DNA of 64,000 nucleotides from Candidatus Dormiibacterota bacterium. Lineage in GTDB: Bacteria; Chloroflexota; Dormibacteria; Aeolococcales; Aeolococcaceae. The notes beneath the pieces are model-generated. The model did not search any database. It saw nothing but the letters and a program-made list of their open reading frames with translations, and had not been told where the DNA came from. The stretch spans positions 60,534-124,533 of the forward strand of contig CAVPXI010000008.1 of assembly GCA_963709585.1 (NCBI GenBank), read 5' to 3'. Below, piece after piece: positions 1 through 64,000 of this stretch (position 1 is the first letter of the stretch; each line of letters begins with the position of its first letter). Position numbers and translations under genes: made by a program.

Positions 1-108
1 GGTCGCCGGCGGGACCATCAGCCGCTCGCCGCCGCGACCGCCACCGCCCCGGCGCCGGCGTCGGGGCGCGGTGTCCGCCGGGTGCGTCGCCCGCGCCTCC
101 ACGGTCAC
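1..108 (-). CDS. 5' fragment of next gene of fdh operon (possibly NrfD/PsrC-type membrane subunit), truncated by window edge
   Basis: GTGA overlap with the stop of the Fe-S subunit; product inferred from operon context only. Confidence 0.3.
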   Translation of the reverse strand, partial: MTVEARATHPADTAPRRRRRGGGGRGGERLMVPPAT

Positions 109-1019
109 GAGCGGGCCCGGACAAATGCCGCCGCCGCACCGGCGAGCAGAGTCACACCCGCGATCGCGGATGTCCGCCACATCGCCGGGAGGTCCCGGGT
201 GGTGACCACCGGATCGGGCGGCAACCCATAGACCTCGGGCTCGTCCAGGAGCAGGAAGAACGCTCCAGCTCCGCCGATACCATCATTCGGGTCCGCGCCG
301 TAGAGCCTGGCGTCGGCGACGCCCGCGGCGTGCAGCTTCCCGACGCGGTGCTGGGCGCGGACTCGCAGCTCGTCGAGGTCGCCGTACTGGATCGACTGTG
401 TCGGGCACGCCTGCGCACACGCCGGAGTCATGCCCTCGCCAAGGCGGCCGTAGCAGAGCGTGCACTTCTGCGCGATGCCGACGTTCCTTGCGCCGGCCGG
501 GCCTTCGCGGCGGTCGATGACACCGAAGGGACAAGCCGGAACGCAATACCCGCAGCCGTTGCAGATGTCGTCCTGGATGACCACAGTCCCGAACTCGGTG
601 CGCGTCAACGATCCGGTCGGGCAGACGTCGAGACACGCGGCGTGCGTGCAGTGCTTGCAGACGTCCGACGACATCAGCCACCGGATGCCGGCCTCCACTC
701 CCACCGGAGCTGCGTTCTGGCCAGGTGTGGCGGCAACCACGGGGAGCGGCGTGAAGCCGGTCGCGTCCGCCGGGCGGCGCGGCTGTTCGATGAAGGCAAC
801 GTGGCGCCAGGTGCTGGCACCGAGTGCCCCGGTGTTGTCGTAGGACATCCCGAGCATCTGCAGTCCGTCCTCGGGGATGCCGTTCCACTCCTTGCACGCC
901 ACCTCGCACGCCTTGCAGCCGATGCAGATGGAACTGTCCGTGAAAAACCCCTTGCGCGGCGGGGCATCGGTCCAGCCCGCGGCCAGGGCCGGGTCGGGCG
1001 CGCTCGACCATCGCTCCAT
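105..1019 (-). CDS. formate dehydrogenase iron-sulfur (beta) subunit
   Basis: Four Cys clusters (CIGCKACEVAC, CKHCTHAACLDVCP, CNGCGYCVPACP, CTLC..CAQACP) and a C-terminal TM helix; ATG 1019 overlaps alpha-subunit TGA (TGATG). Confidence 0.9.
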   Translation of the reverse strand: MERWSSAPDPALAAGWTDAPPRKGFFTDSSICIGCKACEVACKEWNGIPEDGLQMLGMSYDNTGALGASTWRHVAFIEQPRRPADATGFTPLPVVAATPGQNAAPVGVEAGIRWLMSSDVCKHCTHAACLDVCPTGSLTRTEFGTVVIQDDICNGCGYCVPACPFGVIDRREGPAGARNVGIAQKCTLCYGRLGEGMTPACAQACPTQSIQYGDLDELRVRAQHRVGKLHAAGVADARLYGADPNDGIGGAGAFFLLLDEPEVYGLPPDPVVTTRDLPAMWRTSAIAGVTLLAGAAAAFVRARS

Positions 1020-4000
1020 CAAGGTGGGTCCCCGGGTGGCGTCACCCGCACGGTCCCGGTGTCGATGGTCAGGCGCGCGCGGCGCCGGTACACCTCGACG
1101 TAACGTGGCAGCGCTGCCCCGGTGGGGCGCCTGCCCGGTTGGATGTCGCACGACGCGGCTTTCGACTCCTGGATGTGCACGTTGGGATCGAGCGAGACCC
1201 CCATGACGTCGTTCGCCGAATCACCGCTGACGATCGCCCCGCCGCCGCCCACCCCCCAGTGGTACGGGAGGCCGATCTGGTGGATGGTGCGCCCGCCGAC
1301 TGTGAGTGGGGTCATCCGCTCGGTGACCAGCACCCTCGCCTCGATCGCGGTTCGCGCCGTGACGATGGTTGCCCAGCCGAGGTGCTCGAGGCCGCGCTCG
1401 GTCGCAAGCTCTGGCGAGACTTCGCAGAAGAACTCCGGCTGCAACTCGGCGAGGTACGGCGACCAGCGGCTCATGCCACCTGCGGTGTGATGCTCGGTGA
1501 GCCGGTACGTGGTCACGATGTACGGAAACACGTCGGAGCCCGGCTCCGGTGGCGACGGGCTCGTGAGATTCTCGTTGCGCGGAAACATGTCGCGCGTGGG
1601 GTTCGATTGCTGCGGATGCAACGCGTTGCGAAGCGGCGATTCGACCGGCTCGTAGTGCACCGGCAGCGGGCCGTCGAGCAGTCCGCTCGGGGCGTAGAGC
1701 CATGCCTTCCCGTCGCCCTGCATGATGAAGGGGTCGTCACCTGCGAGCCCGTCGGGCCCGCCGACGCCCGGCTCGGGACGAAACGAAGGCGCCTTGGTCG
1801 CCTGGAAGTCCGGCACGTCGTGCCCGGTCCATTTCCCCGCGGCCTCGTCCCACCAGACGTACGCTTTGCGTTCGCTCCAGGGCTTGCCTTCCGGGTCGGC
1901 CGACGCGCGGTTGTAGAGAATCCGCCGGTTCATCGGCCAGGCCCACCCCCAGTCGGGTGCGACCCACGACTGCTCCGATCCCGGCTTCCGCCTCGCCGAC
2001 CGGTTGACGCCGTCGCTGTAGACACCCGTGTAAATCCAGCAGCCACCCGATGTTGAACCATCCGCCTTCATCTCGATGAAGCTGCTGAGCATCTGCCCGG
2101 CCCTCTCTCCGCTGAGGTGGCGACCGTTGATCTCGCGCAACACCGCCTCAGCATCGGGCTCCTCGCCGGCGAGCAGCGGATAGTCCCACGCCAGCGTGCG
2201 CAGCGGCAGGTCGCGTTCGAGCGGTGACGTCTCAAGACGCTCCCGAAGCAGCCTGCCGAGGTGATAGAAGAAGTGGAGCTCGCTGCGACAGTCGCCCGAC
2301 GGCTCGACTGCCTTGTGGTGCCACTGGAGCAGGCGTTGAGTCTGCGTGAAGGTGCCGTCCTTCTCCGTGTGCGCCGCGGCTGGGAGGAAGAACACCTCGG
2401 TGCCGATATCCTCAGTGCGCATCTCGCCGGTGGCGATCTCCGGACCGTCCTTCCAGAACGTGGCGGACTCGATGAGATTGAAGTCCCGAACCACCAGCCA
2501 CCTCAGGTGGGACATCGCGAGCCGCTGCAGCTTGCCGTTCGCGGACCCGACTGCGGGATTCTGCCCGAGCAGGAAGTAACCCTCGACCTTCCCGTCGAGC
2601 ATGTCCACGATCGTCTGATAGTTGCTGTGGTCGCCACTGATGCGCGGCAGCCATTCGAAGCCGAAGTCGTTGTCCGGCGTGGCAGCGTCACCCCACCATG
2701 CTTTGAGCAGGCTGACGACATATGTGTCCGCTGCCGTCCAGAAGCCCTTCTGTCCGTCGCTTTTGATCGACGCGAGGTACGCGTGGAGATCCGCGTGCAC
2801 CCCCGCCTTCGGCATCGGGAGATACCCGGGGAGCAGATCAAAGAGCGTTGGAATGTCTGTCGATCCCTGGATGCTCGCGTGGCCGCGGAGCGCGAGGATG
2901 CCGCCGCCCGGACGCCCGATGTTGCCGAGCAGCAGCTGGATGATGGCCGCACCGCGGATGTACTGGACCCCGACGGAGTGCTGTGTCCACCCCACCGAAT
3001 ACACCCACGCTGTCGTGCGTTCGCGACCACTGTTGGCGGTGACCGCCTCGCACACCGTCGCGAACTGCCCGGCTGGGACACCGCAGATGCGCTCGACCAC
3101 CTCGGGGGTGTACCGCGCGTAGTGACGCTTGAGAATCTGAAAGACGCAGAAGGGATCCTGGAGGCTTTCATCGCGCCGGACCCCCCGTGGGGCAGGGCTG
3201 TGCCGCGGCCACCGAGCTCGTGGCCACCCCCGCCCGCGTGCGCCGCCGGCTGCCTGCCCGGCACCACCCGCGAGCCCGCCGCCGCGGCCATCTCCATCCC
3301 CTCATATGCCCAGCTGGTGGTGTCATACGTCCCGGCCGTCGGGTCGAAGCCGGAGAAGAGGCCGCCGAGCTGGTCGGCGTCCTGGAAGTCCTCACTGACG
3401 ATCGTGGCCGCGTTGGTGTAGCGCACGACGTACTCACGGAAATACTTCTCGGTGCTGAGGATGTAGTTGATGATTCCGCCAAGGAAGGCGATATCGCTGC
3501 CGGCGCGAACCGGCACGAACACGTCGGCCATCGCCGATGTCCTGGTGAAGCGCGGGTCGATGTGGATGATCGTCGCGCCGCGCGCCTTGGCCTCCATGAC
3601 CCACTGAAATCCAACCGGGTGACACTCGGCCATGTTCGAGCCCTGGATGACGATGCAGTCAGCGTTCTGCAGGTCCTGCTGGAAGGTCGTGGCTCCGCCC
3701 CGTCCGAACGATGTCCCCAGACTGGGGACGGTGGAGCTATGTCAAATACGGGCCTGGTTCTCGACCTGCACGACCCCGATCGCTGTGAAGAGTTTCTTGA
3801 TCAGGTAGTTCTCTTCGTTGTCCAGGGTGGCGCCGCCGAGGCTTGCGATTCCGAGCGTGCGGTGCACCGCGTCTCCGCGCGCGTCGGCGTCCTCCCAGGT
3901 TCGGGTGCGAGTGTCGATCAATCGGTCGGCGATCATCTCCATGGCACGCTCGAGCGGGAGGTCTTCCCAATCGGTGCCGTAGGGGCGCCGGTACTTGACC

Positions 4001-4311
4001 GTTGTCACCCGGCTCGGGCTGTTGACCAGCTGCTCGCTCGCCGATCCCTTCGGGCACAGACGGCCTCGCGATATCGGCGAGTCGGGATCGCCCTCGATCT
4101 GCACCACGCGCTCACCTTTCACGTAGACGCGCTGGCCGCAGCCGACCGCGCAGTACGGACAGATGCTCTTGACCATGCGGTCGGCGGTCCTGGTCCGGGG
4201 CGTGAGCGCTTCGGTGCGCGCCGAGCGAACCGCGGTCCCGCGTCCGAGCCGGTCCCCGCCGGTGAGTTGGCGAACCACCGGCCACGTACCAAGTCGACGG
4301 CGGATGCTCAC
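1019..4311 (-). CDS. selenocysteine-containing formate dehydrogenase alpha subunit (FdnG-like); in-frame TGA at 3742-3744, apparent frameshift near 3180
   Basis: CPYCAVGC..CPKG Fe-S motif, NQARI-U-HSSTV active site, AECHP, LRGH, molybdopterin C-terminal domain; GTG start with GGAGG RBS; split over three ORFs in the track. Confidence 0.88.
3713..3729 (-). promoter_or_regulatory. bacterial SECIS hairpin
   Basis: GTCCCCAGTCTGGGGAC inverted repeat starting 12 nt 3' of the in-frame UGA. Confidence 0.75.
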
Positions 4312-4478
4312 TCGATTACCTCCAGGCATGCTGCAACCGGCGAGGCGGACCGCCAAGGATGATAGTCCCCAGCGGCGGGGACGGACGAGCAGAATGACGA
4401 ATTCTCCCGACGACCTCGCCGGCGCGATCAGGCGACTGGAGCGCACCACGTGCATCTTGTGAGGACTGGGAAATCTCG

Positions 4479-6749
4479 ATGACCGGCCAGGCGACCGTTC
4501 CCGCTGTGGCGGAGGCCGCGCCCTCCCCCCCGCGTGCCGCCCCCGAGAGGCGCGCCGACCCCCGCCGCGTGACCCTGCACCGCGCAACCCGGGCAGCGAT
4601 CGTCAATCCCGCCGTCTTCGCGTTCAGCCTCCTGGTGATCCGCGATCTGCAGGTTGCCACCTTTGCCGCTTTCGGATGCTTCGGGTTGCTGGTGATGGCG
4701 GACTTCGGCGGTCCTCGGCGGACCCGAGCGCTCGCGTACGCCGCCGCGACCCTCGCCGGCGCTGCGCTGGTTGCGCTCGGAACCGTTGTCTCGTTCAGCG
4801 CCGTCATTGCCGCGATCGTCATGCTGGCGATCGGTTTCACGCTGTCCTTCGCGAGCGTCTTCGGTGGGTACGTCGCGGCTGCGCAGACGGCGCTCCTGCT
4901 CGTGTTCGTGCTCTCGGCCTCGGTAGTCGCTCCCGCCTCCGCAATCCCGACCCGTCTAGCTGGATGGCTGCTCGCCGGGGTGGTCTCGACCCTCGCCGGG
5001 GTGGTCTTCTGGCCGTGGTTTGAGCATGCCTCGCTGCGCAAACGGGCCGCCGAAGCCTGCGACGCCTTGGCAGACCTCGTCGCGGCGATGCGACGTGGTC
5101 CCGCGAACGAGCAGGTCGCAGCGTACGCTCGGGCGGCGCGCACGGCCGTGTCGGCGGTCCGTAGGGAGTACGCGCACACCGGCATGCGACCCGCGGGTCC
5201 CACCCTCCGCGATCGTGCATTCGTCGAGCTCGTGGCTCAGAGCGAGCAGGTCGTCGATCTCATCGAGCGACCGTTCCACGAACTGCGTCCGTCGCTGCGG
5301 CCCTGCATCCAGGAGGGGGACCTGCTTGCCGAGGCGGTGATCGCCGCGTTGCGTAGGAGTGCCGAGGTCCTCACGGGCGGATCTCCACCGCCCGTGCGCG
5401 ACCTCGAGGTGGCGCGGCGCGCACATCGCGCCGCACTCGACCGCTGGGCTGCCGATGAGCTGCGAACCGGACGTGCGCCGGACGACGTGCTCGACGGCCT
5501 CGACGTCGATCACACGCTTCGGGTGATCGCATACCTGACCATCGGACTGAGCACGAATGCGGTCATCGCGGCTGGAGGGAGACCGGAAGGCGGCGTGTCG
5601 TTGCCGGCCGGAACCTCACGACAGGAAGGCGCCCGCGGCGTCGCGCTGCGAACTGCGCGGACGCTGCGCACCCACCTGGAGCCGAGCTCGACGATCCTCC
5701 ACAGCAGCGCACGCGTGGCCGTTGGGCTGGCGATCTCAGTGCTGCTTGCACGGACCCTCGGTCTCGGCCACGCGTTCTGGGTGGTGCTGGGCACGCTCTC
5801 CGTGCTTCGTTCGAACGCCCTGGCAACGGGGCGGACCACGGTGCAGGCGCTGGCAGGCAGCGTCATCGGGTTTGCCGCCGGCGGTCTCTTCGCAAGTCTT
5901 GCCGGCAATGATCCGGTCCTCATGTGGGTTGCGATGCCGATTGCGATCTTCCTCGCGTCGTACGCTGCCAGCGCCATCGGGTTCGTGGCCGGCCAGGCGG
6001 CCTTCACCGTGACGGTGATCATCATCTTCAACCTGATCACGCCGGTCGGATGGCAGGTGGGCCTGGTGCGCATCGAGGACGTGGCGGTCGGCACCGGCGT
6101 CAGCATCGTTGTCGGAGTCCTGCTCTGGCCGCGAGGCGCGCGGCGCGACCTCGCCCGAGCGACCGCCGGCTTCTATCGCGCCGTTCGCGCCTACGTCGCC
6201 CAGGCGTTCGGCCTGGTGCTCGGCATGGACAGCACCGCCGACGTCGCCCGGATCCGCGCCGACGCGGTGCGAGCACGGGACCGCGCGGGCGAAGCATTCG
6301 ACGTCTTCCTCAACGAACGCGGCGCCAAGCCTCTCGGTACCGATGTGGCGGCTCGCCTCGTCGCTGCGGGAAACCAGGCGTTGCTGGCCGGCGACCTGCT
6401 CGTGGTGGTCGCGACCGACCTCGGCTACCGGGCCACTTCCTGCCCCGACGGTGCCGCGACAGTCGACGCGCAGGTGCGCACGCTGCTGGCTGGGGTCGAT
6501 CATCTCGCCGATGAACTGACCGGGGTGCGCAACGCTCGCGCCGGCCCCGAGCATCCATCGCTCGAGGCACTGCGTTCCGCCGCGGTGAAGTGCATGCGTC
6601 GGGCAGGGAGCGATCAGCGGGCCGTCCGCGGCGCGATCGCGCTCGTGATCGCGGGCGAATGGGTGCAGAACCTGGCGCGCATGGAAGAGGGTCTCGAGCA
6701 GCCTGTCGAGGCGGCCGTGGCAACTGCGCGAATGCGGTGGTGGCGCTGA
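4479..6749 (+). CDS. FUSC (fusaric acid resistance-like) family membrane protein
   Basis: Two hydrophobic multi-TM blocks separated by helical domains; FWVVLGTLSVL, RIEDVAVG..LLWP motifs. Confidence 0.8.
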   Translation: MTGQATVPAVAEAAPSPPRAAPERRADPRRVTLHRATRAAIVNPAVFAFSLLVIRDLQVATFAAFGCFGLLVMADFGGPRRTRALAYAAATLAGAALVALGTVVSFSAVIAAIVMLAIGFTLSFASVFGGYVAAAQTALLLVFVLSASVVAPASAIPTRLAGWLLAGVVSTLAGVVFWPWFEHASLRKRAAEACDALADLVAAMRRGPANEQVAAYARAARTAVSAVRREYAHTGMRPAGPTLRDRAFVELVAQSEQVVDLIERPFHELRPSLRPCIQEGDLLAEAVIAALRRSAEVLTGGSPPPVRDLEVARRAHRAALDRWAADELRTGRAPDDVLDGLDVDHTLRVIAYLTIGLSTNAVIAAGGRPEGGVSLPAGTSRQEGARGVALRTARTLRTHLEPSSTILHSSARVAVGLAISVLLARTLGLGHAFWVVLGTLSVLRSNALATGRTTVQALAGSVIGFAAGGLFASLAGNDPVLMWVAMPIAIFLASYAASAIGFVAGQAAFTVTVIIIFNLITPVGWQVGLVRIEDVAVGTGVSIVVGVLLWPRGARRDLARATAGFYRAVRAYVAQAFGLVLGMDSTADVARIRADAVRARDRAGEAFDVFLNERGAKPLGTDVAARLVAAGNQALLAGDLLVVVATDLGYRATSCPDGAATVDAQVRTLLAGVDHLADELTGVRNARAGPEHPSLEALRSAAVKCMRRAGSDQRAVRGAIALVIAGEWVQNLARMEEGLEQPVEAAVATARMRWWR

Positions 6750-6789
6750 TGACCGCCGCGATTGCAACCGAACCAGACGGCGGAGGTGG

Positions 6790-7653
6790 ATGATGACGAC
6801 GGTCGCGGTCCTCGGTATCGGCAAGATGGGCGGCGCGATGGCGCGCCGTCTCGCCGCCTCCGGCTTTGACCTGACGCTGTGGAATCGCACGCCCAGCAGG
6901 GCGCAGGAACTGGGCATCGGTCGCGTCGCGGCCACACCGGCGGATGCTGCGCGCGATGCCGAGGTTGTGCTCAGCAGCCTGACCAACGAAGCCGCTGTCC
7001 GCGATGTCTACCTGGGCGACGACGGAGTGCTCCGGACCGCGGCGGGCAAGCTGATCATCGACGCGAGCACCGCGGGGCCGCGCGTGGCCGAAGAACTGGG
7101 CCGCGAAGCGCAGGCAAAGGGAGCGCGGTTTCTCGAAGCGCCGGTGGTCGGGAGCGTGCCCGCAGTGGAGAGCGGCAAGCTGCTCATCCTTGTGGCGGGC
7201 GATCGCACCGTCGTCGAGCAGGCGCGACCGGTGCTCGAACAGCTCGGCCAGATCACCTACGCCGGTGCGTGGGGCAATGCGCAGCGGTTGAAGCTGATCG
7301 CCAACAGCATGTTGGGCATCACCAGCGCTGCCGCCGCCGAGCTGCTCGCTGCCGGGGCGGCCGCGGGGCTCGATGGCGGACAGGTTTTCTCGATCCTGAC
7401 TCGGTTTGCGCCGGGGCTGGCCGCGCGCGAGCGCGGCTTCCTCCACGACCAGCACAGCCCGACGATGTTCGCGGTGCGCGACCTGGTCAAGGACCTCGAC
7501 CTTTCGCTCGAGACGTACAGCGGTGCGGGTAGCCGGATGCCGCTCACGCGCCAGGCGCGCGAACTGTTCGCGGCGACCATGCAACAGTCGCCGGACCTCG
7601 ATATCTCAGCCATCGTCGGGTTAGGTGATGCCGTCGAGTTGCCGCCACGTTGA
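6790..7653 (+). CDS. NAD(P)-dependent oxidoreductase, 3-hydroxyisobutyrate dehydrogenase family
   Basis: GIGKMG, WNRT, EAPVVGS, KLIAN, KDLDL motifs. Confidence 0.9.
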   Translation: MMTTVAVLGIGKMGGAMARRLAASGFDLTLWNRTPSRAQELGIGRVAATPADAARDAEVVLSSLTNEAAVRDVYLGDDGVLRTAAGKLIIDASTAGPRVAEELGREAQAKGARFLEAPVVGSVPAVESGKLLILVAGDRTVVEQARPVLEQLGQITYAGAWGNAQRLKLIANSMLGITSAAAAELLAAGAAAGLDGGQVFSILTRFAPGLAARERGFLHDQHSPTMFAVRDLVKDLDLSLETYSGAGSRMPLTRQARELFAATMQQSPDLDISAIVGLGDAVELPPR

Positions 7654-8635
7654 CCCGGTCAGCGCCCAGATGTGAAGTGGACTCGCGCTCTGCGCCCGCG
7701 AGCCGACCACAACGAGTTGGCGGCGATCAAGGTCAGCAATCTCGATCGCCGGTGTGACTGGAGAGGGCGCCACCTCGAGTGATGCCCAGGCCGTACCGGT
7801 CCACATCCACAACTTCGGCTCAGACGTGAACACACCGTTACAGCTGCACAGTACGAGTCGACCGAGCGCAGGATCGAGCGCCAGACTCGATCCGACCGCC
7901 GGGGGGTTGGGAGCGAGCACGATTTGACGCCAAACGCCCTTGTCCAGGCGCCATGTCGTGTCCACCGTGCCGCCGTCGGACGATGGTGCTTGACAGCATC
8001 CGACCGCCAGGAGCGATCGAGTCACCGGGTCGAATGCCATACCACTGACGAAGGCTGCGTTCGGAAAGTAGCTGCTCATCTGGTTGACCCATCGAGACCC
8101 ACGCCAGATCCAGTTGCCGGCTCCCCCTTCACTGGCGGCGGTGACGAGCACCATCTCCTTCTTGGCTTCGTCCCAGGCCATCGCAGAACCTTCCCCGGGC
8201 GGCGGACCGCCGGAGCCGCCGGCGAGCTTGCGCCACGTGATCCCGTTCCACGCCCACGTGTCGTTGGCTGCATCGCCTGAACTCGAGCCGTCCACCGAAG
8301 AGCAACACCTGCGCGGTCTGAGGATCAAAGGCGGCAGACGCACCGACCCGACCCAGCGGGCTCGCCGAGGGGTGGGTGAGCAGCCACCTCGTGCCGTTCC
8401 AGAGCCAGGTGTTGTCGTAGTTGTCCACGCCACCAAAGAGGACGACCGCGTGCATGGGCGGATCGTCCACCGCTGAAAACCCGAGGGCGGTCAGCGGTTG
8501 CGCTGGGGCTGCGGTCGGGGTCACTCCGGGAACAGTCGGCGGCGCCGTGGGGCGCTGAGCCAGCGAGAGAGCGCCGCCTGCAATCGCTGTGACGGCAATC
8601 ACACTCGCGAGCACAAGCGCGGACCGATGCTGCAA
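7621..8635 (-). CDS. secreted Kelch/beta-propeller-like protein (frameshift near 8290)
   Basis: Signal peptide, repeated LFGG...DTWxWNGxxW units across ORFs 8129-8635 and 7621-8436. Confidence 0.65.
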
Positions 8636-8796
8636 TCGTCACCTCCGCCAGACTGGCTCTCTGAGTTTGGCGGACCGAATTGTCCTATTTACTCATGGAG
8701 CCGAACGTGCTTCAGAGCCTTGCTAGAGCCACACCCGCCGGTCGGTAGCGCTGCCCGACGGTACCCGAAAACCGCCTTCGGCCGTCTATAGGATGC

Positions 8797-9302
8797 ATGC
8801 CTCATCCGAACCGCATCAGCTCCGACGGCAAGGGAGCGCGCGAGGTCAGCGAGTTCTTTGATCGGTATGCACGCGAGTTAGCCGCTGCGGTGGCGCTTGC
8901 GACCGGCGACATTGCCGCAGCCGAAGACGCCATCCAGGAAGCGATCGCCAGCGCATATTCTGATTGGGATCGGGTGTCCCGAATGGGCCGCCCAGGCATC
9001 TGGGTCCTTCGCGTGGCGCAGCGCAAGGCGATCGACGGATGGCGCAAGCGGCACCGAGAGTACGCCCTTGACGACGAATCCACACGCGCTTCCGTGCCCG
9101 ACGTTGTGCAGCGTCTCTGGGTCAGGTGGGGCCTCGAACGTCTGACACCGGAGGACCGAATGCTGGTCATCCTCCGGCACCGCGACAGCCTGAGCGTCGA
9201 CGAGATTGCCGTCGCCGTGGGAAACCAACGAATACGGTGGCGGTTGCGCTGAAGAGGGCTCGCCGACGCTTGCGCAATTTGCTAAGGGAGGCCGATCAGT
9301 GA
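8797..9302 (+). CDS. ECF RNA polymerase sigma factor (frameshift near 9220)
   Basis: Region 2 AEDAIQEA..W; region 4 LSVDEIA continues in another frame as GKPTNTVAVALKRARRRLR to TGA 9302. Confidence 0.75.
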
Positions 9303-10168
9303 ATCGCATGGAACAGGACCTTCACGACCTCGGAGCCATTCTCTGGCCGGACGGCGTATCCCTCCGGCCGAAGTTGCGAGGTACGAAGGAAGGATCATCG
9401 CCAGCACCGTCCCGCTTCATTGTGGCCGCCATCGGGACAGCAACCCTCCTCGTCGTTTTCGGCATCATTGGGCTGGGTCTCGTGGTCCTGCACAGACAAA
9501 CGCCGCCTTCAAGTGTCGCGTCAGTGCCGCCAGTCGCGACGGCATCGGCGGGGCCTACCGTAACTCGCGTCGAAATGTCGGTTCCGGGGAATCCGCTTAC
9601 ATTTGAGGTCGCCAACGGCACGATCATCGCGATGCACCTCCACAGCACGACAAACGCGCCTGGGAGCACGTGGGCGGTGGGCACGACGGGGCCCGGGGTC
9701 GACTTCCAGCCTGTCAAAGTTACTTACCCGGGAACACATCCGGCGTCATCGGCCGTCGACTTCTATGTCGCGTTCCGCATTCCCGACATAGGAGTGACAC
9801 ACATCGACATCGGGATTCCGGTCACCTGCCCGAAGGCGTTGTCCTGCCCTGACCTGTTTCAGACGTTCAATATTCGTTCGGTCGCCCCGCCGATGCACAC
9901 GGGAACGGTGACTGGAGAACTCACGCTGGAATGCATGCCAGCCAACTGTGTCGCACCAGCCAGGAATGCGTTGATCAGCTTCCGGAATACGCTGGGTCAA
10001 ACCATCAGCACCAAGACCGATGCTGCGGGCGACTACTTCGCGGAGTTGCCCCCGGGGATCTGGCAACTGGGAACACCGCTAGCGCCCACGCCCGGTTCAA
10101 CGATCCGGTTCACGATCAGGGCAGCGGGCGACATCGTAATCGAGGACGTCCAACTCCCCCGGCTGTGA
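9299..10168 (+). CDS. single-pass membrane protein, putative anti-sigma factor, with C-terminal carboxypeptidase-regulatory-like domain
   Basis: GTGA coupling to sigma factor, one TM, C-terminal TDAAGDYFAELPPG motif. Confidence 0.55.
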   Translation: MNRMEQDLHDLGAILWPDGVSLRPKLRGTKEGSSPAPSRFIVAAIGTATLLVVFGIIGLGLVVLHRQTPPSSVASVPPVATASAGPTVTRVEMSVPGNPLTFEVANGTIIAMHLHSTTNAPGSTWAVGTTGPGVDFQPVKVTYPGTHPASSAVDFYVAFRIPDIGVTHIDIGIPVTCPKALSCPDLFQTFNIRSVAPPMHTGTVTGELTLECMPANCVAPARNALISFRNTLGQTISTKTDAAGDYFAELPPGIWQLGTPLAPTPGSTIRFTIRAAGDIVIEDVQLPRL

Positions 10169-10478
10169 TAAGCCCCGTGCTCGCCAGATCCGCGCGTTGG
10201 TCCTCTGCCAAAGCCGCAGCCGGTGGCGTTCGCGCAGCCTGCCACGAAGGCAACATGACCACGGCCGCCTTGTTGGCTGGAAGGAATGAGCATTCTCGGA
10301 AGCATCAGGGGTCAGACGGGTACCCCGCTATCGAGACGGGAGTGCACCGATCGCCCTCCTGGGTGAGGCGGGCCTTTCCTGGCGCAGAGCAGCAGGGCAC
10401 AAGATTTCGTTACATCGGGGCGCACATGCGTCAAACCGGCAGCACCAATGGCCGCGCTGTTGCTCGTAGCGTATTCCC

Positions 10479-11525
10479 ATGCGGGTTTCGAACCGATGGC
10501 CGGCGCTCGACGGCTTGCGGGCGGTCGCGGTCTGTGCGGTCATACTCACACACACGTGGGTCTCGCAATTCCCGGGAGGCTGGATCGGGGTCGATGTCTT
10601 CTTCGTGCTCTCCGGCTTTCTCATAACCGGTGTGCTCCTTCGCGAGGACGGAGAGACGGGGACCATCTCGCTTCTTCGTTTCTATCGGCGACGCGCAGTA
10701 CGACTGCTCCCCGCCGTTTTGGTCATGCTGCCGATCGTCGTCGTTGCGGCATACGTATTTCGCCCAGGTCTCGCGTCAGCAACCCTGCGCATGGCCATCT
10801 TCACTGTGGTGTACAGCGCCAACTGGTTTGCTGCCTCTCACCAGCCCACGGGGCTCCTGAGCCACACGTGGTCGCTCTCCGTGGAGGAGCAGTTTTATCT
10901 GGTCTGGCCCGTGCTTTTGATATTGATGCTCCGCTGGCGCAGCGCTCGTCTCGCGCTGGTCTTGACCATTGTCTGCATCGTCGCCGTGGTCATCCATCGA
11001 ACGATGGCCGCGCAGGCCGTGAACCCACACGACGCGCAGCTCTTTTGGCGCACCGACACTCGGGTGGATTCGATTTTGGTTGGGTGCGCACTCTGCTTGG
11101 CATCGTCGCTTGGCTACAAGGGATCCGAACGGTTGTGGCGCACCGCCGCTCTGATTGGCGCGGCGTACATGGCCGCGCTCCTTCCGACCGCGTACAACAC
11201 CGGAGGCTGGAATTACACCGTCGGTTATACGGTACTCGCGTTGGCCGCAGCAAGCGTCGTCGGAGCGGTGGCCGTGCATCCCTGGCCACCACTTGTACGC
11301 GTGCTCTCGTGGACTCCACTTGTGCGGATAGGCAAGATATCGTACGCCGTCTATCTCTGGCACTTCCCGATCGCGGTTTTGCTGCCTCTCGGTCAGGGCC
11401 CGGTGCTGGCGCTGGCGACCTTCGCGCTGAGCGTCCTGGTTGCCGAAGTGTCGTGGCGAGTTGTGGAGCGCCCCGCACAGCGATGGCGCTCTCCACGCAA
11501 CGCGCTCCGACCCGTGGCGGCGTGA
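10479..11525 (+). CDS. acyltransferase family 3 (OafA-like O-acyltransferase)
   Basis: LDGLRAVAV, GVDVFFVLSGFLIT, HTWSLSVEEQFY, GKISYAVYLWH. Confidence 0.92.
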   Translation: MRVSNRWPALDGLRAVAVCAVILTHTWVSQFPGGWIGVDVFFVLSGFLITGVLLREDGETGTISLLRFYRRRAVRLLPAVLVMLPIVVVAAYVFRPGLASATLRMAIFTVVYSANWFAASHQPTGLLSHTWSLSVEEQFYLVWPVLLILMLRWRSARLALVLTIVCIVAVVIHRTMAAQAVNPHDAQLFWRTDTRVDSILVGCALCLASSLGYKGSERLWRTAALIGAAYMAALLPTAYNTGGWNYTVGYTVLALAAASVVGAVAVHPWPPLVRVLSWTPLVRIGKISYAVYLWHFPIAVLLPLGQGPVLALATFALSVLVAEVSWRVVERPAQRWRSPRNALRPVAA

Positions 11526-11662
11526 GTTGATGGCGTACAGGCTAACGTTGCATCGCTGTCACAGCCCAACCTCGGAACAGCGAGCAGAGTACACGCGTGA
11601 TCTACGTTGGAGCCGAGTTCGGATGCCCGGGGTGATCGAAGTCGTTCAACTATGGACGGCGC

Positions 11663-12298
11663 TTGCTCTCCGAGCGGGGATCCGCTTCGACCGTACTCAG
11701 GGCTCCCGCGTTGGCTGATACCGCCGCAGTCCACCCGACCGCCGACGTCGAGAACGGCGCGCGTGTGGGCAAGCGGACCCGCATCTGGGCACGATCACAT
11801 CTCCGTCGCGGCGCCTCCGTCGGTGACGATTGCATCATCGGCGAAAACGTGCTGATCGATCTCGATGTGCAGGTGGGCAGTCGCTGCAAGATACAGAACA
11901 ACGCGCTCTTGTACCACGGAGCCGTGCTCGGCGATGAGGTATTCGTGGGTCCGGGCGCGTGCCTAACCAACGACCGCTACCCTCGAGCATCGACGTCTGA
12001 TGGATCGCTCAAGGCCGACACCGACTGGGTGGTCTCGGGTGTGGTGGTGGAGCGAGGGGCCACGATTGGAGCGCATGCGGTGGTGGTCGGCGGAGTCCAC
12101 ATCGGCGGCTGGTCGATGATTGGTTCCGGTGCCGTGGTCACGCACGACGTACCTGCCCACGGAATCGTGGTTGGAAACCCGGCTCGCCGGATCGGCTGGG
12201 CCTGCCGGTGCGGCCATCCTCTCGACGCAATGCTTATCTGTGCCGAATGCAGTCGTATCCACGCACTTCGCGATGGTGAGCTCGTCGAGCTGAGCTAG
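11663..12298 (+). CDS. hexapeptide-repeat N-acetyltransferase (WbpD-like)
   Basis: Left-handed beta-helix repeats, CKIQNN, TNDRYPR, GNPAR, C-terminal Cys cluster. Confidence 0.85.
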   Translation: MLSERGSASTVLRAPALADTAAVHPTADVENGARVGKRTRIWARSHLRRGASVGDDCIIGENVLIDLDVQVGSRCKIQNNALLYHGAVLGDEVFVGPGACLTNDRYPRASTSDGSLKADTDWVVSGVVVERGATIGAHAVVVGGVHIGGWSMIGSGAVVTHDVPAHGIVVGNPARRIGWACRCGHPLDAMLICAECSRIHALRDGELVELS

Positions 12299-12314
12299 AT
12301 CCCATAAGTTGTTG

Positions 12315-13517
12315 TCAAGCTAATCCGGCGCTGCCATGCGCCGGATCGAAGTCCTTGTCGCCGCGCCACACGCCCCAGACGATGGCGAGCGCCTTGCTCA
12401 TGCAGTGACCAAGGGAGTTCATCGCTGACTTGCCCGCGGCCCGCTTGCGAGCGTAGTGGGCGCGGATGATCGGGTTGTGTTGCACGCCGACCACCGCCAT
12501 CCGGTACGCCGCCGCACGCAGATACGAGTTGCCGGTCTTGGCCATGGTCCAGCTCGTCTCGGGGTTCGCACCCTTCTTCCCTGAACTCTGCTCCTTGGGA
12601 TGCACGCCTGCGTAGGCGAGCAACTGGTCGACATCGCTGAAGCGCCAGATGTCGCCGATCTCGGCCATGAGTGTGGCCGCGGTGGACGGCCCGACACCGG
12701 GAATCGAGAGCAGCCGCTGCGACACCTCGCCGTCGAGCAGGGAGGCGACCCGGGTGTCCGCGCTGGCGATCTGCTGGTCGAGCAGGTCGTGCTGCGCAAT
12801 CAGGAGGCGCATCGCGAACCCGACCTGCTGCGCGAGTTCCGGCGCAGCCACCGAGGTCTGAGCCAGCTGCTTGAGCTGGCCGGCCTTGAGCGGTCCGATC
12901 GCACGGCCACCACCGCCCGGACACTTGAGCCGAGCCAGGCGGTCCTGGTGCATGCGCGCCACGGCCGCGGCGGTCGGCGCGTGGCGGAGCACCGCCAGGG
13001 CGCTCACGCAGGTCGGGTCGTCCCAGACCTCGCGCAGCTCAGGAAAGCCGATGTCCACCAACCGCTGGATGCGCTGGCAGACCTGGGCCTGCTCACGCAC
13101 CAAACGCATCGCGAACCGCGCCGCCTCCTTGAGCTCGGCCCCCACCAGGGGCTCGCTGATCCGCGGCTGGTCGTGCGTTCCCAACGCCGCCAGTGTGCGC
13201 GCGTCGGCCGGGTCGCTCTTGCTCCGCTGCAGCCGGCTCTTGGCGAAGTACTTGGCCTGCAACGGGTTCACCACCGCCACCGGATACCCCTGGCGACGCA
13301 GGTGGCTGGCCAGGTTGAACCAGTAGTGGCCGCTCGATTCCATCACCACCACCTCGATCGGCGCTTCCTGCTTCGTCATCCACGCGTCCAGTTCGCCGAA
13401 GCCCTTGCGCTTGGTGGTGATGGTGAGCACCTTCCGATCCGCCTCGCGCTCACCCTGGCGACACACCGCCGCCGCGCACTTGTATGCCCCCACGTCGATC
13501 CCCACCGCCAGGCTCAT
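12315..13517 (-). CDS. IS110-family DEDD transposase/recombinase
   Basis: GIDVG, MESSG, KSDPADA, IPGVGP, AYAG..QSSG motifs; AGGAGG RBS before ATG 13517. Confidence 0.93.
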   Translation of the reverse strand: MSLAVGIDVGAYKCAAAVCRQGEREADRKVLTITTKRKGFGELDAWMTKQEAPIEVVVMESSGHYWFNLASHLRRQGYPVAVVNPLQAKYFAKSRLQRSKSDPADARTLAALGTHDQPRISEPLVGAELKEAARFAMRLVREQAQVCQRIQRLVDIGFPELREVWDDPTCVSALAVLRHAPTAAAVARMHQDRLARLKCPGGGGRAIGPLKAGQLKQLAQTSVAAPELAQQVGFAMRLLIAQHDLLDQQIASADTRVASLLDGEVSQRLLSIPGVGPSTAATLMAEIGDIWRFSDVDQLLAYAGVHPKEQSSGKKGANPETSWTMAKTGNSYLRAAAYRMAVVGVQHNPIIRAHYARKRAAGKSAMNSLGHCMSKALAIVWGVWRGDKDFDPAHGSAGLA

Positions 13518-13749
13518 ACGCACCTCCTGTGTCGGGTTGCGACCCCAGGGGTCCTCGCCTTGCTTCGTCGCCGCGTGGGCTGATGCTCCATCACCGGTCA
13601 CCGCCGTCGGATCCCAATCACCGCTCGAAGACGAAGCACGAGGGCCGGTCACTAGCTCCATCGGTCCCGTCGCCGGATAGCTATGCGCCGGTCTCCCCGT
13701 CGAGGTCAGATTCCCCGCGATTCTGACCCTGCCAGGAGATATATCAGCT
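13518..13749 (-). ncRNA. putative IS110 bridge RNA region
   Basis: Non-coding IS end with stems GGTCAGA/TCTGACC (13704-13728) and TGCTTCGTC/GACGAAGCA (13561-13638); position matches IS110 bridge RNA loci. Confidence 0.55.
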
Positions 13750-13861
13750 ATAAGCGGTCGCGGGACCTACTCACGAGAGGGCTGCCGGCGACATCCTCCG
13801 TAGGGCCGACCTCGAGGATGGAGTTGAGCGCAAGCGGATGGAATTCGCTGGGGCGGCCCGA

Positions 13862-14320
13862 TCAGCCGCAGATGAACACGACAGCCGCACCCGTCTCCAA
13901 GCCACCGTACCCCTTGGCTGAGGTCGCCATGAAGGTCCAGGTATCCCCGCAATTGTTTGTGACGATGGTCACCTTCACGGACCTGCCGGGTGCGAGCGTG
14001 CCGTTGGCGGGAGTTACTGTGGACTGAGTTCCGCCCTCAGGAACGATGAATTGTGGGAACCAATTCAAAGCGGCGCTAGAGCTACTTGGGTTGCTCAGGG
14101 TCACGTGGCACGTCGCTGTGAAGATGGGTGTGCCCGGGGATTGGGTGCAGTTGGCGGGAGGGATGACGTCAAACTGGAGCCCGACCGCGCGCGGACTAAC
14201 CTCCAATCGTGGGGCCGTTGAGGCGGTCACGGTTCCGCCTGCCTCGGCCAGCATCATGCCGATTGCCAGTAACGGCAGCACCCACAGGACGCGCCTGATT
14301 TGCTTCCTGACCATGGTCAT
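13862..14320 (-). CDS. small secreted protein with Ig-like/BACON-like domain
   Basis: Signal-like N-terminus, VTPANGTLAPGRSVKVTI. Confidence 0.5.
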   Translation of the reverse strand: MTMVRKQIRRVLWVLPLLAIGMMLAEAGGTVTASTAPRLEVSPRAVGLQFDVIPPANCTQSPGTPIFTATCHVTLSNPSSSSAALNWFPQFIVPEGGTQSTVTPANGTLAPGRSVKVTIVTNNCGDTWTFMATSAKGYGGLETGAAVVFICG

Positions 14321-14408
14321 CGGCTCTGCTGCCGCCGCCGAAGGCTTGACTTTGCGTGGCAAAGTGAGGTAGCTTTGTGGTGCAAAGTCACCCAAGGAGA
14401 TCCCAACC

Positions 14409-15083
14409 ATGGATAACACCCGTGATCTGGAGCAGGCCGCGACCGCCGACAACGGCGGTGCGCTCGACCCGCGCGAAGCAGCGCGGCTGCTGGAGCAGAC
14501 CAACCGAGAGGCCCGGCGTCAATTCTCCATGAACCCGCCGCTGGCGACCGCGCTGATGGGGGTGCTGATCCTTTTCGCCTACGGCGCTCTGTGGCTCTCG
14601 GTGCTCGGACAGCAACCCTACGCCGGACCGAACCTCGGCGTGATCGCGCTGGTGTACGTGACGGTCGCCGTCGCGGCCGCCGTGACCGTGAGGATCCACC
14701 ACCGCGCAACCGCCGGCGTCAGTGGACCCTCCACGAGACAGCGCACGGTCGAGGGGATTGCGGTCCTCGTGTCCATCGTCGGCGGCAGCCCCGTGATTCA
14801 GGGCGCGATGAAGGAGTACGGCGCCAGCGCTGCCATCGTCTACGGAGTGATCCCGGCCGCGGCGCCGCTGATCATCATCGGCACGACCCTCGTGGGCATT
14901 GCCGCTAGCAAGTCCGACTGGCCGATGTTCGGCACCGCTCTCGCGGTCGTGACCGGGGGGATCGTCGCCGCGTTCGTGGGGCCGATCGATGCGTGGCTGG
15001 TCGCCGGGATCAGCCTGTTCATCGCGGTGGTCGGCTACGCCGCTGCCACCACCTCGCAGGGCCGCGCAGCCGGCCGCGTATGA
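14409..15083 (+). CDS. hypothetical multi-pass membrane protein
   Basis: AGGAG RBS, ~6 TM helices, ATGA coupled to HTH gene. Confidence 0.7.
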   Translation: MDNTRDLEQAATADNGGALDPREAARLLEQTNREARRQFSMNPPLATALMGVLILFAYGALWLSVLGQQPYAGPNLGVIALVYVTVAVAAAVTVRIHHRATAGVSGPSTRQRTVEGIAVLVSIVGGSPVIQGAMKEYGASAAIVYGVIPAAAPLIIIGTTLVGIAASKSDWPMFGTALAVVTGGIVAAFVGPIDAWLVAGISLFIAVVGYAAATTSQGRAAGRV

Positions 15084-15376
15084 CAGAGGAAGCGCTGGAC
15101 CCGCTGATCCATGCGCCGGCCCGTCTGCGGATCGTCGCGACGCTGGCCGCGCTGCCCGAGGGCGACGCGCTCTCATTCACCAGGCTGCAGGACATGCTCG
15201 AGCTGACGCCCGGCAACCTGATCACGCACGTGCGAAAGCTCGAGGACGCCGGCTACCTGACGACCGAAAAGACCGGCAACGGGACGGCGTCACGCACCTC
15301 GATCGGCCTCACGGCGCGAGGCCGGGCGGCGCTGGAGGCCTACACGGCCGCCCTGCGGGGCTTGCTAGGCGTCTGA
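15080..15376 (+). CDS. winged-helix transcriptional regulator (ArsR/MarR-like, HTH_34)
   Basis: LDPLIHAPARLRI..LTPGNLITHVRKLEDAGY..LTARGR. Confidence 0.85.
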   Translation: MTEEALDPLIHAPARLRIVATLAALPEGDALSFTRLQDMLELTPGNLITHVRKLEDAGYLTTEKTGNGTASRTSIGLTARGRAALEAYTAALRGLLGV

Positions 15377-15395
15377 ACCGTCCCCGAGTTCGCGC

Positions 15396-15442
15396 GAGCG
15401 GGAGACGAGGCTCGAACTCGCGACCCCTACCTTGGCAAGGTA
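15396..15442 (-). repeat. att site: duplicated 3' half of tRNA-Gly(GCC), copy 2
   Basis: Identical to the corresponding 3' segment of the tRNA at 31380-31454. Confidence 0.9.
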
Positions 15443-15712
15443 CGCTTCTCATTCTGTATTCGGGAGGGGCTGAAATTGGCCTCTAAGCCACTACTTACCC
15501 CCAGTTTCCACGGGGATCCACGCTGACCGCACGGGACGCCCCGCTGGCCCTACGGGCGTCCACGCTGAACACAACATCGGGAATACGGGGCCCATCTCGA
15601 TGTTGCACAGCTGAACCGACTCCGCGACCCGAAACTCCGACCGGTTGCGGGGTACGCGCCAATCGTTGGCCGGGAACTGGTGGCGCGCCGCCGGCGCCTC
15701 CACGCCCTTCCA

Positions 15713-16746
15713 TCATGGTGCCGTGCCCCAGACCGGGCCTCGGGGGAAGATGTTGGTGAGTGGCGTGGGATGCCAGATCACCACCGGGTGTGAGCCGTCG
15801 GCCTGCATGATCACTAGCCCAACGAAGTGGGTTCCATCCTGAAACTGGAGGAAGGCGATCATCGTGCCATCGGGCGACCAGGCGGGGTCCTCCGCCCAAC
15901 TGGGGTCAGACTCGTGGGTTAGCGCTGTCAGCCCGCTCCCATCAGAGTTAACGACGTAGACGTTCCGGTCCGAGGGAGCAGTATCGGAATCGGGTGCACC
16001 GAAAAGGAGCTTCGACCCATCCGGCGACCAGCGCGGTCTCCAAGCGTCTGCTGAGGTCGGCGTCACTTTGCGAAGGCCCATTCCGTCGATCCCAACAATG
16101 TAGATCGTTCCATCGCCACCATCACTCCCATCCCGAACGAAGGCGAGTTTCGTTCCATCGGGCGAGAAGTCCGGTAGCTGGTCTCCGCCGACAGCCGACG
16201 CCGGCGGCGTGGTGATCCGAACAATGTGGCTCCCATCGGCGTTCATGAGATAGATCCCAGTCAGATGTCCACTTAGATCGAACCGGTCGAATGCAATGCG
16301 CGTGCCATCCGGCGATATCGCAGGATCACCGTCATACACATGGATGGGCTCGGATGTGAGTTGCCGGATGGAGCCACCATGTGAGTCCATCCAGAACAGA
16401 TTGCTCGACGTCGCATTCGCGCTGGAAGCATTAGGAGGAAAGGTGCTATCGAAGACAATCCGATCACCCGCTGCGGTCCACGCCGGCTCGCCGACACGTC
16501 CGGCGGTGACGTTGGTGAGCATGCGCAGGCCGGTACCATCGGGCTCGATGGTCAGGATATTGCCATCGTCTCCAGTTGGGCCGAACTCCAGGGTGAACGC
16601 GATCCGGCCGTGCCCCGGAAGTCCACTCGCGGATGAAGGCGTTGTCGCGATCGGGGTGTTCGCATTCGAGGTGCGGATTGGGGCGGCGAGCCGCAGGCAA
16701 CGAGCGCCAGCAGCGTAGACGCCGTGAAGGCGGTCATCAGCTTCAT
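15713..16746 (-). CDS. TolB-like/PD40-repeat lipoprotein (frameshift near 16680)
   Basis: Lipobox LVAC, repeated PxxSPDGxxIAF and IYxMNxDGS units. Confidence 0.75.
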
Positions 16747-16936
16747 GTCAGGACCTTCAAACAAGTCGCCGTCGGTGTTGGGTTGATCACGCAACGAGCC
16801 CGGCGATCGCGTCGACCCTTCGAACCCGTCGACCGCGATCCGCGTTGCCGCCCCTCAACCTCGCCAACCTGGCGAATTCGGGTCTGAATGTCGGCCTCTA
16901 CGGCTGGCACGGCGACGCTCCCTGCACACGCATCTC

Positions 16937-18595
16937 TCAGCATCCAAAGCACTGATCAGGCAGGTTGCGAGCGGTGGTGCTGTTACTCAGCGTCACGGGA
17001 AAGGCGGTGAAGAGACCTCCCCCATGCGCCGTGATGCCAGGGCTCGCCGTCAACGTGTTGCCCGACACCGTGCTACCGGACAGTGTGAGCTGGACCGGCG
17101 GGGTGGCGCAGGGGACCGGGCCGTTCCAGATGCCGCCGCCCTGGACCTTCCCAGAAGCGCCTCGCGCCGTCCCTGTGTTGTTCTCGACGACTGTGCTTTG
17201 CAGCATCAGCAGCTCGTCGCTCTGGATGCCGCCGCCCTCGACGATCGCCGAGCCGCTCGTCGTCGTCGCGGTTACGCGATTGTCAGCGATGACGCTATCG
17301 CTGATCGTGGTCACTGGGTTGGTGCCGCCAATGAATGCCCCACCAGCGGCCTGGGCAGTCCCGGCCGATGAGGTGGCCTCGACGCTGTTGGAAGTGAATC
17401 GAGTGTTGCGGATCGGGCCAGGCGCATTCATCTCGCCGGCGCCAGAGTTGGCAAAGGCACTGCCCGATGAGCCAGCCGATGTGCTCGCGCTGACGCTGTT
17501 GCCGCTGAAGGTGTCGTTGGACAGCACGAGCGCGAGCGGGCCATCGGAGTGAAGGCCGCCCGAAGTCGGCGGTTGCGTCACCAGCCGTATTCGTCGCCCT
17601 GACGGAATTCTCGGAGATCGTGGTGTCACTTATAGTTCCGGAGGTGGAGGTGGAGACATGAACGCCTCCGGCGATCGCGCCCAGCCGCCGGTCGCTGATG
17701 CAATCCGTTGGGTTCGTAAACGGCAGCGAAGACGAAAGCTCCGCCGCGTTGCCCGTCACGAAGTCGTGGTTCATCGTCAGTGTCGCGCCCTCAACATAGA
17801 TGCCGCCGGAGTCAACGAAGCGACCGTTGGGCGCGGTCGTGCTTGCATGGTTGTTGCTGATCATGGAATCGTTGACCACGAGGGTGCCCGTCGGCTCGAC
17901 CATGATCCCGCCTCCATTTGCGTCGCTGGCGAGCGTCGAGAGCCCGGATGCGGAGCCGATCAGGTTCTCGCTGACCGTAGTGTGGGCGAGCGTCAGCCTG
18001 CCCCAGTCGTCGATCCCGCCACCGTCCGCTTCGGCGTAGGGGCAATTGACGTTGCCCGGGCACGGAGATCCGATGGGGAGAGTTCGGGTCGGGGCGGCCC
18101 GGTTCCCGGTGATGACGCTGTTCGTGATGGTCACGGTGGCCCCAGTGCCGGCCTTCGACTGCGGGATCTCGATGCCGCCCCCTTGCGCGATGACACCGGA
18201 ATAGCTCGCAATCCCGACCCCGGGGTTCGACTGGGGGCTCGAGCGAGTCACTCCGCCGGTGATCGTCACGCCGGCGATCGAGACAGTCGGCTCAGTCGGC
18301 GCCTCGTACATGCCGATAGTCAGGACGCTGTTCCCACCCCGGATGATGGTCGACGTCGCCCCTGCCCCGATGATCGTGACGCTCACGTTGACGGTGACTT
18401 CGCCCGAGAACGTGCCCGAGTTCGATCCGGATCGTGTTACCCGCGTGGGCTGCAGCGATCGCCGCCTTCAGCGTTGAGTAACAGCCTGAACTCGCCGCCA
18501 ACGCACAAAGCGTTCTTGGCAGGTGCCGGGTTGCAAGCCACACCCCCCGCGACAAGGACCCCGCAGGCTACCGCAAGAAGGCGCTTGGTTCGCAT
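16937..18595 (-). CDS. secreted parallel beta-helix (pectin-lyase-like) lipoprotein, several frameshifts
   Basis: Lipobox GVAC, repeated GGGI..TL..S.VS.N motifs over ORFs 18437-18646, 17295-18386, 16937-17629. Confidence 0.6.
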
Positions 18596-18608
18596 CAGAT
18601 CCACCCCG

Positions 18609-18917
18609 TCATCGCAGTCTGCCAGTTGTGTCTTCTGTGCCCCCATCCGACCAGCGCCACTCGATCACGCGCTCGATGGGGATGGACGCGTGCTGGCTGA
18701 CGGCTCGTATCTCAGGTTCATTGCCGTGGAAGAGGCAGAAGACGGTCTCATCTGCCGGCATGAGGATTGAGCCGACGAACCAGACGTTCGCGCCCGCGCA
18801 ACGCAGTTGTGTGGCTGCAGCCTCGATGCGTCGTGCTGCGGTGGCGAGTTCTTGGTCATTGATGCCGGGCCAGTAGCACTCGACCAGGTAGCTGTTGCCG
18901 GCGCGGTTCGCGAGCAT
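18609..18917 (-). CDS. DUF4242 (SCO4226-like) small protein
   Basis: YLVECYWP..DETVFCLF..IPIERV pattern. Confidence 0.6.
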   Translation of the reverse strand: MLANRAGNSYLVECYWPGINDQELATAARRIEAAATQLRCAGANVWFVGSILMPADETVFCLFHGNEPEIRAVSQHASIPIERVIEWRWSDGGTEDTTGRLR

Positions 18918-19034
18918 GCGTTCGAGGGTACGGGCGCGGCCACCGGAGAGGAATCGGGTGTTTCCCTACTTCTGCGAAGGTCGCGGCGGCCTGAGGACTT
19001 TACGGTCGCCAACCACGTGTGCAAGAGTGCGCCC

Positions 19035-21832
19035 ATGCCGGACGGCATCCTGGGACGCGAGCAGGAGCTCATGGTTGCGGCAGGGCTCCTCGGAAGGCTG
19101 GAACACGGGCCGGCTGCCCTCGTCTTTGCAGGTGAAGCGGGGATCGGCAAGACGACGCTGTGGCGGGAGGCCGTCGATCGTGCTCGGGCGGAGCCGGTGG
19201 TGGCCCTTGTTGCCTCCCCCGCAGCCGCGGAGGCCGCACTAGCTTTTGCCGCCCTCGCCGACTTGCTTGAGCCGGTGGTTGACGGACTGCTGCCTGAGCT
19301 CAGCGAGCCTCAGCGCCACGCCCTGGCGATCGCGTTACTCCGCGAAGGTCCTGGCTCCCGACGTCTCGACCAGCGCGCCGCATCGGCAGGCGTGCTTTCG
19401 ATATTCCGAATGCTGGCCGGGACAAGCAAGGTGCTTGTGGCGATTGACGACCTCCAGTGGCTCGACCAGCCATCTGCCCATGTGCTCGGCTATGTAATGC
19501 GCCGCCTGGGGGATTTGCCGGTGGGGGTGTTGGCTTGCGAACGGCTAGGAGAGGTGAGGGAGCTTCCGCTTGATTTGCGCGCCGGCCTGGGCGAGGAACG
19601 CTTCGTTGGGATGGAGCTGGGGCCGCTCAGCCTTGCGGCCTTGCACGAACTCTTGAAGGAGCGGCTGGGCAGGTCCTTTTCGCGGAGGACGCTCACCCGC
19701 ATCGAGCAGGTGGCCGGAGGCAATCCCTTCTTCGCCCTGGAGATCGGTCGCGCCTTGCGGGAAGACCTGCCGTCTGGCGCTCCAGCGGTGCCGATTCCGG
19801 AGAACCTGCGCCAACTCATCGAGGGTCGTATGGCTGGCCTTCCCAAAGCCACGCGCACGACGCTGCTCGCCACAGCGTCACTTCCCGCACCGACCGTTGA
19901 TGTCGTGGCCTCGGCAACCGGCACGCTGCCGTCAAACACACGTCGGGCTCTTGAGCGTGCGGCCGCAGCCGGACTGGTGAGGTTGGATGCCTCCAACGTC
20001 CGCTTCTCTCACCCGCTTTACGCAGCCGTCGCCTACTCATCAGCGGTCCCCAGCGAGCGCCGTCGGGCTCACAGGCGGCTCGCTCTGGTCAGCACCGACA
20101 TCGAGGAGCGAGCCCGTCATCGTGCGCTGAGCGCGGAAGGTGACGATGAGGAGGCGGCTGCGCTCCTCGAGGCTGCAGCAGAGCACGCTCTGTCGCGGGG
20201 CGCGCCGGAGACCGCAGCTGAGCTGGCAGACCACGCGCGGTTGCTGACACCGCGGGATCAGCATGCCCGGATGCAGCGGCGCAGCATCCAGGCAGCCGAG
20301 TACCGCTTCCACGCCGGTGAGCGAGAGCCGGCACGGTTGCTACTGGAGGAGGTCCTACGTGAAACTCCCGCCGGGCGCGTGCGGGCGGATGTGCTCGTCC
20401 TGCTCGGTGAAATCCGATATCACGAGAATAGTTTTCCTGAAGCGATTCGTCACTTCGAGGAGGCGTTGGAGCATGTGGGCGACGCTCTGGGGGTGAGCGC
20501 TGCGATTGAAACCCAACTCGCGTACAGCTACAACGCGATCGCCGACTGGGCCGGCGCTGAGCGGCATGCAAGCCGCGGGCTGGAACTCGCGGAGCAGGCC
20601 GGTGAGCCCGGCGTCCTGGCGGAAGCGCTCGCCGTCCACGCCATTGCGACCTTCCTGCTGGGGCGGGGTCTCGATCGAGCGCAACTCGAACGAGCACTCG
20701 AGTTGGAGGATGCTCAGCGTCAGGTTGTCGTCGAGATGCGACCGAGCCTGATCGCCGGATGCCTGGAGCTGTATCTAGGCGAACTGGATCGATCGATCGC
20801 CTATCTGTCGGTCCTTCGCGAGCGTGCCCTGGAGCACGGCGCAGAGAGTGATCTCGTCTTTGTCAGCGGCCAGCTGGCGTTGGCGCAGTGCTGGAAGGGC
20901 AACCTCGGTGCTGCCGCGACGTATGCGGACGAAGCCATCGACACAGCGACGCATATCGAAAGCGACTCCGCCTCTGCTCCGCGCTTGCGTTCGGCGCCGT
21001 AGCGGCTGCATTTGCGGGTGACGTCGAGGTGGCGACTAGCAGAGCCGCGCAAACGTGCGCCCTAGCAAGTGAGACGGGATACCGCATCGGGATCATGTGG
21101 GCAAGTTGGGCACTCGGCGTCCTTGAGCTCGCTCGTGGCGACCCTCAAGCCGTCGATGCCGTCCTCGGGCCGTTGGCGACGATGATCGAGCAGGAGGGTC
21201 TCGGGGAGCCAGTGCGCGCGATCCACCTCGCCGATGAGATCGAAGCGTTGATCGCCCTCGGGCAACTGGGTCGTGCTGAGCGACTGACGGCCATGCTCGA
21301 GGAGACGGGAACGCGCCTCGAGCGACAGTGGACTCTCGTACAAGCCAACAGATCCCGCGCGCTGCTCTTGGCGGCGCGGGGCGAACTAGATGCAGCCTCC
21401 CTGGCGGCCAGCCAAGCAGTTGCGCTCTGCGCTGATCTTGAACCCGGGCTCGAGGTCGCGCGTTCGCTGCTTGTCGCAGGTAGCGTCGAGCGGCGGCGGC
21501 GGCGCAAGCGAGCGGCGAGCGACATGCTGCAGCGGTCACTCGAGATATTCGAGCAAGCGGGCGCGCGCCTATGGGCGGAGAAGGCGCAGAGAGAACTCGA
21601 CCGGGTCGGAATCCACCGGGTAGCAGGGAAGCAGCTGAGCGCCGCGGAGCAGCGCGTCGCCGAGCTTGCCGCGTCGGGCTTTACGAACCGCCAGGTCGCC
21701 GGCGCGCTGTTCATGAGCCCAAAGACGGTGGAAGCGAATCTCGCCCACGTCTATGCCAAGCTGGGCATACGCTCACGCGCCGAACTCGGCGCCCGAGTTA
21801 GTACTGTCCTTTTGGGGGACCCGCAAAGGTAG
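19035..21832 (+). CDS. large ATP-binding LuxR-family regulator (AAA + TPR + HTH), frameshift near 20975
   Basis: GEAGIGKT, IDDLQWLD, GGNPFF, FSHPL, C-terminal LSAAEQRVAEL..TVEANLAHVYAKLG. Confidence 0.85.
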
Positions 21833-22232
21833 GGGGCGCTTGTCAACGCTGACAAGTTGACACCCGTGGCGCCGGTGGCTTTGGCCATTTCCAGCACACG
21901 CGGTTGCGCTTGCCGGAAGGTGAAAGGAGCTACAGGCGCTTCCGGCCGCGTGTTCTTGGCCGGCGCGCTGCTGTGGACCATGGGACCGGGACAAGACTTG
22001 GGCTTTGTGTCCGATCGGCGAGGTGAAATGCAGGTGTTGTAGTACGTGATGACCACAGCACTCGGAGGAGCGGCGGACTTCAAGCGCCCGACCCTGCGCG
22101 GCTCCGCTCGAGGGCCCTAACACCACTTTCTCCAGGTAGTGCGTCTAGGAATTCCTGGACACGTACTCTCGGCGAGTTTCACGCGGTCGGCCGCCGACCG
22201 AAGCCGGGCCACTCCGTATTCAAATCGCGGAG

Positions 22233-22280
22233 TGGAGCGGGAGACGAGGCTTGAACTCGCGACCCTTACCTTGGCAAGGT
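22233..22280 (-). repeat. att site: duplicated 3' half of tRNA-Gly(GCC), copy 1
   Basis: 48 bp matching the tRNA 3' end including CCA, two mismatches. Confidence 0.9.
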
Positions 22281-22652
22281 CCAGCTCCAATTCCGAATAC
22301 GCGAGGAGCTGAAAACGGCCTTGCGGCGCCTACTTCCCCGCTGGATCGATGCTGTTCGACGCGGAGTTGACGGCGGGCGACGTCAAGCCACGACGACCTG
22401 TCGGTGATCGAGTGAGAGCACACTCGCGTGTGCGAGGACGCTCGTAGCTGAGAAACTGTGACTAACGTGGTGCAGGGCGATGGGTAGGGTTCGGATACAA
22501 GTTGCTCGACGCGGAACTGTCGACTAACAAGTTCGTCGGGGTCACCAGGTCCACCGCGCAGCAACCAAAGCGATCCTGACGGTCCCGCGCCAATGGCGCG
22601 AGGCAGCAGCGGCCGCCGACGTGGACCCAAGATCACAGAGAACCCACGAGGC

Positions 22653-23354
22653 CTATGCACTCGTGGCGAGTTGCCGGACCGCAGCTCGAAGGAGGTCTTC
22701 CTCCGTGTCCTCGGAGAGATTGGATGGCCGTCCGAACACCAGGCTGGTGGCCGGGAGTACCAACATCGCGGCGACCGGGTACGTCGCGATGTGCAGATGC
22801 AGGGCTGGTGGACGCGGGCGCATCGACCGGAACTCCTCGTAGAGGCGCTGGCGACGCTCGAAGCGCTGCTCGACGGAGGTATCGAGATCGAGTGGGATGG
22901 TCGACGATGTAATGGCCCGCCAGCGGTCGAGACATGTGGCGAGAGCGATAAGGGTCCTAGCGTCTCCGGGCCATGCGGCAAGAATGTCTCCCGCTTGTCC
23001 GTGCTGTCGAAGTGCTGCCTGGACTCGAGGATCGGCGAAGTTGGGCAGCGCAGATGGCGGAGATGCTCGGAACGTCTGAAAAAGTGACGCCTGAGCCTGA
23101 GCGTGCCGTGCGACGAGCTCCAGGAGCCATGCGTGCCATGTGTCTCCGTTTACCCCGGCCGCTCGAAGGCTGCCGTTGCCTTCGGCATGTTCCACAAATG
23201 GCTCAACCCGAAGGCCGTCATCGAGCAAAGTCCACACTGCGAAAGCAACAGGTCCACTATCCCATTCCTCCCAAGTCCATCGATCCGGGTCGCTAGCGGA
23301 GAACACGTCGTCAGTTTGGAGGTTCGCGAATGCTCGCGTGGGCTCGAGTGACAT
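22653..23354 (-). CDS. hypothetical protein
   Basis: 233 aa ORF with protein-like composition; no family recognised. Confidence 0.5.
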   Translation of the reverse strand: MSLEPTRAFANLQTDDVFSASDPDRWTWEEWDSGPVAFAVWTLLDDGLRVEPFVEHAEGNGSLRAAGVNGDTWHAWLLELVARHAQAQASLFQTFRASPPSALPNFADPRVQAALRQHGQAGDILAAWPGDARTLIALATCLDRWRAITSSTIPLDLDTSVEQRFERRQRLYEEFRSMRPRPPALHLHIATYPVAAMLVLPATSLVFGRPSNLSEDTEEDLLRAAVRQLATSA

Positions 23355-23467
23355 TTGCGGACCCTGGCCTGGTCGACGAGCGTAACGGGTGAATCGCGCC
23401 GACCTTCAAGACCCGTTGATACCCTCCCCACGCCCTACCAACCGTCGGCGCCCAGAGGAATGTCGAC

Positions 23468-24130
23468 ATGACCTACGCGCTCCTGTTCGACTTCGATGGC
23501 GTGCTAGTCGACTCCACCCCTGCCTACCGTGCGGCCTGGTCGGAATGGGCACGAACCTATCGAGCAAACGAGGCGTTCATTTGGGCAGACGCACACGGAC
23601 GACGACCTGATGACATCATTCGTCGCGTCGCGCCCCGCGTTGACTTCTCAGAGGCGCTTCTGACGTTCGATCTGCTCCTTAGCGCCGCAATCCCTGGGCG
23701 CGTGACTCCGTTGCCGGGTGCCCTCGCGTTGCTACGCCAGTTGCGAGATGGGGAGTGGGCGATCGTCACTTCTGGCCGACGCAGACATGTACCGGCAATG
23801 CTCGAGCACGCGCGACTTCCTTCCCCCGCAGTGCTCATCTGCGGCGATAATGTAACCGCTGGCAAGCCCGACCCTGAATGCTTCTTCCGAGCGGCGGCGC
23901 GCCTCAACGTTCCCGCCTCCCGCTGCATCGTCATCGAGGATGCGCCAGGAGGAATTACCGCGGCGCGCGCCGCAGTCATGACCACCGTTGCTGTGGCGAC
24001 TACCCACCGGTTCGACGAACTCTCCGGGGCGGACAGCATCTTTACTTCGCTCAACGAGGCGTCCGGCTACCTTCTGGCCGCCGTGCGTGACCGAGGGGAT
24101 CCGAGCGCGGATCTCCCCGGACAGATATGA
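23468..24130 (+). CDS. HAD-superfamily sugar phosphatase (YfbT-like)
   Basis: FDFDGVLVDS, VTS, GKPDP, IEDA; GAGGA RBS. Confidence 0.9.
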   Translation: MTYALLFDFDGVLVDSTPAYRAAWSEWARTYRANEAFIWADAHGRRPDDIIRRVAPRVDFSEALLTFDLLLSAAIPGRVTPLPGALALLRQLRDGEWAIVTSGRRRHVPAMLEHARLPSPAVLICGDNVTAGKPDPECFFRAAARLNVPASRCIVIEDAPGGITAARAAVMTTVAVATTHRFDELSGADSIFTSLNEASGYLLAAVRDRGDPSADLPGQI

Positions 24131-24266
24131 ACGCTTCCTCGTTCGCATGGCCCACCACCTAGCCATTAGGTGATCGGAAGCTAGTGGAATCTGATGCGGC
24201 TGCCACTAGTTCAGTGTCTCGCGGAGGCCTCTAGGTGCGCCTATCCCCGTGCGACTCTTCAGTCAG

Positions 24267-25022
24267 TCAGCCCGCTGGGGGCGCGATGATTTCACGAACC
24301 ACCTGCGCCTTCCAAACGTATCCTAGGTCGCTCTCTGGGTTGATCCGTCCCGAATACACGCCGAGGAAACGCCAGACTGGTGCCGTGAAGATTGAGGTAT
24401 CGCCGTTCTCCATTGGCACCGCACCACCCGACCGGTAGGCGATCACGGGCGACCCCGAACTTCCCGGTCGCGTGCGGCTGTCGACAAGCATTACGGGCCG
24501 ATCAAGAATATCGATGCCCGGCTCGGATGCAATAGTGCCGCCAACCCAAATCCCTAACGCAGCGCCAGCAGTGCGGCCAAATGGGAAGCCGATGATGCTG
24601 ACCCAGTCGCTCGGCCCGAAGGCGAGCAGAGCGCCTGGCTTCCACGGATCGTAGGAGTAGATCGCAACATCGTCGGTCTGGGTCAGTTCCAGAGCCACGA
24701 CATCAACGGCTCCTCCCAATATCGGATGTTCCCGCCAGAGAGGATCGCCAAACTCTGAATACACGGGCTCCTCGGCGATGACGTACTGGCCGATCAACGC
24801 GTTCTTGTTGTGCACGATGCGCACCCGCGACGGAACTGCGAGAGATGGGTGCAGAGGCTCGTTCGTGTCCTGATGTCGGCCTCGGAGGACATGACGGTTT
24901 GTGATGAGGTAGAAAGCTCCAGCGCGCTCCACGATGAAGCCCGTGGCGGTGCCGAGCGCCGCGTTGTCCGAGCAGGTCTCCAACAACAACGACATCACCG
25001 ACGGCTGGGTGATGCTCGCCAC
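24267..25022 (-). CDS. trypsin-like serine protease, no signal peptide
   Basis: GTATGF, TNRH, DVVAL, GSSGSPV; GGAGGAG RBS before GTG. Confidence 0.8.
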   Translation of the reverse strand: MASITQPSVMSLLLETCSDNAALGTATGFIVERAGAFYLITNRHVLRGRHQDTNEPLHPSLAVPSRVRIVHNKNALIGQYVIAEEPVYSEFGDPLWREHPILGGAVDVVALELTQTDDVAIYSYDPWKPGALLAFGPSDWVSIIGFPFGRTAGAALGIWVGGTIASEPGIDILDRPVMLVDSRTRPGSSGSPVIAYRSGGAVPMENGDTSIFTAPVWRFLGVYSGRINPESDLGYVWKAQVVREIIAPPAG

Positions 25023-25272
25023 TATCGACTCCTCCGGTATAGGGTGGGCTTCCTTTCCATATACCTTAACCAGTTGTTGCCGGCAACGCTGACGCCCGAG
25101 CCCTCGCAGGCACTCGCCCAGCAAGCAGCGCTCCGCGAAGCCATCACCATCGCCGACAGCCCCTTCTCGCGTCCCCCTTCCTCTGCCACACCGGCCCGTC
25201 CTCCGTGCACTCGCTCCAGGCCATCCCTACTACTACAGACAATTACACCTGCGGTGTCGGCGCGTGGCCCAC

Positions 25273-25306
25273 GGCGAAAATGTAGGCGCTATGTAGGCGT
25301 TTCGCC
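25273..25306. promoter_or_regulatory. candidate oriT or relaxase operator
   Basis: GGCGAAA..TTTCGCC inverted repeat enclosing two ATGTAGGCG direct repeats just upstream of the relaxase. Confidence 0.35.
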
Positions 25307-25341
25307 TTTACGCTGGAGCTCGTGCAACACGCGTTCTCGCG

Positions 25342-28284
25342 ATGATCTCCATCGGCAAGCTCACCAGTGTCGAGCAAGCGGTGCGATATCTCCGCGAGGC
25401 CATGGCACACCAGCAGATCGAGTACTACACCGCCCGCGGTGAGTTGCCGGGACGCTGGAACGGTGTCGGCGCCGAGGCGCTCGGGCTGCGCGGCGAGGTG
25501 ATCGACACAGACTTCGCAGCCGTTCTCGCCGGCACACATCCACGCACGGGTGAGGACCTCGGCAAACACTGGCGGACGCAGTCGGTCGTCGCGTTCGACG
25601 TCGCGGTGTCCGCACCGAAGGACGTGAGCATCCTCTACGCGCTCGGCGACGAGCACATTCGCGCCACCATCCTGCGCATCCACGGCGAGGGAGTCCAGGC
25701 AGCCGCCGATTATCTCCAGGCTAACGCCGGTTGGGCGCGCCAGTTCAATCCGACGACCAGGACCACTGAGGCGGTGCGCGCCAAGCTGGTCATGCCCGAG
25801 TTCGTGCATCGCACGGCACGGCCGGTCACCGATCCGAGCACCGGCAGAGTCACGGTCGACCCGCAGCTGCACACCCACGTCACGGTGCCGACGTGGGTGC
25901 AACGGCCCGACGGGAGCTGGAGCCAGCTGTACAGCGAGGGCCTCTACCAGCACGCGGCTGCTGCCGGTGCCATCGCTCAGGCGGAATGGCGCGACCGCCT
26001 GGTGCGCGAGCTGGGCATCTCCACAGTCGTGGACGGCAAGGGCTGCTTCTCCATCGTCGGCATCACCGACACGCAGCGCCGTGAGTTCTCCCGGCGCACC
26101 CAGCAGATCGAGGCGCTCGAGCGCCAGCTGGGCATCGACTCCCCATACGGACACAAGCTCGCGGTGGTGTCGACGCGCGAGAGCAAGGACGAGGTCGCCC
26201 CCACCGAGAACCTCTTCGCCCAATGGCGAGAGCGCGCCGCGGGCGTCGAACTCGACGCCACCAGCATCCAGACCCTGCTGGCACGCGAGCCTGCGGCGTT
26301 GCGCCCGCGCCGACTCGATGTGCATCGCGCCGCGGAGCTGCTCGGTGAACGTGGGCTCACCGCCCAGTACGCGACGTTCACCCGTCGCGACGTTATCCGC
26401 AGCGTGGCTGCGCACACGCCGCTGGGGATGAGCCGGGCCCAGCTCGAAGCGGCCGCCGACGCGGTCCTCGCCGACCGCGAGGCGGTGCAACCGCTGGTGC
26501 CGCAGCGGCTCGAGGGAGAGCGCGACACCGACGCGATCACCCGATGGGTCGACAGCGGCCACGAGCTGCGCTTCACCACCCCGGAGATGCTCGCCATCGA
26601 GCGGGGCATGATCGCCACCGCTCAGCAGCGATCGGCCGCGTGCGTCGGTGTCGCCGACGCGCGCGAGGTCGAGGCGGCTATCGCCGCGCGTTCGACGCTG
26701 ACCACGGACCAACGGGTGATGGTCCAGACCGTCTGCCAGATCCCGGCCGGCGTGGTGATCGTCGAGGGCGCCGCCGGGGTGGGCAAGACCTTCGCCCTCG
26801 ACGTGTGCCGGGAGGCGTTCGAGGCCACCGGCATCCAGGTCGTCGGCTGCGCGCTTGCCGGACGCGCCGCCGACGTGCTCGAAACGGGCGCGGACATCCC
26901 CACCTGGACGGTCACCGGCATGCTCAACGAGCTCCAGGTCGACCACCTGCCGCCCGGCGGCGTGCTCGTGGTCGACGAGGCAGGCATGATCGGCGACCGC
27001 GAGCTTGCCGAGCTGGTCTCACTGGCGGCACGGGACACCGCCAAGCTGGTCGTGGTCGGTGACCCCGCGCAGCTCCAACCCATCGGCGCGGGGGCACCCA
27101 TGCGCACCCTGGGCGAACACATCGGCAGGGTGCTGGTCACCGAGAACGTGCGCCAGAAGGAGCCCTGGGAGCGAGCCGCCCTCCAGCTGGTGCGCGACGG
27201 CGAGGCACGGGCCGCCTACGAGCTGTATCTGAGCCACGACCGCATCCACATCGCCGAGTCGGTGTCCGAGCGGCGCGCGGACGTGGTCGCCGAGCACGCG
27301 CGGCTCGAGGAACGGGGCGTTGACGCGGTGATCCTGGCCCAACGCCGCGACGAGGTTGCGGCCCTCAACGAGCTCGCCCGGGCAAAGGCGGTCGAGGCCG
27401 AGCGTGTGCACGGACCCACGCTGACCGTGGACGGCAAGGAGTACCAGGCCGGCGACCGTGTCCTCTGCCTGAGCAACGACCGCGGCAACGGCGTGAGCAA
27501 CGGCACACGCGGTACGGTGGTCGCGGTTGACGTCGAGCGTCAGACGCTCACATTGGAGCGAGGGGATCATCGCCAGGTGGTCATCGACACCACGCAGTAC
27601 GACGCCATCGACCGCGGCTACGCGATGACCGTGCACAAGGCCCAGGGGATGACCGCCGAGGTTGCCCTGGTGGTGGGTTCCGACGGCGCCACCCGGGAGT
27701 GGACGTACACGGCGATGTCCCGCGGCACCGAGGCCACCCACTACTACGCGGTCGCCCAGCCACCTGAGCGTGACCGCCTCGGCGTCAGCCACACGGCGGC
27801 GCCGACGCATCCCGCAGAGGAGCGGATCGTGCATTCGTGGGAGCGCTCGCTGCAGAAGGAGTCGGCGCTCGACTACCCGGAGCGGTATGGCGAGGCCGAT
27901 CGGGACCACACCGTCTCAGCACCCGACGTCTACGCGCCCGCGACGGAAGCGCAGCGCGCGGCGCTCGCCGACCTCGGCGCTCCCGAACCTGGCGAGCACG
28001 CAACCCGGCTCGAGGCCGCCCTGGAGATCGACCGCTGGTCCGAGCAGACCCCGGGCACGGGCCTGGATCAGTGGCTGCACGAGACCGACGCCGCCGAGCA
28101 CCGGCTCGAGCAGCTCATCAGCGACGACGGCGGCGTGCGACCCGACCGCGCCGACCTGCCGCATCCATCACGAGGCATCAACCCAGGCGACTTCGAGGCT
28201 GCGAAGGCGCTGCTCGACCCCTACCATGCGCTTCTCGAGGTGGAGGCGCTCGCGCCGGCAATCGGTCCGGGGCTCGCGCCGTGA
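25342..28284 (+). CDS. MobF (TrwC-like) relaxase-helicase
   Basis: N-terminal YL/YY, SAPKDVS, HRTAR..DPQLHTH, FSRR, Walker A GAAGVGKT, DEAG, GYAMTVHKAQG. Confidence 0.93.
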   Translation: MISIGKLTSVEQAVRYLREAMAHQQIEYYTARGELPGRWNGVGAEALGLRGEVIDTDFAAVLAGTHPRTGEDLGKHWRTQSVVAFDVAVSAPKDVSILYALGDEHIRATILRIHGEGVQAAADYLQANAGWARQFNPTTRTTEAVRAKLVMPEFVHRTARPVTDPSTGRVTVDPQLHTHVTVPTWVQRPDGSWSQLYSEGLYQHAAAAGAIAQAEWRDRLVRELGISTVVDGKGCFSIVGITDTQRREFSRRTQQIEALERQLGIDSPYGHKLAVVSTRESKDEVAPTENLFAQWRERAAGVELDATSIQTLLAREPAALRPRRLDVHRAAELLGERGLTAQYATFTRRDVIRSVAAHTPLGMSRAQLEAAADAVLADREAVQPLVPQRLEGERDTDAITRWVDSGHELRFTTPEMLAIERGMIATAQQRSAACVGVADAREVEAAIAARSTLTTDQRVMVQTVCQIPAGVVIVEGAAGVGKTFALDVCREAFEATGIQVVGCALAGRAADVLETGADIPTWTVTGMLNELQVDHLPPGGVLVVDEAGMIGDRELAELVSLAARDTAKLVVVGDPAQLQPIGAGAPMRTLGEHIGRVLVTENVRQKEPWERAALQLVRDGEARAAYELYLSHDRIHIAESVSERRADVVAEHARLEERGVDAVILAQRRDEVAALNELARAKAVEAERVHGPTLTVDGKEYQAGDRVLCLSNDRGNGVSNGTRGTVVAVDVERQTLTLERGDHRQVVIDTTQYDAIDRGYAMTVHKAQGMTAEVALVVGSDGATREWTYTAMSRGTEATHYYAVAQPPERDRLGVSHTAAPTHPAEERIVHSWERSLQKESALDYPERYGEADRDHTVSAPDVYAPATEAQRAALADLGAPEPGEHATRLEAALEIDRWSEQTPGTGLDQWLHETDAAEHRLEQLISDDGGVRPDRADLPHPSRGINPGDFEAAKALLDPYHALLEVEALAPAIGPGLAP

Positions 28285-28794
28285 CGCGCACGACCAACGG
28301 CACAGCCGGCCGGATCGCGGCGCTCACCCAATGGGCAGCACAGCTCGACGTCGGCCTTGCGTCCGTCGCCGGACAGGTGGCCGAGCTACGGACCCGTCTG
28401 GACGACCCTGAGCACGCCGCGGTATCCCCCGCGGACGTCAGCCGCGGCATCGCCGATAACGCGCAGCCGAGCGAGGACTTCGTGTCGCTCCTGGATTGGG
28501 TCAACTGGATGGCGCGCGCATTCGCTCTCTCGGAACGCTTCCCCAGCTGCTGGTACAAGCACGAGGGCGTGGTCGTGGCACTCCGGGCGCTTCGCCACTG
28601 GCACTCCGCGCTGCAACGTAGCGGCTCGAGCGACCCCTCGCTCGACCATCCTCTGGGTCGATGCCGTCTATCGAATCAATGACCGAATGCTGCGGCCAGT
28701 CGCGCAGCATTGCTTGTCGAACCACCGGGACGCGCCCAACCTCGACCGCCCGACGGAGGACGAGCTGCCGCACGGGCGATTGACCGCCCGGTAA
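28281..28794 (+). CDS. hypothetical protein, DUF4913-like (frameshift near 28640)
   Basis: GTGA overlap with relaxase; DWVNW..CWYKHEGVVVALRAL..W motif. Confidence 0.5.
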
Positions 28795-28830
28795 GCCACC
28801 GAAAGGCCGAGACGGCCGCTGGTGACCTGC

Positions 28831-28852
28831 ATGTCAACAGGATGTCAACAGG
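28831..28852 (+). repeat. perfect 11-bp tandem repeat ATGTCAACAGG x2
   Basis: Seen directly upstream of the HTH gene. Confidence 0.7.
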
Positions 28853-28905
28853 AAAAACTGTAAGCGATATGAGAGCGCTGTCACGCTACGATTGAGACGC
28901 CCACC

Positions 28906-29235
28906 TTGCATGACTCCTCAGATGCACCAGCCTCAATCCTTGCCAGAGCTCACCGCCGACGGGACGGTTCATCGGTGCCCGACGTGAGCGACACCTCCAA
29001 TGCCGTCGGATTGTGGGACGAGAACATCCACAGCTTTCGAGGCGCTGCGCTGCGTCGTGCGATCCTCGCTCGCGGGTGGACGATTCCCGATTTCGCTCGG
29101 GCAACACAACTCCACGCGGCCTCTGTGTACAACGCCGTCAAAGGGCGTCCCGTTCGGGACTCCACGGCAATACGAATCTTTGAGGCGCTCGAGAAGAGAG
29201 AGCCGATGTCGGTCGCAATGCAGTTGGCGAGCTGA
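28906..29235 (+). CDS. small XRE-like HTH DNA-binding protein
   Basis: LRRAILARGWTIPDFARATQLHAASVYNAVKG; true start may be ~28984. Confidence 0.65.
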   Translation: MHDSSDAPASILARAHRRRDGSSVPDVSDTSNAVGLWDENIHSFRGAALRRAILARGWTIPDFARATQLHAASVYNAVKGRPVRDSTAIRIFEALEKREPMSVAMQLAS

Positions 29236-29256
29236 CTGTAAATAGACTCCGGCGCG

Positions 29257-30130
29257 CTAGACGCCTTGGACAACGGCGACGCGAACCGTGATGTTGCCTT
29301 GAGGCCCCGTTACGTCCCCCTCGAATCCACGTGGGTTGTCGACGAGTCCCTGCGGGTCGTACACCAGGCACACCAGGATCTTGCAATCCGGGTGCGCTTG
29401 GTACCTCAGCAAATCGACCGCGAGCTCGTCACCGATCGAACGAGCGTGATGCCCGGGTCTCGTCATCTTTGTCTCAATAACCACCTGTTCCCGCTTTAAC
29501 AGGAAGTCCATCCTCGACGAACCGCCCGCGTAGCTCGGGATCCACTCCTCGGGCCTCACGTCTTCAAACATTGCGACGAGAATCGTCCTGAGCAGATCTT
29601 GAACGTCGTATTCGTCGACGATCGCAATCGGGGGTCTGGCCGCGTGACGCCGCTGCATGGAGCGGATAGAGAGCGGCAGGCGTCGACACGCCGCCTCGAC
29701 CACGTGGGCTTCTGTCTCGCCGAGCCCAGAGCGTTCGCTCTCAACTGCTTCCTCGAGTACCTGGCGCTGGCCAAGCAACGAAGGCACGAGGGTCGTCTCG
29801 ACCGGATTCGACCAATACGGAATGAGCGGATTGGGCGCTACCGATGGGTCGTCTGAGACTAGTGGATTGCGCTGAGTAGGCGCCTCGAGAAACTGCTTGA
29901 TTCGTTTCGTGAACGCACCGCCCTCGTAGAAGTCGCGGAATTTCGCCTGCAACGGCTGGGGCACGACGATCAGGCACAGCGCATACCATTGAAGGTAGTC
30001 ATCGCGCAGACGTTCAACAGCACCCTGATCAGCGGGCGCGGCGGTGTCTGCCTGGAGCCTGCGAGCGCTCGCTTCGAGCGCAGGGACGTGAGGGATGAGC
30101 GCGGCCAGACTCGACTCCGAGGAAACGCTC
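29257..30130 (-). CDS. PD-(D/E)xK nuclease, REase_DpnII-MboI-like domain
   Basis: DEYDVQDLL..RPEE..SRMDFLL..IETK..LVYDP; frame stays open upstream of 29964 to ~30130, start uncertain. Confidence 0.75.
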
Positions 30131-30196
30131 GCCTACAGAGCGTCGCAGATTGACAGCGCCAGCAGTACGCCTAGGGTTGCTCCCCCTTGGCAGCGC

Positions 30197-31228
30197 CTAA
30201 AACCGGACTCGCGCCGCGGCCTGGAGGACGGCTTCGCTCGTCTTGCCGCGGTAGTAGTAGGCGACCATGTCGCTGCTGGCGTGGCCGAGGAGCTGCTGCA
30301 GATGGAGCATGTGCATGCCGGCATCCGCGCACCACGTGCAGAACGTGTGCCGGAAGCGATACGCGTTGCACCTGATGCCGGTCGCCTCGCCGAGCTTCGC
30401 GAGCATCGATTTGAGGCCCTCCATCGTGAGCGGCTGTGCCCGCCCGAAATGGTCATTGCGCAGGGAGAGGAACAGGCGCCCCTCGCCCACTGGCCTGGCG
30501 GTGTCGGTCAGGTGCGCCCGGAGCAACCGCGGCAGGATGCTCTGTCCGACCGTGAGGGGCACATCGCGGAAGCCCGCTTGGGTCTTGGTCGCGTCGGGAT
30601 CGTGCACCGTGCCGCGGATCTCGACGATCGGCGGGGTGCGGTCGAGGCGGATGTGCTGCTCCTCGAGTGCCAGGAGCTCGCTGGGACGCATGCCCGTGTA
30701 GAGGAGCATGGCGACGATGAGGCGGTCCCGGCCCGTCAGCGCGGCCTTGAGCAGGCGCTCCGCCTCGCCCTGGGTGAGCGCGGGGTCGCGTCGCCGCTCG
30801 TAGTCGGTCGCCGGCGAGACCCGCAGCGTGGTCAACGCCCCACCGGCCGCTTGGTTGGTGCCGAAGTGCTCGTCGCAGAACGCACCGAAGGAACGGAGCT
30901 GACCGCGCACCTTCTTGATGGTCGCCGAGTCGCGGCGGAGATCGACCTGGAGCCAGCGCAGGTACTCGGCCGCCAGGTCGCCGTTCCAGGAGGCGACGGC
31001 CTCGATGCCCCGCTCGCGGCGAAAGCCCGTCAGGGGGGTGCCCAAGAGGTTGTGGCGGATGTTCTCCCGGCTCGTCGAGCTGAAGACCCGTCCCGTCTTG
31101 CGCGAGACATGCCCCGCGGCGAAGCGCTCTACCGCTCGCTCGAAGGAGAGAGGGCCTTCGCCGACCGGTGCCGGTGTGCGACCGGGTGGCCGGTGGTTCG
31201 GTTGCAACGGCTGCAGCCAGTCTGGCAT
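30197..31228 (-). CDS. tyrosine recombinase/integrase
   Basis: GMRPSEL, TK, YRFRHT, LLGH, YY catalytic motifs; adjacent to tRNA. Confidence 0.92.
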   Translation of the reverse strand: MPDWLQPLQPNHRPPGRTPAPVGEGPLSFERAVERFAAGHVSRKTGRVFSSTSRENIRHNLLGTPLTGFRRERGIEAVASWNGDLAAEYLRWLQVDLRRDSATIKKVRGQLRSFGAFCDEHFGTNQAAGGALTTLRVSPATDYERRRDPALTQGEAERLLKAALTGRDRLIVAMLLYTGMRPSELLALEEQHIRLDRTPPIVEIRGTVHDPDATKTQAGFRDVPLTVGQSILPRLLRAHLTDTARPVGEGRLFLSLRNDHFGRAQPLTMEGLKSMLAKLGEATGIRCNAYRFRHTFCTWCADAGMHMLHLQQLLGHASSDMVAYYYRGKTSEAVLQAAARVRF

Positions 31229-31379
31229 CTCGGCCGAGAGTTTAGCACCGTTTTGTTAGGTAAGTGGTGGAGGCGACTCGCTGCCCCCTACTTTCGGCGC
31301 ACTCGACACAAATCAAGGTAGGGTGCTCAGCGGGCGTACGAGGGTCGAAATGAATTCGACCAAGCCCCTCGAGGGAGGC

Positions 31380-31454
31380 TGGAGCGGGAGACGAGGCTCG
31401 AACTCGCGACCCCTACCTTGGCAAGGTAGTGCTCTACCACTGAGCTACTCCCGC
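31380..31454 (-). tRNA. tRNA-Gly(GCC)
   Basis: GCGGGAGTAGCTCAGTGGTAGAGCACTACCTTGCCAAGGTAGGGGTCGCGAGTTCGAGCCTCGTCTCCCGCTCCA cloverleaf. Confidence 0.97.
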
Positions 31455-31606
31455 GGGCCTTTTGATCTCAGCTCGACCACTTCCTTGGATTTCTCTGCCT
31501 TGCAGCATCAATACTCCAGCCGAGAAGTGTTCGATCGCCGAGCCGAAAAGGTAGCACCTCAGTCCTCGCCTGTTCCTGTGTGCCCCTGGAGTGTGTATAT
31601 TATCGC

Positions 31607-31627
31607 GTGCGCATATCAGATGCGCAC
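31607..31627. promoter_or_regulatory. palindromic operator GTGCGCAT-N5-ATGCGCAC
   Basis: Perfect inverted repeat between an AT-rich TATTAT and the RBS of the RHH gene. Confidence 0.45.
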
Positions 31628-31649
31628 AAACCCAAAGGAACCTCACGAG

Positions 31650-32123
31650 ATGGCACGGCGGAACGTCTACATCCGCGACGAGGATGAGGTCGTCTGGGAT
31701 GGTGCCGAGAAGCTGGCCGGCGGTGCACCAATGTCTCGCGTCATCACCGAAGCGCTGCGGGCATACGTCAGCAGCCGGGATGGCAATCCGATGCAGCGGC
31801 TGACCATCGGCACCATGCACGGGGGCGAAGAGATAACCAAAGCGTTCATTGGGAGATGGCTGATAGCGCCGGATGAGGCGTACCGCTCAGAGCACGAGGG
31901 CGACGCCAGTATCGAGACTCAGGTGCGCGCCGGTACCACCTTTGCAGTCGCCGAGACAGCGAAGGAGCACATCGTGGTCTATGTGGACGCGGGCACTGGT
32001 GGGGCCGAATTCGACGTTTATGACAATTTCGACCAGGCGGAAGAGCGAGGCATTCCGGGCGACGTCCTGACCCTGGCAGCAAAGCGCGCCGGCATTGAGC
32101 GCGCCGAGCTGCTGGATATCTAG
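31650..32123 (+). CDS. EXLDI-family protein with N-terminal ribbon-helix-helix
   Basis: RNVYIRDED..MSRVITEALRAYV; C-terminus ELLDI. Confidence 0.7.
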   Translation: MARRNVYIRDEDEVVWDGAEKLAGGAPMSRVITEALRAYVSSRDGNPMQRLTIGTMHGGEEITKAFIGRWLIAPDEAYRSEHEGDASIETQVRAGTTFAVAETAKEHIVVYVDAGTGGAEFDVYDNFDQAEERGIPGDVLTLAAKRAGIERAELLDI

Positions 32124-32138
32124 GAGCAACCGGACGAG

Positions 32139-32781
32139 TCAGACCGGCTGAGCCGCCTTGAGCCGCTGCGATGCGATCCAGCGGTCGAGCGGGTCACCGA
32201 GACTCGAAGGACGTGATCAGCGCATATCGCGGATTCGGTCCCGGGTTGTGCACGACGTGATACAGGCGCTCGGTATCGAGCACGAGTTGCCGGCGCGGAT
32301 GCAGCGGGATGCGCGTCTCCGTGGACGGATCATCGCGAACCTCGCGCAGGATGAACTCCGACCCCTCGGGAGCGTTGAGCTCGAGCCAGGCACGGACCAC
32401 CCAACCTTCGCCGTCGGGATTGAGACGGTTGTTGTCGTCCTGATGCAGCTGGCGCAGTGCATCGGTTTCCGACGATGGGTTCAGCTTGATCACCCGGACG
32501 CGCCCGTATCTCGCCCCCACCGCCTCGACGTACTTGCACAGGGTCGGCGCGATCTCGCGGTTCGACGTCCAGATCCCGTCCTTGTCCGGCTTGCCGTGGT
32601 CCCAGAAGCCGGCACACTCCATCTCACCCTTCGCCGACGCAAGCGGTGCGAAGTTGGTGTCGCCGCCCGATTTCCAGTCGACGTACTCGAGACGTTCCCA
32701 CTCCTCCGGGGGGATCGCCGGACCGTCGCCGAGGATTGCGTAGCCGTTCTCGGCAAGCACGTCGAGTTTGATGTGAGCCAT
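32139..32781 (-). CDS. conserved hypothetical protein, cupin/2OG-oxygenase-like (frameshift near 32200)
   Basis: LHQDDNN and YHVVHN metal-binding-like residues. Confidence 0.6.
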
Positions 32782-32869
32782 GGAACTACCTCTCGATGTC
32801 TGGACGCACCGCAACCAACGCCGGATCAGCCGCTAGGCTACAGCACCGCCCACGCCGGTAAGCTCATGC

Positions 32870-33655
32870 GTGGTGACAGACGATCTCGCGCTCGCGATCG
32901 AGCTCGCGGACGTCGCTGACGGCATCTCGATGGAGCGATTCCGGGCTCACGACCTCAAGATCGACTCGAAGCCCGACCTCTCGCCGGTGACCGAGGCCGA
33001 TCGGGCGATCGAGACCTACGCTCGCGAGCGGATCGGTGCGGAGCGCCCGAACCACGCGATCATCGGCGAGGAGTTCGGCGTGGTCGGCGATCGGGGCGCC
33101 ACCTGGCGCTGGGTGATCGACCCGATCGACGGCACCCGGAGCTTCGTCCGCGGCAACGAGACCTGGGCGACGTTGATAGCCCTCCAGCGCGACGGGGAAT
33201 CAGTGGTTGGGGTGGCGTCCGCGCCGGCGATGCGGCTGCGTTTCCACGCCACCCTCGGCGGGGGCGCATTTCTCAACGGACGCCGGATCCACGTGTCGAA
33301 GATCACGGAGATCTCCGAAGCGCTGATCACCCACACCGCGATCCGGGGCTTCGTGATCACCAAGCAGGCCGAGAGGCTCGTTGCCCTTGCCGGCCGTTGC
33401 TGGGACGCGCGCGGTGTGGGCAACTCGATGTCGCACCTCGCCGTGGCTCGGGGCACCGCGGACATCGGCTGGACATCCCGGGCGAACCTGTGGGATTACG
33501 CGGCGCTCAAGCTCGTCGTCACCGAGGCCGGCGGTCGCTTCACCGATCGCAGCGCCGACGATCCCGTGCTTGGCGGCACCGGCATCTCGTCGAACGGACT
33601 GCTCCACGACCTGGTGCTCGAAGCTGCCGGGTACCCGGCCGAGGAGGCGCGATGA
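32870..33655 (+). CDS. hisN: histidinol-phosphatase, inositol monophosphatase family
   Basis: KPDLSPVTEADR, GEEFG, WVIDPIDGT, WDYAA. Confidence 0.8.
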   Translation: MVTDDLALAIELADVADGISMERFRAHDLKIDSKPDLSPVTEADRAIETYARERIGAERPNHAIIGEEFGVVGDRGATWRWVIDPIDGTRSFVRGNETWATLIALQRDGESVVGVASAPAMRLRFHATLGGGAFLNGRRIHVSKITEISEALITHTAIRGFVITKQAERLVALAGRCWDARGVGNSMSHLAVARGTADIGWTSRANLWDYAALKLVVTEAGGRFTDRSADDPVLGGTGISSNGLLHDLVLEAAGYPAEEAR

Positions 33656-33657
33656 AG

Positions 33658-35637
33658 CTAGAGGTGGATGCCTCGCATCAGCATCCCGAGTGCGTAGGCC
33701 TCGGGAGTCACGGGTTCATCGCTGCGCTCGCCCTCCGCATCCGGTTGTGAGGAGCTGTCCGGCATCATCTGGAAAGCGCCGGCCATGATCAGCTGATGGA
33801 CGTTGGGCGCGATCGCGTGGACGAGCTCACCGAACTTCCCGACACGCGTGGACACCTCGTGCGGCCGCTTGATGAGCGCTTCGATGACCATGTCGGCCGC
33901 CTCGTCGGAGCTGATCGTCGGGAAGTTCTTGTACATCCCGGTGGGCTCGATCATCGGCGTGCGCACCAGTGGCATGTGGATGGTGGTGACTGCGATGCCG
34001 TCGGCCGCCACCTCGGGCGCGAAGCAGCGTGAGAACCCGTCCAACGCATTCTTGCTCGCGACGTACGCGGCAAATCGTGGTGGGTACGCCTGCCCGCCGA
34101 TCGACGTGATGTTGATGATGTGCCCATCCCGCCGCTCGCGCATCCCCGTGATCACCGCCATGATGAGCGCGATCGCCCCGAAGTAATTCAGCTTCATGGT
34201 GCGCTCGAAATCGTGGAAGCGGTCCAGCGAGTCGAGCACCGATCGCCGGATCGACCGTCCGGCGTTGTTGATCAGGACGTCGACGCGGCCGTGGTCGGCG
34301 ATCACCCGCTCGATGAGGAGCGTGCACGCGTGGTGGTCACTGAGGTCGGTGGGATACGCGTACGCCGTGCCGCCCGCGCTCCCGACCTCGGCGCGCATCT
34401 CCTCGAGCTGTTCGACGCGCCGCGCGACCCCGATGATCGTCGCTCCTGAGACCGCCAAGTGTTTGCACACCGCTCGCCCGATCCCACTCGAGGCGCCCGT
34501 GATCACCACGACGCGGCCGCCGACCACCCGGCGCACGTTGGCGTGACTCGGCAGTTGCGGGTCGAGGTGTCGCTCCCAGTAGTCCCACACCTTCCAGGCG
34601 TACTCGTGGAGCGGCGGACAGGAGACCCCGCTGCCGGCCAGTGCCGTCTGCGCGCCGGTCGCGTCGAAGGTCGCCGGATAGTCCATGTACGTGAACGCCG
34701 CCTCGGGAATACCGAGGCGCGACAATGCCTGCTCGCGCATTCGCTTGACCGCGGGCAGCGAACCCACAGCCGCGAATCCGCCGGGAATCATCCGCGCCAT
34801 GCGCCGGTCGATGCGAAGTGCGAACTCCGGTGCGTGCGCGGCTCTGCAGAAGGTGTTGAGCGTGTCACCGAGCGACATCGGCGCGGGGTCGACGATGTGG
34901 AACGCGCGACCGTCGAGACCCTCGAGATGCGCGATGTGGTCGATCGCCTTGGCGACGAAGTCGACCGGAACGACGTTGAACGGTCCGCCCTCGGGGCCGA
35001 TGAACGGCACCCACTGGGGAAACGCGTCGCGCATCTGCTGGATGAGCTTGAACGCGTAGTACGGGCCGTCGACGCGATCCGCCTCGCCGGTGTCGGACGA
35101 ACCGATGACCATGCCGGGGCGATACACCCGCCAGGGGACGGTCGCCTCGGTGCGCACGATCCGTTCCGACTCGTGCTTGGTCTTGTAATAAGGATGGTCG
35201 AGCGCCTGACCCTCGTCGAACATCGCCTCGGTGAAGGAGCCTTTGAACCGTCCCGCGACGGCGATCGAGCTGACCAGGTGCAGGCAGCCCGCGCCCACCT
35301 GGTTGGCGAGACCGACGACGTTGCGCGTGCCGGTGACGTTGGCACGCTCGGTCTCGTCGGCCGGCGCGGTCAGGTCGTAGACGGCGGCGAGATGAAACAC
35401 GTGAGCCCCGCGGAGCTGCTCGCGATCGTCCACGGAAAGCCCAAGCCCCGGCTCGACCAGTTCGCCGCTCAGCGCGTGGAGTCGCTTGCCCCCGGGATCG
35501 AGGCGCTCACGCTGCGCGGCGAAGCGGGCACGCGAGCCATGGCGGACGAGCACGAAGACGTTGTCGCCTCGCGCGAGCAGCAGCGGCACCAGGTGGCGGC
35601 CGATGAATCCGGTCGCCCCGGTGATGAAGTAGGTCAC
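33658..35637 (-). CDS. two-domain fatty acyl-CoA reductase (extended SDR + classical SDR)
   Basis: TGATGFIG, YYKTK; TGASSGIG, NNAGRSIRR, YVASK, MPLVRTPMI. Confidence 0.88.
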   Translation of the reverse strand: MTYFITGATGFIGRHLVPLLLARGDNVFVLVRHGSRARFAAQRERLDPGGKRLHALSGELVEPGLGLSVDDREQLRGAHVFHLAAVYDLTAPADETERANVTGTRNVVGLANQVGAGCLHLVSSIAVAGRFKGSFTEAMFDEGQALDHPYYKTKHESERIVRTEATVPWRVYRPGMVIGSSDTGEADRVDGPYYAFKLIQQMRDAFPQWVPFIGPEGGPFNVVPVDFVAKAIDHIAHLEGLDGRAFHIVDPAPMSLGDTLNTFCRAAHAPEFALRIDRRMARMIPGGFAAVGSLPAVKRMREQALSRLGIPEAAFTYMDYPATFDATGAQTALAGSGVSCPPLHEYAWKVWDYWERHLDPQLPSHANVRRVVGGRVVVITGASSGIGRAVCKHLAVSGATIIGVARRVEQLEEMRAEVGSAGGTAYAYPTDLSDHHACTLLIERVIADHGRVDVLINNAGRSIRRSVLDSLDRFHDFERTMKLNYFGAIALIMAVITGMRERRDGHIINITSIGGQAYPPRFAAYVASKNALDGFSRCFAPEVAADGIAVTTIHMPLVRTPMIEPTGMYKNFPTISSDEAADMVIEALIKRPHEVSTRVGKFGELVHAIAPNVHQLIMAGAFQMMPDSSSQPDAEGERSDEPVTPEAYALGMLMRGIHL

Positions 35638-35677
35638 TCGGCCGACAATAGCTTTTTAGGACAATCGGAGACAGAAC

Positions 35678-36844
35678 ATGCCTGAGCCAGTCGTCGTCGC
35701 CCTCGCCAGGTCCCCCATCGGACGCGCGATGAAGGGCTCGCTTGTCAACATCCGGCCGGACGACCTTGCCGCGAGCGTGGTCAACCAGGTCCTCGACCGG
35801 CTACCGCAGCTCGATCGCGCCACCATCGAAGACCTCATCTGTGGCTGCGGGCTCCCCGGCGGCGAGCAGGGCTTCAACCTCGGGCGGGTGATCAGCATCC
35901 TCACCCGGGTCAACGCGCCCGGAACCACGGTGACCCGCTACTGCGCGTCATCGCTTCAGACCACGCGAATGGCGGCGCACGCGATCCGCGCCGGCGAGGG
36001 CGATGTCTTCCTCAGTGTCGGCGTCGAGTGCGTGTCGCGCTTCGTGAACGGCTCGAGCGACATGTCCCAGTGCCAGAACGAACGCCTCCAACCCGGCAAT
36101 CCGGAGGGGTATCCGGACATCTACATCGCGATGGGACAGACTGCCGAGAACGTCGCCGCTCGCGAGGAGATCTCCCGCGAGGAGATGGATCGATTCGCGC
36201 TCCGCAGCCAGCAGCGCGCGGTCGCGGCCCAGGATGACGGCTTCTTCGATCGAGAGATCGTGCCGGTGACGCTGCCGGACGGCGGCGGGACGGTCACCAG
36301 GGACGACGGACCCCGCCGCGACACGACCCTCGAGAAACTCGCCCAGCTCAAACCGGTCTTTCGAGAGCACGGGACCGTCACCGCGGGCAACGCGTGTCCG
36401 CTCAACGACGGTGCCGCCGCGGCGGTGATCATGTCGGACACCCGGGCGCGGGAGCTCGGGATCACGCCGCTCGCCCGGATCGTCTCGACCGGGCTCACGT
36501 CACTCGAGCCGGAATTCATGGGGCTCGGGCCCATCGAGGCGTCGCGGCAGGCACTCGAGCGCGCCGGCATGACCATCGACGACGTCCAGGTGGTGGAGAT
36601 CAACGAGGCGTTCGCTGCGCAGGTGATCCCGTCCGCGCGCGGCATCGGGCTCGACGAGTTCGACGATCGCCTCAACCCGCACGGTGGCGCGATCGCGCTC
36701 GGTCACCCGTTCGGAATGACCGGCGCCAGGATTCTCTGCACGTTGCTCAACGACCTGCGCACGGCAGACGCGACGATCGGCCTCGAGACCATGTGCGTGG
36801 GCGGCGGCCAGGGGATGGCGATGATCGTCGAGCGCCTCAACTGA
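35678..36844 (+). CDS. acetyl-CoA C-acyltransferase (thiolase)
   Basis: CASS, NEAF, GHPFG, CVGGGQG. Confidence 0.95.
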   Translation: MPEPVVVALARSPIGRAMKGSLVNIRPDDLAASVVNQVLDRLPQLDRATIEDLICGCGLPGGEQGFNLGRVISILTRVNAPGTTVTRYCASSLQTTRMAAHAIRAGEGDVFLSVGVECVSRFVNGSSDMSQCQNERLQPGNPEGYPDIYIAMGQTAENVAAREEISREEMDRFALRSQQRAVAAQDDGFFDREIVPVTLPDGGGTVTRDDGPRRDTTLEKLAQLKPVFREHGTVTAGNACPLNDGAAAAVIMSDTRARELGITPLARIVSTGLTSLEPEFMGLGPIEASRQALERAGMTIDDVQVVEINEAFAAQVIPSARGIGLDEFDDRLNPHGGAIALGHPFGMTGARILCTLLNDLRTADATIGLETMCVGGGQGMAMIVERLN

Positions 36845-36853
36845 GGCGCCGTC

Positions 36854-38107
36854 TTAGAGAGCCAGGCGCGTTCGGCGGAGCGGCGTGCCGGGCAGCACCA
36901 CCTCGATCTCATCGGTGACCGACGCGCTGACCGACCGCCGCCGCGGCGGGCGGCTGGCCAGGATGATCGCCGCCAGCGCCTCGACGGCTCCGTCGGCTGC
37001 GCGCCGCTCCAGGATGAGCGGGGCGAGGATGCGAACGCTGCCGGTCCCGCCGGGCAACGCGAGAATCCCCCGCTGCTCGAGGCGGCGCAGGAGCACAGCG
37101 GCGCTCAGGGTCGTCTCGACCGCCACCATGGCCCCGCAGCCACGAACCTCCCGGATCTCACCGAGACGCAGCGCGCGAAGGCGACCGATCAGCCGCTCGG
37201 ACGAGAGTTCGGCGAGCGCGCGAAGGGTCGGGCCGAGTGCCGTCCGGATGGTTGCATTGGCGGCCGCGCAGACCAGTGGTGGGCAAGCCTCCTCGTGTTC
37301 ATGCCGCACGATGCGGGCGCGTCGCGAGATCGAAGGGCCGACGGCGGTCACCCCGAACGGCAGGCCGTTGGCGAGCGACGTACCGAGGCAGATGATGTCC
37401 GGTCTCACGCTCTGAGCAGCCGACGCGAGGGTTGGGCCCATGCGCAGCGCGGTCCTGACCTCGTCGACGACGAGGAGTGCCCCCGTCCTCCGGCACAGCT
37501 CCGCAACCGACGCGAGATAGCCTTCGGCCGGCACCCGGACGCCGGCCCCGACCTGCACAGGCTCGACGAGGACGGCCGCGACGCGTTCGTCGAGTTGGGC
37601 ACTGAGGGCGTCGAGATCGTCGAACGGGACGCGCACCACCTCGAGGCTCCGCCCGGCAATCTCGCTGAGTCTCCGGCCGCCACTGGCGCTCCGTCCCCCG
37701 ATGCCCGAGCCGTGGTCGGAGCGCTGCATCGCGATCAACCGGGGCCGGGGCGATGCCGCTGCGACCCAGGTGATCGCGAGGTCGATCGCGGCCGAGCCCG
37801 ACGTGGTGAAGCTCACATGTGTGAGCGAGACGGGGATGATGAAGCTGAGCGCCTCGAGCAATTCCTCACGCAGGTCATAGCCGAACCCGGGGGGAACGCC
37901 GCTGAAGGCCGCCAGCTGGCTCGCGATCGCCTCGCTGACCCGCGGGTGGTTGTGTCCGAGCAGCGCGGTTCCACCGCTCGAGGTGAGGTCCAGGTATTGG
38001 CGCTCCTCGTCATCCCACACGTACGCCCCGTCACCGCGCACGAGACGCAGGTCGCGCGACGTGCGGGTCAACTCGTTGAGCCACCTGTCTGGAAGCACCG
38101 CGGTCAC
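36854..38107 (-). CDS. class-III aminotransferase homolog (ArgD/LysJ-like) with degenerate PLP site
   Basis: GDGAYVWD, LGHNHP, EPVQ, DEV; LGTSLANG where LGKxLxxG is expected. Confidence 0.75.
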   Translation of the reverse strand: MTAVLPDRWLNELTRTSRDLRLVRGDGAYVWDDEERQYLDLTSSGGTALLGHNHPRVSEAIASQLAAFSGVPPGFGYDLREELLEALSFIIPVSLTHVSFTTSGSAAIDLAITWVAAASPRPRLIAMQRSDHGSGIGGRSASGGRRLSEIAGRSLEVVRVPFDDLDALSAQLDERVAAVLVEPVQVGAGVRVPAEGYLASVAELCRRTGALLVVDEVRTALRMGPTLASAAQSVRPDIICLGTSLANGLPFGVTAVGPSISRRARIVRHEHEEACPPLVCAAANATIRTALGPTLRALAELSSERLIGRLRALRLGEIREVRGCGAMVAVETTLSAAVLLRRLEQRGILALPGGTGSVRILAPLILERRAADGAVEALAAIILASRPPRRRSVSASVTDEIEVVLPGTPLRRTRLAL

Positions 38108-38317
38108 CTTTGAACCTCCGCTATGTGCGCTAGCGTACGTCCGGCATGCCCGCAGTGCCTCATCGCTCGACTGCTTTACATCGCCTTGCCTCGCGCAGTA
38201 CTCTCCGTTTGACCCGCCAGCGCCGTGCGACGCGTTCGTGAGGGTCAGGGGTGGAGGGCACTTTCTTCGGGGGCCGGCGTTCGGGGGAGCGCCGGCCTCA
38301 TTTCGTATCCGCGGCCC

Positions 38318-39148
38318 TTACGCTCCGACCTCGATCGGCCGGTTCGGGTCGGTGATCCACTCGCTCCACGACCCGGCATAGAGCGCGGCGTCAATGCCGG
38401 CGAGCCCGAGCGCGAAGACTCCCTCGGTGGCCACCACTCCGGAGCCGCAGTAGACGGCCACTGCCTGGCCGGGCAGGATCCCCGCCTCGGCGTAGCGCGC
38501 GCGCTGCGCGACCGGCGAGAGGAAGGTGCCGTCCGGGTTCTCGGTTCGCTGCGCTGGAATATTCCGCGCGCCGGGAATATGGCCGGCCACGGCGTCGACG
38601 GGCTCGGTCTCGCCGCGAAATCGCTCTGGAGCCCGAGCGTCGACGAGCGCCCCGACACGGGCAATCGTGGCGGCGCCCGCCGCGTCGAGCAGCGGCATGC
38701 CCCCCGGCTCGGCCTCGAAGTCGCCGGCGGCGGGATCGCGATCACCGCCCTCCTCCACCGGGAGACCTGCCGCCATCCACGCTGCGAAGCCACCGTCGAG
38801 GAGCGCCACGTTGGGATGTCCGAAATATCGAAGCAACCACCACGCTCGCGCCGCTGAGGTCGACGTGGCCGCGTCGTAGGCGACGACCAGGCGTGAACGG
38901 CGCACCCCGTGGCGGCGCATCGCCTCGGCGAAAGACGCCGCGTCGGGCACGGGGTGCCGCCCCGGACCCGGCGGCGCGCTCAGCTCACGATCGAGATCGA
39001 CGAAGTGCGCTCCCGGAATGTGACCCCTTCGGAAGTCGGTCATCCCCGGCGGCCCGCCAAGCGTCCAGCGCACATCGAGCACGATCGGTGGATCGTTTGT
39101 CGCAAGTCGTGCGGCGAGTTCGTGACAATCGAGCAGGAGCGATACCAT
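38318..39148 (-). CDS. sulfurtransferase (SseA-like tandem rhodanese)
   Basis: GHIPGA x2, YCGSG, YAGSWSEW. Confidence 0.92.
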   Translation of the reverse strand: MVSLLLDCHELAARLATNDPPIVLDVRWTLGGPPGMTDFRRGHIPGAHFVDLDRELSAPPGPGRHPVPDAASFAEAMRRHGVRRSRLVVAYDAATSTSAARAWWLLRYFGHPNVALLDGGFAAWMAAGLPVEEGGDRDPAAGDFEAEPGGMPLLDAAGAATIARVGALVDARAPERFRGETEPVDAVAGHIPGARNIPAQRTENPDGTFLSPVAQRARYAEAGILPGQAVAVYCGSGVVATEGVFALGLAGIDAALYAGSWSEWITDPNRPIEVGA

Positions 39149-39267
39149 TCGATCAGGATCCCCCAATGACCCCAGCCGGCGAAACCTCAGAGAAGGAGGC
39201 CGCGTTATCTCTGCGATCGCGCGGTTCGAACGCGCCCTTAAAGCGAACAATGGTACGGTGAAGGTGC

Positions 39268-40554
39268 ATGGCTGACCAGACTTTGCGGAGCCGCGGAGGC
39301 CTCATGCTCGTCGTTGGCGTTGCTTTCGGCGGACTGCTGCTCACTTCGTGCGCGCTCCCTGGAACCTCAGCGCCGGTCGGCAACATCGGCACGGTGCACG
39401 TCGCGGGGGTGCCCGTCGTCGCCGCACCGCCGACGATCGTCGTGAGCCCATCCAATGCGACGCAAGGTGTCGGTCTCGACGCGCCGGTGGCCGTGTCGGT
39501 CGGCACCGGACACCTCGACACCGTCTCGCTGAGCGAAGCGGGTTCGTCGACCGCATTGCCCGGGGCGATGTCGCCGGACGGACGGTTCTGGCAGATGAGC
39601 CAGCCACTCGATCCGGGGGCACACTACACGGTGCTGGCCACGGCGACGAGCACCGCGGGTTCCACGTCCACATCGACATCGACGTTTGTGACGCTCACCG
39701 CCAAGAGCCGCCTGCTCACCGGCATGACACCGTACGACGGCGATGTCGTCGGTGTCGGTGAAACCATCGACCTGAGGTTCAACACCTCGATCCCCGCGGG
39801 TGTCCGGGCGGCGCTCCTCGAGCGCATCCAGGTCACGTCGAACCCGGCGGTCCTGGGTGGCTGGCACTGGTTGACGGCCGACGTCGTCCACTTCCGTCCC
39901 GCAACCTTCTGGCCGGCGGGGACCCGGGTCACGGTCACTGCCAACCTCAAAGGCTTCGACGCGGGCAACGGGATCTGGGGTCTGGGCAACTGGACGTCGA
40001 GTTTCAGCGTCGGCGCAAAGCATCTCTCGATCATCAACAACTCGACGCACACCATGCAGGTGTTCAACAACGACAAGTTGTTCGCTACCTGGCCCGTGAG
40101 CCTTGGCAAGGGCGGATTCGCGACCATCCAGGGCACCCTGATCGTTCTCTACAAGACCCCGGTCGTGGTCATGAAGTCCTGCCCGACGTTCCACACTCCG
40201 GCGGCGTGTATCCCGGGCGGCTCCCAGTACTACGACGACCCCGTCTACGACGACACCGCTATCTCGACGAGCGGGTACTTCATCCACGCCGCGCCATGGT
40301 CGGTAGGCTCGCAAGGACGTGCGGACGTGTCACACGGGTGCGTGAACCTGAGCACCGCGCGCGCCGTTGTGTACTACAACTTCAGCATTCCCGGCGATGT
40401 CGTCCAGGTCAAGAACACGGGGTACAACGCCTCGTACTCCGACGGCGAGGGTGACTGGCAACTGCCGTTCGCGGCGTTCTCCAACACCGCGGGTCTGGGT
40501 CCGGTGTGGACAGGCCCAGTCGGCATCTCCTCCCTGGCCGGCCAGGTCTCCTGA
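39268..40554 (+). CDS. L,D-transpeptidase lipoprotein with Ig-like domains
   Basis: Lipobox LTSC, HAAPWS..SHGCVN. Confidence 0.92.
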   Translation: MADQTLRSRGGLMLVVGVAFGGLLLTSCALPGTSAPVGNIGTVHVAGVPVVAAPPTIVVSPSNATQGVGLDAPVAVSVGTGHLDTVSLSEAGSSTALPGAMSPDGRFWQMSQPLDPGAHYTVLATATSTAGSTSTSTSTFVTLTAKSRLLTGMTPYDGDVVGVGETIDLRFNTSIPAGVRAALLERIQVTSNPAVLGGWHWLTADVVHFRPATFWPAGTRVTVTANLKGFDAGNGIWGLGNWTSSFSVGAKHLSIINNSTHTMQVFNNDKLFATWPVSLGKGGFATIQGTLIVLYKTPVVVMKSCPTFHTPAACIPGGSQYYDDPVYDDTAISTSGYFIHAAPWSVGSQGRADVSHGCVNLSTARAVVYYNFSIPGDVVQVKNTGYNASYSDGEGDWQLPFAAFSNTAGLGPVWTGPVGISSLAGQVS

Positions 40555-40586
40555 CCGCCGCTCCGGCTAACCACGGCTGCTGAGCA

Positions 40587-41576
40587 ATGCGCGCGGTCGT
40601 CGTTGCAGCCCCGGGTGGTCCTGAGCAACTGCACGTCGAGGAGCGCCGCGACCCGGAAGCCCGTGACGGTGAAGTCGTGGTTCGTGTCGCCGGAGCGGGC
40701 GTCAACCGTGCCGATCTGCTCCAACGCCAGGGCTTCTACCCACCCCCCGCCGGTGCGAGCGACATCCTCGGTCTCGAGGCGTCGGGCGTGGTGGCGAGCA
40801 TCGGTCCGAGTGTCACCGCGCTGACGCCAGGAGACCGCGTCATGCTCCTCGTCGAGGGCGGTGGCTACGCCGAGCTCGTGGCCGTCCGCGCGGCCCAGGT
40901 GGTGCGCGTTCCGGACAACATCGACCAGATCGATGCGGGTGGCATTCCCGAGGCGTTCATCACGGCTCACGACGCGCTGTTCACGCGAGGACGGTTGCAG
41001 GACGGCGAGACTGTGCTCATCCACGGCGGCGGTGGCGGCGTTGGTACCGCTGCGATTCAGCTCGGACGGCACCACGGGTGCCGTGTGCTGGTGACAGCAG
41101 GCAGTGCCGGGAAACTCGAGCGCTGCGTTGAGCTCGGGGCCGACGCGGGGATCAACTACCGGACGGAGGACTTTGTGGCGCGCACCAGGGAGCTGACCGG
41201 CGGCCTCGGGGCCGATGTTGTGCTCGACATCATGGGGGCGTCGTACCTGGACCGGAACCTCGATGCGGTCGCCACCGACGGGCGTATCGTCGTGATCGGC
41301 ATGCAGGGGGGCAACCAAACGGACATCGACCTCGGCCTGATGATGCGTCGCCGCATCTCGCTGATCTCCACCGCGCTGCGCGCTCGCCCCGCGACCCAGA
41401 AAGCTGCCATCGTCGCGGCGTTCGCCGCCGACGTCCTGACCCCGCTCGCCGACGGCCGGATGCGGCCGGTGGTTGATCGGGTGCTTCCCTTTGAGGAAGC
41501 CGGCGAGGCGCACCGGCTGATGGAAGCCGGCGAGGTCGTTGGAAAGATCGTCCTCGTCCCCTCGCCACGTGCCTGA
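40587..41576 (+). CDS. NAD(P)H-quinone oxidoreductase, PIG3 family
   Basis: GVNRADLLQR.G.YPPP, HGGGGGVG, GKIVL. Confidence 0.92.
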   Translation: MRAVVVAAPGGPEQLHVEERRDPEARDGEVVVRVAGAGVNRADLLQRQGFYPPPAGASDILGLEASGVVASIGPSVTALTPGDRVMLLVEGGGYAELVAVRAAQVVRVPDNIDQIDAGGIPEAFITAHDALFTRGRLQDGETVLIHGGGGGVGTAAIQLGRHHGCRVLVTAGSAGKLERCVELGADAGINYRTEDFVARTRELTGGLGADVVLDIMGASYLDRNLDAVATDGRIVVIGMQGGNQTDIDLGLMMRRRISLISTALRARPATQKAAIVAAFAADVLTPLADGRMRPVVDRVLPFEEAGEAHRLMEAGEVVGKIVLVPSPRA

Positions 41577-42444
41577 CACCGACGTCTGGGCCACCTGGCT
41601 CCGAACCGGCCGCGACGGCGGCAGTGCCGCGATGCGCGTGGAGAATCTCAGGCGCCTGGCGGAGGTGCGCGACCACATCCTCGAACGCGCAGCGATACGG
41701 CCCGGCGACACGGTGCTCGACGTCGGCACCGGCCAGGGCTTGCTTGGCCTTGAAGCGCTGCAGCGCAGCGCACCGGATGGGCGCGTCATCTTCTCGGACA
41801 TCTCGGGACCGCTCCTCGACGACTGCCGCAGCGCGGTGGCGCAGGCCTCGGCAATGGAGCGATCGAGCTTCGTGCGCGCGTCTGCGACCGACCTGGCCGC
41901 CATCGCGACCGCTACTGTCGATGTTCTCGTGGAGCGCGCCGTGCTCCTGTTCATCGAGGATCGAGCGGGCGCCTTCTCCGAGTACCGCCGAGTGCTTCGG
42001 CCAGGAGGTCGCGTCTCGCTCGGCGAGCCACTCAACAGCTGGATGGGCCGCGACCGCCCGGGCTATCTCTGGGGCTACGACGTGACCGCCGCCACTGACC
42101 TGGAGCGAAAGCTGCACGAAGCGGATCGAGCGGAAGGATCGACGGACGACGACCTCCTCTGCGGATTCGACGATCGCGACCTCATGGCGATGGCGCGTAC
42201 CGCCGGGTTTGAGCGTGTCGAGACGCACACCGAGCTCGCGCTCGCCCCACCGCCGGCTCGCGACGACTTGGATGTCTTTCTTGACACCGCGCCGAACCCG
42301 CTCGCGCCGACGACTCGCGCGCTCATGGCCGCGGCCCTGACTGCCGGCGAGGCGGAGCGATTCACGGCAGTCCTTCGCGACGCGCTCCACCAGGGCCGAG
42401 GCGAGCGCCGTCACGCGATGACCTACCTGCGCGCCTGGCGGTGA
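41569..42444 (+). CDS. class I SAM-dependent methyltransferase
   Basis: VLDVGTGQG, RVLRPGG. Confidence 0.85.
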   Translation: MPDTDVWATWLRTGRDGGSAAMRVENLRRLAEVRDHILERAAIRPGDTVLDVGTGQGLLGLEALQRSAPDGRVIFSDISGPLLDDCRSAVAQASAMERSSFVRASATDLAAIATATVDVLVERAVLLFIEDRAGAFSEYRRVLRPGGRVSLGEPLNSWMGRDRPGYLWGYDVTAATDLERKLHEADRAEGSTDDDLLCGFDDRDLMAMARTAGFERVETHTELALAPPPARDDLDVFLDTAPNPLAPTTRALMAAALTAGEAERFTAVLRDALHQGRGERRHAMTYLRAWR

Positions 42445-43988
42445 CCGGCGCGTTCGGCGTCACCAGCTGGGACATCGTGGTCGTCGGCGCCGGCCACAAC
42501 GGCCTGACCGCCGCCGCCTACCTCGCACGTGCCGGTCGCACCGTGCTCGTGCTCGAGGCGCGCGACCGCATCGGGGGCGCCTGCACGCTCGAGCATCCCT
42601 TCGAGGATCCGGAATTCGTGGTCAGCCCCTGCGCATATCTCGTGGGCCTCCTCCACCGTAGCGTCATCGACGAGCTCGAGCTGCGCCGTCACGGTTACAG
42701 CGTGCATCTCGTCGATCCGCATCTCTGGTGTCCGTTCGACGACGGCACGGCGCTGACCCTCTGGGACGACTCCGAACGCAACCATCACGTGGTGGCAGCG
42801 ATGAGCCCTGGCGACGCCGACGGCTACACGCGCTACGAGCAGCTCTTCGCCCGGATCCGCACCGCGCTCCGCTCCGAACCCCATGACACATGGGTGGGCG
42901 ATGCCCCTGACCGGCCGGCGCTCGAGGAGCTTCTCGGTCACGACCCCGAGCTCATCGAGGTTCTGTTCGACGAGTCGATCGCGTCGGTCATCGAACGCCA
43001 CGTTCGGGACGAGCGGCTGCGCACCGCGCTGCACGGCCAGGGGTTGATCGGCACGTGGGCCGGACCGCGCGACAACGGCACGGCGGCGATCCACGCCATG
43101 CACTCCATGGGCACGATCGAGGGCCGGCAGGGTGCGTGGGGCTACGTTCAGGGCGGCATGGGCAAGGTGTCGTTCGCGCTGGCGAGCGCCGCCGAGGAGG
43201 CGGGCGCCGTGATCGCCCGCAACGCCCGGGTTGCCGAGATCGTGCCGGGCGAGGCGGTCGTCCTCGAGGACGGCTCGCGAATTCACGCGCGAACGATCGT
43301 CTCGAACGCGGACCCGAAGGCCACCCTCGGCTTGCTCTCCGATGCGGCACCGGCCTCGTTCGTCGAGAGGGTGCGCGAGTGGCGCATGGAGGGCCCGGTC
43401 CTCAAGATCAACTGCGCGCTGTCGCGACTCCCGACCTTCACAGCCGCGGGCCCCGGCGACGCGCCGCACCGTGCGATGGTGACCATCGCGCGCAGCCTCA
43501 ACGAGACCCAGGCCGCGTACGAACGCAGCCGCGCGGGCGAGCCCGCGCCCCGCTGGGCCGAGTTGTACTTCCACTCCGCCTACGACCCGTCGGTGGCTCC
43601 GCAGGGCAAGCACGTGATGAGTGTCTTTGCCGAATACGCGCCGTACACCCTGGCCACAGGCTCGTGGGACGAGCGGCGCGAGGCCGTGGCCGATGAAGCG
43701 TTCAATGAGATCGCCCGATTCGCCCCGGACGTCGTCGAGTGCGTGACCGCTCGCCAGGTTCTGGCGCCGCCCGACATCGAGCGCGCCGTCGGGCTCTCCG
43801 GCGGGCACATCTTCCAGGGGGAATGCCTTCCCGACCAGATGTGGGACCGCCGCTTCAACTCGCGCACACCCATGCCTGGCCTCTACATGTGCGGGGCGAG
43901 CACCCACCCGGGTGGCAGCGTCATGGCGATCAACGGCCGCAACTGCGCGATGGCAGTCCTCGCCGACACCGGTGGCGACCGAGGTTAG
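42441..43988 (+). CDS. FAD-dependent oxidoreductase, phytoene dehydrogenase-like family
   Basis: GAGHNGL, GGMG, GHIFQG, CGASTHPGG. Confidence 0.88.
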   Translation: MTGAFGVTSWDIVVVGAGHNGLTAAAYLARAGRTVLVLEARDRIGGACTLEHPFEDPEFVVSPCAYLVGLLHRSVIDELELRRHGYSVHLVDPHLWCPFDDGTALTLWDDSERNHHVVAAMSPGDADGYTRYEQLFARIRTALRSEPHDTWVGDAPDRPALEELLGHDPELIEVLFDESIASVIERHVRDERLRTALHGQGLIGTWAGPRDNGTAAIHAMHSMGTIEGRQGAWGYVQGGMGKVSFALASAAEEAGAVIARNARVAEIVPGEAVVLEDGSRIHARTIVSNADPKATLGLLSDAAPASFVERVREWRMEGPVLKINCALSRLPTFTAAGPGDAPHRAMVTIARSLNETQAAYERSRAGEPAPRWAELYFHSAYDPSVAPQGKHVMSVFAEYAPYTLATGSWDERREAVADEAFNEIARFAPDVVECVTARQVLAPPDIERAVGLSGGHIFQGECLPDQMWDRRFNSRTPMPGLYMCGASTHPGGSVMAINGRNCAMAVLADTGGDRG

Positions 43989-45460
43989 CGACCCAGCCGG
44001 AGCGCGTTGCGGATGAGGCTCATCTCCTCCCGGTCGGCCACGCGGAGCACGAGCAGCATCGCCCCGTAGATGAGCGCTCCGGCGACCACGATCACGAAGA
44101 GCAGCACCCGGTTCTGATGCGGATTGGCCACATAGATGAAGACGCCCATCACCAGCCCGGCGACGACCGCTTTCCACGAGGTCCGAAGCAGCGGGATCGT
44201 ACCCAGCTGGGCGCGCAGCACCAGCCATCCGACGACCACCAGCGCTGCCTCGGTGACCACCACCGCCCAGCTGGCTCCGAGATATCCGTAGCGGGGAATG
44301 ACGACAAGGTTGACGCCAACGTTGATGACCAGTCCCACCATGGCGACCAAGGCGAAGACGTTCTGCTTGTCGATGGCGTTGAGGGTGGCCGCGAAGGTGT
44401 TGTCGGCGAACATGAACACGATCGCGAGCGCGAGGATCTGCAACGCCGGCTCGGACCCCGCGTACAGATGGAGCAGGCTGTTGAACTGCGGAGCGAGCAG
44501 GAAGACACCCACGCTGATCGGCCAGCCGAGGATCACCAGGGCCTTGAAGAATTTCTCCGCCAGTGGCAGGACGCGCTCAGGCGATCGTCGGTGATACACG
44601 GAGAGCACCGGAAAGATCACGCTGCGCAATGCGAACGGGATGAAGAGCAGCGACTCGAATGGCTTGTACGCAAAGGTGTAGTAGCCGACCTCCTGGTAGG
44701 GCCGGAAGCGCTGCAGGATGGGGACGTCGACCTTGAAGTAGACGGTCGTGATGATGAACGTGATCCCGAGCGGTACGGCGACCCGCACCCACGACAGCAG
44801 GAGTCCCGGCTCGAACTGCAGCCCCGGCCGGAGCACCCCCATGACCGCGAGCACGGTCGCGAAGTACACGCACGCGAACGCGTAGCTGATGGCATACGCC
44901 CAGAGGAAGAATCCGGTATCCGCATTGAGGTGGACTCCGACAACGACGAGCGCGAAGACGACCAGCGTCTCGGGGATGATCTCGATGATCTCGAAGGTGA
45001 GCCGCTGCAGCGCGTAGAGCGTGTTGCGCAGCAGCAGCTGATACCCGGACAGGACGAGGATCGCGAACGCCGGCCAGAGCAACGAGCGAACGCCGGCGAC
45101 GTACAGCGCGGCGAAGATGAGCGGCAGCCCGACGGCGGCCCCCAGCACCTTGAGCGAGGCCACGTTGTTCCAGTAGCGAGAGAGTTGATCGGTGTGGCGA
45201 GCGCCCTCGCGCACATAGAGCGCTGAAAACCCCAGGTCGGTGACCGTGCCCACCAATCCCACGTAGGTCACCGCCGTCTGCATCTGCCCGAACCGGGTGG
45301 GGTCGAGGTAGTTGCCGATGATGATCACGGCAATCAGGGCGATGATCCGCGAGATCACGCGCACCACGAGGATGAGCATCGTGTTGCGCAGTGCCCGCAT
45401 TCCGAGCCCGCCCGGCATATCCGGCGTCATCGCACCGGGCGCCGGGGCTTCGTCCTGCAA
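43985..45460 (-). CDS. polysaccharide flippase (Wzx/MOP family)
   Basis: ~14 TM helices, DLGFS, VGYY, YGYLGASWA. Confidence 0.85.
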   Translation of the reverse strand: MQDEAPAPGAMTPDMPGGLGMRALRNTMLILVVRVISRIIALIAVIIIGNYLDPTRFGQMQTAVTYVGLVGTVTDLGFSALYVREGARHTDQLSRYWNNVASLKVLGAAVGLPLIFAALYVAGVRSLLWPAFAILVLSGYQLLLRNTLYALQRLTFEIIEIIPETLVVFALVVVGVHLNADTGFFLWAYAISYAFACVYFATVLAVMGVLRPGLQFEPGLLLSWVRVAVPLGITFIITTVYFKVDVPILQRFRPYQEVGYYTFAYKPFESLLFIPFALRSVIFPVLSVYHRRSPERVLPLAEKFFKALVILGWPISVGVFLLAPQFNSLLHLYAGSEPALQILALAIVFMFADNTFAATLNAIDKQNVFALVAMVGLVINVGVNLVVIPRYGYLGASWAVVVTEAALVVVGWLVLRAQLGTIPLLRTSWKAVVAGLVMGVFIYVANPHQNRVLLFVIVVAGALIYGAMLLVLRVADREEMSLIRNALRLGR

Positions 45461-45528
45461 GACGCCTCATTCTATCCGCGCCTTCGCGCAGTGCCCGCCG
45501 CCAATCCCGGTCGATACACTGCGAAGCC

Positions 45529-47250
45529 ATGCCTGACGTCGCGGCCGAGCGACCTCGCACCGACGCCGAACAACGCACCGACGGCGGTGCGCTGATGGCG
45601 CGAACCCTTCGCGAGCGTGGCGTGACCACGGTGTTCGCCGTTCCAGGCGGCCACATCCTGCCGTTTCTCGATGCGTGCATCGACGAGGACGTCCGCATCA
45701 TCGACACCCGGCACGAGGGAGCGGCCGTGCTCGCCGCCGAGGGCTGGGCGCTGGCAACCGGGGACACCGGCGTGGCCGCGGTCACGGCGGGACCGGGCTT
45801 CGCGAACGGCCTGATCGGCCTCCTCGACGCCGCAGCCTGGAGCGTGCCGCTGGTGATGCTGGCGGGCCGCACGAGCCGGACCCGCCAGGGGCGCGGGGCG
45901 GTCGCGGACGTCGACCAGCGCGCGATCGCAGCTCCGATCGCGAAATGGGCCGCGAGCTGCTCAGAGCCGGGACGGGTACCGCGGTATGTCGCCGAGGCGA
46001 TGCACCGCGCCCGCAACGGGTGCCCCGGCGCCGTCTACCTCGAGGTGGACTCCCACGCCGTGTACGGCAAGGCGGCCCCCCTCGAAGTCACGCCGACCGG
46101 GTTCTCGACGGCGCCGGCCCGATCCGCCGGCGCTCCGTCCGACATCGGTGCCGCTGTCGCCGCCCTCGCGGCGGCCGAGCGCCCCCTGATCGTGGCCGGG
46201 AGCGGCGCCTTCTGGTCAGGAGCGGGCGCCGGCATCGGACGCTTCGCCGAGATCGCCCAGATTCCGGTGATCACCGCGAGCGCGGCTCGTGGAGTCGTGG
46301 CGGATTCGCATGCCTGGAGCCTCGGGTCGCTGGTACACGGCGGTCTGGCCATTCCGAGTGCCGATTGCGTGCTCGTCCTCGGCTCGGCGTTCAACGCAAA
46401 CGTGATGTACGGGGGCGCCCCGCTGTTCGGCACCGAGCAGATCATCATCCAGGTCGATATCGCGCCCGAGCGCATCGGCGGCAACCGCGCGGCGGATGTG
46501 ACCGTTATCGGAGACATCGCTTCGGTGATGCGCGACATGGGCGACGCCTGGACCGCGACTCCGACGGGGCGGGACGAGTGGCTGATCCGCGCGCGCTCGC
46601 TGGCCGTGGCGTCGCTGGACTTCTGGAACCGCCAGGTCGACGAGCACACCGGGGAACTCGTGCACGCCGGTGCCGCGGCGCGGACGATCGCCGCGCTGGT
46701 TCAGGAACGGTTCGCCGGCAAGGCGACCTTCGTTGCCGACGGGGGCGACGCCCTCGCCTGGGCGCTGGCGTATTTCGGAGCGGAGCTGCCCGGCCGGTTG
46801 CTCACCACCACGACCGCGCTGGGGACCCTCGGCGTCGGCATGCCGTTCGCCATCGCCGCGCAGGCGGCGCGACCTGATGAACGCGTCTTCCTCTTCACCG
46901 GGGACGGGTCTTTCGGGCTCAGCGCCATGGAGGTGGCCACCGCCGTGCGCCACAAGCTCGCCGTGATCGTGATCGTCTCCAACAACGCCGGGTGGGGGGA
47001 CGTCCGCTACGAGCAGGATGAGCTCTTCGGGCCGGGGCGCCATGTGGCGAGCACCCTCCCCGGCGTTCGCTTCGACCGCCTCGCCGAAGCCCTGGGCGGC
47101 CACGGCGAGCACGTCGAACGCCTCGACGATCTGCGGCCGTCGCTCGAGCGATCGATCGACAGCGGGGTCTGCAGCGTCATCGACGTCCAGACCGACCCGT
47201 CGGTCATCTCCGAGTTGCTCCGCATGGTTGCGCAACTCGGGCTGATGTAG
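45529..47250 (+). CDS. thiamine-pyrophosphate enzyme (acetolactate synthase / 2-hydroxyacyl-CoA lyase-like)
   Basis: TRHE, TAGPG, GDGSFG..NN. Confidence 0.88.
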   Translation: MPDVAAERPRTDAEQRTDGGALMARTLRERGVTTVFAVPGGHILPFLDACIDEDVRIIDTRHEGAAVLAAEGWALATGDTGVAAVTAGPGFANGLIGLLDAAAWSVPLVMLAGRTSRTRQGRGAVADVDQRAIAAPIAKWAASCSEPGRVPRYVAEAMHRARNGCPGAVYLEVDSHAVYGKAAPLEVTPTGFSTAPARSAGAPSDIGAAVAALAAAERPLIVAGSGAFWSGAGAGIGRFAEIAQIPVITASAARGVVADSHAWSLGSLVHGGLAIPSADCVLVLGSAFNANVMYGGAPLFGTEQIIIQVDIAPERIGGNRAADVTVIGDIASVMRDMGDAWTATPTGRDEWLIRARSLAVASLDFWNRQVDEHTGELVHAGAAARTIAALVQERFAGKATFVADGGDALAWALAYFGAELPGRLLTTTTALGTLGVGMPFAIAAQAARPDERVFLFTGDGSFGLSAMEVATAVRHKLAVIVIVSNNAGWGDVRYEQDELFGPGRHVASTLPGVRFDRLAEALGGHGEHVERLDDLRPSLERSIDSGVCSVIDVQTDPSVISELLRMVAQLGLM

Positions 47251-47252
47251 GC

Positions 47253-48249
47253 ATGCGAGCGGTCAAGCTCCTCGAGGCACACCGCCTCGAGCTCGTCGAC
47301 ATTCCCGCCCCCGAGGCAGCGCCCGGGGAGGTGGTGATCCGGGTCGAGGGTTGCGGCATCTGCGGCTCCGACCTCACTTCATACAAGGTCGGGCTGTTCA
47401 CCGACACGGTTCCAGGCCACGAGATCGCCGGCGTCATCGATTCCGTGGGCGACGGGGTCGTTGGGTGGGCTCCGGGCGAACCCGCGGTCATCGACCCCAA
47501 GATCCCGTGTGGCGTCTGCGACGATTGCCGCAACGGAGCGTCGTATCGCTGCGCCATGGCGCTCACCGCCGGCATCGGGTTTGCCCGCGACGGTGGATTC
47601 GCGGAACTGGTCGCGACCCCGGCGACGCTGTTGCATCGGCTTCCGGACGGAATGGCGCTGGAGCACGCGTGCCTGGTCGAACCGCTGTCGGTGGCGATTC
47701 ACGGCGTCGACCGGGCTCGCCTGCACCCCGGTGACGCTGTGGTGGTCATCGGCCTCGGCCCGATCGGGCTGTTGACGGTGGCGACCTTGCATGCCCGTGG
47801 CATCGGGCCGATCATCGGTGTCGAGCCGGTGGAGGATCGACGCAGGCTCGCGCTCGACCTCGGCGCAGCAACCGTCGTCTCCGAGCTTCGCGAGGTGCGC
47901 GGTCACACCGGTCCGGCCCCGGCCGTGATCGAGTGCTCGGGATACGCGCCGCTCCTCCACGCCGCGGCGGACCTGGTGGCGCCGGGCGGCCGGCTCGTGC
48001 TCGTCGGCGTTCCCTTCGGCGAGACCAGCGTCATACCGCTGATGTGGGTGACCCGCGAGATCGAGATCATCGGGAGCATCGCCTCGAATGGAGCCGACTT
48101 CGCGGTTTCGCTCGCGATGCTTGCGGCCGACCCCGGGACCGCCAGGGTCGCCACCCGCCGCGTAGCGCTCGCTCAGGTCCCCGCAGGTGTTCGAGGAGTT
48201 GATCACGCCTTCTTCGGGCGGGAAGGTGGTCGTCGACCCCGGGCTGTAA
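47253..48249 (+). CDS. zinc-binding alcohol dehydrogenase family (frameshift near 48185)
   Basis: GICGSD, GHE, CGVCDDC, GLGPIG; C-terminal GKVVVDP in shifted frame. Confidence 0.85.
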
Positions 48250-48895
48250 GCGGGGGCTTGGTCGCGGCCACGGCCGCGGGAATGATGGGCACCGCCGCGA
48301 CGGCGCGCCAGCAGTACCACGCCGCCGTGCTGCGGTACGGCCGGAGGATCTCGCCCAGGAGCATCAGCGCTTTCGGGGTGGGCGGCGCCGCCATCTCGTG
48401 GATGCGCGCCCAGCCGTTGCGGATGCCGAGGTCATCCACCGGCCACACGTCGGGACGGCGGAGCTGGAACAGCAGGAACATCTCGGCGGTCCACGGCCCC
48501 ACGCCGCGCACGGTCACCAGACGCGCGACGATCTCGGCGTCGTCCAGCTCGTCCAGATCGTCCGTCGGCACCGTCCCGTCGACGAACTTGGCGGCGAGAT
48601 CGATGATGGCGGCGAGCTTGTTCGCGGAGAGCCCCGCCGCGCGCATGGTTTGGGGTTTGGCGGCGAGGACCGCTTCCGGCACGACCGGCTCGCCGCCCAG
48701 AGCCGTGACAAGCCGCCCGTGGATGGCCCGCGCCGCGGCGCCGGCGAGCTGCTGAAACACGATTGCGCTGAGCAGGGATTCGAACGCCGAGCCCGTCGGC
48801 GGACGCACGTCCATGGTCACGCTGGTCTCGACCACACGCCGGAAAGCCGGGTCGACCTTGACGATGTGCGCGGCGGCTGCGCTCAGCCTGGTCAT
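48203..48895 (-). CDS. DNA-3-methyladenine glycosylase II (AlkA-like)
   Basis: IVFQQ, GVGPWTAEM, DLG, PYRS.A.WY.W. Confidence 0.9.
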   Translation of the reverse strand: MTRLSAAAAHIVKVDPAFRRVVETSVTMDVRPPTGSAFESLLSAIVFQQLAGAAARAIHGRLVTALGGEPVVPEAVLAAKPQTMRAAGLSANKLAAIIDLAAKFVDGTVPTDDLDELDDAEIVARLVTVRGVGPWTAEMFLLFQLRRPDVWPVDDLGIRNGWARIHEMAAPPTPKALMLLGEILRPYRSTAAWYCWRAVAAVPIIPAAVAATKPPLTARGRRPPSRPKKA

Positions 48896-49410
48896 GCCGG
48901 TGGTGCCTCCACAATGCCGGCCAATCCCTCGATGACGCGTGCTCCGGGAAGTCGCAGCAATCCCGCGGGTGCGAGCCTGATCTTCATCGACCGGCTGCCG
49001 CCCCCGATCACGACGGTGTCCTCGGTCATCACGTGGGCATCGATGTAGAGCGGCAGCTCCTCAGGCAGGCCGAATGGGGTCACGCCACCGATCATCATGC
49101 CGGTGAGGTCGCGGGTCTGATCGGCCGAGGCGAACGACGCCTTGCGCACCCCGAGCAGGTCGGACACGGCGTGGTTGACGTCGAGCCGGCAGGTCGCAAG
49201 CACGATGCACGCGCACGCAACACCCGCCTCCTTGCGAGCGGCAACCACGATGGTGTTCGCGGACTGCCTCGGAGGCACACCGTACCTGGCGCAGAACGCC
49301 GCCGTGTCGGCGAAATCGGGGTCGCACGCGAGTGTCTCGTGTTCGACGCCGAGCGCGGCGAGCCGGTCGCGCACCCTTGCCTCGATGGCGGGCGCCTCGT
49401 CAGTAAGCAT
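48892..49410 (-). CDS. YbaK/EbsC family deacylase
   Basis: TGMMIGGVTPFG, GGGSRS. Confidence 0.88.
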   Translation of the reverse strand: MLTDEAPAIEARVRDRLAALGVEHETLACDPDFADTAAFCARYGVPPRQSANTIVVAARKEAGVACACIVLATCRLDVNHAVSDLLGVRKASFASADQTRDLTGMMIGGVTPFGLPEELPLYIDAHVMTEDTVVIGGGSRSMKIRLAPAGLLRLPGARVIEGLAGIVEAPPA

Positions 49411-49448
49411 CGCGCCCGCATGGCGGACCCGTAAAGTCCTCCCCCAGC

Positions 49449-50591
49449 ATGCGCATCACGGCTCCCACCGAGACGGCGCCCGGCGAGACCCGGGTCGCCC
49501 TGGTTCCACGATCAGCCACACAGTTGGTGTCCACCGGTGCAACGGTAGCGATTCAGGCGGGGGCGGGGATGGCCGCGGGCATCACCGACGCGGCCTACCG
49601 GGAGGTGAGCGCGGAGGTGGTCCCGGACCGGGCGACGCTCCTGGCAGACGCCGACATCGTGGTGGTCGTGCGCCGCCCCGACGCGGCGTTTGTCGGCCGG
49701 CTGAAACGGGGATCGATCCTCGTCGGCGTGCTCGAGCCCGCCGGTGATCCTCCGCTGGTTCGCGCCCTCGTCGACGGTGGCATCACCGCGTTTCGCCTGG
49801 AGGCGATGCCCCGGATCAGCCGTGCCCAGGACATGGACGTGCTCTCCTCGATGGCGACCCTTGCCGGGTATCACGCGGCAGTGATGGCAGCGTTCCGGCT
49901 GCCGCGAATCTTCCCGTTGATGATGACCGCGGCTGGGACGATCACCCCGGCGCGCGCGCTCATCCTCGGCGCGGGGGTCGCCGGCCTGCAGGCGATCGCG
50001 ACCTGCCGGCGTCTCGGCGCGGTGGTCGAGGCCTTTGACGTGCGGCCCGCGGTGCGGGATCAGGTCGAATCCCTCGGCGCTCGCTTTGTCGAAACCGGCG
50101 TCGAATCGGAGATTCAGCAGGACACCGGTGGATACGCGCGCGAGCTCGAGGCCGACGCCCAGGTCCGCCAGCAGCAGGTGCTCGCCGAGCACGTCAAGGA
50201 CTCCGACGTGGTGATCACGACCGCGCAGATCCCCAATCGAAAGGCGCCCGTGCTCGTGACCGCGGACATGGTTGCGTCGATGCGAACCGGTTCGGTGATC
50301 GTCGACCTCGCCGCGCCGGGAGGTGGCAACTGCGAGCTCACGCGCCCGGACGAAGAGGTCAACGCCAACGGTGTGCTCATCCTCGGGCCGACCAACCTTC
50401 CGGCCTCCATCCCCGGGCAGGCAAGCCAGCTGTACTCCCACAATGCCACCCGTTTTCTGCTGCAGCTGCTCAAGGATGGGCAGGTGCATCTCGATTTCGA
50501 GGACGTCGTGATCAGCCAGACCTGCATCACCCACGAGGGCAAGGCCATGGGTGAGCAGATCGAGGCACTCCTGCAGGGAGCGACTGCGTGA
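49449..50591 (+). CDS. pntAA: NAD(P) transhydrogenase alpha subunit part 1
   Basis: ETRVALVP, RISRAQ.MD.LSS, GAGVAGLQA, GGNCE. Confidence 0.93.
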   Translation: MRITAPTETAPGETRVALVPRSATQLVSTGATVAIQAGAGMAAGITDAAYREVSAEVVPDRATLLADADIVVVVRRPDAAFVGRLKRGSILVGVLEPAGDPPLVRALVDGGITAFRLEAMPRISRAQDMDVLSSMATLAGYHAAVMAAFRLPRIFPLMMTAAGTITPARALILGAGVAGLQAIATCRRLGAVVEAFDVRPAVRDQVESLGARFVETGVESEIQQDTGGYARELEADAQVRQQQVLAEHVKDSDVVITTAQIPNRKAPVLVTADMVASMRTGSVIVDLAAPGGGNCELTRPDEEVNANGVLILGPTNLPASIPGQASQLYSHNATRFLLQLLKDGQVHLDFEDVVISQTCITHEGKAMGEQIEALLQGATA

Positions 50592-50926
50592 GCCCTGCGC
50601 AGACGCTCGCACTCGGTGCCTTCATCTTCGCGCTCGCGGTGTTCGTGGGATTCCTGCTCATCTCGAAGGTCCCGACGATGCTGCACACGCCGCTGATGTC
50701 GGGGACGAACTTCATCCACGGCATCGTCCTGGTCGGGGCGATCACCGTCGCTGCCGGCGCCAACGACACGCTCGGGTACATCATCGCCATCGCCGCAGTG
50801 CTGCTCGGCACGCTCAACGTCGTCGGCGGCTGGGTCGTCACCGACCGCATGCTGCAGATGTTCCGGCGCCGACCCGCGGCCGATGCGCGCAAGGCGGAAT
50901 CGCCGCCGCCGACATCGGACCGCTGA
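50588..50926 (+). CDS. pntAB: NAD(P) transhydrogenase alpha subunit part 2
   Basis: LHTPLMSGTN, NVVGG.VTDRML.MF. Confidence 0.93.
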   Translation: MSPAQTLALGAFIFALAVFVGFLLISKVPTMLHTPLMSGTNFIHGIVLVGAITVAAGANDTLGYIIAIAAVLLGTLNVVGGWVVTDRMLQMFRRRPAADARKAESPPPTSDR

Positions 50927-50931
50927 CCACG

Positions 50932-52326
50932 ATGCAGCCGTCCGCGCTAACCACCCTCGGCTACATGCTGACCGCGATCAGCTTCATGTTCGGCATCCAG
51001 CTGCTGCGCTCGCCGGCCACCGCGCGCCAGGGGAATCGCGTGGCGGCGGTGGGCATGTTGCTCGTGCTCGGCATCACCGCCGCGCTCGTGCACAACACCG
51101 GCAACTGGCCGCTGATCATCCCGCCGATCGTCATCGGCGCTGTCATCGGCACGGTATCGGCTCGGCTCGTGCAAATGACCGCGATGCCGCAGATGGTCGC
51201 GCTCTTCAACGGCATGGGCGGCGGCTCCGCAGCGCTCATCGCCGCGCAGGATTTCCGAACCTCGGTCGCCGCCGGGACCGCCCATCCGGACATCACGTGG
51301 GCGATCATGGTGAGCTGCGTGATCGGGTCACTCAGCTTCGCGGGTAGCCTGGTGGCGTTCGCGAAGCTGCAGGAGTTGATGCCCGGCCGGCCACTCACGT
51401 ACCAACTGCAGAGCGCGGTCAACGGTCTGCTCCTGCTGGTGATCCTGGCACTCGGGGTCTACCTGATCGTCGCTGATCAGAACCTGGCGCTCTTCGCGGT
51501 GTACATCGTGCTGTCGCTGGTCCTGGGCGTGCTTTTCGTCGTGCCGATCGGCGGCGCCGACATGCCGGTGATCATCTCGCTGCTCAACTCCTTCACCGGG
51601 CTTGCGGCGGCGAGTACCGGATTCGTGCTGAGCAACGACGTGCTCATCGTCAGCGGCGCGCTGGTCGGTGCGTCGGGAACCATCCTGACCCTGGCGATGA
51701 GCAAGGCGATGAATCGATCGCTCTTCAACGTCCTCTTCAGTGGCTTCGGTTCGAAGGTCGAGGCGGCCGGCAGCGCGGCGGGCGCCGAGGGTGGCACCAT
51801 TCATCCCACCACAGTCGAGGACCTTGCACCGTTGCTGGCGTTCGCACAACTCGTGGTGTTCGTCCCGGGATACGGCATGGCGGTCGCGCGTGCGCAGCAC
51901 GAGGTCAAGGAGCTCGCCGACGAACTCGAGAAGCGTGGCGTCACCGTCGAATACGCGATCCACCCGGTGGCGGGACGGATGCCCGGCCACATGAACGTGC
52001 TGCTCGCCGAGGCCAACGTGCCGTATCCGCAACTCAAGGAGATGGATGCGGTGAACGGCGACTTCCCGCGCACCGACGTGGCGGTGGTCATCGGCGCCAA
52101 CGATGTCGTGAACCCCGCGGCGCGCACCCAGACCAACAGCCCGATCTACGGCATGCCGATCCTCGATGTCGACCAGGCGAAGACCGTCGTGGTTCTCAAG
52201 CGCAGCATGGCGACGGGCTTTGCCGGGGTCGACAACCCGCTCTTCTACAAACCGAACACGCTGATGCTCTTCGGCGACGCGCGCACCTCAGTGGCCGCGC
52301 TGGTCGCCGAGGTCAAGAAGCAGTAG
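50932..52326 (+). CDS. pntB: NAD(P) transhydrogenase beta subunit
   Basis: MPQMVALFNG, GGADMPV, HPVAGRMPGHMNVLLAE. Confidence 0.95.
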   Translation: MQPSALTTLGYMLTAISFMFGIQLLRSPATARQGNRVAAVGMLLVLGITAALVHNTGNWPLIIPPIVIGAVIGTVSARLVQMTAMPQMVALFNGMGGGSAALIAAQDFRTSVAAGTAHPDITWAIMVSCVIGSLSFAGSLVAFAKLQELMPGRPLTYQLQSAVNGLLLLVILALGVYLIVADQNLALFAVYIVLSLVLGVLFVVPIGGADMPVIISLLNSFTGLAAASTGFVLSNDVLIVSGALVGASGTILTLAMSKAMNRSLFNVLFSGFGSKVEAAGSAAGAEGGTIHPTTVEDLAPLLAFAQLVVFVPGYGMAVARAQHEVKELADELEKRGVTVEYAIHPVAGRMPGHMNVLLAEANVPYPQLKEMDAVNGDFPRTDVAVVIGANDVVNPAARTQTNSPIYGMPILDVDQAKTVVVLKRSMATGFAGVDNPLFYKPNTLMLFGDARTSVAALVAEVKKQ

Positions 52327-52717
52327 TGTCCGGGGCCTTGCCGGTGCTTGCGACACTGCGTAAGGCGATCAGCAGGTCCGCGGGAGCGGTGTCCTTCACC
52401 ACGTAGCCGACTGCTCCACTCTTCAGCGCCTCGACCATGCGCTCGTGGCCGCCAAACGACGTCAGCATCATCACCCGCGTGCTCGGTTCGGTCTCGACGA
52501 GCCGTCGCGTGGCCTCGATCCCGCCCATGCCGGGCATCGAGAGGTCCATGAGCACGATGTCCGGATGCAATTCCGCAGCCATCTCGAGCGCCTGCTCGCC
52601 CGAGTCCGCCATCCCGACAACTTCGATGTCGGGCTCGTGTCCGAGGAAGGAGGCAAGCCCCTTGCGGACGACCGGATGGTCGTCGACGATCATGACGCGG
52701 GTCGCTGCAGGGGGCAT
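52313..52717 (-). CDS. stand-alone response regulator receiver (NarL-type REC, no HTH)
   Basis: VDDH, MDLSMP, LTS, GYVVK; 134 aa. Confidence 0.88.
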   Translation of the reverse strand: MPPAATRVMIVDDHPVVRKGLASFLGHEPDIEVVGMADSGEQALEMAAELHPDIVLMDLSMPGMGGIEATRRLVETEPSTRVMMLTSFGGHERMVEALKSGAVGYVVKDTAPADLLIALRSVASTGKAPDTTAS

Positions 52718-52729
52718 CCGTCACCCACT

Positions 52730-54226
52730 CTACTCGATGGGCAGCGTTAGAACGACAAGGGTGCCGCGGCCTCGTTCGGAGTCGATGGTGAGTGTTCCCC
52801 CGACCTCCTCCGCAAGCTCTTCAATCGCCCGCGTGCCGAGGTGCCCCGCCGCTCGCCGGCGCTCGACGTCCTCGCGAGTGAAGCCTACTCCGTCATCCTC
52901 GATACTCAGGATCGCCGAGCCGTCCTCGGTGATCAATTCCACCTTGACGTTCTTTGCCTTCGCATGCGCGGCAACGTTGCGAAGGATCTCGTGCGCCACC
53001 CGGAAGATCAGCGCCGCGCGATCTTCGCGAAGCCGGAGATTGGGTGGCAGGTCGAGTTCGGTGTTGGTGCCCTTGCGCTTCATCTCGCGCAGTACCTCGA
53101 GCAGTGCCGCTTGGAGTCCCTCACGACGTAGCGTCGGCGGAGCCAGTTCGATGATGAGCGTGCGCAGCTCCTTCATCGCTCCGCGGGTTTCAGCCGCGGA
53201 CGTCTCCAGCAAGTCGAGGAGTGCGGCGTGGCCATTGTCAACCACCGGTTGCGACTTGAGTTGCGAGGCCTCAGCGGACAGCGTCAATGCCATCCCAGCA
53301 AGGTTCTGTACCACGCCGTCGTGCAGATCGCGGGCGATCCTTCGCCGCTCCGACTCCGACGCGTCAACCGCTTTCTGCAGCAAGGCTTCTTTTTCCTTCT
53401 GGTCCTTGTTGCGCTGTTCCTCATAGTCGTGCATGCGACGCGCGAAGATGATGAGATACACGTGCAGCATGATCACAGGCGCCAGCAGCGCCATGAACCC
53501 TGCCGTCTGGGCATATCTTTGCATGGTCACGAAGGCGAAGGCGGCGAAGCCATATCCGATGCTGTACGGCAGGACCGCGACGCGCCCTCGCAGGGTCTGT
53601 CTCATCTGTGCACTGGGATCCGACAGACGAATGACCATCGCCACGAGGCCGGAGTTCACCGTGAAGTGGACGAGCCCAGCAGCGAGTCCCGCCACGAGGT
53701 CTAAAGGTATAACTCCCCCAACACCAAGTCCGTGGACCCACTGGAACACGCCCCAGGCAGCGACATTGGCGAGGAAGTAATCCGCAATGTTGAAGCTCGT
53801 CCGGAACCAGCCGTTTCGGGTGCGAAGGGATATGCCGATCGGCTCTGCCAGAGCCCCGATCGCCGCTCCGGCGGGTCCGAATGTGACTGAGAGACCGAGG
53901 TGAATATACGGTGATGGGACCCATGCCACGTTGGCCGCGGGCGTTGCCTTGATCGCGAAGACGGACATCAGGAAGATGGTCGTTCCGGCGATCGCGACGG
54001 TTACGAGGTCCACCGGTACGCGGACCCATAGAACGGCTGCGAGACCCACAATCACGGCGGCAGCGACCGTCGCGGCCACGTAGGTGACGAGACCCGCGGT
54101 GTAATGGACTGGCCCGAGCGCGGGCGTTTGCGGCAGCAGCTCCAGGCGACGGATCGCCGTCACGGCGCTGCGAAGCGGTCGACCCTTCTCAGTCCCTTGT
54201 GTCCGGGGTGCGACGGCATCCTGCAT
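52730..54226 (-). CDS. membrane sensor histidine kinase (HisKA_3)
   Basis: ~7 N-terminal TM helices, ERRRIARDLHD, NVAAHA, DDGVGF, GT. Confidence 0.92.
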   Translation of the reverse strand: MQDAVAPRTQGTEKGRPLRSAVTAIRRLELLPQTPALGPVHYTAGLVTYVAATVAAAVIVGLAAVLWVRVPVDLVTVAIAGTTIFLMSVFAIKATPAANVAWVPSPYIHLGLSVTFGPAGAAIGALAEPIGISLRTRNGWFRTSFNIADYFLANVAAWGVFQWVHGLGVGGVIPLDLVAGLAAGLVHFTVNSGLVAMVIRLSDPSAQMRQTLRGRVAVLPYSIGYGFAAFAFVTMQRYAQTAGFMALLAPVIMLHVYLIIFARRMHDYEEQRNKDQKEKEALLQKAVDASESERRRIARDLHDGVVQNLAGMALTLSAEASQLKSQPVVDNGHAALLDLLETSAAETRGAMKELRTLIIELAPPTLRREGLQAALLEVLREMKRKGTNTELDLPPNLRLREDRAALIFRVAHEILRNVAAHAKAKNVKVELITEDGSAILSIEDDGVGFTREDVERRRAAGHLGTRAIEELAEEVGGTLTIDSERGRGTLVVLTLPIE

Positions 54227-54361
54227 GGGTTGGATCCTATTCCGCGCGCGGCGTTTGGCGCGGTGTATGTGACAGCATTGTCGGAACCGTACGCAGGGAA
54301 ACCCCAATGGTGGCCTGACGTTTGACGCGTTGTATCGGCACTACCGCGTCGCTCGCGTCAG

Positions 54362-54381
54362 TTATCACAACGCGATGATAA
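54362..54381. promoter_or_regulatory. palindrome TTATCA-N8-TGATAA in divergent promoter region
   Basis: Perfect AT-rich inverted repeat between kinase and micro-ORF 1. Confidence 0.4.
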
Positions 54382-54519
54382 AGCGAAGAAATGTGAACGC
54401 GAGATCACGCGCATGGTCTTAAGCCCAGAGAACCTCCAGAGGATTACAGTACGTGCAATACCAGCGCGTCGGCGGTCAGGTCTCACGCTACCCGCAGGCG
54501 CAGATCCGAGGAGGTTCCC

Positions 54520-54555
54520 ATGGCTACATGGGGCGATAACGAAGCCTGGGGGTAG
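54520..54555 (+). CDS. micro-ORF 1, MATWGDNEAWG (11 aa)
   Basis: GAGGAGG RBS 5 nt before ATG; C-terminal AWG shared with micro-ORF 2. Confidence 0.65.
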   Translation: MATWGDNEAWG

Positions 54556-54801
54556 CCCCAGGGTTGCCCGGCACTCACTCTAGAGCGCCGGTGTGACGAT
54601 CCATTGGGTGATTGCGTGACGGGCCGATAACGGGTCGATCGCGTCATCATCACGGAGGGGCCTGTCGATGGCGGGCCGCCGGGTGCGCATGTGCGCGCAT
54701 TCGGCCCCGGTTGGCTGCTGTTCGCGTACGCTTGCGACGCGAGTGAGAACCCCTAAAAGGACGCGACTCTGAGAGCCTCAACGGGAGCGACCACCGCCCC
54801 G

Positions 54802-55987
54802 TTGCGAGCGCCTCGTCGCGCCCTGAGCCCCTCAGTTCGTTTGCTTATCGCCACGGGTACGTCCTCCTACGGCGACTGGCTCACGACGGTGGCACTGATC
54901 GTGCTCCTCTTCCGAGCCACCCAGTCCCCAATCGGCCCTGCCGTGTACATGATCGCCAGGGTGGCCCCGCGGCTGATCGGGCCATTCCCCGGCGGCGCAC
55001 TCGCTGATCGTTATGGGCCGGCCCGCATCGCCGCAGGGTGCGCCGTCGTTCAGGGCCTGCTCACGGCCTCGATCGTCGTGTTCGCGGACAGCCGGATCAT
55101 CTGGCCGATTTTTGTGGCGGTGGCACTCGCTCAGTTCTTCAGCTCGGTAGCACAGCCGTGCTATGGAGCGCTGGTCCCGCGTGTGACCGACGCCGCGGGT
55201 CTCGGTCGCGTGCAGGGCGCCTATGCCGCACTGAACAGTTCCAGCCTGCTGGTCTCCCCCGCACTGGGTGCGCTCGTGCTCCCGTTCACCGCGCCGGAGG
55301 TACTCGTCGCCATCGACGCGGCAACGTTTTTCGTGGCGGCCGCGCTGCTCGCCACGCTCGCGGGCGTGGGCGATGACACGTCTGCGCCTACCGGGTCCAG
55401 CCGGGGCATGTCGGCGGGGGTGCCCGTCGTGCTTCACGATCCGATGCTGCGATTCCTTGCCGTTGCGTACCTTTCGAATTGGGCTGCGGTGACCGCACTG
55501 CAGGCCGTGCTCGTGGTGGCCGCGGCCCAGCGGTTCGGTCATGACACCGCGGTGGGCTGGCTCTACGCGGCGATCGGAGCCGGGTCATTGCTCGGAACGC
55601 TCCCGGTCATACGCAAGACTCCCGAGCGAGTCGAGTCAGAAGCCGATCATCGCCTTCACGGCCCTCGAACTCGCGCCCCTGGCTGCGTTTGTGTTCGTCA
55701 ACAACATCGTGCTGGCCGTGGCCCTGTTATTCCTCAGCTCCGTCGGCGCGACCCTGTACCAGACACGAGGCGCAGTCGGTCTGCAGCAGCGGGTACCTCG
55801 TGAGCTGCTCGGGCGGACCACCGCAGTTGTGCGTTTCGCCGGATACCTCGGCATGTTGTTCGGGGCGATCGCCGCCGTTTCGCTGGTTCAATCGTTCGGC
55901 TGGGAGTCCACCGTCCTCATCGTCTGCGCCGCCGGGGCGACGCTGCTCTTCATCACCGCGGTCAGCGAGAGCAGCCAGTCCCACTGA
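54802..55987 (+). CDS. MFS transporter (MFS_3/DHA3-like), frameshift near 55635
   Basis: SSYGDWLTTVAL, GGALADRY, QQRVP.ELLGR. Confidence 0.85.
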
Positions 55988-56170
55988 CGGCGATCCCTTG
56001 TCGGGATGCCGGAAACATCCGCAAAGACTTGTGCAGATGTGGACAACGCTTGTTAACTCAGCCCAGGCGGCGCGAACGCAGCGACCGTGAGCGCCGCACC
56101 CTGTCGAAGCCAACCTTGCCCGACCGGTAGGACGAGGACCTTGGCGCCGGCGGTATCCATGGAGGCGGAA

Positions 56171-56197
56171 ATGGCGGACGGCGTAGCCTGGGGCTGA
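56171..56197 (+). CDS. micro-ORF 2, MADGVAWG (8 aa; in-frame ATG at 56159 would give MEAEMADGVAWG)
   Basis: GGAGG RBS 5 nt before ATG; C-terminal AWG shared with micro-ORF 1. Confidence 0.65.
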   Translation: MADGVAWG

Positions 56198-56250
56198 TTC
56201 CCCAACCCTTGACCCTCGGGGACGCCCGAGGTTTCTGAAATCCGTTGGGT

Positions 56251-56292
56251 GCGACGCCGTGGGTCTCTGCCCGCGGCGTCGCGCTTTGTTTT
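56251..56292 (+). terminator. intrinsic terminator between micro-ORF 2 and second MFS gene
   Basis: GCGACGCCGTGGG-loop-CCCGCGGCGTCGC followed by TTTGTTTT. Confidence 0.65.
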
Positions 56293-56316
56293 CCGCCACC
56301 CGATCCAGGAGTGGAC

Positions 56317-57658
56317 ATGCCGATCGACGTGGCACGCTTCTTCCCGCAGGCAGCAGGGACGCTGCCCAGGGCCGATCGATCCGCGCGCCTGCTGGTGGCA
56401 GCCGGGATCTCGACGTACGGGGACTGGCTCACCGTGGTCGCGCTCGGGGTCCTGCTGTTCGACCTGACGCACCGTCCGGAAGCGCCCGCCCTGTACATCC
56501 TTGCGAGATTCGCGCCGAGGGTGTTCGGGCCGACGCTCGGTGGGTCGCTTGCTGATCGCTTCGGGCCAAGCCGGGTCGCCGGGTGGTCCGCGCTTGGACT
56601 GTGCGCCCTGACGGCCGCCATCGTGGTCCTCGCCAATACCGGGACGGTATGGGCGATCCTCGTGGCAGTGGCCTGCGCGGGCTTCCTGGGCTCCGTCGCA
56701 CAGCCGGGCTACAGCGCATGTATCCCTCGAGTGACCCCTCCGCCCCGGCTCCTGCGCGTCAACGCGCTCTACAGCGGACTCTTCGAGTCGAGCGTGCTGG
56801 TTGCCCCGGTCATCGGGGCGGTCGTCCTGCCCTTCGTGCGGCCGCAACTCCTGGTCGCGGCTGACGCCGCGTCGTTCGGCGTCGCCGGCATCCTCGTGCT
56901 TTCGCTGCGCGTCGGTCCGGTGGCGGCGGGAGCCTGGCGGCCGCGCGATCGACCCCGCGCCGCCGCCGTCGTGGCCCGCGATCCGATGCTGCGGGCCCTG
57001 GCCGCCTCGTTCTTCTGCAGCGCGGCCGCCATCACCGCGCTCCAGGCGGTACTGGTCGTTGCCGCGGCCGATCGCTTCGGGCAGGCCACCGATGTTGGGT
57101 GGCTCTACGCGGCCGTCGGCGCCGGTGGGGTCGCCGGAAGCGTCCTGCTCCTGCGCTGGACTTCGCGCGCCATCAGCGCCCGGGGCATCGCGATCGGCTT
57201 CCTGCTCGAGGTCGCACCCATCGGGCTTTTCGCCGTGGTCGGCGGACTGATTCCGGCGCTCGGCCTGCTGGTCGTCAGCACCGTGGCCGCGGCGCTCTAC
57301 CAGAACTCGGGGTCAGACGGCGCTCCAGCAGCGTGTTCCGGCCGAGTTGCTCGGCAGGGTGAATGGCGTGATGCGCCTGCTCCTCTACGCGGGCATGCTG
57401 GTTGGAGCGATCGTCGCGGTGGTGCTGGTCGAGCTGATCGGCTGGTCAGCGCTCGTGCTCGGCACGGCCGCCGTCTCGGTCGTGGCATTCGCGCCGGCAG
57501 CGCTCACCTATCGCCGGCAACCACGGCGCCCCAACGAGGTCACCCTCGCCGGGACACCAATGGTGCTGGTTTCAGCTCAGACCGCGACCGCCTCGCGGAC
57601 TTCCTTCTCGATCGGCAGGCCGACCGAGTTGCCCCACTCGCTCCACGACCCGTCGTAG
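56317..57658 (+). CDS. MFS transporter paralog (MFS_3/DHA3-like), frameshift near 57310
   Basis: STYGDWLTVVAL, GGSLADRF; clearly similar to the 54802 gene; AGGAG RBS. Confidence 0.85.
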
Positions 57659-58446
57659 TTGCTCACGCGCGGGAAGCCGAGCAGGTAGCTCAGGACGAAC
57701 CAGGTGTGCGACGAACGCTCGCCAATCCGGCAGTACGTGATCACCGACTTGTCGTCGGTGACGCCCTGCGCGGCGTAGAGCTCACGGAGTGCGTCTGCGG
57801 GCTTGAAGGTGTCGTCGTCCTGGATTGCCTGGGCCCAGGGAATATTGGCTGCGCCGGGAATGTGTCCGCTGCGCTGTGCGCCTTCGTTCGAGTACTCGGG
57901 CGGCGCCGAGATCTCACCCTTGAACTCGGCCGGCGAGCGAACGTCGACGAGCGCGCGCCCCTCGACGCCGAGCGCCTTCTCGACGTCGCTTCGGAAGCTG
58001 CGAATCGAGGTGTCGGCGTCTGCCGCCCTGTATGAGGTCGCGGTGAACGACGGCGTCGCCTCGGTGACCTCGCGTCCCTCGTCGATCCACTTGCGCCGGC
58101 CGCCGTTGAGCAGGCGGATGTCACGGTGGCCGTAGATCCGGAAGGTCCAGAACGCGAACGCCGCGAACCAGTTCCGGAAGTCGCCGTAGAGGACGAGCGT
58201 GGTGTCCGGGATCGCGCCGACCCTCGAGAGGAGCTGCTCGAACTGCTCCTTCGAGAGGATGTCGCGACGCACCGTGTCGTTGATGTCTCGCTTCCAGTCG
58301 ACCAGCGCGGCGCCGGGGATGTGCCCCAGCTCGTACGAGGCCGACGGGTCGTAGTCCACTTCGAGCACCCGCACCTGCGGGTCGGTGAGGTGACCGGCCA
58401 GCCACTCGGTGGTGACCAGGACCTCCGGATGAGCGTATTCAGTCAT
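57577..58446 (-). CDS. thiosulfate sulfurtransferase (CysA/SseA-like)
   Basis: GHIPGA x2, YCRIGERSS, YDGSWSEWGN. Confidence 0.93.
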   Translation of the reverse strand: MTEYAHPEVLVTTEWLAGHLTDPQVRVLEVDYDPSASYELGHIPGAALVDWKRDINDTVRRDILSKEQFEQLLSRVGAIPDTTLVLYGDFRNWFAAFAFWTFRIYGHRDIRLLNGGRRKWIDEGREVTEATPSFTATSYRAADADTSIRSFRSDVEKALGVEGRALVDVRSPAEFKGEISAPPEYSNEGAQRSGHIPGAANIPWAQAIQDDDTFKPADALRELYAAQGVTDDKSVITYCRIGERSSHTWFVLSYLLGFPRVSNYDGSWSEWGNSVGLPIEKEVREAVAV

Positions 58447-58707
58447 TGGGAAGAAAGCTCCTGTTGCGTATTTGCTGTTGCAGCGCGGCGACCTGCCGCA
58501 CGATTGCGCGATGCCGAACGCGACCGGAGTGCCAGGCGCGTCGCGATCTTCATCAGGCCGAGGCTGGACAGCTTGCCCTGTCGGAGCGGCAGCGTCCCCA
58601 GTCGAGCCAGCGACGGCGTGTCAGCCGCGGTGTCCCCTGCATGTCTGGGTCGATGGTATGGAATCCCTAGCGCTGAAGTCAAGTTTTCGCGGACCGCGCC
58701 GCCCGGA

Positions 58708-59400
58708 TCACGAAACGCTGTTTTCCTCGACGCGCCGAGCCAGGAGATACGCGCGCGTCGTCTGCACCTCGACGTCCGGGTAGGGCGACCGCACCAGCCG
58801 CGCTTCCACGCTGAAGCCGGCCGCCGCGACCTGCGCAACAAGCAGTTCCTGGTCGAAGAACCGGAACTCCATGTCGACGGCGACGCCGAGCATCTCCTCG
58901 GCGTGAACCGTGGCGTCTCCGTCCTGCCCCAGGTGGACCGCGATCACAAGCAGTCCGCAGCGAGCGTGCGGTGAAACTCGCGCAGCGCCGCGCGCACCTC
59001 GGCGTCACTCGTGAGGTGGATGATCGAGTAGAAGGCGATCAATCCCTGCCAGCGGCCGTCGCCGGCGTCGAGGCGCGTCATCGTGCCAACCTCGAAGGAC
59101 ACGTCCGGATGCAACGCCCTCGCCCGCTCCACCATCACCGGCGAGAGGTCGATCCCGGTGACCGCGAGCCCCATGCCTGCGAGGAAGGCGGCGACGTGGC
59201 CGGGACCGCATCCAGCATCGCAGACCGAGGCGCCGGCGCCGAACGCGGTCTGCACCTGCTCGGCGAAAGCGGTCAGCAACGCTCGGTCGAGCGGCTTGTG
59301 ACGCAATTCGTCGTGGACGCGCTCGATGTAGGCGTCGGTGACGGCGTCGTAGCTGACGCGTACGCGTGCCTGGTGATCCGGGGCAGCGCCACCGCCTGCT
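58708..59400 (-). CDS. class I SAM-dependent methyltransferase (frameshift near 58950, start uncertain)
   Basis: SYDAV..Y, DAGCGPG, GIDLSP, FYSIIH. Confidence 0.8.
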
Positions 59401-59414
59401 ATCTTCGCGGCGTC

Positions 59415-59813
59415 ATGCGCCCGTGGACCGCTCGCGCCCTCGCCGCCGGGACTGACCTGGTGTGCCTGGCGCTCTTCGTCGCGCTCGGACGGGCGAGTCA
59501 CGACATCTCCTCTGGAATCGGCTGGTACGTCACGGTGATCTGGCCGTTTCTCGTCGGATGGTTCGGGGTTGCGCTCGCGCTCGGCCTGCATCGATCGCCG
59601 CTCGACCGGTGGGTGATCCTGGCGTGCACCTGGGTTGGCGGGTGCGCGATCGCCCTGGTTCTGCGGGCTGCGGTCACCGGTCGCAGCACACCGATCGCCT
59701 TCGTCATCGTCGCCTATATCTTCATCGGCGCGACCACCTTCGGGTGGCGCCTGCTCGCTCGCGCCGTCGCCCGGGTCCGCACCCACCGGTCGAGCTCGGC
59801 TCGGGTCGGCTGA
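59415..59813 (+). CDS. DUF3054 membrane protein
   Basis: D..FVALGRASH, WPFLVGW, GWR. Confidence 0.8.
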   Translation: MRPWTARALAAGTDLVCLALFVALGRASHDISSGIGWYVTVIWPFLVGWFGVALALGLHRSPLDRWVILACTWVGGCAIALVLRAAVTGRSTPIAFVIVAYIFIGATTFGWRLLARAVARVRTHRSSSARVG

Positions 59814-59860
59814 CACACCAACTCCGGAGGTTGAGTTCCGAGCCGGCCTACACTCAATGC

Positions 59861-60025
59861 ATGGCCGGTGTGGTTCTCCTGCTCGTCCTCGGCGCCGGCA
59901 TCGGTGCGCTGATCGTGTGGGGCATGCGCCTGCCGCCGACCCGGCCGCGACCCGACAGCCGCTATCGAGGCCGGACCTACATGTCGGTTCATCGCAAGCT
60001 CAAGCGCAACAAGCCACCGGACTGA
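59861..60025 (+). CDS. small single-TM protein
   Basis: Hydrophobic N-terminus and basic tail. Confidence 0.4.
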   Translation: MAGVVLLLVLGAGIGALIVWGMRLPPTRPRPDSRYRGRTYMSVHRKLKRNKPPD

Positions 60026-60031
60026 CGCGCC

Positions 60032-61849
60032 CTACTCCCGAAGCTGGAAGGGCACGGAGGTCACCACCACGCCGGGCTCACGGAGGAGCGCCAGCTTGAA
60101 CGCCAGCTCGGATTGATTGTGGAGCAGCGCCTGGTACCACATGTGCGGCAGCACGTCGGGGAGGACGACGGTCACCATGTGATCACCCTCGCGGTGGCAT
60201 CCTTCGATCACCTGGATCACCGGGCTGATCAGCTCCCGGTAGGGCGAGCGGACCACGCGGAGCTCGACGTTCGGCGCCCACTGCCTCCATCGTTCGGGAA
60301 GCGTGGTGTCGATCTCCTCGTCCGCGTCGACGCGCACGTGCACCGCGGTGATCCTGTTCGCGGTGGTGATGCTGAGCGCGTACTCGACCGCTGCTGCGCT
60401 GGCGGCGGTCAGATCGTGGACCGGGATGATCACGCGCTGTTTGCCCAGCGCGTGACGCCTCGGGACCCGCGCCAGCTCCTCGCGCGCCCGGGCGTAGTGC
60501 CGGTGGATCGACCAGAAACCAAAGACGAGCAGCGGCACCAGCACCAGGACGATCCACGCACCCTCGAGAAACTTCGTGCTGGCCACGATGAGCGCGACAG
60601 CGCCGGTGGTCACGGCTCCGACGGCATTGATCGCCAGCTTCGCGTGCCACCCTCGCTCACGGTTGTGGAGCCAGTGGATCACCATGCCCGCCTGCGACAG
60701 CGTGAAGCAGATGAACACGCCGACCGCGAACAGTGGGATGAGGGCATGCGTTCTGCCTCCAAAGACGATCACCAGTGCGATCGCCAGAAGGCCGATGACG
60801 ATGATTCCGTTCGAGTACGCGAGCTTGAGACCGCGGTGGCTGAACTGATGGGGGAAGTAGTCGTCGCGTGACATGACCGCCGCGAGCCGGGGGAAGCCGT
60901 TGAACGAGGTGTTGGCGGCCAGCAGCAGGATCGCGGCCGATGAGATCTGCACGATGAAGAAGAGCGGGCTGTTCGGGACGGTGGCCTGCCCGATCTGGGC
61001 GATGACGTTGGCCTGGTCGGTGGGAACCGCACCGATGCTGCGGCCGAGTATCGCCACACCCAGGAAGATCACACCGAGTAGGACCGCGATGATGGTCAAC
61101 GTCCGCGCGGCGTTGCGCAACTCGGGCGGCTCGAATGCCGGGACGCCGTTGGCGATGGCTTCGACCCCGGTCATCGCGGTGCACCCGCCCGCGAACGCGC
61201 GGAGGACGAGGATGACAGTCACTCCCTCGGTTGCATTGGGCAGTGCATGGAGATGCTGGGGTGGGTTGCCGGTGGCGATGCGCAGGGCCGCCACGATGAG
61301 CAGCGCCGCGAGCGAGATCACGAAGATGTAGGTGGGCAGGATGAACGCCGCGCCCGCCTCGCGCACCCCGCGGAGGTTGACGACCATCAGCACCACGATC
61401 GCGACGACGCCGATCACCACGCGATAGGTGTCGAGCGCCGGGGCGAACGCGACCACCGCCGCAACCCCGGCGGTCACCGACACAGCGACCGTGGTCAGGT
61501 AATCGACCATCAGGGCGCCCGCGGCGACCAGCCCGGCGGTGCGGCCGAGGTTCCGGCTCGCCACCGTGAACGATCCGCCGCCGTTCGGATACGCGTGAAT
61601 TGTCTGCCGGTACGAGAAGGCGACCACCGCGAGCAGGAGGGCGATCGCCGCCGCGATCGGAATGTCGAACGCAACCCCTGCGGATCCCGCGAGCAGCAGG
61701 ACGTACAGGATCTCGTCCGGCCCGTAGGCGACCGATGAGAGTGCGTCCAGGCCAAAGGCACCGATGGCCGCGGTCTTGGTCAGGCGCTCATGCTGCTGCG
61801 CAGAACTGGGCAGCGGCCGTCCGAGCAGGGCGCGACCCAGCACTCGCAT
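60032..61849 (-). CDS. APC-family permease (KimA/YdaO-like)
   Basis: DALSSVAYG, YPNGGGS, TGVEAIANG, LLHNQ. Confidence 0.88.
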   Translation of the reverse strand: MRVLGRALLGRPLPSSAQQHERLTKTAAIGAFGLDALSSVAYGPDEILYVLLLAGSAGVAFDIPIAAAIALLLAVVAFSYRQTIHAYPNGGGSFTVASRNLGRTAGLVAAGALMVDYLTTVAVSVTAGVAAVVAFAPALDTYRVVIGVVAIVVLMVVNLRGVREAGAAFILPTYIFVISLAALLIVAALRIATGNPPQHLHALPNATEGVTVILVLRAFAGGCTAMTGVEAIANGVPAFEPPELRNAARTLTIIAVLLGVIFLGVAILGRSIGAVPTDQANVIAQIGQATVPNSPLFFIVQISSAAILLLAANTSFNGFPRLAAVMSRDDYFPHQFSHRGLKLAYSNGIIVIGLLAIALVIVFGGRTHALIPLFAVGVFICFTLSQAGMVIHWLHNRERGWHAKLAINAVGAVTTGAVALIVASTKFLEGAWIVLVLVPLLVFGFWSIHRHYARAREELARVPRRHALGKQRVIIPVHDLTAASAAAVEYALSITTANRITAVHVRVDADEEIDTTLPERWRQWAPNVELRVVRSPYRELISPVIQVIEGCHREGDHMVTVVLPDVLPHMWYQALLHNQSELAFKLALLREPGVVVTSVPFQLRE

Positions 61850-61943
61850 CCGGCGCGATTATCCCATGCCCCGTGGGGCGCGTCGGAGCGCGGCTCAGCG
61901 GTCCAGGGGACCGCGAGTCACGCCTCGCGGTCCCCGGAGCACT

Positions 61944-63287
61944 TCAGTCGCTCGGTATGCCGCTCGCAGGGGGCGTCGACGCGGCCCCGGAGTACGTGGT
62001 GATCGCGCCGGTCGCGGTGTCGTCGGTGATCTCGATCGGTCCGAGCGTCGTGAGCGAGCCGTCGGCGCCGATCGCGTCCATCTGCACGCCGGTGAACCCG
62101 TTGTGATCAGTCGACGAGAATGCATAGGGCGTCAGGCCCGGCCCGTCGGTCCAGTGGCTGCTCTGGACCGCGGCGACGATGCTCGCCCTGGTCGGGTTCT
62201 GGCCGGCGGCCTTGAGCGCCTGCACGAACGCGTAGGCCTCAGACATGCCGTACTCGACGTTGCCATCCCAGGGCAAGGACGGCGCGTAGGTGGCCTCGAT
62301 GCCCTTGAAGAGAGTCACCCAGGGGTTGGTGGCGTCGGTCAGCAAGGGCAGATACGTGTCGCTGATCGTGCCGCCGATCAAGCCCGCGGGCAGCTTCTTG
62401 CCAAGCGCTCCACCGGTGAGGATCGCGGCGAGAGTCGGCGGATCCGATCCGACATTGCTCACCACGAACTGCGGATGGTAGTTGAGCCCGGCGGCACTCG
62501 CCTCGGCGATCGCGGTGAAGAGGGGCACCGAGAAGTTGACGATCACCTGGACTCCCTGTGCCTGCAGCCCCGCGATCGCGGCGCCGACCGCCATCGCCCC
62601 TGCGGCCGTGGGCGTGTAGTACGCCGGGGTCGCAGCGACATTGAGGCCTTTGCCCTGCAGCGAGTCCATCACGCCCATGAAGCCGTCGGTGCCGAACTCG
62701 TCGTTGGGTCCCTGGATGAAGAAGCCGACCTTCTTGCTCGCGAAGTTCGTCGCGATGTACTGCCCGAGGATCTTGCCCTCGATGGTGTAGTTGGGCTGCC
62801 AGCCGAAGGTATCCGGATACTGGGCCGTGTTGTTCCAGCAGTTGCAGCCCGATGCCACGAACAGGTCGGGCACGTGTTCGGAGTTGAGATAGGTCACCAC
62901 CGAGAGGTGGGTCGGCGTTCCGAGCGCCTGGAACATCGCGAACACCTGATCCTGGAGAACGAGCTTGCGCGTCTGCGTCGCGGTGCTGGTGGGGTTGTAC
63001 TGGTCGTCGAGGTACGTGTAGGTGATCTTTCGGCCGTTGACCCCACCGTGGGCGTTCACGTACTTGAAGTACGCGTTGGCCGCCGGCGCGATCTCCGAGT
63101 ATCCCGGCGCCGCGGGACCCGTGAGGGGCTGGGTGCTGCCGATGGTCACCGTGGTCGCGGTGACCCCCGGCGCGGACGCTGTATTGGCGCCCCCGGTGCT
63201 CGAGCTGCCGCAGGCCGCGGTCAGCAACGCTGCCACCCCACCCGCGGCGGCCACCGCCCAGGTCCTGGATCTACTGATCTCTCGCAT
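61944..63287 (-). CDS. branched-chain amino acid ABC transporter substrate-binding lipoprotein
   Basis: Lipobox TAAC, PLTGPAA, NAHGGVNGRKI, DDQYNP. Confidence 0.9.
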   Translation of the reverse strand: MREISRSRTWAVAAAGGVAALLTAACGSSSTGGANTASAPGVTATTVTIGSTQPLTGPAAPGYSEIAPAANAYFKYVNAHGGVNGRKITYTYLDDQYNPTSTATQTRKLVLQDQVFAMFQALGTPTHLSVVTYLNSEHVPDLFVASGCNCWNNTAQYPDTFGWQPNYTIEGKILGQYIATNFASKKVGFFIQGPNDEFGTDGFMGVMDSLQGKGLNVAATPAYYTPTAAGAMAVGAAIAGLQAQGVQVIVNFSVPLFTAIAEASAAGLNYHPQFVVSNVGSDPPTLAAILTGGALGKKLPAGLIGGTISDTYLPLLTDATNPWVTLFKGIEATYAPSLPWDGNVEYGMSEAYAFVQALKAAGQNPTRASIVAAVQSSHWTDGPGLTPYAFSSTDHNGFTGVQMDAIGADGSLTTLGPIEITDDTATGAITTYSGAASTPPASGIPSD

Positions 63288-63326
63288 GCGCGTGCTCCTT
63301 GTCTGTGCGGATAGCGGTTACTGGTG

Positions 63327-64000
63327 TCATTGAGAAGGCACCTCGGGTGCGCTGGGCAAGCCGGCGGTGCGGCGGCTCGAGCGAAGCATCCGCCTCACCC
63401 CCCGGATGCTCGACGCGACGCCGCCGGCGACGCCCCGCGGGAACGCGAGGATAGCCACGATGAGGACGATGCCGTAGATGGCGAGAGGCACGTTGTTGGC
63501 AACGTTACTCGACAGACTGAGGCTGCTGGCGAGGCCGCCGGTCCACACCGGCAGGTACACGAGGATGAACGATCCGAGCACCGCTCCGCTGAGACTTCCG
63601 AGCCCGCCGATGACGATGGCGGTGAGCAGCGCCAGGGACAGGTTGAGCGTGAAGCCACTCGGCGATGTGACCGTCACCCAGTAGGCGAACAACGACCCCG
63701 CAAGCCCGGCGCACGCGGCACTGACCACGTACGCGAGCACCTGGGTTCGGGCGACATCGACGCCCGAGAGGCGTGCCGCCACCTCGTTGTCGCGCACCAT
63801 CCGGAAACGCCTGCCGGTGGCGCCGCGCACGAGGTTGGCGAGCACGAAAGAAGGTGATCACGGCGGCGGCGAGTGTGATCCACGCCAACCACTGCTCGGG
63901 TGCGAAGTTCGCGCCCAGGAAGGCGGGCGGCGTGGGCGCGGTAACGCTCAGCCCCTGGTTGCCACCGAAGACGCTCGCGAAGTGTGACGGCACCTGGGGA
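63327..64000 (-). CDS. branched-chain amino acid ABC transporter permease (LivM-like), partial, frameshift near 63845
   Basis: GR.FR.VRDNEVAA, IGGLGSLSG, PRG. Confidence 0.85.

Follow-up and report, generated by a model that had tools for sequence, protein, structure and literature searches.

Trp-ending micro-ORFs in the folded leaders of two MFS genes divergent from a HisKA_3 kinase: a candidate leader-peptide switch in uncultured soil bacteria

Genes and features of the locus

The window, that is, the whole stretch of 64,000 nucleotides that was analysed, contains a conserved unit in which genes for a receiver and a polytopic HisKA_3 kinase lie divergent from a micro-ORF, a structured leader and an MFS gene (Table 1). 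Leaders bearing such micro-ORFs are found across a family of uncultured soil bacteria (Candidatus Dormibacterota genomes). Among the relatives, the micro-ORF, the MFS gene, the kinase and the receiver are co-inherited even where the kinases share only 35-40% identity. The initial annotation had described two micro-ORFs, each with GGAGG exactly 5 nt before its ATG and each upstream of one of two paralogous MFS genes, in a unit divergent from a kinase with about seven transmembrane segments and a receiver. The sequence itself and a regular-expression scan confirm the two micro-ORFs, of 11 codons (micro-ORF 1) and 8 codons (micro-ORF 2). Pfam and 53% identity between MFS1 and MFS2 bear out the paralogy, and the kinase and receiver are recognised by Pfam, with about seven long helices at kinase residues ~44-260 in an AlphaFold model (pLDDT 76.9).

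Table 1. Coordinates of the genes and leader elements, counted from the first letter of the window
Feature	Position	Strand	Remarks
Receiver, 134 aa, NarL-type, stand-alone	52313..52717	-	Pfam Response_reg, E 5e-31, sole domain
Sensor histidine kinase, HisKA_3 + HATPase_c	52730..54226	-	Pfam; polytopic
Intergenic region between kinase and leader 1	54227..54465		divergent
5' hairpin of leader 1	54466..54501	+	directly 5' of micro-ORF 1 SD; RNAalifold
SD of micro-ORF 1, GGAGG	54510..54514	+	5-nt spacer TTCCC to ATG
Micro-ORF 1, MATWGDNEAWG, ATGGCTACATGGGGCGATAACGAAGCCTGGGGGTAG	54520..54555	+	read in sequence
Mini-hairpin CCTGGGG/CCCCAGG	54545..54562	+	TAG stop in loop, last Trp codon in stem
Structured core of leader 1	54568..54705	+	A5 consensus and single-sequence fold
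Core hairpin with conserved loop ACTSTAG	54568-54591	+	
Box TCCATTGGGT, opening long hairpin	54600-54660	+	
Core hairpin GCCGGGTGCGC..GCGCATTCGGC	54678-54705	+	
MFS1	54750..55987	+	Pfam MFS_1 on both halves; SD AAGGA; stop 55985-55987
5' strand of long-range helix, GGCGCCGGCGG	56143..56153	+	pairs with MFS2 codons 2-5
SD of micro-ORF 2, GGAGG	56161..56165	+	5-nt spacer CGGAA to ATG
Micro-ORF 2, MADGVAWG, ATGGCGGACGGCGTAGCCTGGGGCTGA	56171..56197	+	read in sequence
Hairpin H2	56212-56230	+	A3 helix 6; 3/7 pairs changed on both sides
Conserved box TTTCTGAAATCCGTTGG	56231-56247	+	pairs with micro-ORF 2 SD region; A3 helices 2, 3
Terminator-like hairpin, 17 pairs, then TTTGTTTT	56247..56296	+	terminator scan (18 pairs, 12 GC); A3 helix 7
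MFS2	56307..57658	+	Pfam MFS_1/MFS_3; SD AGGAG 56307-56311; ATG 56317

The NCBIfam matches of the protein to NarL, MctR and similar models are confined to their receiver portion. In relatives it measures 135-150 aa, and the stop leaves no room for an HTH in 21 of 23 cases, the other two frames leaving the locus; no DNA-binding output domain was found in any of the 21 relatives with a visible frame end. A truncated regulator was rejected as an explanation, since the receiver is complete and stand-alone, like its relatives. The N-terminal domain of the kinase gives a weak MASE9 lead (atlas score 0.89; Pfam in 2 of 24 relatives, E 0.058), and its core matches the UhpB model with an E value of 5.5e-23, below the cut-off (NCBIfam).

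Comparison with the closest relative, L025, reveals a marked unevenness along the unit. Protein identity is 64-70% in the sensor half of the kinase and 87% in MFS1, but 95% in the catalytic half of the kinase and 95-100% in the flanks. Synonymous divergence is 0.64 in the sensor half and 0.56 in MFS1, against 0.10-0.28 in the flanks, and the peptide differs at 2 of 11 residues. Together, the sensor half of the kinase and MFS1 make up a hypervariable, recombining cassette whose synonymous divergence is 3-6 times that of the flanks. The dN/dS of the sensor half is 0.31, which indicates that it is not under positive selection in place.

For the MFS proteins, the best-scoring NCBIfam models are of the DHA3 type (TIGR00900, Tap, Mef, EntS), with scores below cut-off. 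MFS1 probably starts with the CTG at 54769, as suggested by a GCTGA conserved 7-9 nt 3' of the SD-like site and by relatives in which no canonical in-frame start precedes the first TM helix. In the window the reading frame changes near 55633 in MFS1 and near 57304 in MFS2. The extra base is absent from independent short-read contigs at both sites (MFS1: X1 and X2 at 55633, X9 and X13 at 55634; MFS2: X1 and X2 at 57304, X13 at 57305). Consequently, both frameshifts are assembly insertions, and truly frameshifted MFS genes were rejected.

A promoter scan of the divergent intergenic region did not find a sigma-70 consensus. The GGTTACAGTAC box, located ~58 nt 5' of micro-ORF 1, is a conserved block in the alignment of relatives and may represent the -10/TSS region. 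Maturation genes were sought with Pfam among all genes within ~10 kb in the window and among the neighbours in 10 related loci. No prenyltransferase or polyprenyl synthase, AgrB-type peptidase, radical-SAM, P450 or other maturation gene is linked, nor is a modifying, processing or immunity gene conserved beside the unit in this set. Pfam likewise gave no ThiF-family (MccB-type) match among the neighbours and neither an AgrB membrane peptidase nor a LytTR regulator domain in the locus.

Conservation of the micro-ORFs

A comparable micro-ORF was defined as one preceded by an SD, 7-16 codons long and carrying Trp within its last two residues. Exactly one lies upstream of the MFS1 homologue in all 53 loci with enough upstream DNA, the SD-like site at all 53 being itself part of the search criterion. 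The same scan returned none on the reverse strand and none in the coding region (0/53 each). Upstream of the second MFS gene, such ORFs occur in 31 of 34 loci, against 0/34 on the reverse strand. Within the 3.5-Mb genome, GGAGG followed by a start, 3-26 codons and W-G-stop describes only three ORFs, two of which are micro-ORFs 1 and 2. The micro-ORFs are real and conserved, and their pattern exceeds chance; a scan upstream of MFS homologues was a check that the initial annotation had proposed.

The first micro-ORFs of the 53 loci fall into type A (34), type B (14), type C (3) and others (2). The family patterns are MA[TSN]WGDxxxW(G) for type A, M[AG][TS]W[DN]xQC....W. for type B and M[AT]xGxxW[GAS] for type C, which includes micro-ORF 2. 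Across 54 ORF readings, the start is ATG in 51 and GTG in three, and the stop is TAG in 28, TGA in 19 and TAA in seven; type A mostly uses TAG, and TGA closes all 31 second micro-ORFs of type C. Lengths of 8, 10, 11, 14 and 15 codons were seen, with changes in whole codons, so that the reading frame, start and stop are kept in homologous loci. Of the ending D-x-x-A-W-G-stop that had been noted as shared by the two micro-ORFs, only the Trp-(Gly)-stop part is conserved across relatives. The D-x-x-A part is particular to this genome: its Ala position holds N, S, T, A or G across relatives, and its Asp is often A or E in the second micro-ORF.

Synonymous-only variation had been proposed as a check on this motif. 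The residues of D-x-x-A vary, and in-frame pN/pS is the lowest of the frames. For type A it is 0.39 in frame, against 1.64 and 0.76 out of frame. Types B and C give 0.24 and 0.59 in frame, with 0.66-2.33 for the shifted frames of all types, the type C value lying barely below one shifted frame (0.66). All four GCN codons are used at codon 2, and D6 is written both GAT and GAC. Peptide positions 7-9 vary, while Leu7 is kept through CTA, CTG and CTC in close relatives, and nearly all peptides have A, G or T as their second residue. This variation looks like that of coding sequence, and the micro-ORFs are probably translated. However, Trp and Met are each encoded by one codon only, and the invariant Gly5 is written GGC throughout, so that what looks like conservation of the peptide could in large part be conservation of the RNA.

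Folding of the two leaders

The alignment of leader 1 (A5, 30 sequences) supports 54 pairs and shows compensatory changes at 14, and the single-sequence fold of the core has a z score of -3.74. In the 5' hairpin, columns 15-23 pair with columns 42-50 (RNAalifold), with two-sided changes at pair 21:44 in 11 sequences and at pair 22:43 in 10. The mini-hairpin around the stop codon was picked up by a terminator-like scan, where it was assigned to the opposite strand; variants ending in W-stop have an equivalent hairpin, ACTGG-TAA-CTAGT, and a small covarying hairpin contains the MFS1 SD (both from the alignment read by eye). The motifs GGTCGATCGCGTCAT and CGTGACG..CGATCGCGTCA occur nowhere else in the 3.5-Mb genome. 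Type B leaders fold likewise, and the modules remain recognisable by eye between type A and type B leaders though the MFS proteins are only 42-47% identical. In leader 1, neither a long-range helix to the MFS1 start beyond three invariant pairs nor a conserved alternative pairing was found.

Leader 2 is described by 46 pairs in alignment A3 (14 sequences). Overall, 96.5% of cells are paired, compared with 38.6-42.1% when partners are slid, and two-sided changes occur at nine pairs, compared with 0-2. Helix 1, which involves the first MFS2 codons, has nine pairs with 97.6% of cells paired, and its pair 12:203 is changed on both sides in three sequences. The nucleotides of these first codons, ATGCCGATCGAC, are nearly invariant (A3 columns). 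The terminator-like helix 7 is paired in 97.9% of cells and is followed by a U/C-rich tail in 14/14 aligned sequences. Constrained folding with the ORF blocked led to loss of helices and nothing else, and no convincing mutually exclusive conserved pair emerged.

The initial annotation had recognised no described family with this layout, and the searches agree. Rfam 15, applied to 52000-58000 with E up to 1, returned no family, the sole match being a flavivirus element on the opposite strand (E 0.67; 20.5 bits, 46.5 needed). The leader RNA (by Rfam) and the peptide families MA[TSN]WGD..W, M.TWDTQC....W. and M.xGxxWG match nothing described, and no account of such a locus was found in the literature searched, which included that on Dormibacterota.

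Interpretation and comparison with known systems

The favoured explanation, held with about even confidence, is that the micro-ORFs and leaders constitute a cis-acting leader-peptide/RNA switch governing MFS expression. The micro-ORFs would be translated upstream ORFs in the regulatory 5' leaders of two DHA3-like MFS genes. In the predicted fold of leader 2, the SD of micro-ORF 2 would be paired with the downstream box and the sequence just 5' of this SD with the first MFS2 codons, with the terminator-like hairpin following. A ribosome initiating on the micro-ORF would have to open these helices, and a ribosome lingering at the terminal Trp and stop codon, in the small hairpin, would keep them open; MFS synthesis would in this way be coupled to ribosome behaviour on the micro-ORF. 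Three candidate reasons for lingering are a shortage of Trp-tRNA, stalling on this nascent chain brought about by some compound, and intrinsic termination arrest as in PepNL or TnaC. The ORFs and their conservation, their coding-type variation, the covarying helices and the synteny are observed; translation of the ORFs, the direction of the switch and its signal are inferred. The kinase and the stand-alone receiver would be a co-inherited partner of the transporter rather than a classical DNA-binding activator.

The switch is supported by the SD-preceded in-frame ORF, by its coding-like variation, by the covarying leader helices, by a Trp ORF before every paralog and by the finding that no gene for modification, processing or immunity is conserved beside the unit. 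On the other side, no convincing pair of exclusive structures emerged, leader 1 has no long-range helix to the MFS1 start beyond three invariant pairs, the kinase and receiver get no role in the model, the hypervariability of the kinase sensor half and MFS1 is left unexplained, and Ala, Gly, Ser or Thr at position 2 fits Met removal from a released peptide, which a nascent-chain function does not need. A leader-peptide regulator had been named in the initial annotation only as the alternative to an exported signal. It fits better, the micro-ORFs being embedded in covarying leader RNAs. What stands of the original interpretation is a single co-inherited unit of micro-ORF, MFS gene, kinase and receiver; export of the peptide by the MFS protein and its sensing by the kinase are supported by nothing that was computed.

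That exported-signal reading nevertheless has a minor but real chance of being correct. Leaderless 7-14-residue Trp peptides would be released, exported by the adjacent MFS protein and sensed by the polytopic kinase in a pheromone-like circuit, the folded leader merely setting the peptide-to-exporter ratio. The reading is kept alive by the hypervariable recombining cassette. The polymorphic part of ComP is its N-terminal part, and microcin C7/MccC provides a precedent for an MFS exporter of a tiny ribosomal peptide. A polymorphic signal/sensor module adjoining a conserved regulator is outlined for comQXPA pherotypes (PMC4408185). Co-inheritance even at 35-40% kinase identity, residues kept by synonymous codons amid variable positions 7-9, a position 2 that would allow Met removal, and a weak NCBIfam match to 'ryptide export MFS transporter' (E 0.0087, far below cut-off) also argue for a released signal. 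Against this, a receiver without a DNA-binding domain (21/21 loci with a visible frame end) means that the usual autoinduction loop is missing, no maturation gene is linked, and the second peptide, of type C, is nearly featureless and offers little specificity. Furthermore, the Trp and stop codons lie within RNA helices, helices of the leader link the micro-ORF with the MFS start, and the sensor half is free of positive selection in place. Peptide identity does not follow sensor similarity either: L012 and L026 have the same peptide at 86% sensor identity, L012 and L013 different peptides at 84%. A third MFS paralog, unlinked and without a kinase, also has its own Trp-rich upstream ORF. Extended to a complete system of peptide communication, the reading is doubtful. 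Unmodified, leaderless, ribosomally made peptides of 7-14 residues with Trp would leave the cell through an MFS protein dedicated to their export and be read by a hypervariable kinase of seven helices, which would signal through a receiver that has no DNA-binding output; the kinase-sensor/MFS1/peptide cassette would be swapped between strains like a pherotype, and the leader would couple the exporter to peptide synthesis. If true, this would be a new kind of system in an uncultured lineage.

There are two further readings. The leader could be a riboswitch-like RNA that binds a ligand or protein, with the micro-ORF as a by-product, either untranslated or translated without consequence. Leader nucleotides conserved as strongly as the proteins, modules common to type A and B loci, and invariant TGG and GGC codons in predicted pairs are consistent with it. 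It is improbable, given the strong SD at an optimal spacing of 5-7 nt, the start, the open frame and the varied stops kept throughout (53/53 and 31/34), the coding constraint indicated by third-position variation and in-frame pN/pS below that of shifted frames, and the lack of an Rfam family match. Very improbable is a released micropeptide that works in trans inside the cell, with the transporter, the kinase or an RNA as its target. The trpL leader peptide peTrpL (14 aa) offers a precedent, acting in trans on a multidrug-efflux operon as outlined in PMC7298713, and the peptide is conserved along with the MFS gene and kinase. However, the peptides are hydrophilic, with a length of 8-15 residues, and lack a membrane segment, and nothing computed favours binding.

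Among known systems, the ComQXPA and Agr loci share with this one a small Trp-peptide gene beside a polytopic kinase of the HisKA_3 class, and a hypervariable sensor half with a conserved regulator. The ComQXPA pre-peptide has ~50-70 residues and is processed to a short C-terminal pheromone. Here, the ORFs are 8-15 codons long and the SD immediately precedes their start, no polyprenyl synthase (ComQ) adjoins the peptide gene according to Pfam, and a receiver-only protein stands in place of a DNA-binding response regulator of the NarL/LuxR type such as ComA. What the locus does have in common with ComQXPA is a polytopic HisKA_3 kinase whose sensor part is polymorphic. The isoprenyl transferase, pre-peptide, kinase and DNA-binding regulator of comQXPA are outlined as lying on one strand (PMC4008528), whereas here the orientation is divergent, an MFS gene is present and the peptide gene lies inside its leader. 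The AgrB peptidase and LytTR regulator of Agr are absent from the locus by Pfam. In the mcc operon, an MccB-type adenylyltransferase adjoins the heptapeptide gene; no such ThiF/E1-like enzyme was recognised by Pfam among the neighbours here. The UhpABC-UhpT system, in which an MFS paralog is the co-sensor of a polytopic HisKA_3 kinase, resembles the locus in its two paralogous MFS genes beside a multi-TM HisKA_3 kinase and a NarL-type receiver. It differs in that UhpA binds DNA and in that the kinase N-terminal domain here is a weak MASE9 lead, not MASE1; we know of no micro-ORF or structured leader in Uhp.

The leader-peptide switch has closer counterparts among attenuated genes. Attenuators have a short ORF with its own RBS in the 5' leader, conserved in frame, as is found here. 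They also have ORF-linked structure that masks the downstream start or forms a terminator, which is seen in the helices and terminator-like hairpin of leader 2 and in the MFS1 SD hairpin and 54 predicted pairs of leader 1. A further trait of attenuators is a choice between mutually exclusive structures set by the position of the ribosome; here, blocking the ORF in constrained folding removed helices, and leader 1 gave no conserved alternative pairing. The resistance genes cmlA and ermC are under ribosome-mediated leader-peptide attenuation. The same control is outlined for MFS/ABC efflux genes in mef(E)/mel (PMC4335068) and bmrCD (PMC4191407). The locus shares with these four a 5' leader that holds a very short ORF with its own SD and precedes a pump gene of the drug:H+ antiporter type, hairpins involving the ORF and the pump-gene RBS region, and a terminator-like hairpin, here before MFS2. 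However, the leaders here are much longer (~150-300 nt after the ORF), the kinase and receiver are always linked, and the peptide family and leader RNA match nothing described.

Arrest at the stop codon is outlined for TnaC, PepNL and NanCL, in which the nascent chain of a 14-24-codon ORF preceding the regulated gene prevents release; Trp is the inducer for TnaC, and Trp-tRNA read-through of UGA is involved for PepNL (PMC11890864, PMC8450073, PMC8429421). Arrest by 14-aa peptides at their own stop codon is reported to regulate the downstream gene (PMC11890864). The micro-ORFs have a conserved distal Trp-(Gly)-Asp and a terminal Trp, and all those of type C end in UGA. There is no sequence similarity, type A mostly ends in UAG, the ORFs are as short as 8 codons, and arrest is putative. 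For mgtA, where elements of the 5' leader act alongside a two-component system (PMC11552253), a transporter gene under PhoQ/PhoP with a long structured leader and a short ORF, mgtL, rich in codons of one amino acid is outlined (PMC11552253, PMC6460261). The combination of transporter gene, structured leader with a short ORF and two-component system is alike. In contrast, PhoP binds DNA and is not encoded beside mgtA, whereas the receiver here lacks an output and is always adjacent; Trp rather than Pro codons would do the sensing, and nothing points to a metal-sensing RNA. In the upstream ORF of the third, unlinked MFS paralog, the stop lies in a hairpin loop and the SD can pair with an upstream CUCCCU (pairing by eye).

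Micro-ORFs upstream of the MFS genes

Two short open reading frames with a tryptophan near the stop codon, micro-ORF 1 and micro-ORF 2, precede the two MFS genes of the window, MFS1 and MFS2. Both lie exactly where the initial annotation had placed them, and each has the GGAGG and 5-nt spacer before the ATG that were ascribed to it. The genes downstream match MFS_1/MFS_3 in Pfam and are 53% identical, which agrees with the proposed paralogous pair. Their best NCBIfam matches, all below the cut-off, are a DHA3-type antiporter, EntS, Tap and Mef. When the window's own 3.5-Mb assembly was scanned for GGAGG, a spacer of 4-9 nt, a start codon and 3-26 codons ending in W-G-stop, three ORFs were obtained, two of which are the micro-ORFs of the window.

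The upstream regions of MFS homologues, whose examination had been suggested together with the locus, were collected with an MFS paralog alignment as query, each species being represented by a single genome. This gave 65 loci: 59 from MAGs labelled Candidatus Dormibacterota or, for a few MAGs, labelled otherwise, and six weak actinobacterial matches. Of the 59 loci, 53 have 420 nt or more ahead of the MFS match; the other six were left out because their upstream sequence was too short. An ORF qualified if it was preceded by a Shine-Dalgarno sequence (SD), comprised 7-16 codons, carried Trp in its last two residues and lay in the interval -420 to -60. Exactly one such micro-ORF was found in each of the 53 loci, and none when this interval was read on the reverse strand (0/53) or in a coding-region control (0/53). 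By sequence family, type A, MA[TSN]WGDxxxW(G), accounts for 34, type B, M[AG][TS]W[DN]xQC....W[GSAI], for 14, and type C, where the matched gene is the second MFS, for three; the remaining two read MQTWTGHEGSGWS and MASWDNFGWG. Upstream of the second MFS gene, an ORF of 8-9 codons, M[AT]xGxxW[GAS], is present in 31 of 34 loci (reverse strand 0/34), the loci without one under the criteria used being L017, L022 and L060. No such micro-ORF precedes the MFS genes of the six distant actinobacterial loci or any of six distant paralogs in the window's genome. The D-x-x-A-W-G ending that had been described as shared does hold in the window's genome, and comparison with the relatives' ORFs shows that it is local to that genome. 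General to the micro-ORFs are a Met followed by a small residue and a Trp in the last or second-last position, and a Trp at position 4 is general to types A and B.

Features of the locus and of related sites (window positions unless prefixed; G000 is the window's own genome, L003 the locus that holds the 58-codon ORF)
Feature	Position	Strand	Description
Receiver	52313-52717	opposite to micro-ORFs	134 aa; identified with Pfam
Kinase	52730-54226	opposite to micro-ORFs	498 aa; HisKA_3 and HATPase_c (Pfam)
Micro-ORF 1	54520-54555		MATWGDNEAWG
Micro-ORF 2	56171-56197		MADGVAWG
Terminator-like hairpin	56247-56286		reported with TTTGTTTT by a consensus scan
Third MFS paralog	G000:C7:271047-272297		unlinked; 41-47% identical to the other two
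58-codon ORF	G000:C7:272370-272543; L003 2563-2739	minus	MSDNGHWCHSATVSDTGRWGHSDGDNGHWTYSDTSVGGWRHSDGDGDTCHWFSHNNHW; directly upstream of the third MFS

Folding of the leader RNAs

Conservation at the nucleotide level extends between each micro-ORF and its MFS gene, and these 5' regions are referred to as leader 1 and leader 2. For leader 2 (alignment A3, 14 sequences), RNAalifold predicted 46 pairs. Standard pairs occupy 96.5% of cells, compared with 38.6-42.1% after the 3' partners have been displaced by 1-3 columns, and nine pairs have changed on both sides, compared with 0-2 after displacement. One helix joins GGUGCCGGCGG, just 5' of the micro-ORF SD, to codons 2-5 of MFS2 (AUGCCGAUCGAC), which are near-invariant, third positions included. 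Another joins the SD region of the micro-ORF to a conserved box, CUGAAUCCG. The fold also contains a small hairpin whose loop holds the stop codon, the hairpin H2, and a terminator-like hairpin of 17 pairs followed by a U/C-rich tail.

For leader 1 (alignment A5, 30 sequences), 54 pairs were predicted, of which 14 show compensatory changes. Among its elements are a hairpin on the 5' side, immediately ahead of the SD, a second one whose loop, ACUSUAG, is conserved, and a long one that the box UCCAUUGGGU opens. The SD of MFS1 lies inside a small hairpin whose sides change together (CUCC/GGAG, UUCC/GGAA and UCCC/GGGA, read by eye), and pairing of the 5' flank of micro-ORF 1 with the MFS1 start was unsupported by RNAalifold. 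Type B leaders have a comparable fold, in which the W-D-T-Q codons form the hairpin CUGGG-ACA-CCCAG. Single-sequence folds are more stable than those of shuffled sequences (leader 2, z = -3.26; leader 1, z = -3.74). An Rfam search of 52000-58000 at E up to 1 returned nothing usable, and a motif search of the window's genome found three specific leader motifs nowhere else.

The two-component pair and the transporters

The kinase had been described as having about seven transmembrane segments, and its AlphaFold model (pLDDT 76.9) indeed shows about seven long helices in residues 44-260. An atlas lead assigns the N-terminal domain to MASE9 at 0.89; as Pfam MASE9 matches just 2 of 24 relatives, at E 0.058, this assignment is treated as a lead. 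Of 23 loci, 21 have a receiver frame that reaches its stop too early to accommodate an HTH, and in the other two the frame runs off the locus end. The 21 frames span 135-150 aa as printed, except for a shortened one in L011, which is apparently an assembly error. The receiver is genuinely stand-alone and not a truncated NarL. A complex prediction pairing MFS1 with the sensor half of the kinase (sequences from L025, 21-row alignments each, run without controls) gave no answer, at a score of 0.00, and is neutral on binding.

Of 50 other genomes in the GTDB family to which the window belongs, 46 contain the MFS gene (44 of 48 without the unpublished G164 and G180); it was found in none of 150 genomes sampled from four other families of the class. 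Within the genus, all 19 genomes carry two tandem copies. According to tblastn of the window proteins on the loci, the recurring order is receiver and kinase on one strand and micro-ORF, MFS1 and, optionally, a second micro-ORF and MFS2 on the other, with a convergent rhodanese gene after the unit within the genus. In type B loci the kinase and receiver are still adjacent and divergent, at a kinase identity of just 35-40%. Genes outside the unit vary by lineage and include DoxX, saccharopine dehydrogenase, topoisomerase IB, acetyl-CoA synthetase, an HtrA-like protease and others. The window holds only housekeeping-type genes within about 10 kb (pntAB, rhodanese, a methyltransferase, permeases and others). 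The unit has no linked enzyme for modifying or processing a peptide, either in these 10 kb or among the neighbours of related loci, and a RiPP precursor with its maturase was rejected since no maturase gene is linked. The transhydrogenase genes pntAA-pntAB-pntB occupy 49449-52326, and the 3' end of the receiver gene overlaps the convergent 3' end of pntB by 14 nt (52313-52326).

Divergence from the closest relative is distributed unevenly along the unit.

Segment-wise comparison of the window with its closest relative, locus L025
Segment	Nucleotide identity	Protein identity	dS
Receiver	95-97%	100%	0.16
Kinase, catalytic half	90-95%	95%	0.28
Kinase, sensor half (53350-54100)	67-79%	64-70%	0.64
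Leader 1	92-93%		
MFS1	80-86%	87%	0.56
Leader 2 and MFS2	91-97%	95% (MFS2)	0.18 (MFS2)
Rhodanese	96-98%	99%	0.10

Synonymous divergence across the sensor half, the intergenic region and MFS1 (53350-55750) is 3-6 times that of the flanking genes, and dN/dS in the sensor half is 0.31. This pattern of divergence and dN/dS shows that the history of the segment is older or imported, without positive selection having reshaped it in place, and suggests that a sensor/transporter cassette has recombined between lineages. The same pattern, in milder form, is seen in other close pairs. Between the window and L025, micro-ORF 1 differs at 2 of 11 residues and micro-ORF 2 at none.

The reading frame changes once in each MFS gene of the window, near 55633 and near 57304. 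Contigs from four public runs omit one base at 55633 (X1, X2) or 55634 (X9, X13), and a second at 57304 (X1, X2) or 57305 (X13). Because the bases are missing from these short-read contigs, both frameshifts are assembly insertion errors and the genes are intact. A decaying pseudogene locus, with frameshifted MFS genes and a truncated regulator, was ruled out by the public-run contigs together with the complete receiver frames. Broken tblastn matches were also observed in several related long-read MAG loci (e.g., L046, L067, L068). Together with the extra bases in the window, they indicate that indel errors are common in these assemblies and that apparent pseudogenes need checking. The MFS1 start is probably a conserved CTG at 54769, judging by its position 7-9 nt after an SD-like site sequestered in the small hairpin; some relatives have no in-frame ATG, GTG or TTG before the first transmembrane helix of MFS1.

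The third MFS paralog lies beside an apparent transposase ORF, with no kinase nearby. The 58-codon ORF before it is located downstream of this transposase-like ORF of 305 aa. The 58-codon ORF contains seven Trp, eight His, many Asp and Gly, and a repeat-like DxGHW unit, and it ends in Trp-stop. Read by eye, a small hairpin (CAUUGG-UAGA-CCAGUG) has the stop codon of this ORF in its loop, and the SD of the third MFS gene can form pairs with a CUCCCU located upstream. The ORF may encode either a long leader peptide of the Trp/His kind or a peptide that binds metal; it is a single observation, with no relative among 116 other genomes of the family. In a shallow look that ignored operon structure, about 500 nt upstream of the two chorismate-binding (trpE-like) genes of the window's genome held no short SD-preceded Trp ORF of the Trp-codon leader kind. 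One trpE-like match, G000:C23:32819-33715, has an open frame of just 316 aa, with the N-terminal part seemingly out of frame, and this may be another assembly indel.

Peptide, RNA or signal

The micro-ORFs carry a coding signature. Length changes comprise whole codons (8, 10, 11, 14 and 15), which preserves the reading frame, and the 54 ORF readings start with ATG (51) or GTG (3) and stop with TAG (28), TGA (19) or TAA (7). The 30 distinct sequences of type A have GCA, GCC, GCG or GCT as their second codon, GAT or GAC for Asp6, and, through second-base changes, Thr, Ser or Asn as residue 3. Pairwise pN/pS, calculated over non-independent pairs, is minimal in the annotated frame for all three types: 0.39 against 1.64 and 0.76 in the shifted frames for type A, 0.24 against 0.91 and 2.33 for type B, and, by a small margin, 0.59 against 1.67 and 0.66 for type C. 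Since Met and Trp have single codons and Gly5 is GGC throughout, part of the apparent peptide conservation is inseparable from conservation of the RNA. A leader that functions solely as an RNA element is an improbable reading.

Judged from sequence, there is about an even chance that the micro-ORFs constitute a cis-acting leader-peptide switch for MFS expression. This is supported by the presence of an own micro-ORF before every paralog, including the one without a kinase, and by the building of the micro-ORFs into covarying helices, which in leader 2 reach the micro-ORF SD and the MFS start. A terminator-like hairpin after the leader 2 helices, a second peptide nearly without distinguishing residues, and the lack of a maturation enzyme and of a DNA-binding regulator further support it. 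The exported signal peptide sensed by the kinase, as proposed in the initial annotation, is rather unlikely. It is favored by the strict co-inheritance of the micro-ORF with a pump and a membrane kinase, the hypervariable, recombining sensor/pump cassette, the small second residue, and variable middle residues that synonymous codons maintain in close relatives. Peptide identity does not track sensor similarity: L012 has the same peptide as L026, with sensors 86% identical, and a different one from L013, with sensors 84% identical. An intracellular peptide acting in trans is very improbable, and a small share of the probability is assigned to none of these readings.

Dormibacterota are abundant uncultured bacteria of soil and peat, and to our knowledge nothing is known of their gene regulation. 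The micro-ORF family (8-15 codons) is among the shortest conserved coding sequences known. The locus adds a long covarying leader RNA without an Rfam counterpart and a two-component pair in which the receiver is output-less and the kinase sensor half recombines with the neighboring transporter. If the cis-acting reading is true, the locus would represent a new arrest or leader-peptide class and could reveal what the transporters respond to; if the signal reading is true, it would amount to a new, minimal type of peptide pheromone system. Under either reading, micro-ORFs missed by annotation can be found by conservation alone.

A cis-acting leader peptide would have close precedents. Peptides of 14 residues stall ribosomes at their own stop codon and determine how the gene that follows is expressed, a process in which tryptophan takes part (PMC11890864; TnaC papers), leader-peptide attenuation governs efflux genes (PMC4335068, PMC4191407), and a two-component system is combined with a structured leader at mgtA (PMC11552253). 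Literature searches on Dormibacterota with leader peptides, or with two-component systems and MFS, returned no description of such a locus; that on MASE9 returned HD-GYP domains and nothing else relevant, and that on leader-peptide control of MFS genes and Trp-codon leaders returned known systems only. The peptide family and the leader RNA are absent from Rfam, Pfam and NCBIfam. A leader-peptide-controlled transporter gene would be of a known kind, here with an undescribed peptide family and RNA; that a two-component pair lacking an output domain is linked to it is unusual.

Stop codon usage was also recorded by type. The type C micro-ORFs, located about 140 nt before the second MFS, all end in TGG-G[GC]N-TGA (31/31), so that the stop is always UGA, and type A micro-ORFs mostly stop with TAG. 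A UGA-specific mechanism, involving RF2 or read-through by Trp-tRNA, is conceivable for the second leader.

Follow-up and report, generated by a model that had tools for sequence, protein, structure and literature searches.

Micro-ORFs in structured leader RNAs ahead of tandem MFS transporter genes in a Candidatus Dormibacterota genus

INTRODUCTION

What purpose is served by two very short reading frames carrying an invariant tryptophan codon near their end, when each stands in a structured leader RNA and each is followed by a transporter gene? The question is raised by a locus from Candidatus Dormibacterota, a widespread soil phylum of which we know of no cultured members, within a 64-kb stretch of DNA that was analyzed as a whole and is referred to here as the window. 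The best reading of each of the two units is a translated micro-ORF in a structured leader RNA with a terminator-type hairpin, upstream of an MFS gene. Judged by their sequences, the units are old tandem paralogues, kept across one Candidatus Dormibacterota genus. They represent a previously undescribed type of leader unit, which would act either as a transporter on-switch or as a source of small peptides for export.

RESULTS

Genomic context and transporter genes

Divergent from the two units lies a two-component system (52313..54307, minus strand; Pfam and NCBIfam assignments), composed of a histidine kinase with a multi-pass N-terminus and HisKA_3 and HATPase_c domains (52730-54307) and a NarL-type receiver (52313-52717) of 134 aa only in this assembly. 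Of 31 loci searched in relatives, 28 contain micro-ORF 1, and in 24 of these the kinase N-terminus lies 5′ of that ORF; it does so in another genus too.

The transporter genes, both on the plus strand and assigned with Pfam and NCBIfam models, are MFS1 (54769..55987; MFS_1/DHA3-like) and MFS2 (56317..57658, from an ATG at 56317; MFS_1/MFS_3, DHA3-like). Their frames are broken in this assembly near 55634 and 57304, respectively, each with one additional A relative to the closest relative. The apparent start codon of MFS1 is a conserved CTG located 6-8 nt 3′ of a GGAGG-type site, with an in-frame CTGA in 28 of 29 sequences. The two transporters match MFS_1 (E = 1.5e-14 and 7.2e-17), MFS2 additionally matches MFS_3 above the model cut-off (6e-8), and TIGR00900 is the best NCBIfam model for both (E = 1e-31 and 1e-27, below the curated cut-off). 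Mef models gave weak matches only (3e-8 to 3e-4), and neither transporter reached the cut-off of an NCBIfam equivalog such as Mef, Tap, EntS, or Tet(V). The downstream genes can accordingly be placed by sequence among the DHA3/MFS_3 transporters at family level only. Of the 14 neighboring ORFs scanned, none was recognized as a peptidase, a modification enzyme, or an exporter of a type dedicated to peptides.

Conservation of the micro-ORFs

Micro-ORF 1 (54520-54555, plus strand; MATWGDNEAWG, stop TAG) is preceded by the Shine-Dalgarno sequence GAGGAGG (54508-54514), and the pair was found in 29 of 29 genus sequences. Its consensus in the 29 genomes is M-A-[TSN]-W-G-D-x-x-x-W, followed by G in 11, by T in one, and by nothing in 17. 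All four Ala codons (GCT, GCA, GCC, and GCG) are in use at position 2, and this synonymous change, together with that at Asp6, shows that the translated product is under selection. Such peptide-level conservation (M-A-x-W-G-D with four Ala codons) exceeds the needs of a simple Trp-codon sensor.

Micro-ORF 2 (56171-56197, plus strand; MADGVAWG, stop TGA) is present in 28 of 28 species, where the conserved frame is the Shine-Dalgarno-proximal one of 8 codons; an upstream in-frame ATG occurs in 19 of the 28 species only. The consensus is M-A/T-x-G-x-x-W-G/A/S over 8-9 codons, with an invariant Trp, a TGA stop in all 28 species, and the endings WG (22 species), WGG (two), WA (three), and WS (one). 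GGAGG-type sites lie 5-8 nt 5′ of both micro-ORFs throughout (29/29 and 28/28 genus sequences), so that in each leader a short ORF with a ribosome-binding site is conserved as an ORF. A preliminary description of this DNA had named the pair after a shared Ala-Trp-Gly (AWG) ending. Both ORFs hold up in the comparison, but the ending does not, being found in one of 29 sequences of micro-ORF 1 and 7 of 28 of micro-ORF 2; the invariant residue is Trp. Common to both peptides is the unit (G/A)-D-x-x-x-W-G.

In a scan of the genome itself for ORFs of 5-16 codons with a Shine-Dalgarno site and a W or W[GAST] end, 126 of 3264 qualified, and only the two known ones fit the family. Longer Trp-rich ORFs (20-100 aa; 72 in the same genome) were also considered, and the best 25 of the 72 by Trp share resemble off-frame artefacts.

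Leader 1

The leader 1 region includes a conserved block containing a −10-like TACAGT (54445..54450, plus strand; TACAGT or TACACT in relatives), presumed to be part of a promoter. Contigs from RNA libraries start 14-28 nt 3′ of it. Four hairpins follow on the plus strand, one 5′ and three 3′ of micro-ORF 1. The 5′ hairpin H0 (GCGTCGGCGG ... CCGCAGGCGC, 54466..54501) has 95.8% of alignment cells paired, with a CG/GC swap at columns 35:56 (15 versus 9 sequences). P1 (54568..54591; 91.4% paired, 3 of 5 pairs changed on both sides) has the loop CACTCTAG, which reads CACTGTAG in most relatives and contains invariant letters. P2 (54601..54658) is a long irregular hairpin of 20 pairs in two helices (97.6% and 96.4% paired), in which columns 178:216 vary among AU, GU, and GC; GATAACGGGTCGATCGCGTCAT within P2 and a Shine-Dalgarno-like GGAGGGG after it (54654-54660) are invariant. 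P4 (CCGGGTGCGC ... GCGCATTCGG, 54679..54704) is 98.2% paired, shows one-sided changes only, and lies ~125 nt after the stop of micro-ORF 1. It has no canonical U-tract and was missed by the terminator scan; it is likely to be the 3′-end or terminator hairpin of a short leader-1 RNA. Taken together, H0, P1, P2, and P4 have 96.6% of cells paired and 9 pairs changed on both sides, compared with 35-47% in slid controls, and leader 1 folds better than shuffled sequences (z = −4.2).

Several further pairings were rejected. The P1 loop ACUGUA is complementary to TACAGT (54445-54450) but without covariation, since species with TACACT retain ACUGUA, and the upstream hexamer is better read as a −10 box. 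An RNAalifold helix between UGGGGC (codons 4-5 of micro-ORF 1) and GCYCC after P4 showed no two-sided change, and slid partners pair at 71-75%. An all-against-all covariation scan was dominated by clade structure, as at columns 79:171 (UA in 13, AU in 13), whose neighboring columns are unpaired.

Four soil RNA libraries from four studies each yielded one short contig spanning leader 1 only (54464-54710, 54472-54765, 54478-54690, and 54478-54713). Three are identical to the window, and the one from run X18 has one difference. Three of the four end in or just past P4 (54690, 54710, and 54713). These contigs, which show neither RNA ends, strand, nor level, give a weak hint of a discrete short leader-1 RNA; the MFS1 coding region, leader 2, and MFS2 were uncovered in all four runs, which says nothing on absence or attenuation.

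Leader 2 and its terminator

Upstream of leader 2, a genus-conserved block contains the promoter-like element TTGTGC-N18-TTAACT (56029..56058, plus strand), a candidate suggested by the alignments; the consensus promoter scan made no call at this position. The start of this block resembles the block upstream of leader 1. Closer to micro-ORF 2 lies a nearly invariant ribosome-binding-site block of 28 nt in the 28 species (GGCGCCGGCGGTATCCATGGAGGCGGAA, 56143..56170, plus strand), which includes both a segment termed box A (56144-56153) and the Shine-Dalgarno GGAGG of the micro-ORF (56161-56165).

Downstream, hairpin P1 of leader 2 (CCTCGGG GACG CCCGAGG, 56214..56231, plus strand; 94.4% paired) varies as AU/GC/CG at columns 96:104 and CG/UA at 91:109. 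It is followed by an intrinsic terminator T called by the terminator scan (56247..56293, plus strand), with a stem at 56247-56286 of 18 pairs, 12 of them GC, and then TGTTTTC; a long second hairpin in each copy, with a U-tract in copy 2, had already been noted in the preliminary description. The terminator has 99.0% of cells paired in 28 species, with mostly one-sided changes. Together with P1 it has 93.1% paired and 6 pairs changed on both sides, a value reached by none of 500 shuffles, while slid controls give 39-50%. Covariation analysis thus supports P1 in both leaders, H0, P2, and P4 in leader 1, and the leader-2 terminator. An intrinsic terminator therefore separates the leader ORF from MFS2, and it is located ~30 nt 5′ of the MFS2 Shine-Dalgarno site without room for a promoter, which implies that MFS2 needs read-through.

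The shared motif and the relationship between the leaders

Both leaders contain a 12-mer at nearly the same distance from the stop codon: copy 1 (ATCCATTGGGTG, 54599-54610) 43 nt after TAG and copy 2 (ATCCGTTGGGTG, 56240-56251) 42 nt after TGA, both on the plus strand and exactly where they had been described. Only these two copies exist in the 3.52-Mb assembly, and at one mismatch or fewer the window has 3 sites versus 0.37 expected. The exact 12-mer occurs in 9 of 28 leader-2 sequences and in no other leader 1; across species the core common to both leaders is about YCNTTGG, and the leader-2 form A[TC]CCGTT(T)GG(G)[TC]G is found in all 28 species. In both leaders the 3′ half of the motif forms the 5′ foot of the long hairpin, and in leader 1 the part TTGGGTGAT is the 5′ strand of P2, with covariation. 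The TTGMCC element that leads into P1 can likewise be read in each copy (TTGCCC at 54564-54569, before 54568-54591, and TTGACC at 56209-56214, before 56214-56231).

This ordered succession of hairpins bears out the claim of a conserved architecture downstream of both micro-ORFs. A covariance model of leader 2 (R1), run against leader 1 with filters off, returned small hairpin fragments only, at most 4.4 bits; in the genome itself R1 and the second model, R2, each rose above noise at their own leader only; and R1 had no match in 150 other genomes of the phylum sample, in which this genus has no further representative. By these models, the two leaders cannot be recognized as members of a single RNA family. 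Neither leader matches a known family: cmscan of 53800-57000 against Rfam 15 with E up to 10 gave six matches, all far below gathering scores, including a flavivirus element overlapping the region (minus strand, 54745-54835; 20.5 versus 46.5 bits) and miRNA, snoRNA, and sRNA models. A pairwise MAFFT alignment of the two leaders was uninformative.

DISCUSSION

A possible ribosome-controlled terminator

To account for these observations, a model of ribosome-controlled termination is put forward, which is plausible but falls somewhat short of an even chance. The motif would act as a hinge, for which the invariant ribosome-binding-site block competes with the terminator, and the transporter would be made by read-through only. 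In leader 2, pairing of the motif and the first bases of the 5′ arm with the terminator 3′ arm would lead to termination and a short micro-ORF RNA; in the alternative, the motif and 5′-arm bases would pair with box A (GYGYCGGCGG ... CCATGGAGG), giving anti-termination and read-through into MFS2. Ribosomes loading on the micro-ORF would cover the ribosome-binding-site block and favor termination, whereas a stop in loading, whether through failed initiation or through blockage of the start codon by a ribosome held at the Trp(-Gly)-stop end, would free the block and increase read-through. Leader 1 (H0, micro-ORF, P1, P2, and P4) would be an older, longer version. What the analysis shows are the micro-ORFs with their conservation, the hairpins, the leader-2 terminator, and leader-1 RNA in RNA libraries; the second pairing, the part played by the ribosome, the signal, and even read-through are inferred.

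Conservation of the strands is in keeping with this model. The terminator 5′ arm with the motif (~25 nt) is nearly invariant and the 3′ arm holds most changes, a difference that would be expected if the 5′ strand serves two structures. Box A can pair with the motif and terminator foot in 97.5% of cells, compared with 33-53% when slid. When leader-2 transcripts are truncated ahead of the 3′ arm, their minimum-energy folds pair 8 or more of the ~20 motif/5′-arm bases with the ribosome-binding-site block in 20 of 28 species, with a mean of 11.4 nt paired versus 6.9 nt when the block is shuffled. Against the box A pairing, truncated folds from the divergent clade of the genus mostly lack it, 8 of 28 species being below this cut-off, and the pairing overlaps just the lowest 5 terminator pairs. 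Its pairs show no change on both sides; covariation is silent here because both strands are invariant. With energies of −15.7 to −25.2 kcal/mol, the duplex between the block and the motif/5′ arm is no clear improvement on those formed by shuffled blocks (z from +1.3 to −2.1, about −1), and by a rough estimate a 10-nt complement tolerating G-U is not rare in a GC-rich leader of ~100 nt.

Registers A and B of the pairing with the ribosome-binding-site block, which match ATCCATGG to either CCGTGGGT or TGGGTGC, do not hold in the divergent clade, and the RNAalifold pairs CCATGG:CCGT in leader 2 were merged into the hypothesis on the ribosome-binding-site block rather than kept separately. No coupling equivalent to the box A pairing of leader 2 was found in leader 1, where the motif lies inside P2; CCGCCGG at the P4 foot could pair with the H0 5′ arm in the manner of box A, but this is lost in species whose H0 has the GTGGG variant and is not conserved.

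Alternative readings

The preliminary description had proposed a three-way Trp switch, in which the post-stop CCCA has two possible partners, the Trp-Gly codons and the motif TGGG, and ribosome position at the Trp codon, and with it Trp-tRNA supply, sets terminator formation. The stop-codon hairpins on which it builds can be read in the sequence, S1 as CCTGGGG GTAG CCCCAGG (54545..54562, plus strand; weak across species) and S2 as TGGGG CTGATT CCCCA (56189..56204, plus strand, with its arms at 56189-56193 and 56200-56204; 73.6-92.9% paired by column). In both micro-ORFs the last Trp codon never varies, the C-run after the stop is able to pair with UGG(G) in 26 of 28 and 27 of 28 species, and a third unit likewise has UGG-stop-CCA within a hairpin; shuffled tails, however, pair in 77% and 73%, and with energy z-scores of −0.6 (leader 1) and −1.17 (leader 2) the stop-codon hairpin is hardly above what composition predicts and not clearly beyond chance. 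For the other half of the switch, CCCRRC can pair with the motif GUUGG in 83.6% of cells (A-U and G-U at 14 versus 14 at one pair), but without change on both sides, and it overlaps just the lowest 2-3 pairs of a 15-pair terminator, making it a poor antiterminator, unable to block the stem. Whether a ribosome stands at the Trp codon or 3-6 nt further on at the stop, it covers the same bases, and the two positions would be barely distinguishable; the leader-1 motif is engaged in P2, with covariation support; and a codon sensor has no use for the conserved M-A-x-W-G-D. The switch as originally drawn is thus weakly supported and seems improbable.

The main rival, in part also raised in that description, is a plain terminator or stabiliser without a switch: the micro-ORFs would be real genes, the hairpins would end and protect a peptide mRNA in excess, and the MFS genes would be expressed by constitutive leak-through. 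The MFS proteins would export the peptides, which the neighboring two-component system might sense. The proposed excess of micro-ORF RNA fits the short leader-1 contigs in four RNA libraries, themselves a weak hint, and that no robust antiterminator was found is in its favor. So is the peptide: M-A-x-W-G-D ... W persists in 29 of 29 genus sequences through synonymous codon changes, in another genus (G301) a like peptide goes with a leader RNA so diverged in sequence that its E-value against the model is 7.5e-6, and 38 metagenome micro-ORFs have Trp at position 10, which was not demanded by the search pattern. One metagenome contig (L196) carries tandem micro-ORFs, both with peptides ending DSAGWG; a separate hairpin and U-run follow each, and the stretch between the two micro-ORFs is free of MFS genes. 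In the genome studied here, a third MFS paralogue is preceded by a 58-aa Trp-rich ORF of Trp-ending acidic units (one homologue, 58% identical), and the histidine kinase is syntenic. On the other hand, the 14 scanned ORFs offer no enzyme or exporter specific to peptides, we know of no tested precedent for MFS export of unprocessed peptides of 8-11 residues, and the 58-aa product would be too large as an MFS substrate unless cleaved. This reading also leaves unexplained the invariant ribosome-binding-site block, the contrast between the terminator 5′ strand and its drifting 3′ strand, and ~150 nt of strongly conserved structure in leader 1; it is on the unlikely side. Only slightly less doubtful is a combined form, in which the micro-ORFs would be products rather than sensors, namely leaderless, unprocessed peptides of 8-11 residues built on (G/A/S)-D-x-x-x-W(-G), for which the MFS proteins serve as exporters and the adjacent HisKA_3 kinase and NarL regulator as receivers. 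The locus would in that case be a minimal cassette for peptide signaling or secretion. The RNA would then be a ribosome-coupled terminator keeping peptide mRNA far above exporter mRNA, and the 58-aa ORF a multi-unit version.

It could also be supposed that the leaders are structured RNAs with their own ligand, protein partner, or trans role, as riboswitch-like leaders or small RNAs, to which the micro-ORF is secondary. The ~250 nt of covariation-supported hairpins in leader 1, folding better than shuffles as noted above, the invariant elements of the P1 loop, P2, and GGAGGGG, and the stand-alone contigs in RNA libraries (a weak hint) point in this direction. Across genera, however, conservation extends to the peptide but not to the RNA sequence, the P1 loop included; Rfam gave no match at E up to 10; the only above-noise match in the genome is the leader itself; and an MFS gene always adjoins where the sequence is long enough (22 of 38 metagenome loci, 15 being too short). 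Little probability is therefore assigned to this reading.

Significance and comparison with known systems

For Candidatus Dormibacterota, no cis-regulatory leader or micro-peptide unit would have been described before these; a full-text literature search combining the phylum name with "small RNA" found no paper. The material suits experiment, with two paralogous units, 28-29 orthologues of each, diverged copies in other genera, and 38 metagenome contigs; for ribosome-controlled termination, the textbook terminator and invariant complementary blocks of leader 2 provide a sharp, testable prediction. Should the peptide reading hold, the locus would encode exported Trp peptides of a new and very small kind, served by a dedicated MFS exporter and a two-component sensor; under the sensor reading, it would contain a new arrest or leader peptide, M-A-x-W-G-D...W-stop.

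In classical amino-acid leader-peptide attenuators of the trpL type, as well as with the Trp-sensing arrest peptide TnaC, a short leader ORF has regulatory Trp codons near its end, these codons form part of a hairpin, and a terminator follows; the present units resemble them in these respects, with P4 of leader 1 as a candidate terminator. Trp-codon attenuation reportedly also governs an indolmycin-resistant TrpRS gene in Streptomyces. In contrast to the trpL type, the downstream genes here are transporters rather than Trp genes, micro-ORF 2 has one Trp codon only, the 1:2/2:3/3:4 chain of pairings is unsupported, and the conserved non-Trp residues of M-A-x-W-G-D are unexpected in a codon sensor; in TnaC the spacing of W and D differs. 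As in ComQXPA-type peptide signaling, a small Trp peptide gene adjoins a membrane HisKA_3 kinase and a NarL-type regulator, but the 14 neighboring ORFs include no ComQ-like prenyltransferase, the peptides have no precursor part, and an MFS gene replaces the maturation gene; peptide signaling at this locus would be pure inference.

For mef(E), a related MFS pump, leader-peptide attenuation through Mef(E)L has been described in the mef(E)/mel leader (Chancey et al. 2015, PMC4335068). The pump belongs to the same broad subfamily (TIGR00900 being the best model here), while its leader peptide MTASMRLR is unrelated to MA-x-WGD...W and MADGVAWG, and the two tandem units and two-component system are particular to the present locus.

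The mcc operon likewise includes an MFS exporter, mccC. Compared with the microcin C operon, no MccB-type (ThiF/E1-like) adenylyltransferase or other maturation gene was detected among the 14 neighboring ORFs, and the peptides of 8-11 residues end in W, WG, WA, or WS rather than as a heptapeptide ending in Asn. The present leaders further differ from mccA in the additional hairpin P1 and, in leader 1, in ~150 nt more structure, and ribosome dependence is here a proposal for a different phylum, in which no sequence similarity would be expected. Termination after the 7-codon mccA is ribosome induced: upstream sequences act as an antiterminator that weakens the mccA-mccB terminator, and ribosome binding restores it, yielding a short transcript with minor read-through (Zukher et al. 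2014, PMC4231749). The units described here resemble this arrangement in that a micro-ORF only a few codons long carries a Shine-Dalgarno site of its own and precedes an intrinsic terminator, which in leader 1 is a candidate one.

Locus organization and transporter genes

A histidine kinase and a NarL-type receiver protein, encoded on the minus strand, stand first in the locus and are followed on the plus strand by micro-ORF 1, leader 1, the transporter gene MFS1, a promoter-like block, micro-ORF 2, leader 2, and the transporter gene MFS2. The two transporters share ~52% protein identity and fall nearest to the DHA3/MFS_3 group (TIGR00900, with weak matches to Mef, Tap, EntS, and Tet(V) models), and neither reached an equivalog model. 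Of 36 further genus genomes, 31 carry the tandem pair, which was found in none of 24 sister-family genomes; the five genus genomes lacking a match are 63 to 86% complete. DNA runs containing this stretch were obtained from soil, sediment, peat, and rhizosphere metagenomes.

In the window assembly, the MFS1 and MFS2 frames are broken at ~55634 and ~57304, each by one additional A in comparison with the nearest relative, whose nucleotide identity is 91% across 3.8 kb, and the response regulator (52313–52717), at 134 aa, does not extend past its receiver domain. Assembly indel errors or real decay could account for these breaks; orthologues in other genomes are intact, with open frames of 400 to 490 aa. 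MFS1 apparently starts at a CTG (54769–54771): in 28 of 29 genus sequences, an in-frame CTGA lies 6 to 8 nt 3′ of a GGAGG-type site, an arrangement that recurs in a further genus (g113). In several species, no ATG, GTG, or TTG can be reached upstream of the conserved YGDW region unless this CTG is passed. Similar conserved blocks precede both units, GCGAAGAAATGTGAAC (54390–54406) at leader 1 and GCAAAGACTTGTGCAG (56021–56037) at leader 2, with the genus form GCRAAGARWTGTG. The block may be a shared operator, a candidate target being that of the adjoining NarL-type regulator. Upstream of the two-component system (48892–49410, minus strand; 49449–52326, plus strand) are a free-standing aminoacyl-tRNA editing-domain protein and the PntA/PntB transhydrogenase; the N-terminal 135 aa of the listed PntB frame (50551–52326, 591 aa) have no match at all, so its true start is probably further in.

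A third paralogue, MFS3 (417 aa, 41% identical to MFS2), is encoded on the minus strand of contig C7 of this genome (locus L084, 1498–245), adjoins a Mutator-family transposase fragment, and was found in this genome alone among 42 genus genomes searched. It is preceded on the same strand by a 58-aa ORF (L084, 1744–1568) with seven Trp and eight His residues, built of repeated acidic units each ending in Trp, for which the protein collection holds one homologue (58% identical). This ORF ends in UGG-UAG-ACCA within a hairpin, and the interval before MFS3 contains a hairpin with a C/U-rich run and a CUCCC:GGGAG hairpin covering the MFS3 ribosome-binding site.

Conservation of the micro-ORFs

Micro-ORF 1 (54520–54555, plus strand; MATWGDNEAWG) was found in all 29 genus sequences that cover the region, with the consensus M-A-[T/S/N]-W-G-D-x-x-x-W, followed by G in 11, T in one, and nothing in 17. 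All four codons are used for Ala2 and both for Asp6, a synonymous variety showing that the translated product is under selection. Micro-ORF 2 (56171–56197, plus strand; MADGVAWG), the Shine-Dalgarno-proximal frame of 8 to 9 codons, is present in 28 of 28 species with an invariant Trp and a TGA stop throughout, ending in WG (22), WGG (2), WA (3), or WS (1). The "AWG" ending that the preliminary description ascribed to both is thus an accident of this genome; the predicted peptides instead share the unit (G/A)-D-x-x-x-W(-G).

RNA structure of the two leaders

All four elements of the preliminary description lie at the positions given there. Each copy has a second hairpin of unrelated sequence (54568–54591 and 56214–56231), followed 43 and 42 nt past the stop codons by the 12-mer motif ATCCRTTGGGTG, which has no further copies in the 3.52-Mb assembly, and then by a long hairpin; in copy 2, 18 pairs (56247–56286) precede TGTTTT, a textbook intrinsic terminator. 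Compared with shuffled sequence, both leaders show better folding (z of −4.2 and −3.7), and no Rfam family matched. The proposed stop-codon hairpin is perfect in leader 1 (seven pairs, CCTGGGG-GTAG-CCCCAGG, 54545–54562), its 5′ arm containing the last Trp-Gly codons and its loop the stop codon, and weaker in leader 2 (TGGGG/CCCCA, 56189–56204), but genus-wide it is not clearly above the expectation from composition.

In leader 2, the stop hairpin, hairpin P1, and the terminator are paired in 93.1% of cells across 28 species, with six pairs changed on both sides; none of 500 shuffles attained this value, and slid partners gave 39 to 50%. Covariation is seen in P1 (AU/GC/CG; CG/UA). Most changes in the terminator, which is 99.0% paired, fall in its 3′ arm; its 5′ arm and the preceding motif are almost invariant. 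Equally invariant is a 28-nt block containing the micro-ORF 2 ribosome-binding site (56143–56170), within which box A (GYGYCGGCGG, 56144–56153) is complementary, G-U included, to CCGTTGG(G)TGC, a segment made up of the motif and the lowest bases of the terminator. The two can pair in 97.5% of cells (slid, 33 to 53%), with no pair changed on both sides. In minimum-energy folds of transcripts ending before the terminator 3′ arm, at least 8 of the ~20 motif and 5′-arm bases pair with this block in 20 of 28 species (mean 11.4 nt, versus 6.9 nt with a shuffled block), although the duplex energy is only ~1 standard deviation better than for shuffled blocks, and such pairing is mostly absent from the cut-transcript folds of a divergent clade.

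Leader 1 comprises H0 (54466–54501), P1, the long, irregular P2 (54601–54658), and P4 (54679–54704), which together are paired in 96.6% of cells across 28 species (slid, 35 to 47%), with two-sided changes at nine pairs (46 cells). In this leader, the motif forms the 5′ strand of P2 (TTGGGTRAT with ATYRTCACGG; one pair AU/GU/GC), and an invariant GGAGGGG replaces the U-tract 3′ of P2. P4, which lacks a canonical U-run, is the only terminator-like hairpin. The 3′ half of the motif forms the foot of the long hairpin in both leaders; the hairpins themselves are unlike, the leader-2 model did not recognize leader 1, and the motif common to both is reduced across species to ~YCNTTGG. The P1 loop CACTSTAG (54576–54583) and the Shine-Dalgarno-like GGAGGGG (54654–54660) are invariant in the genus, the latter with no conserved start codon 3′ of it; the P1 loop differs in other genera (e.g., ACAAAGUAA).

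Contigs from four metatranscriptome runs of four studies were placed on 54350–56450. Each run yielded one short contig covering leader 1 alone, three without differences from the window (54472–54765, 54464–54710, and 54478–54690) and one with a single difference (54478–54713); one run also contained a version from a relative, in which the loose end covers the last part of a micro-ORF 1. The 5′ ends lie 14 to 28 nt past a conserved TACAGT and three 3′ ends lie inside or directly after P4, a weak hint that leader 1 is a discrete RNA of roughly 210 to 290 nt, as contig ends do not prove RNA ends, strand, or level.

Distribution beyond the genus

A model of the leader-1 core matched 8 of 9 sampled genus genomes and 3 of 24 genomes from the family's other genera; none of 117 genomes from four further families of the class matched. 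Beyond the genus, two of the three matches, in unpublished genomes, also have a micro-ORF of this type. The third (G301) has a single unit: a kinase and, oriented divergently from it, MASWGDNYGWG, a stop hairpin, P1, a P2-like hairpin, and a hairpin with GUUUGUGU before an MFS gene, in RNA of largely different sequence. A metagenome scan imposing M-A-x-W-G-D, with later positions free, gave 117 matches and 47 short ORFs, 38 of which have 10 to 11 codons and Trp at position 10; an MFS1 relative begins 218 to 282 nt downstream in 22 of these 38 loci, and 15 are too short to tell. At one locus (L196, 701–1100), a kinase is followed by tandem micro-ORFs, MATWGDSAGWG and MVDSAGWG, ~270 nt apart with no MFS gene between them, each followed by hairpins and a U-run, the second by GGCGCCGATTCGAATTGAATCCGGCGCC and TTTTTT. 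An unrelated-looking ORF begins ~270 nt after the second, at the locus edge.

Discussion

Three facts need explanation: a translated micro-ORF, a strong terminator ahead of MFS2, which can be reached only through it, and a pair of invariant blocks that complement each other, located at the ribosome-binding site and on the 5′ side of the terminator. Ribosome-controlled termination is preferred here, being the simplest mechanism to draw on all of them, and such a coupled switch is given a little under an even chance. Upstream RNA would hold the terminator foot, a ribosome on the micro-ORF would free it, and transcripts would then mostly end as a short micro-ORF RNA. The purpose may be either pump induction, with read-through increased by ribosome stalling at W-G-stop or by a failure of loading, or an excess of peptide mRNA over exporter mRNA.

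A plain terminator or stabilizer of the peptide gene, the fallback of the preliminary description, is rather unlikely by comparison; like the competition between ribosome-binding site and terminator, it fits better than the specific switch favored there, in which CCCA pairs with TGGG according to ribosome position on the Trp codons. For that switch, the post-stop CCCRRC can pair with GUUGG of the motif in 83.6% of cells, with alternation between A-U and G-U; this pairing shows no covariation and overlaps just two to three terminator pairs. The switch is weakly supported and improbable, as is, to the same degree, an RNA that binds a ligand or protein. The micro-ORF peptides may themselves be the products: the peptide is kept across genera while the RNA drifts, both micro-ORFs carry D-x-x-x-W-G, a Trp-unit ORF precedes the third MFS gene, micro-ORFs occur in tandem at L196, and the kinase is syntenic. 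Against this stand the invariant RNA blocks and the neighboring genes, among which no maturation gene was found.

The leader unit is real, conserved, undescribed, and absent from Rfam; a full-text literature search with the phylum name and "small RNA" found no paper. Ribosome-controlled termination has been shown for mccA (PMC4231749), and a similar mechanism is proposed here; in the pump-induction case, it would resemble the mef(E) leader (PMC4335068). The unit belongs to a known kind, the micro-ORF plus terminator leader, while its peptide family, architecture, and taxon are its own.
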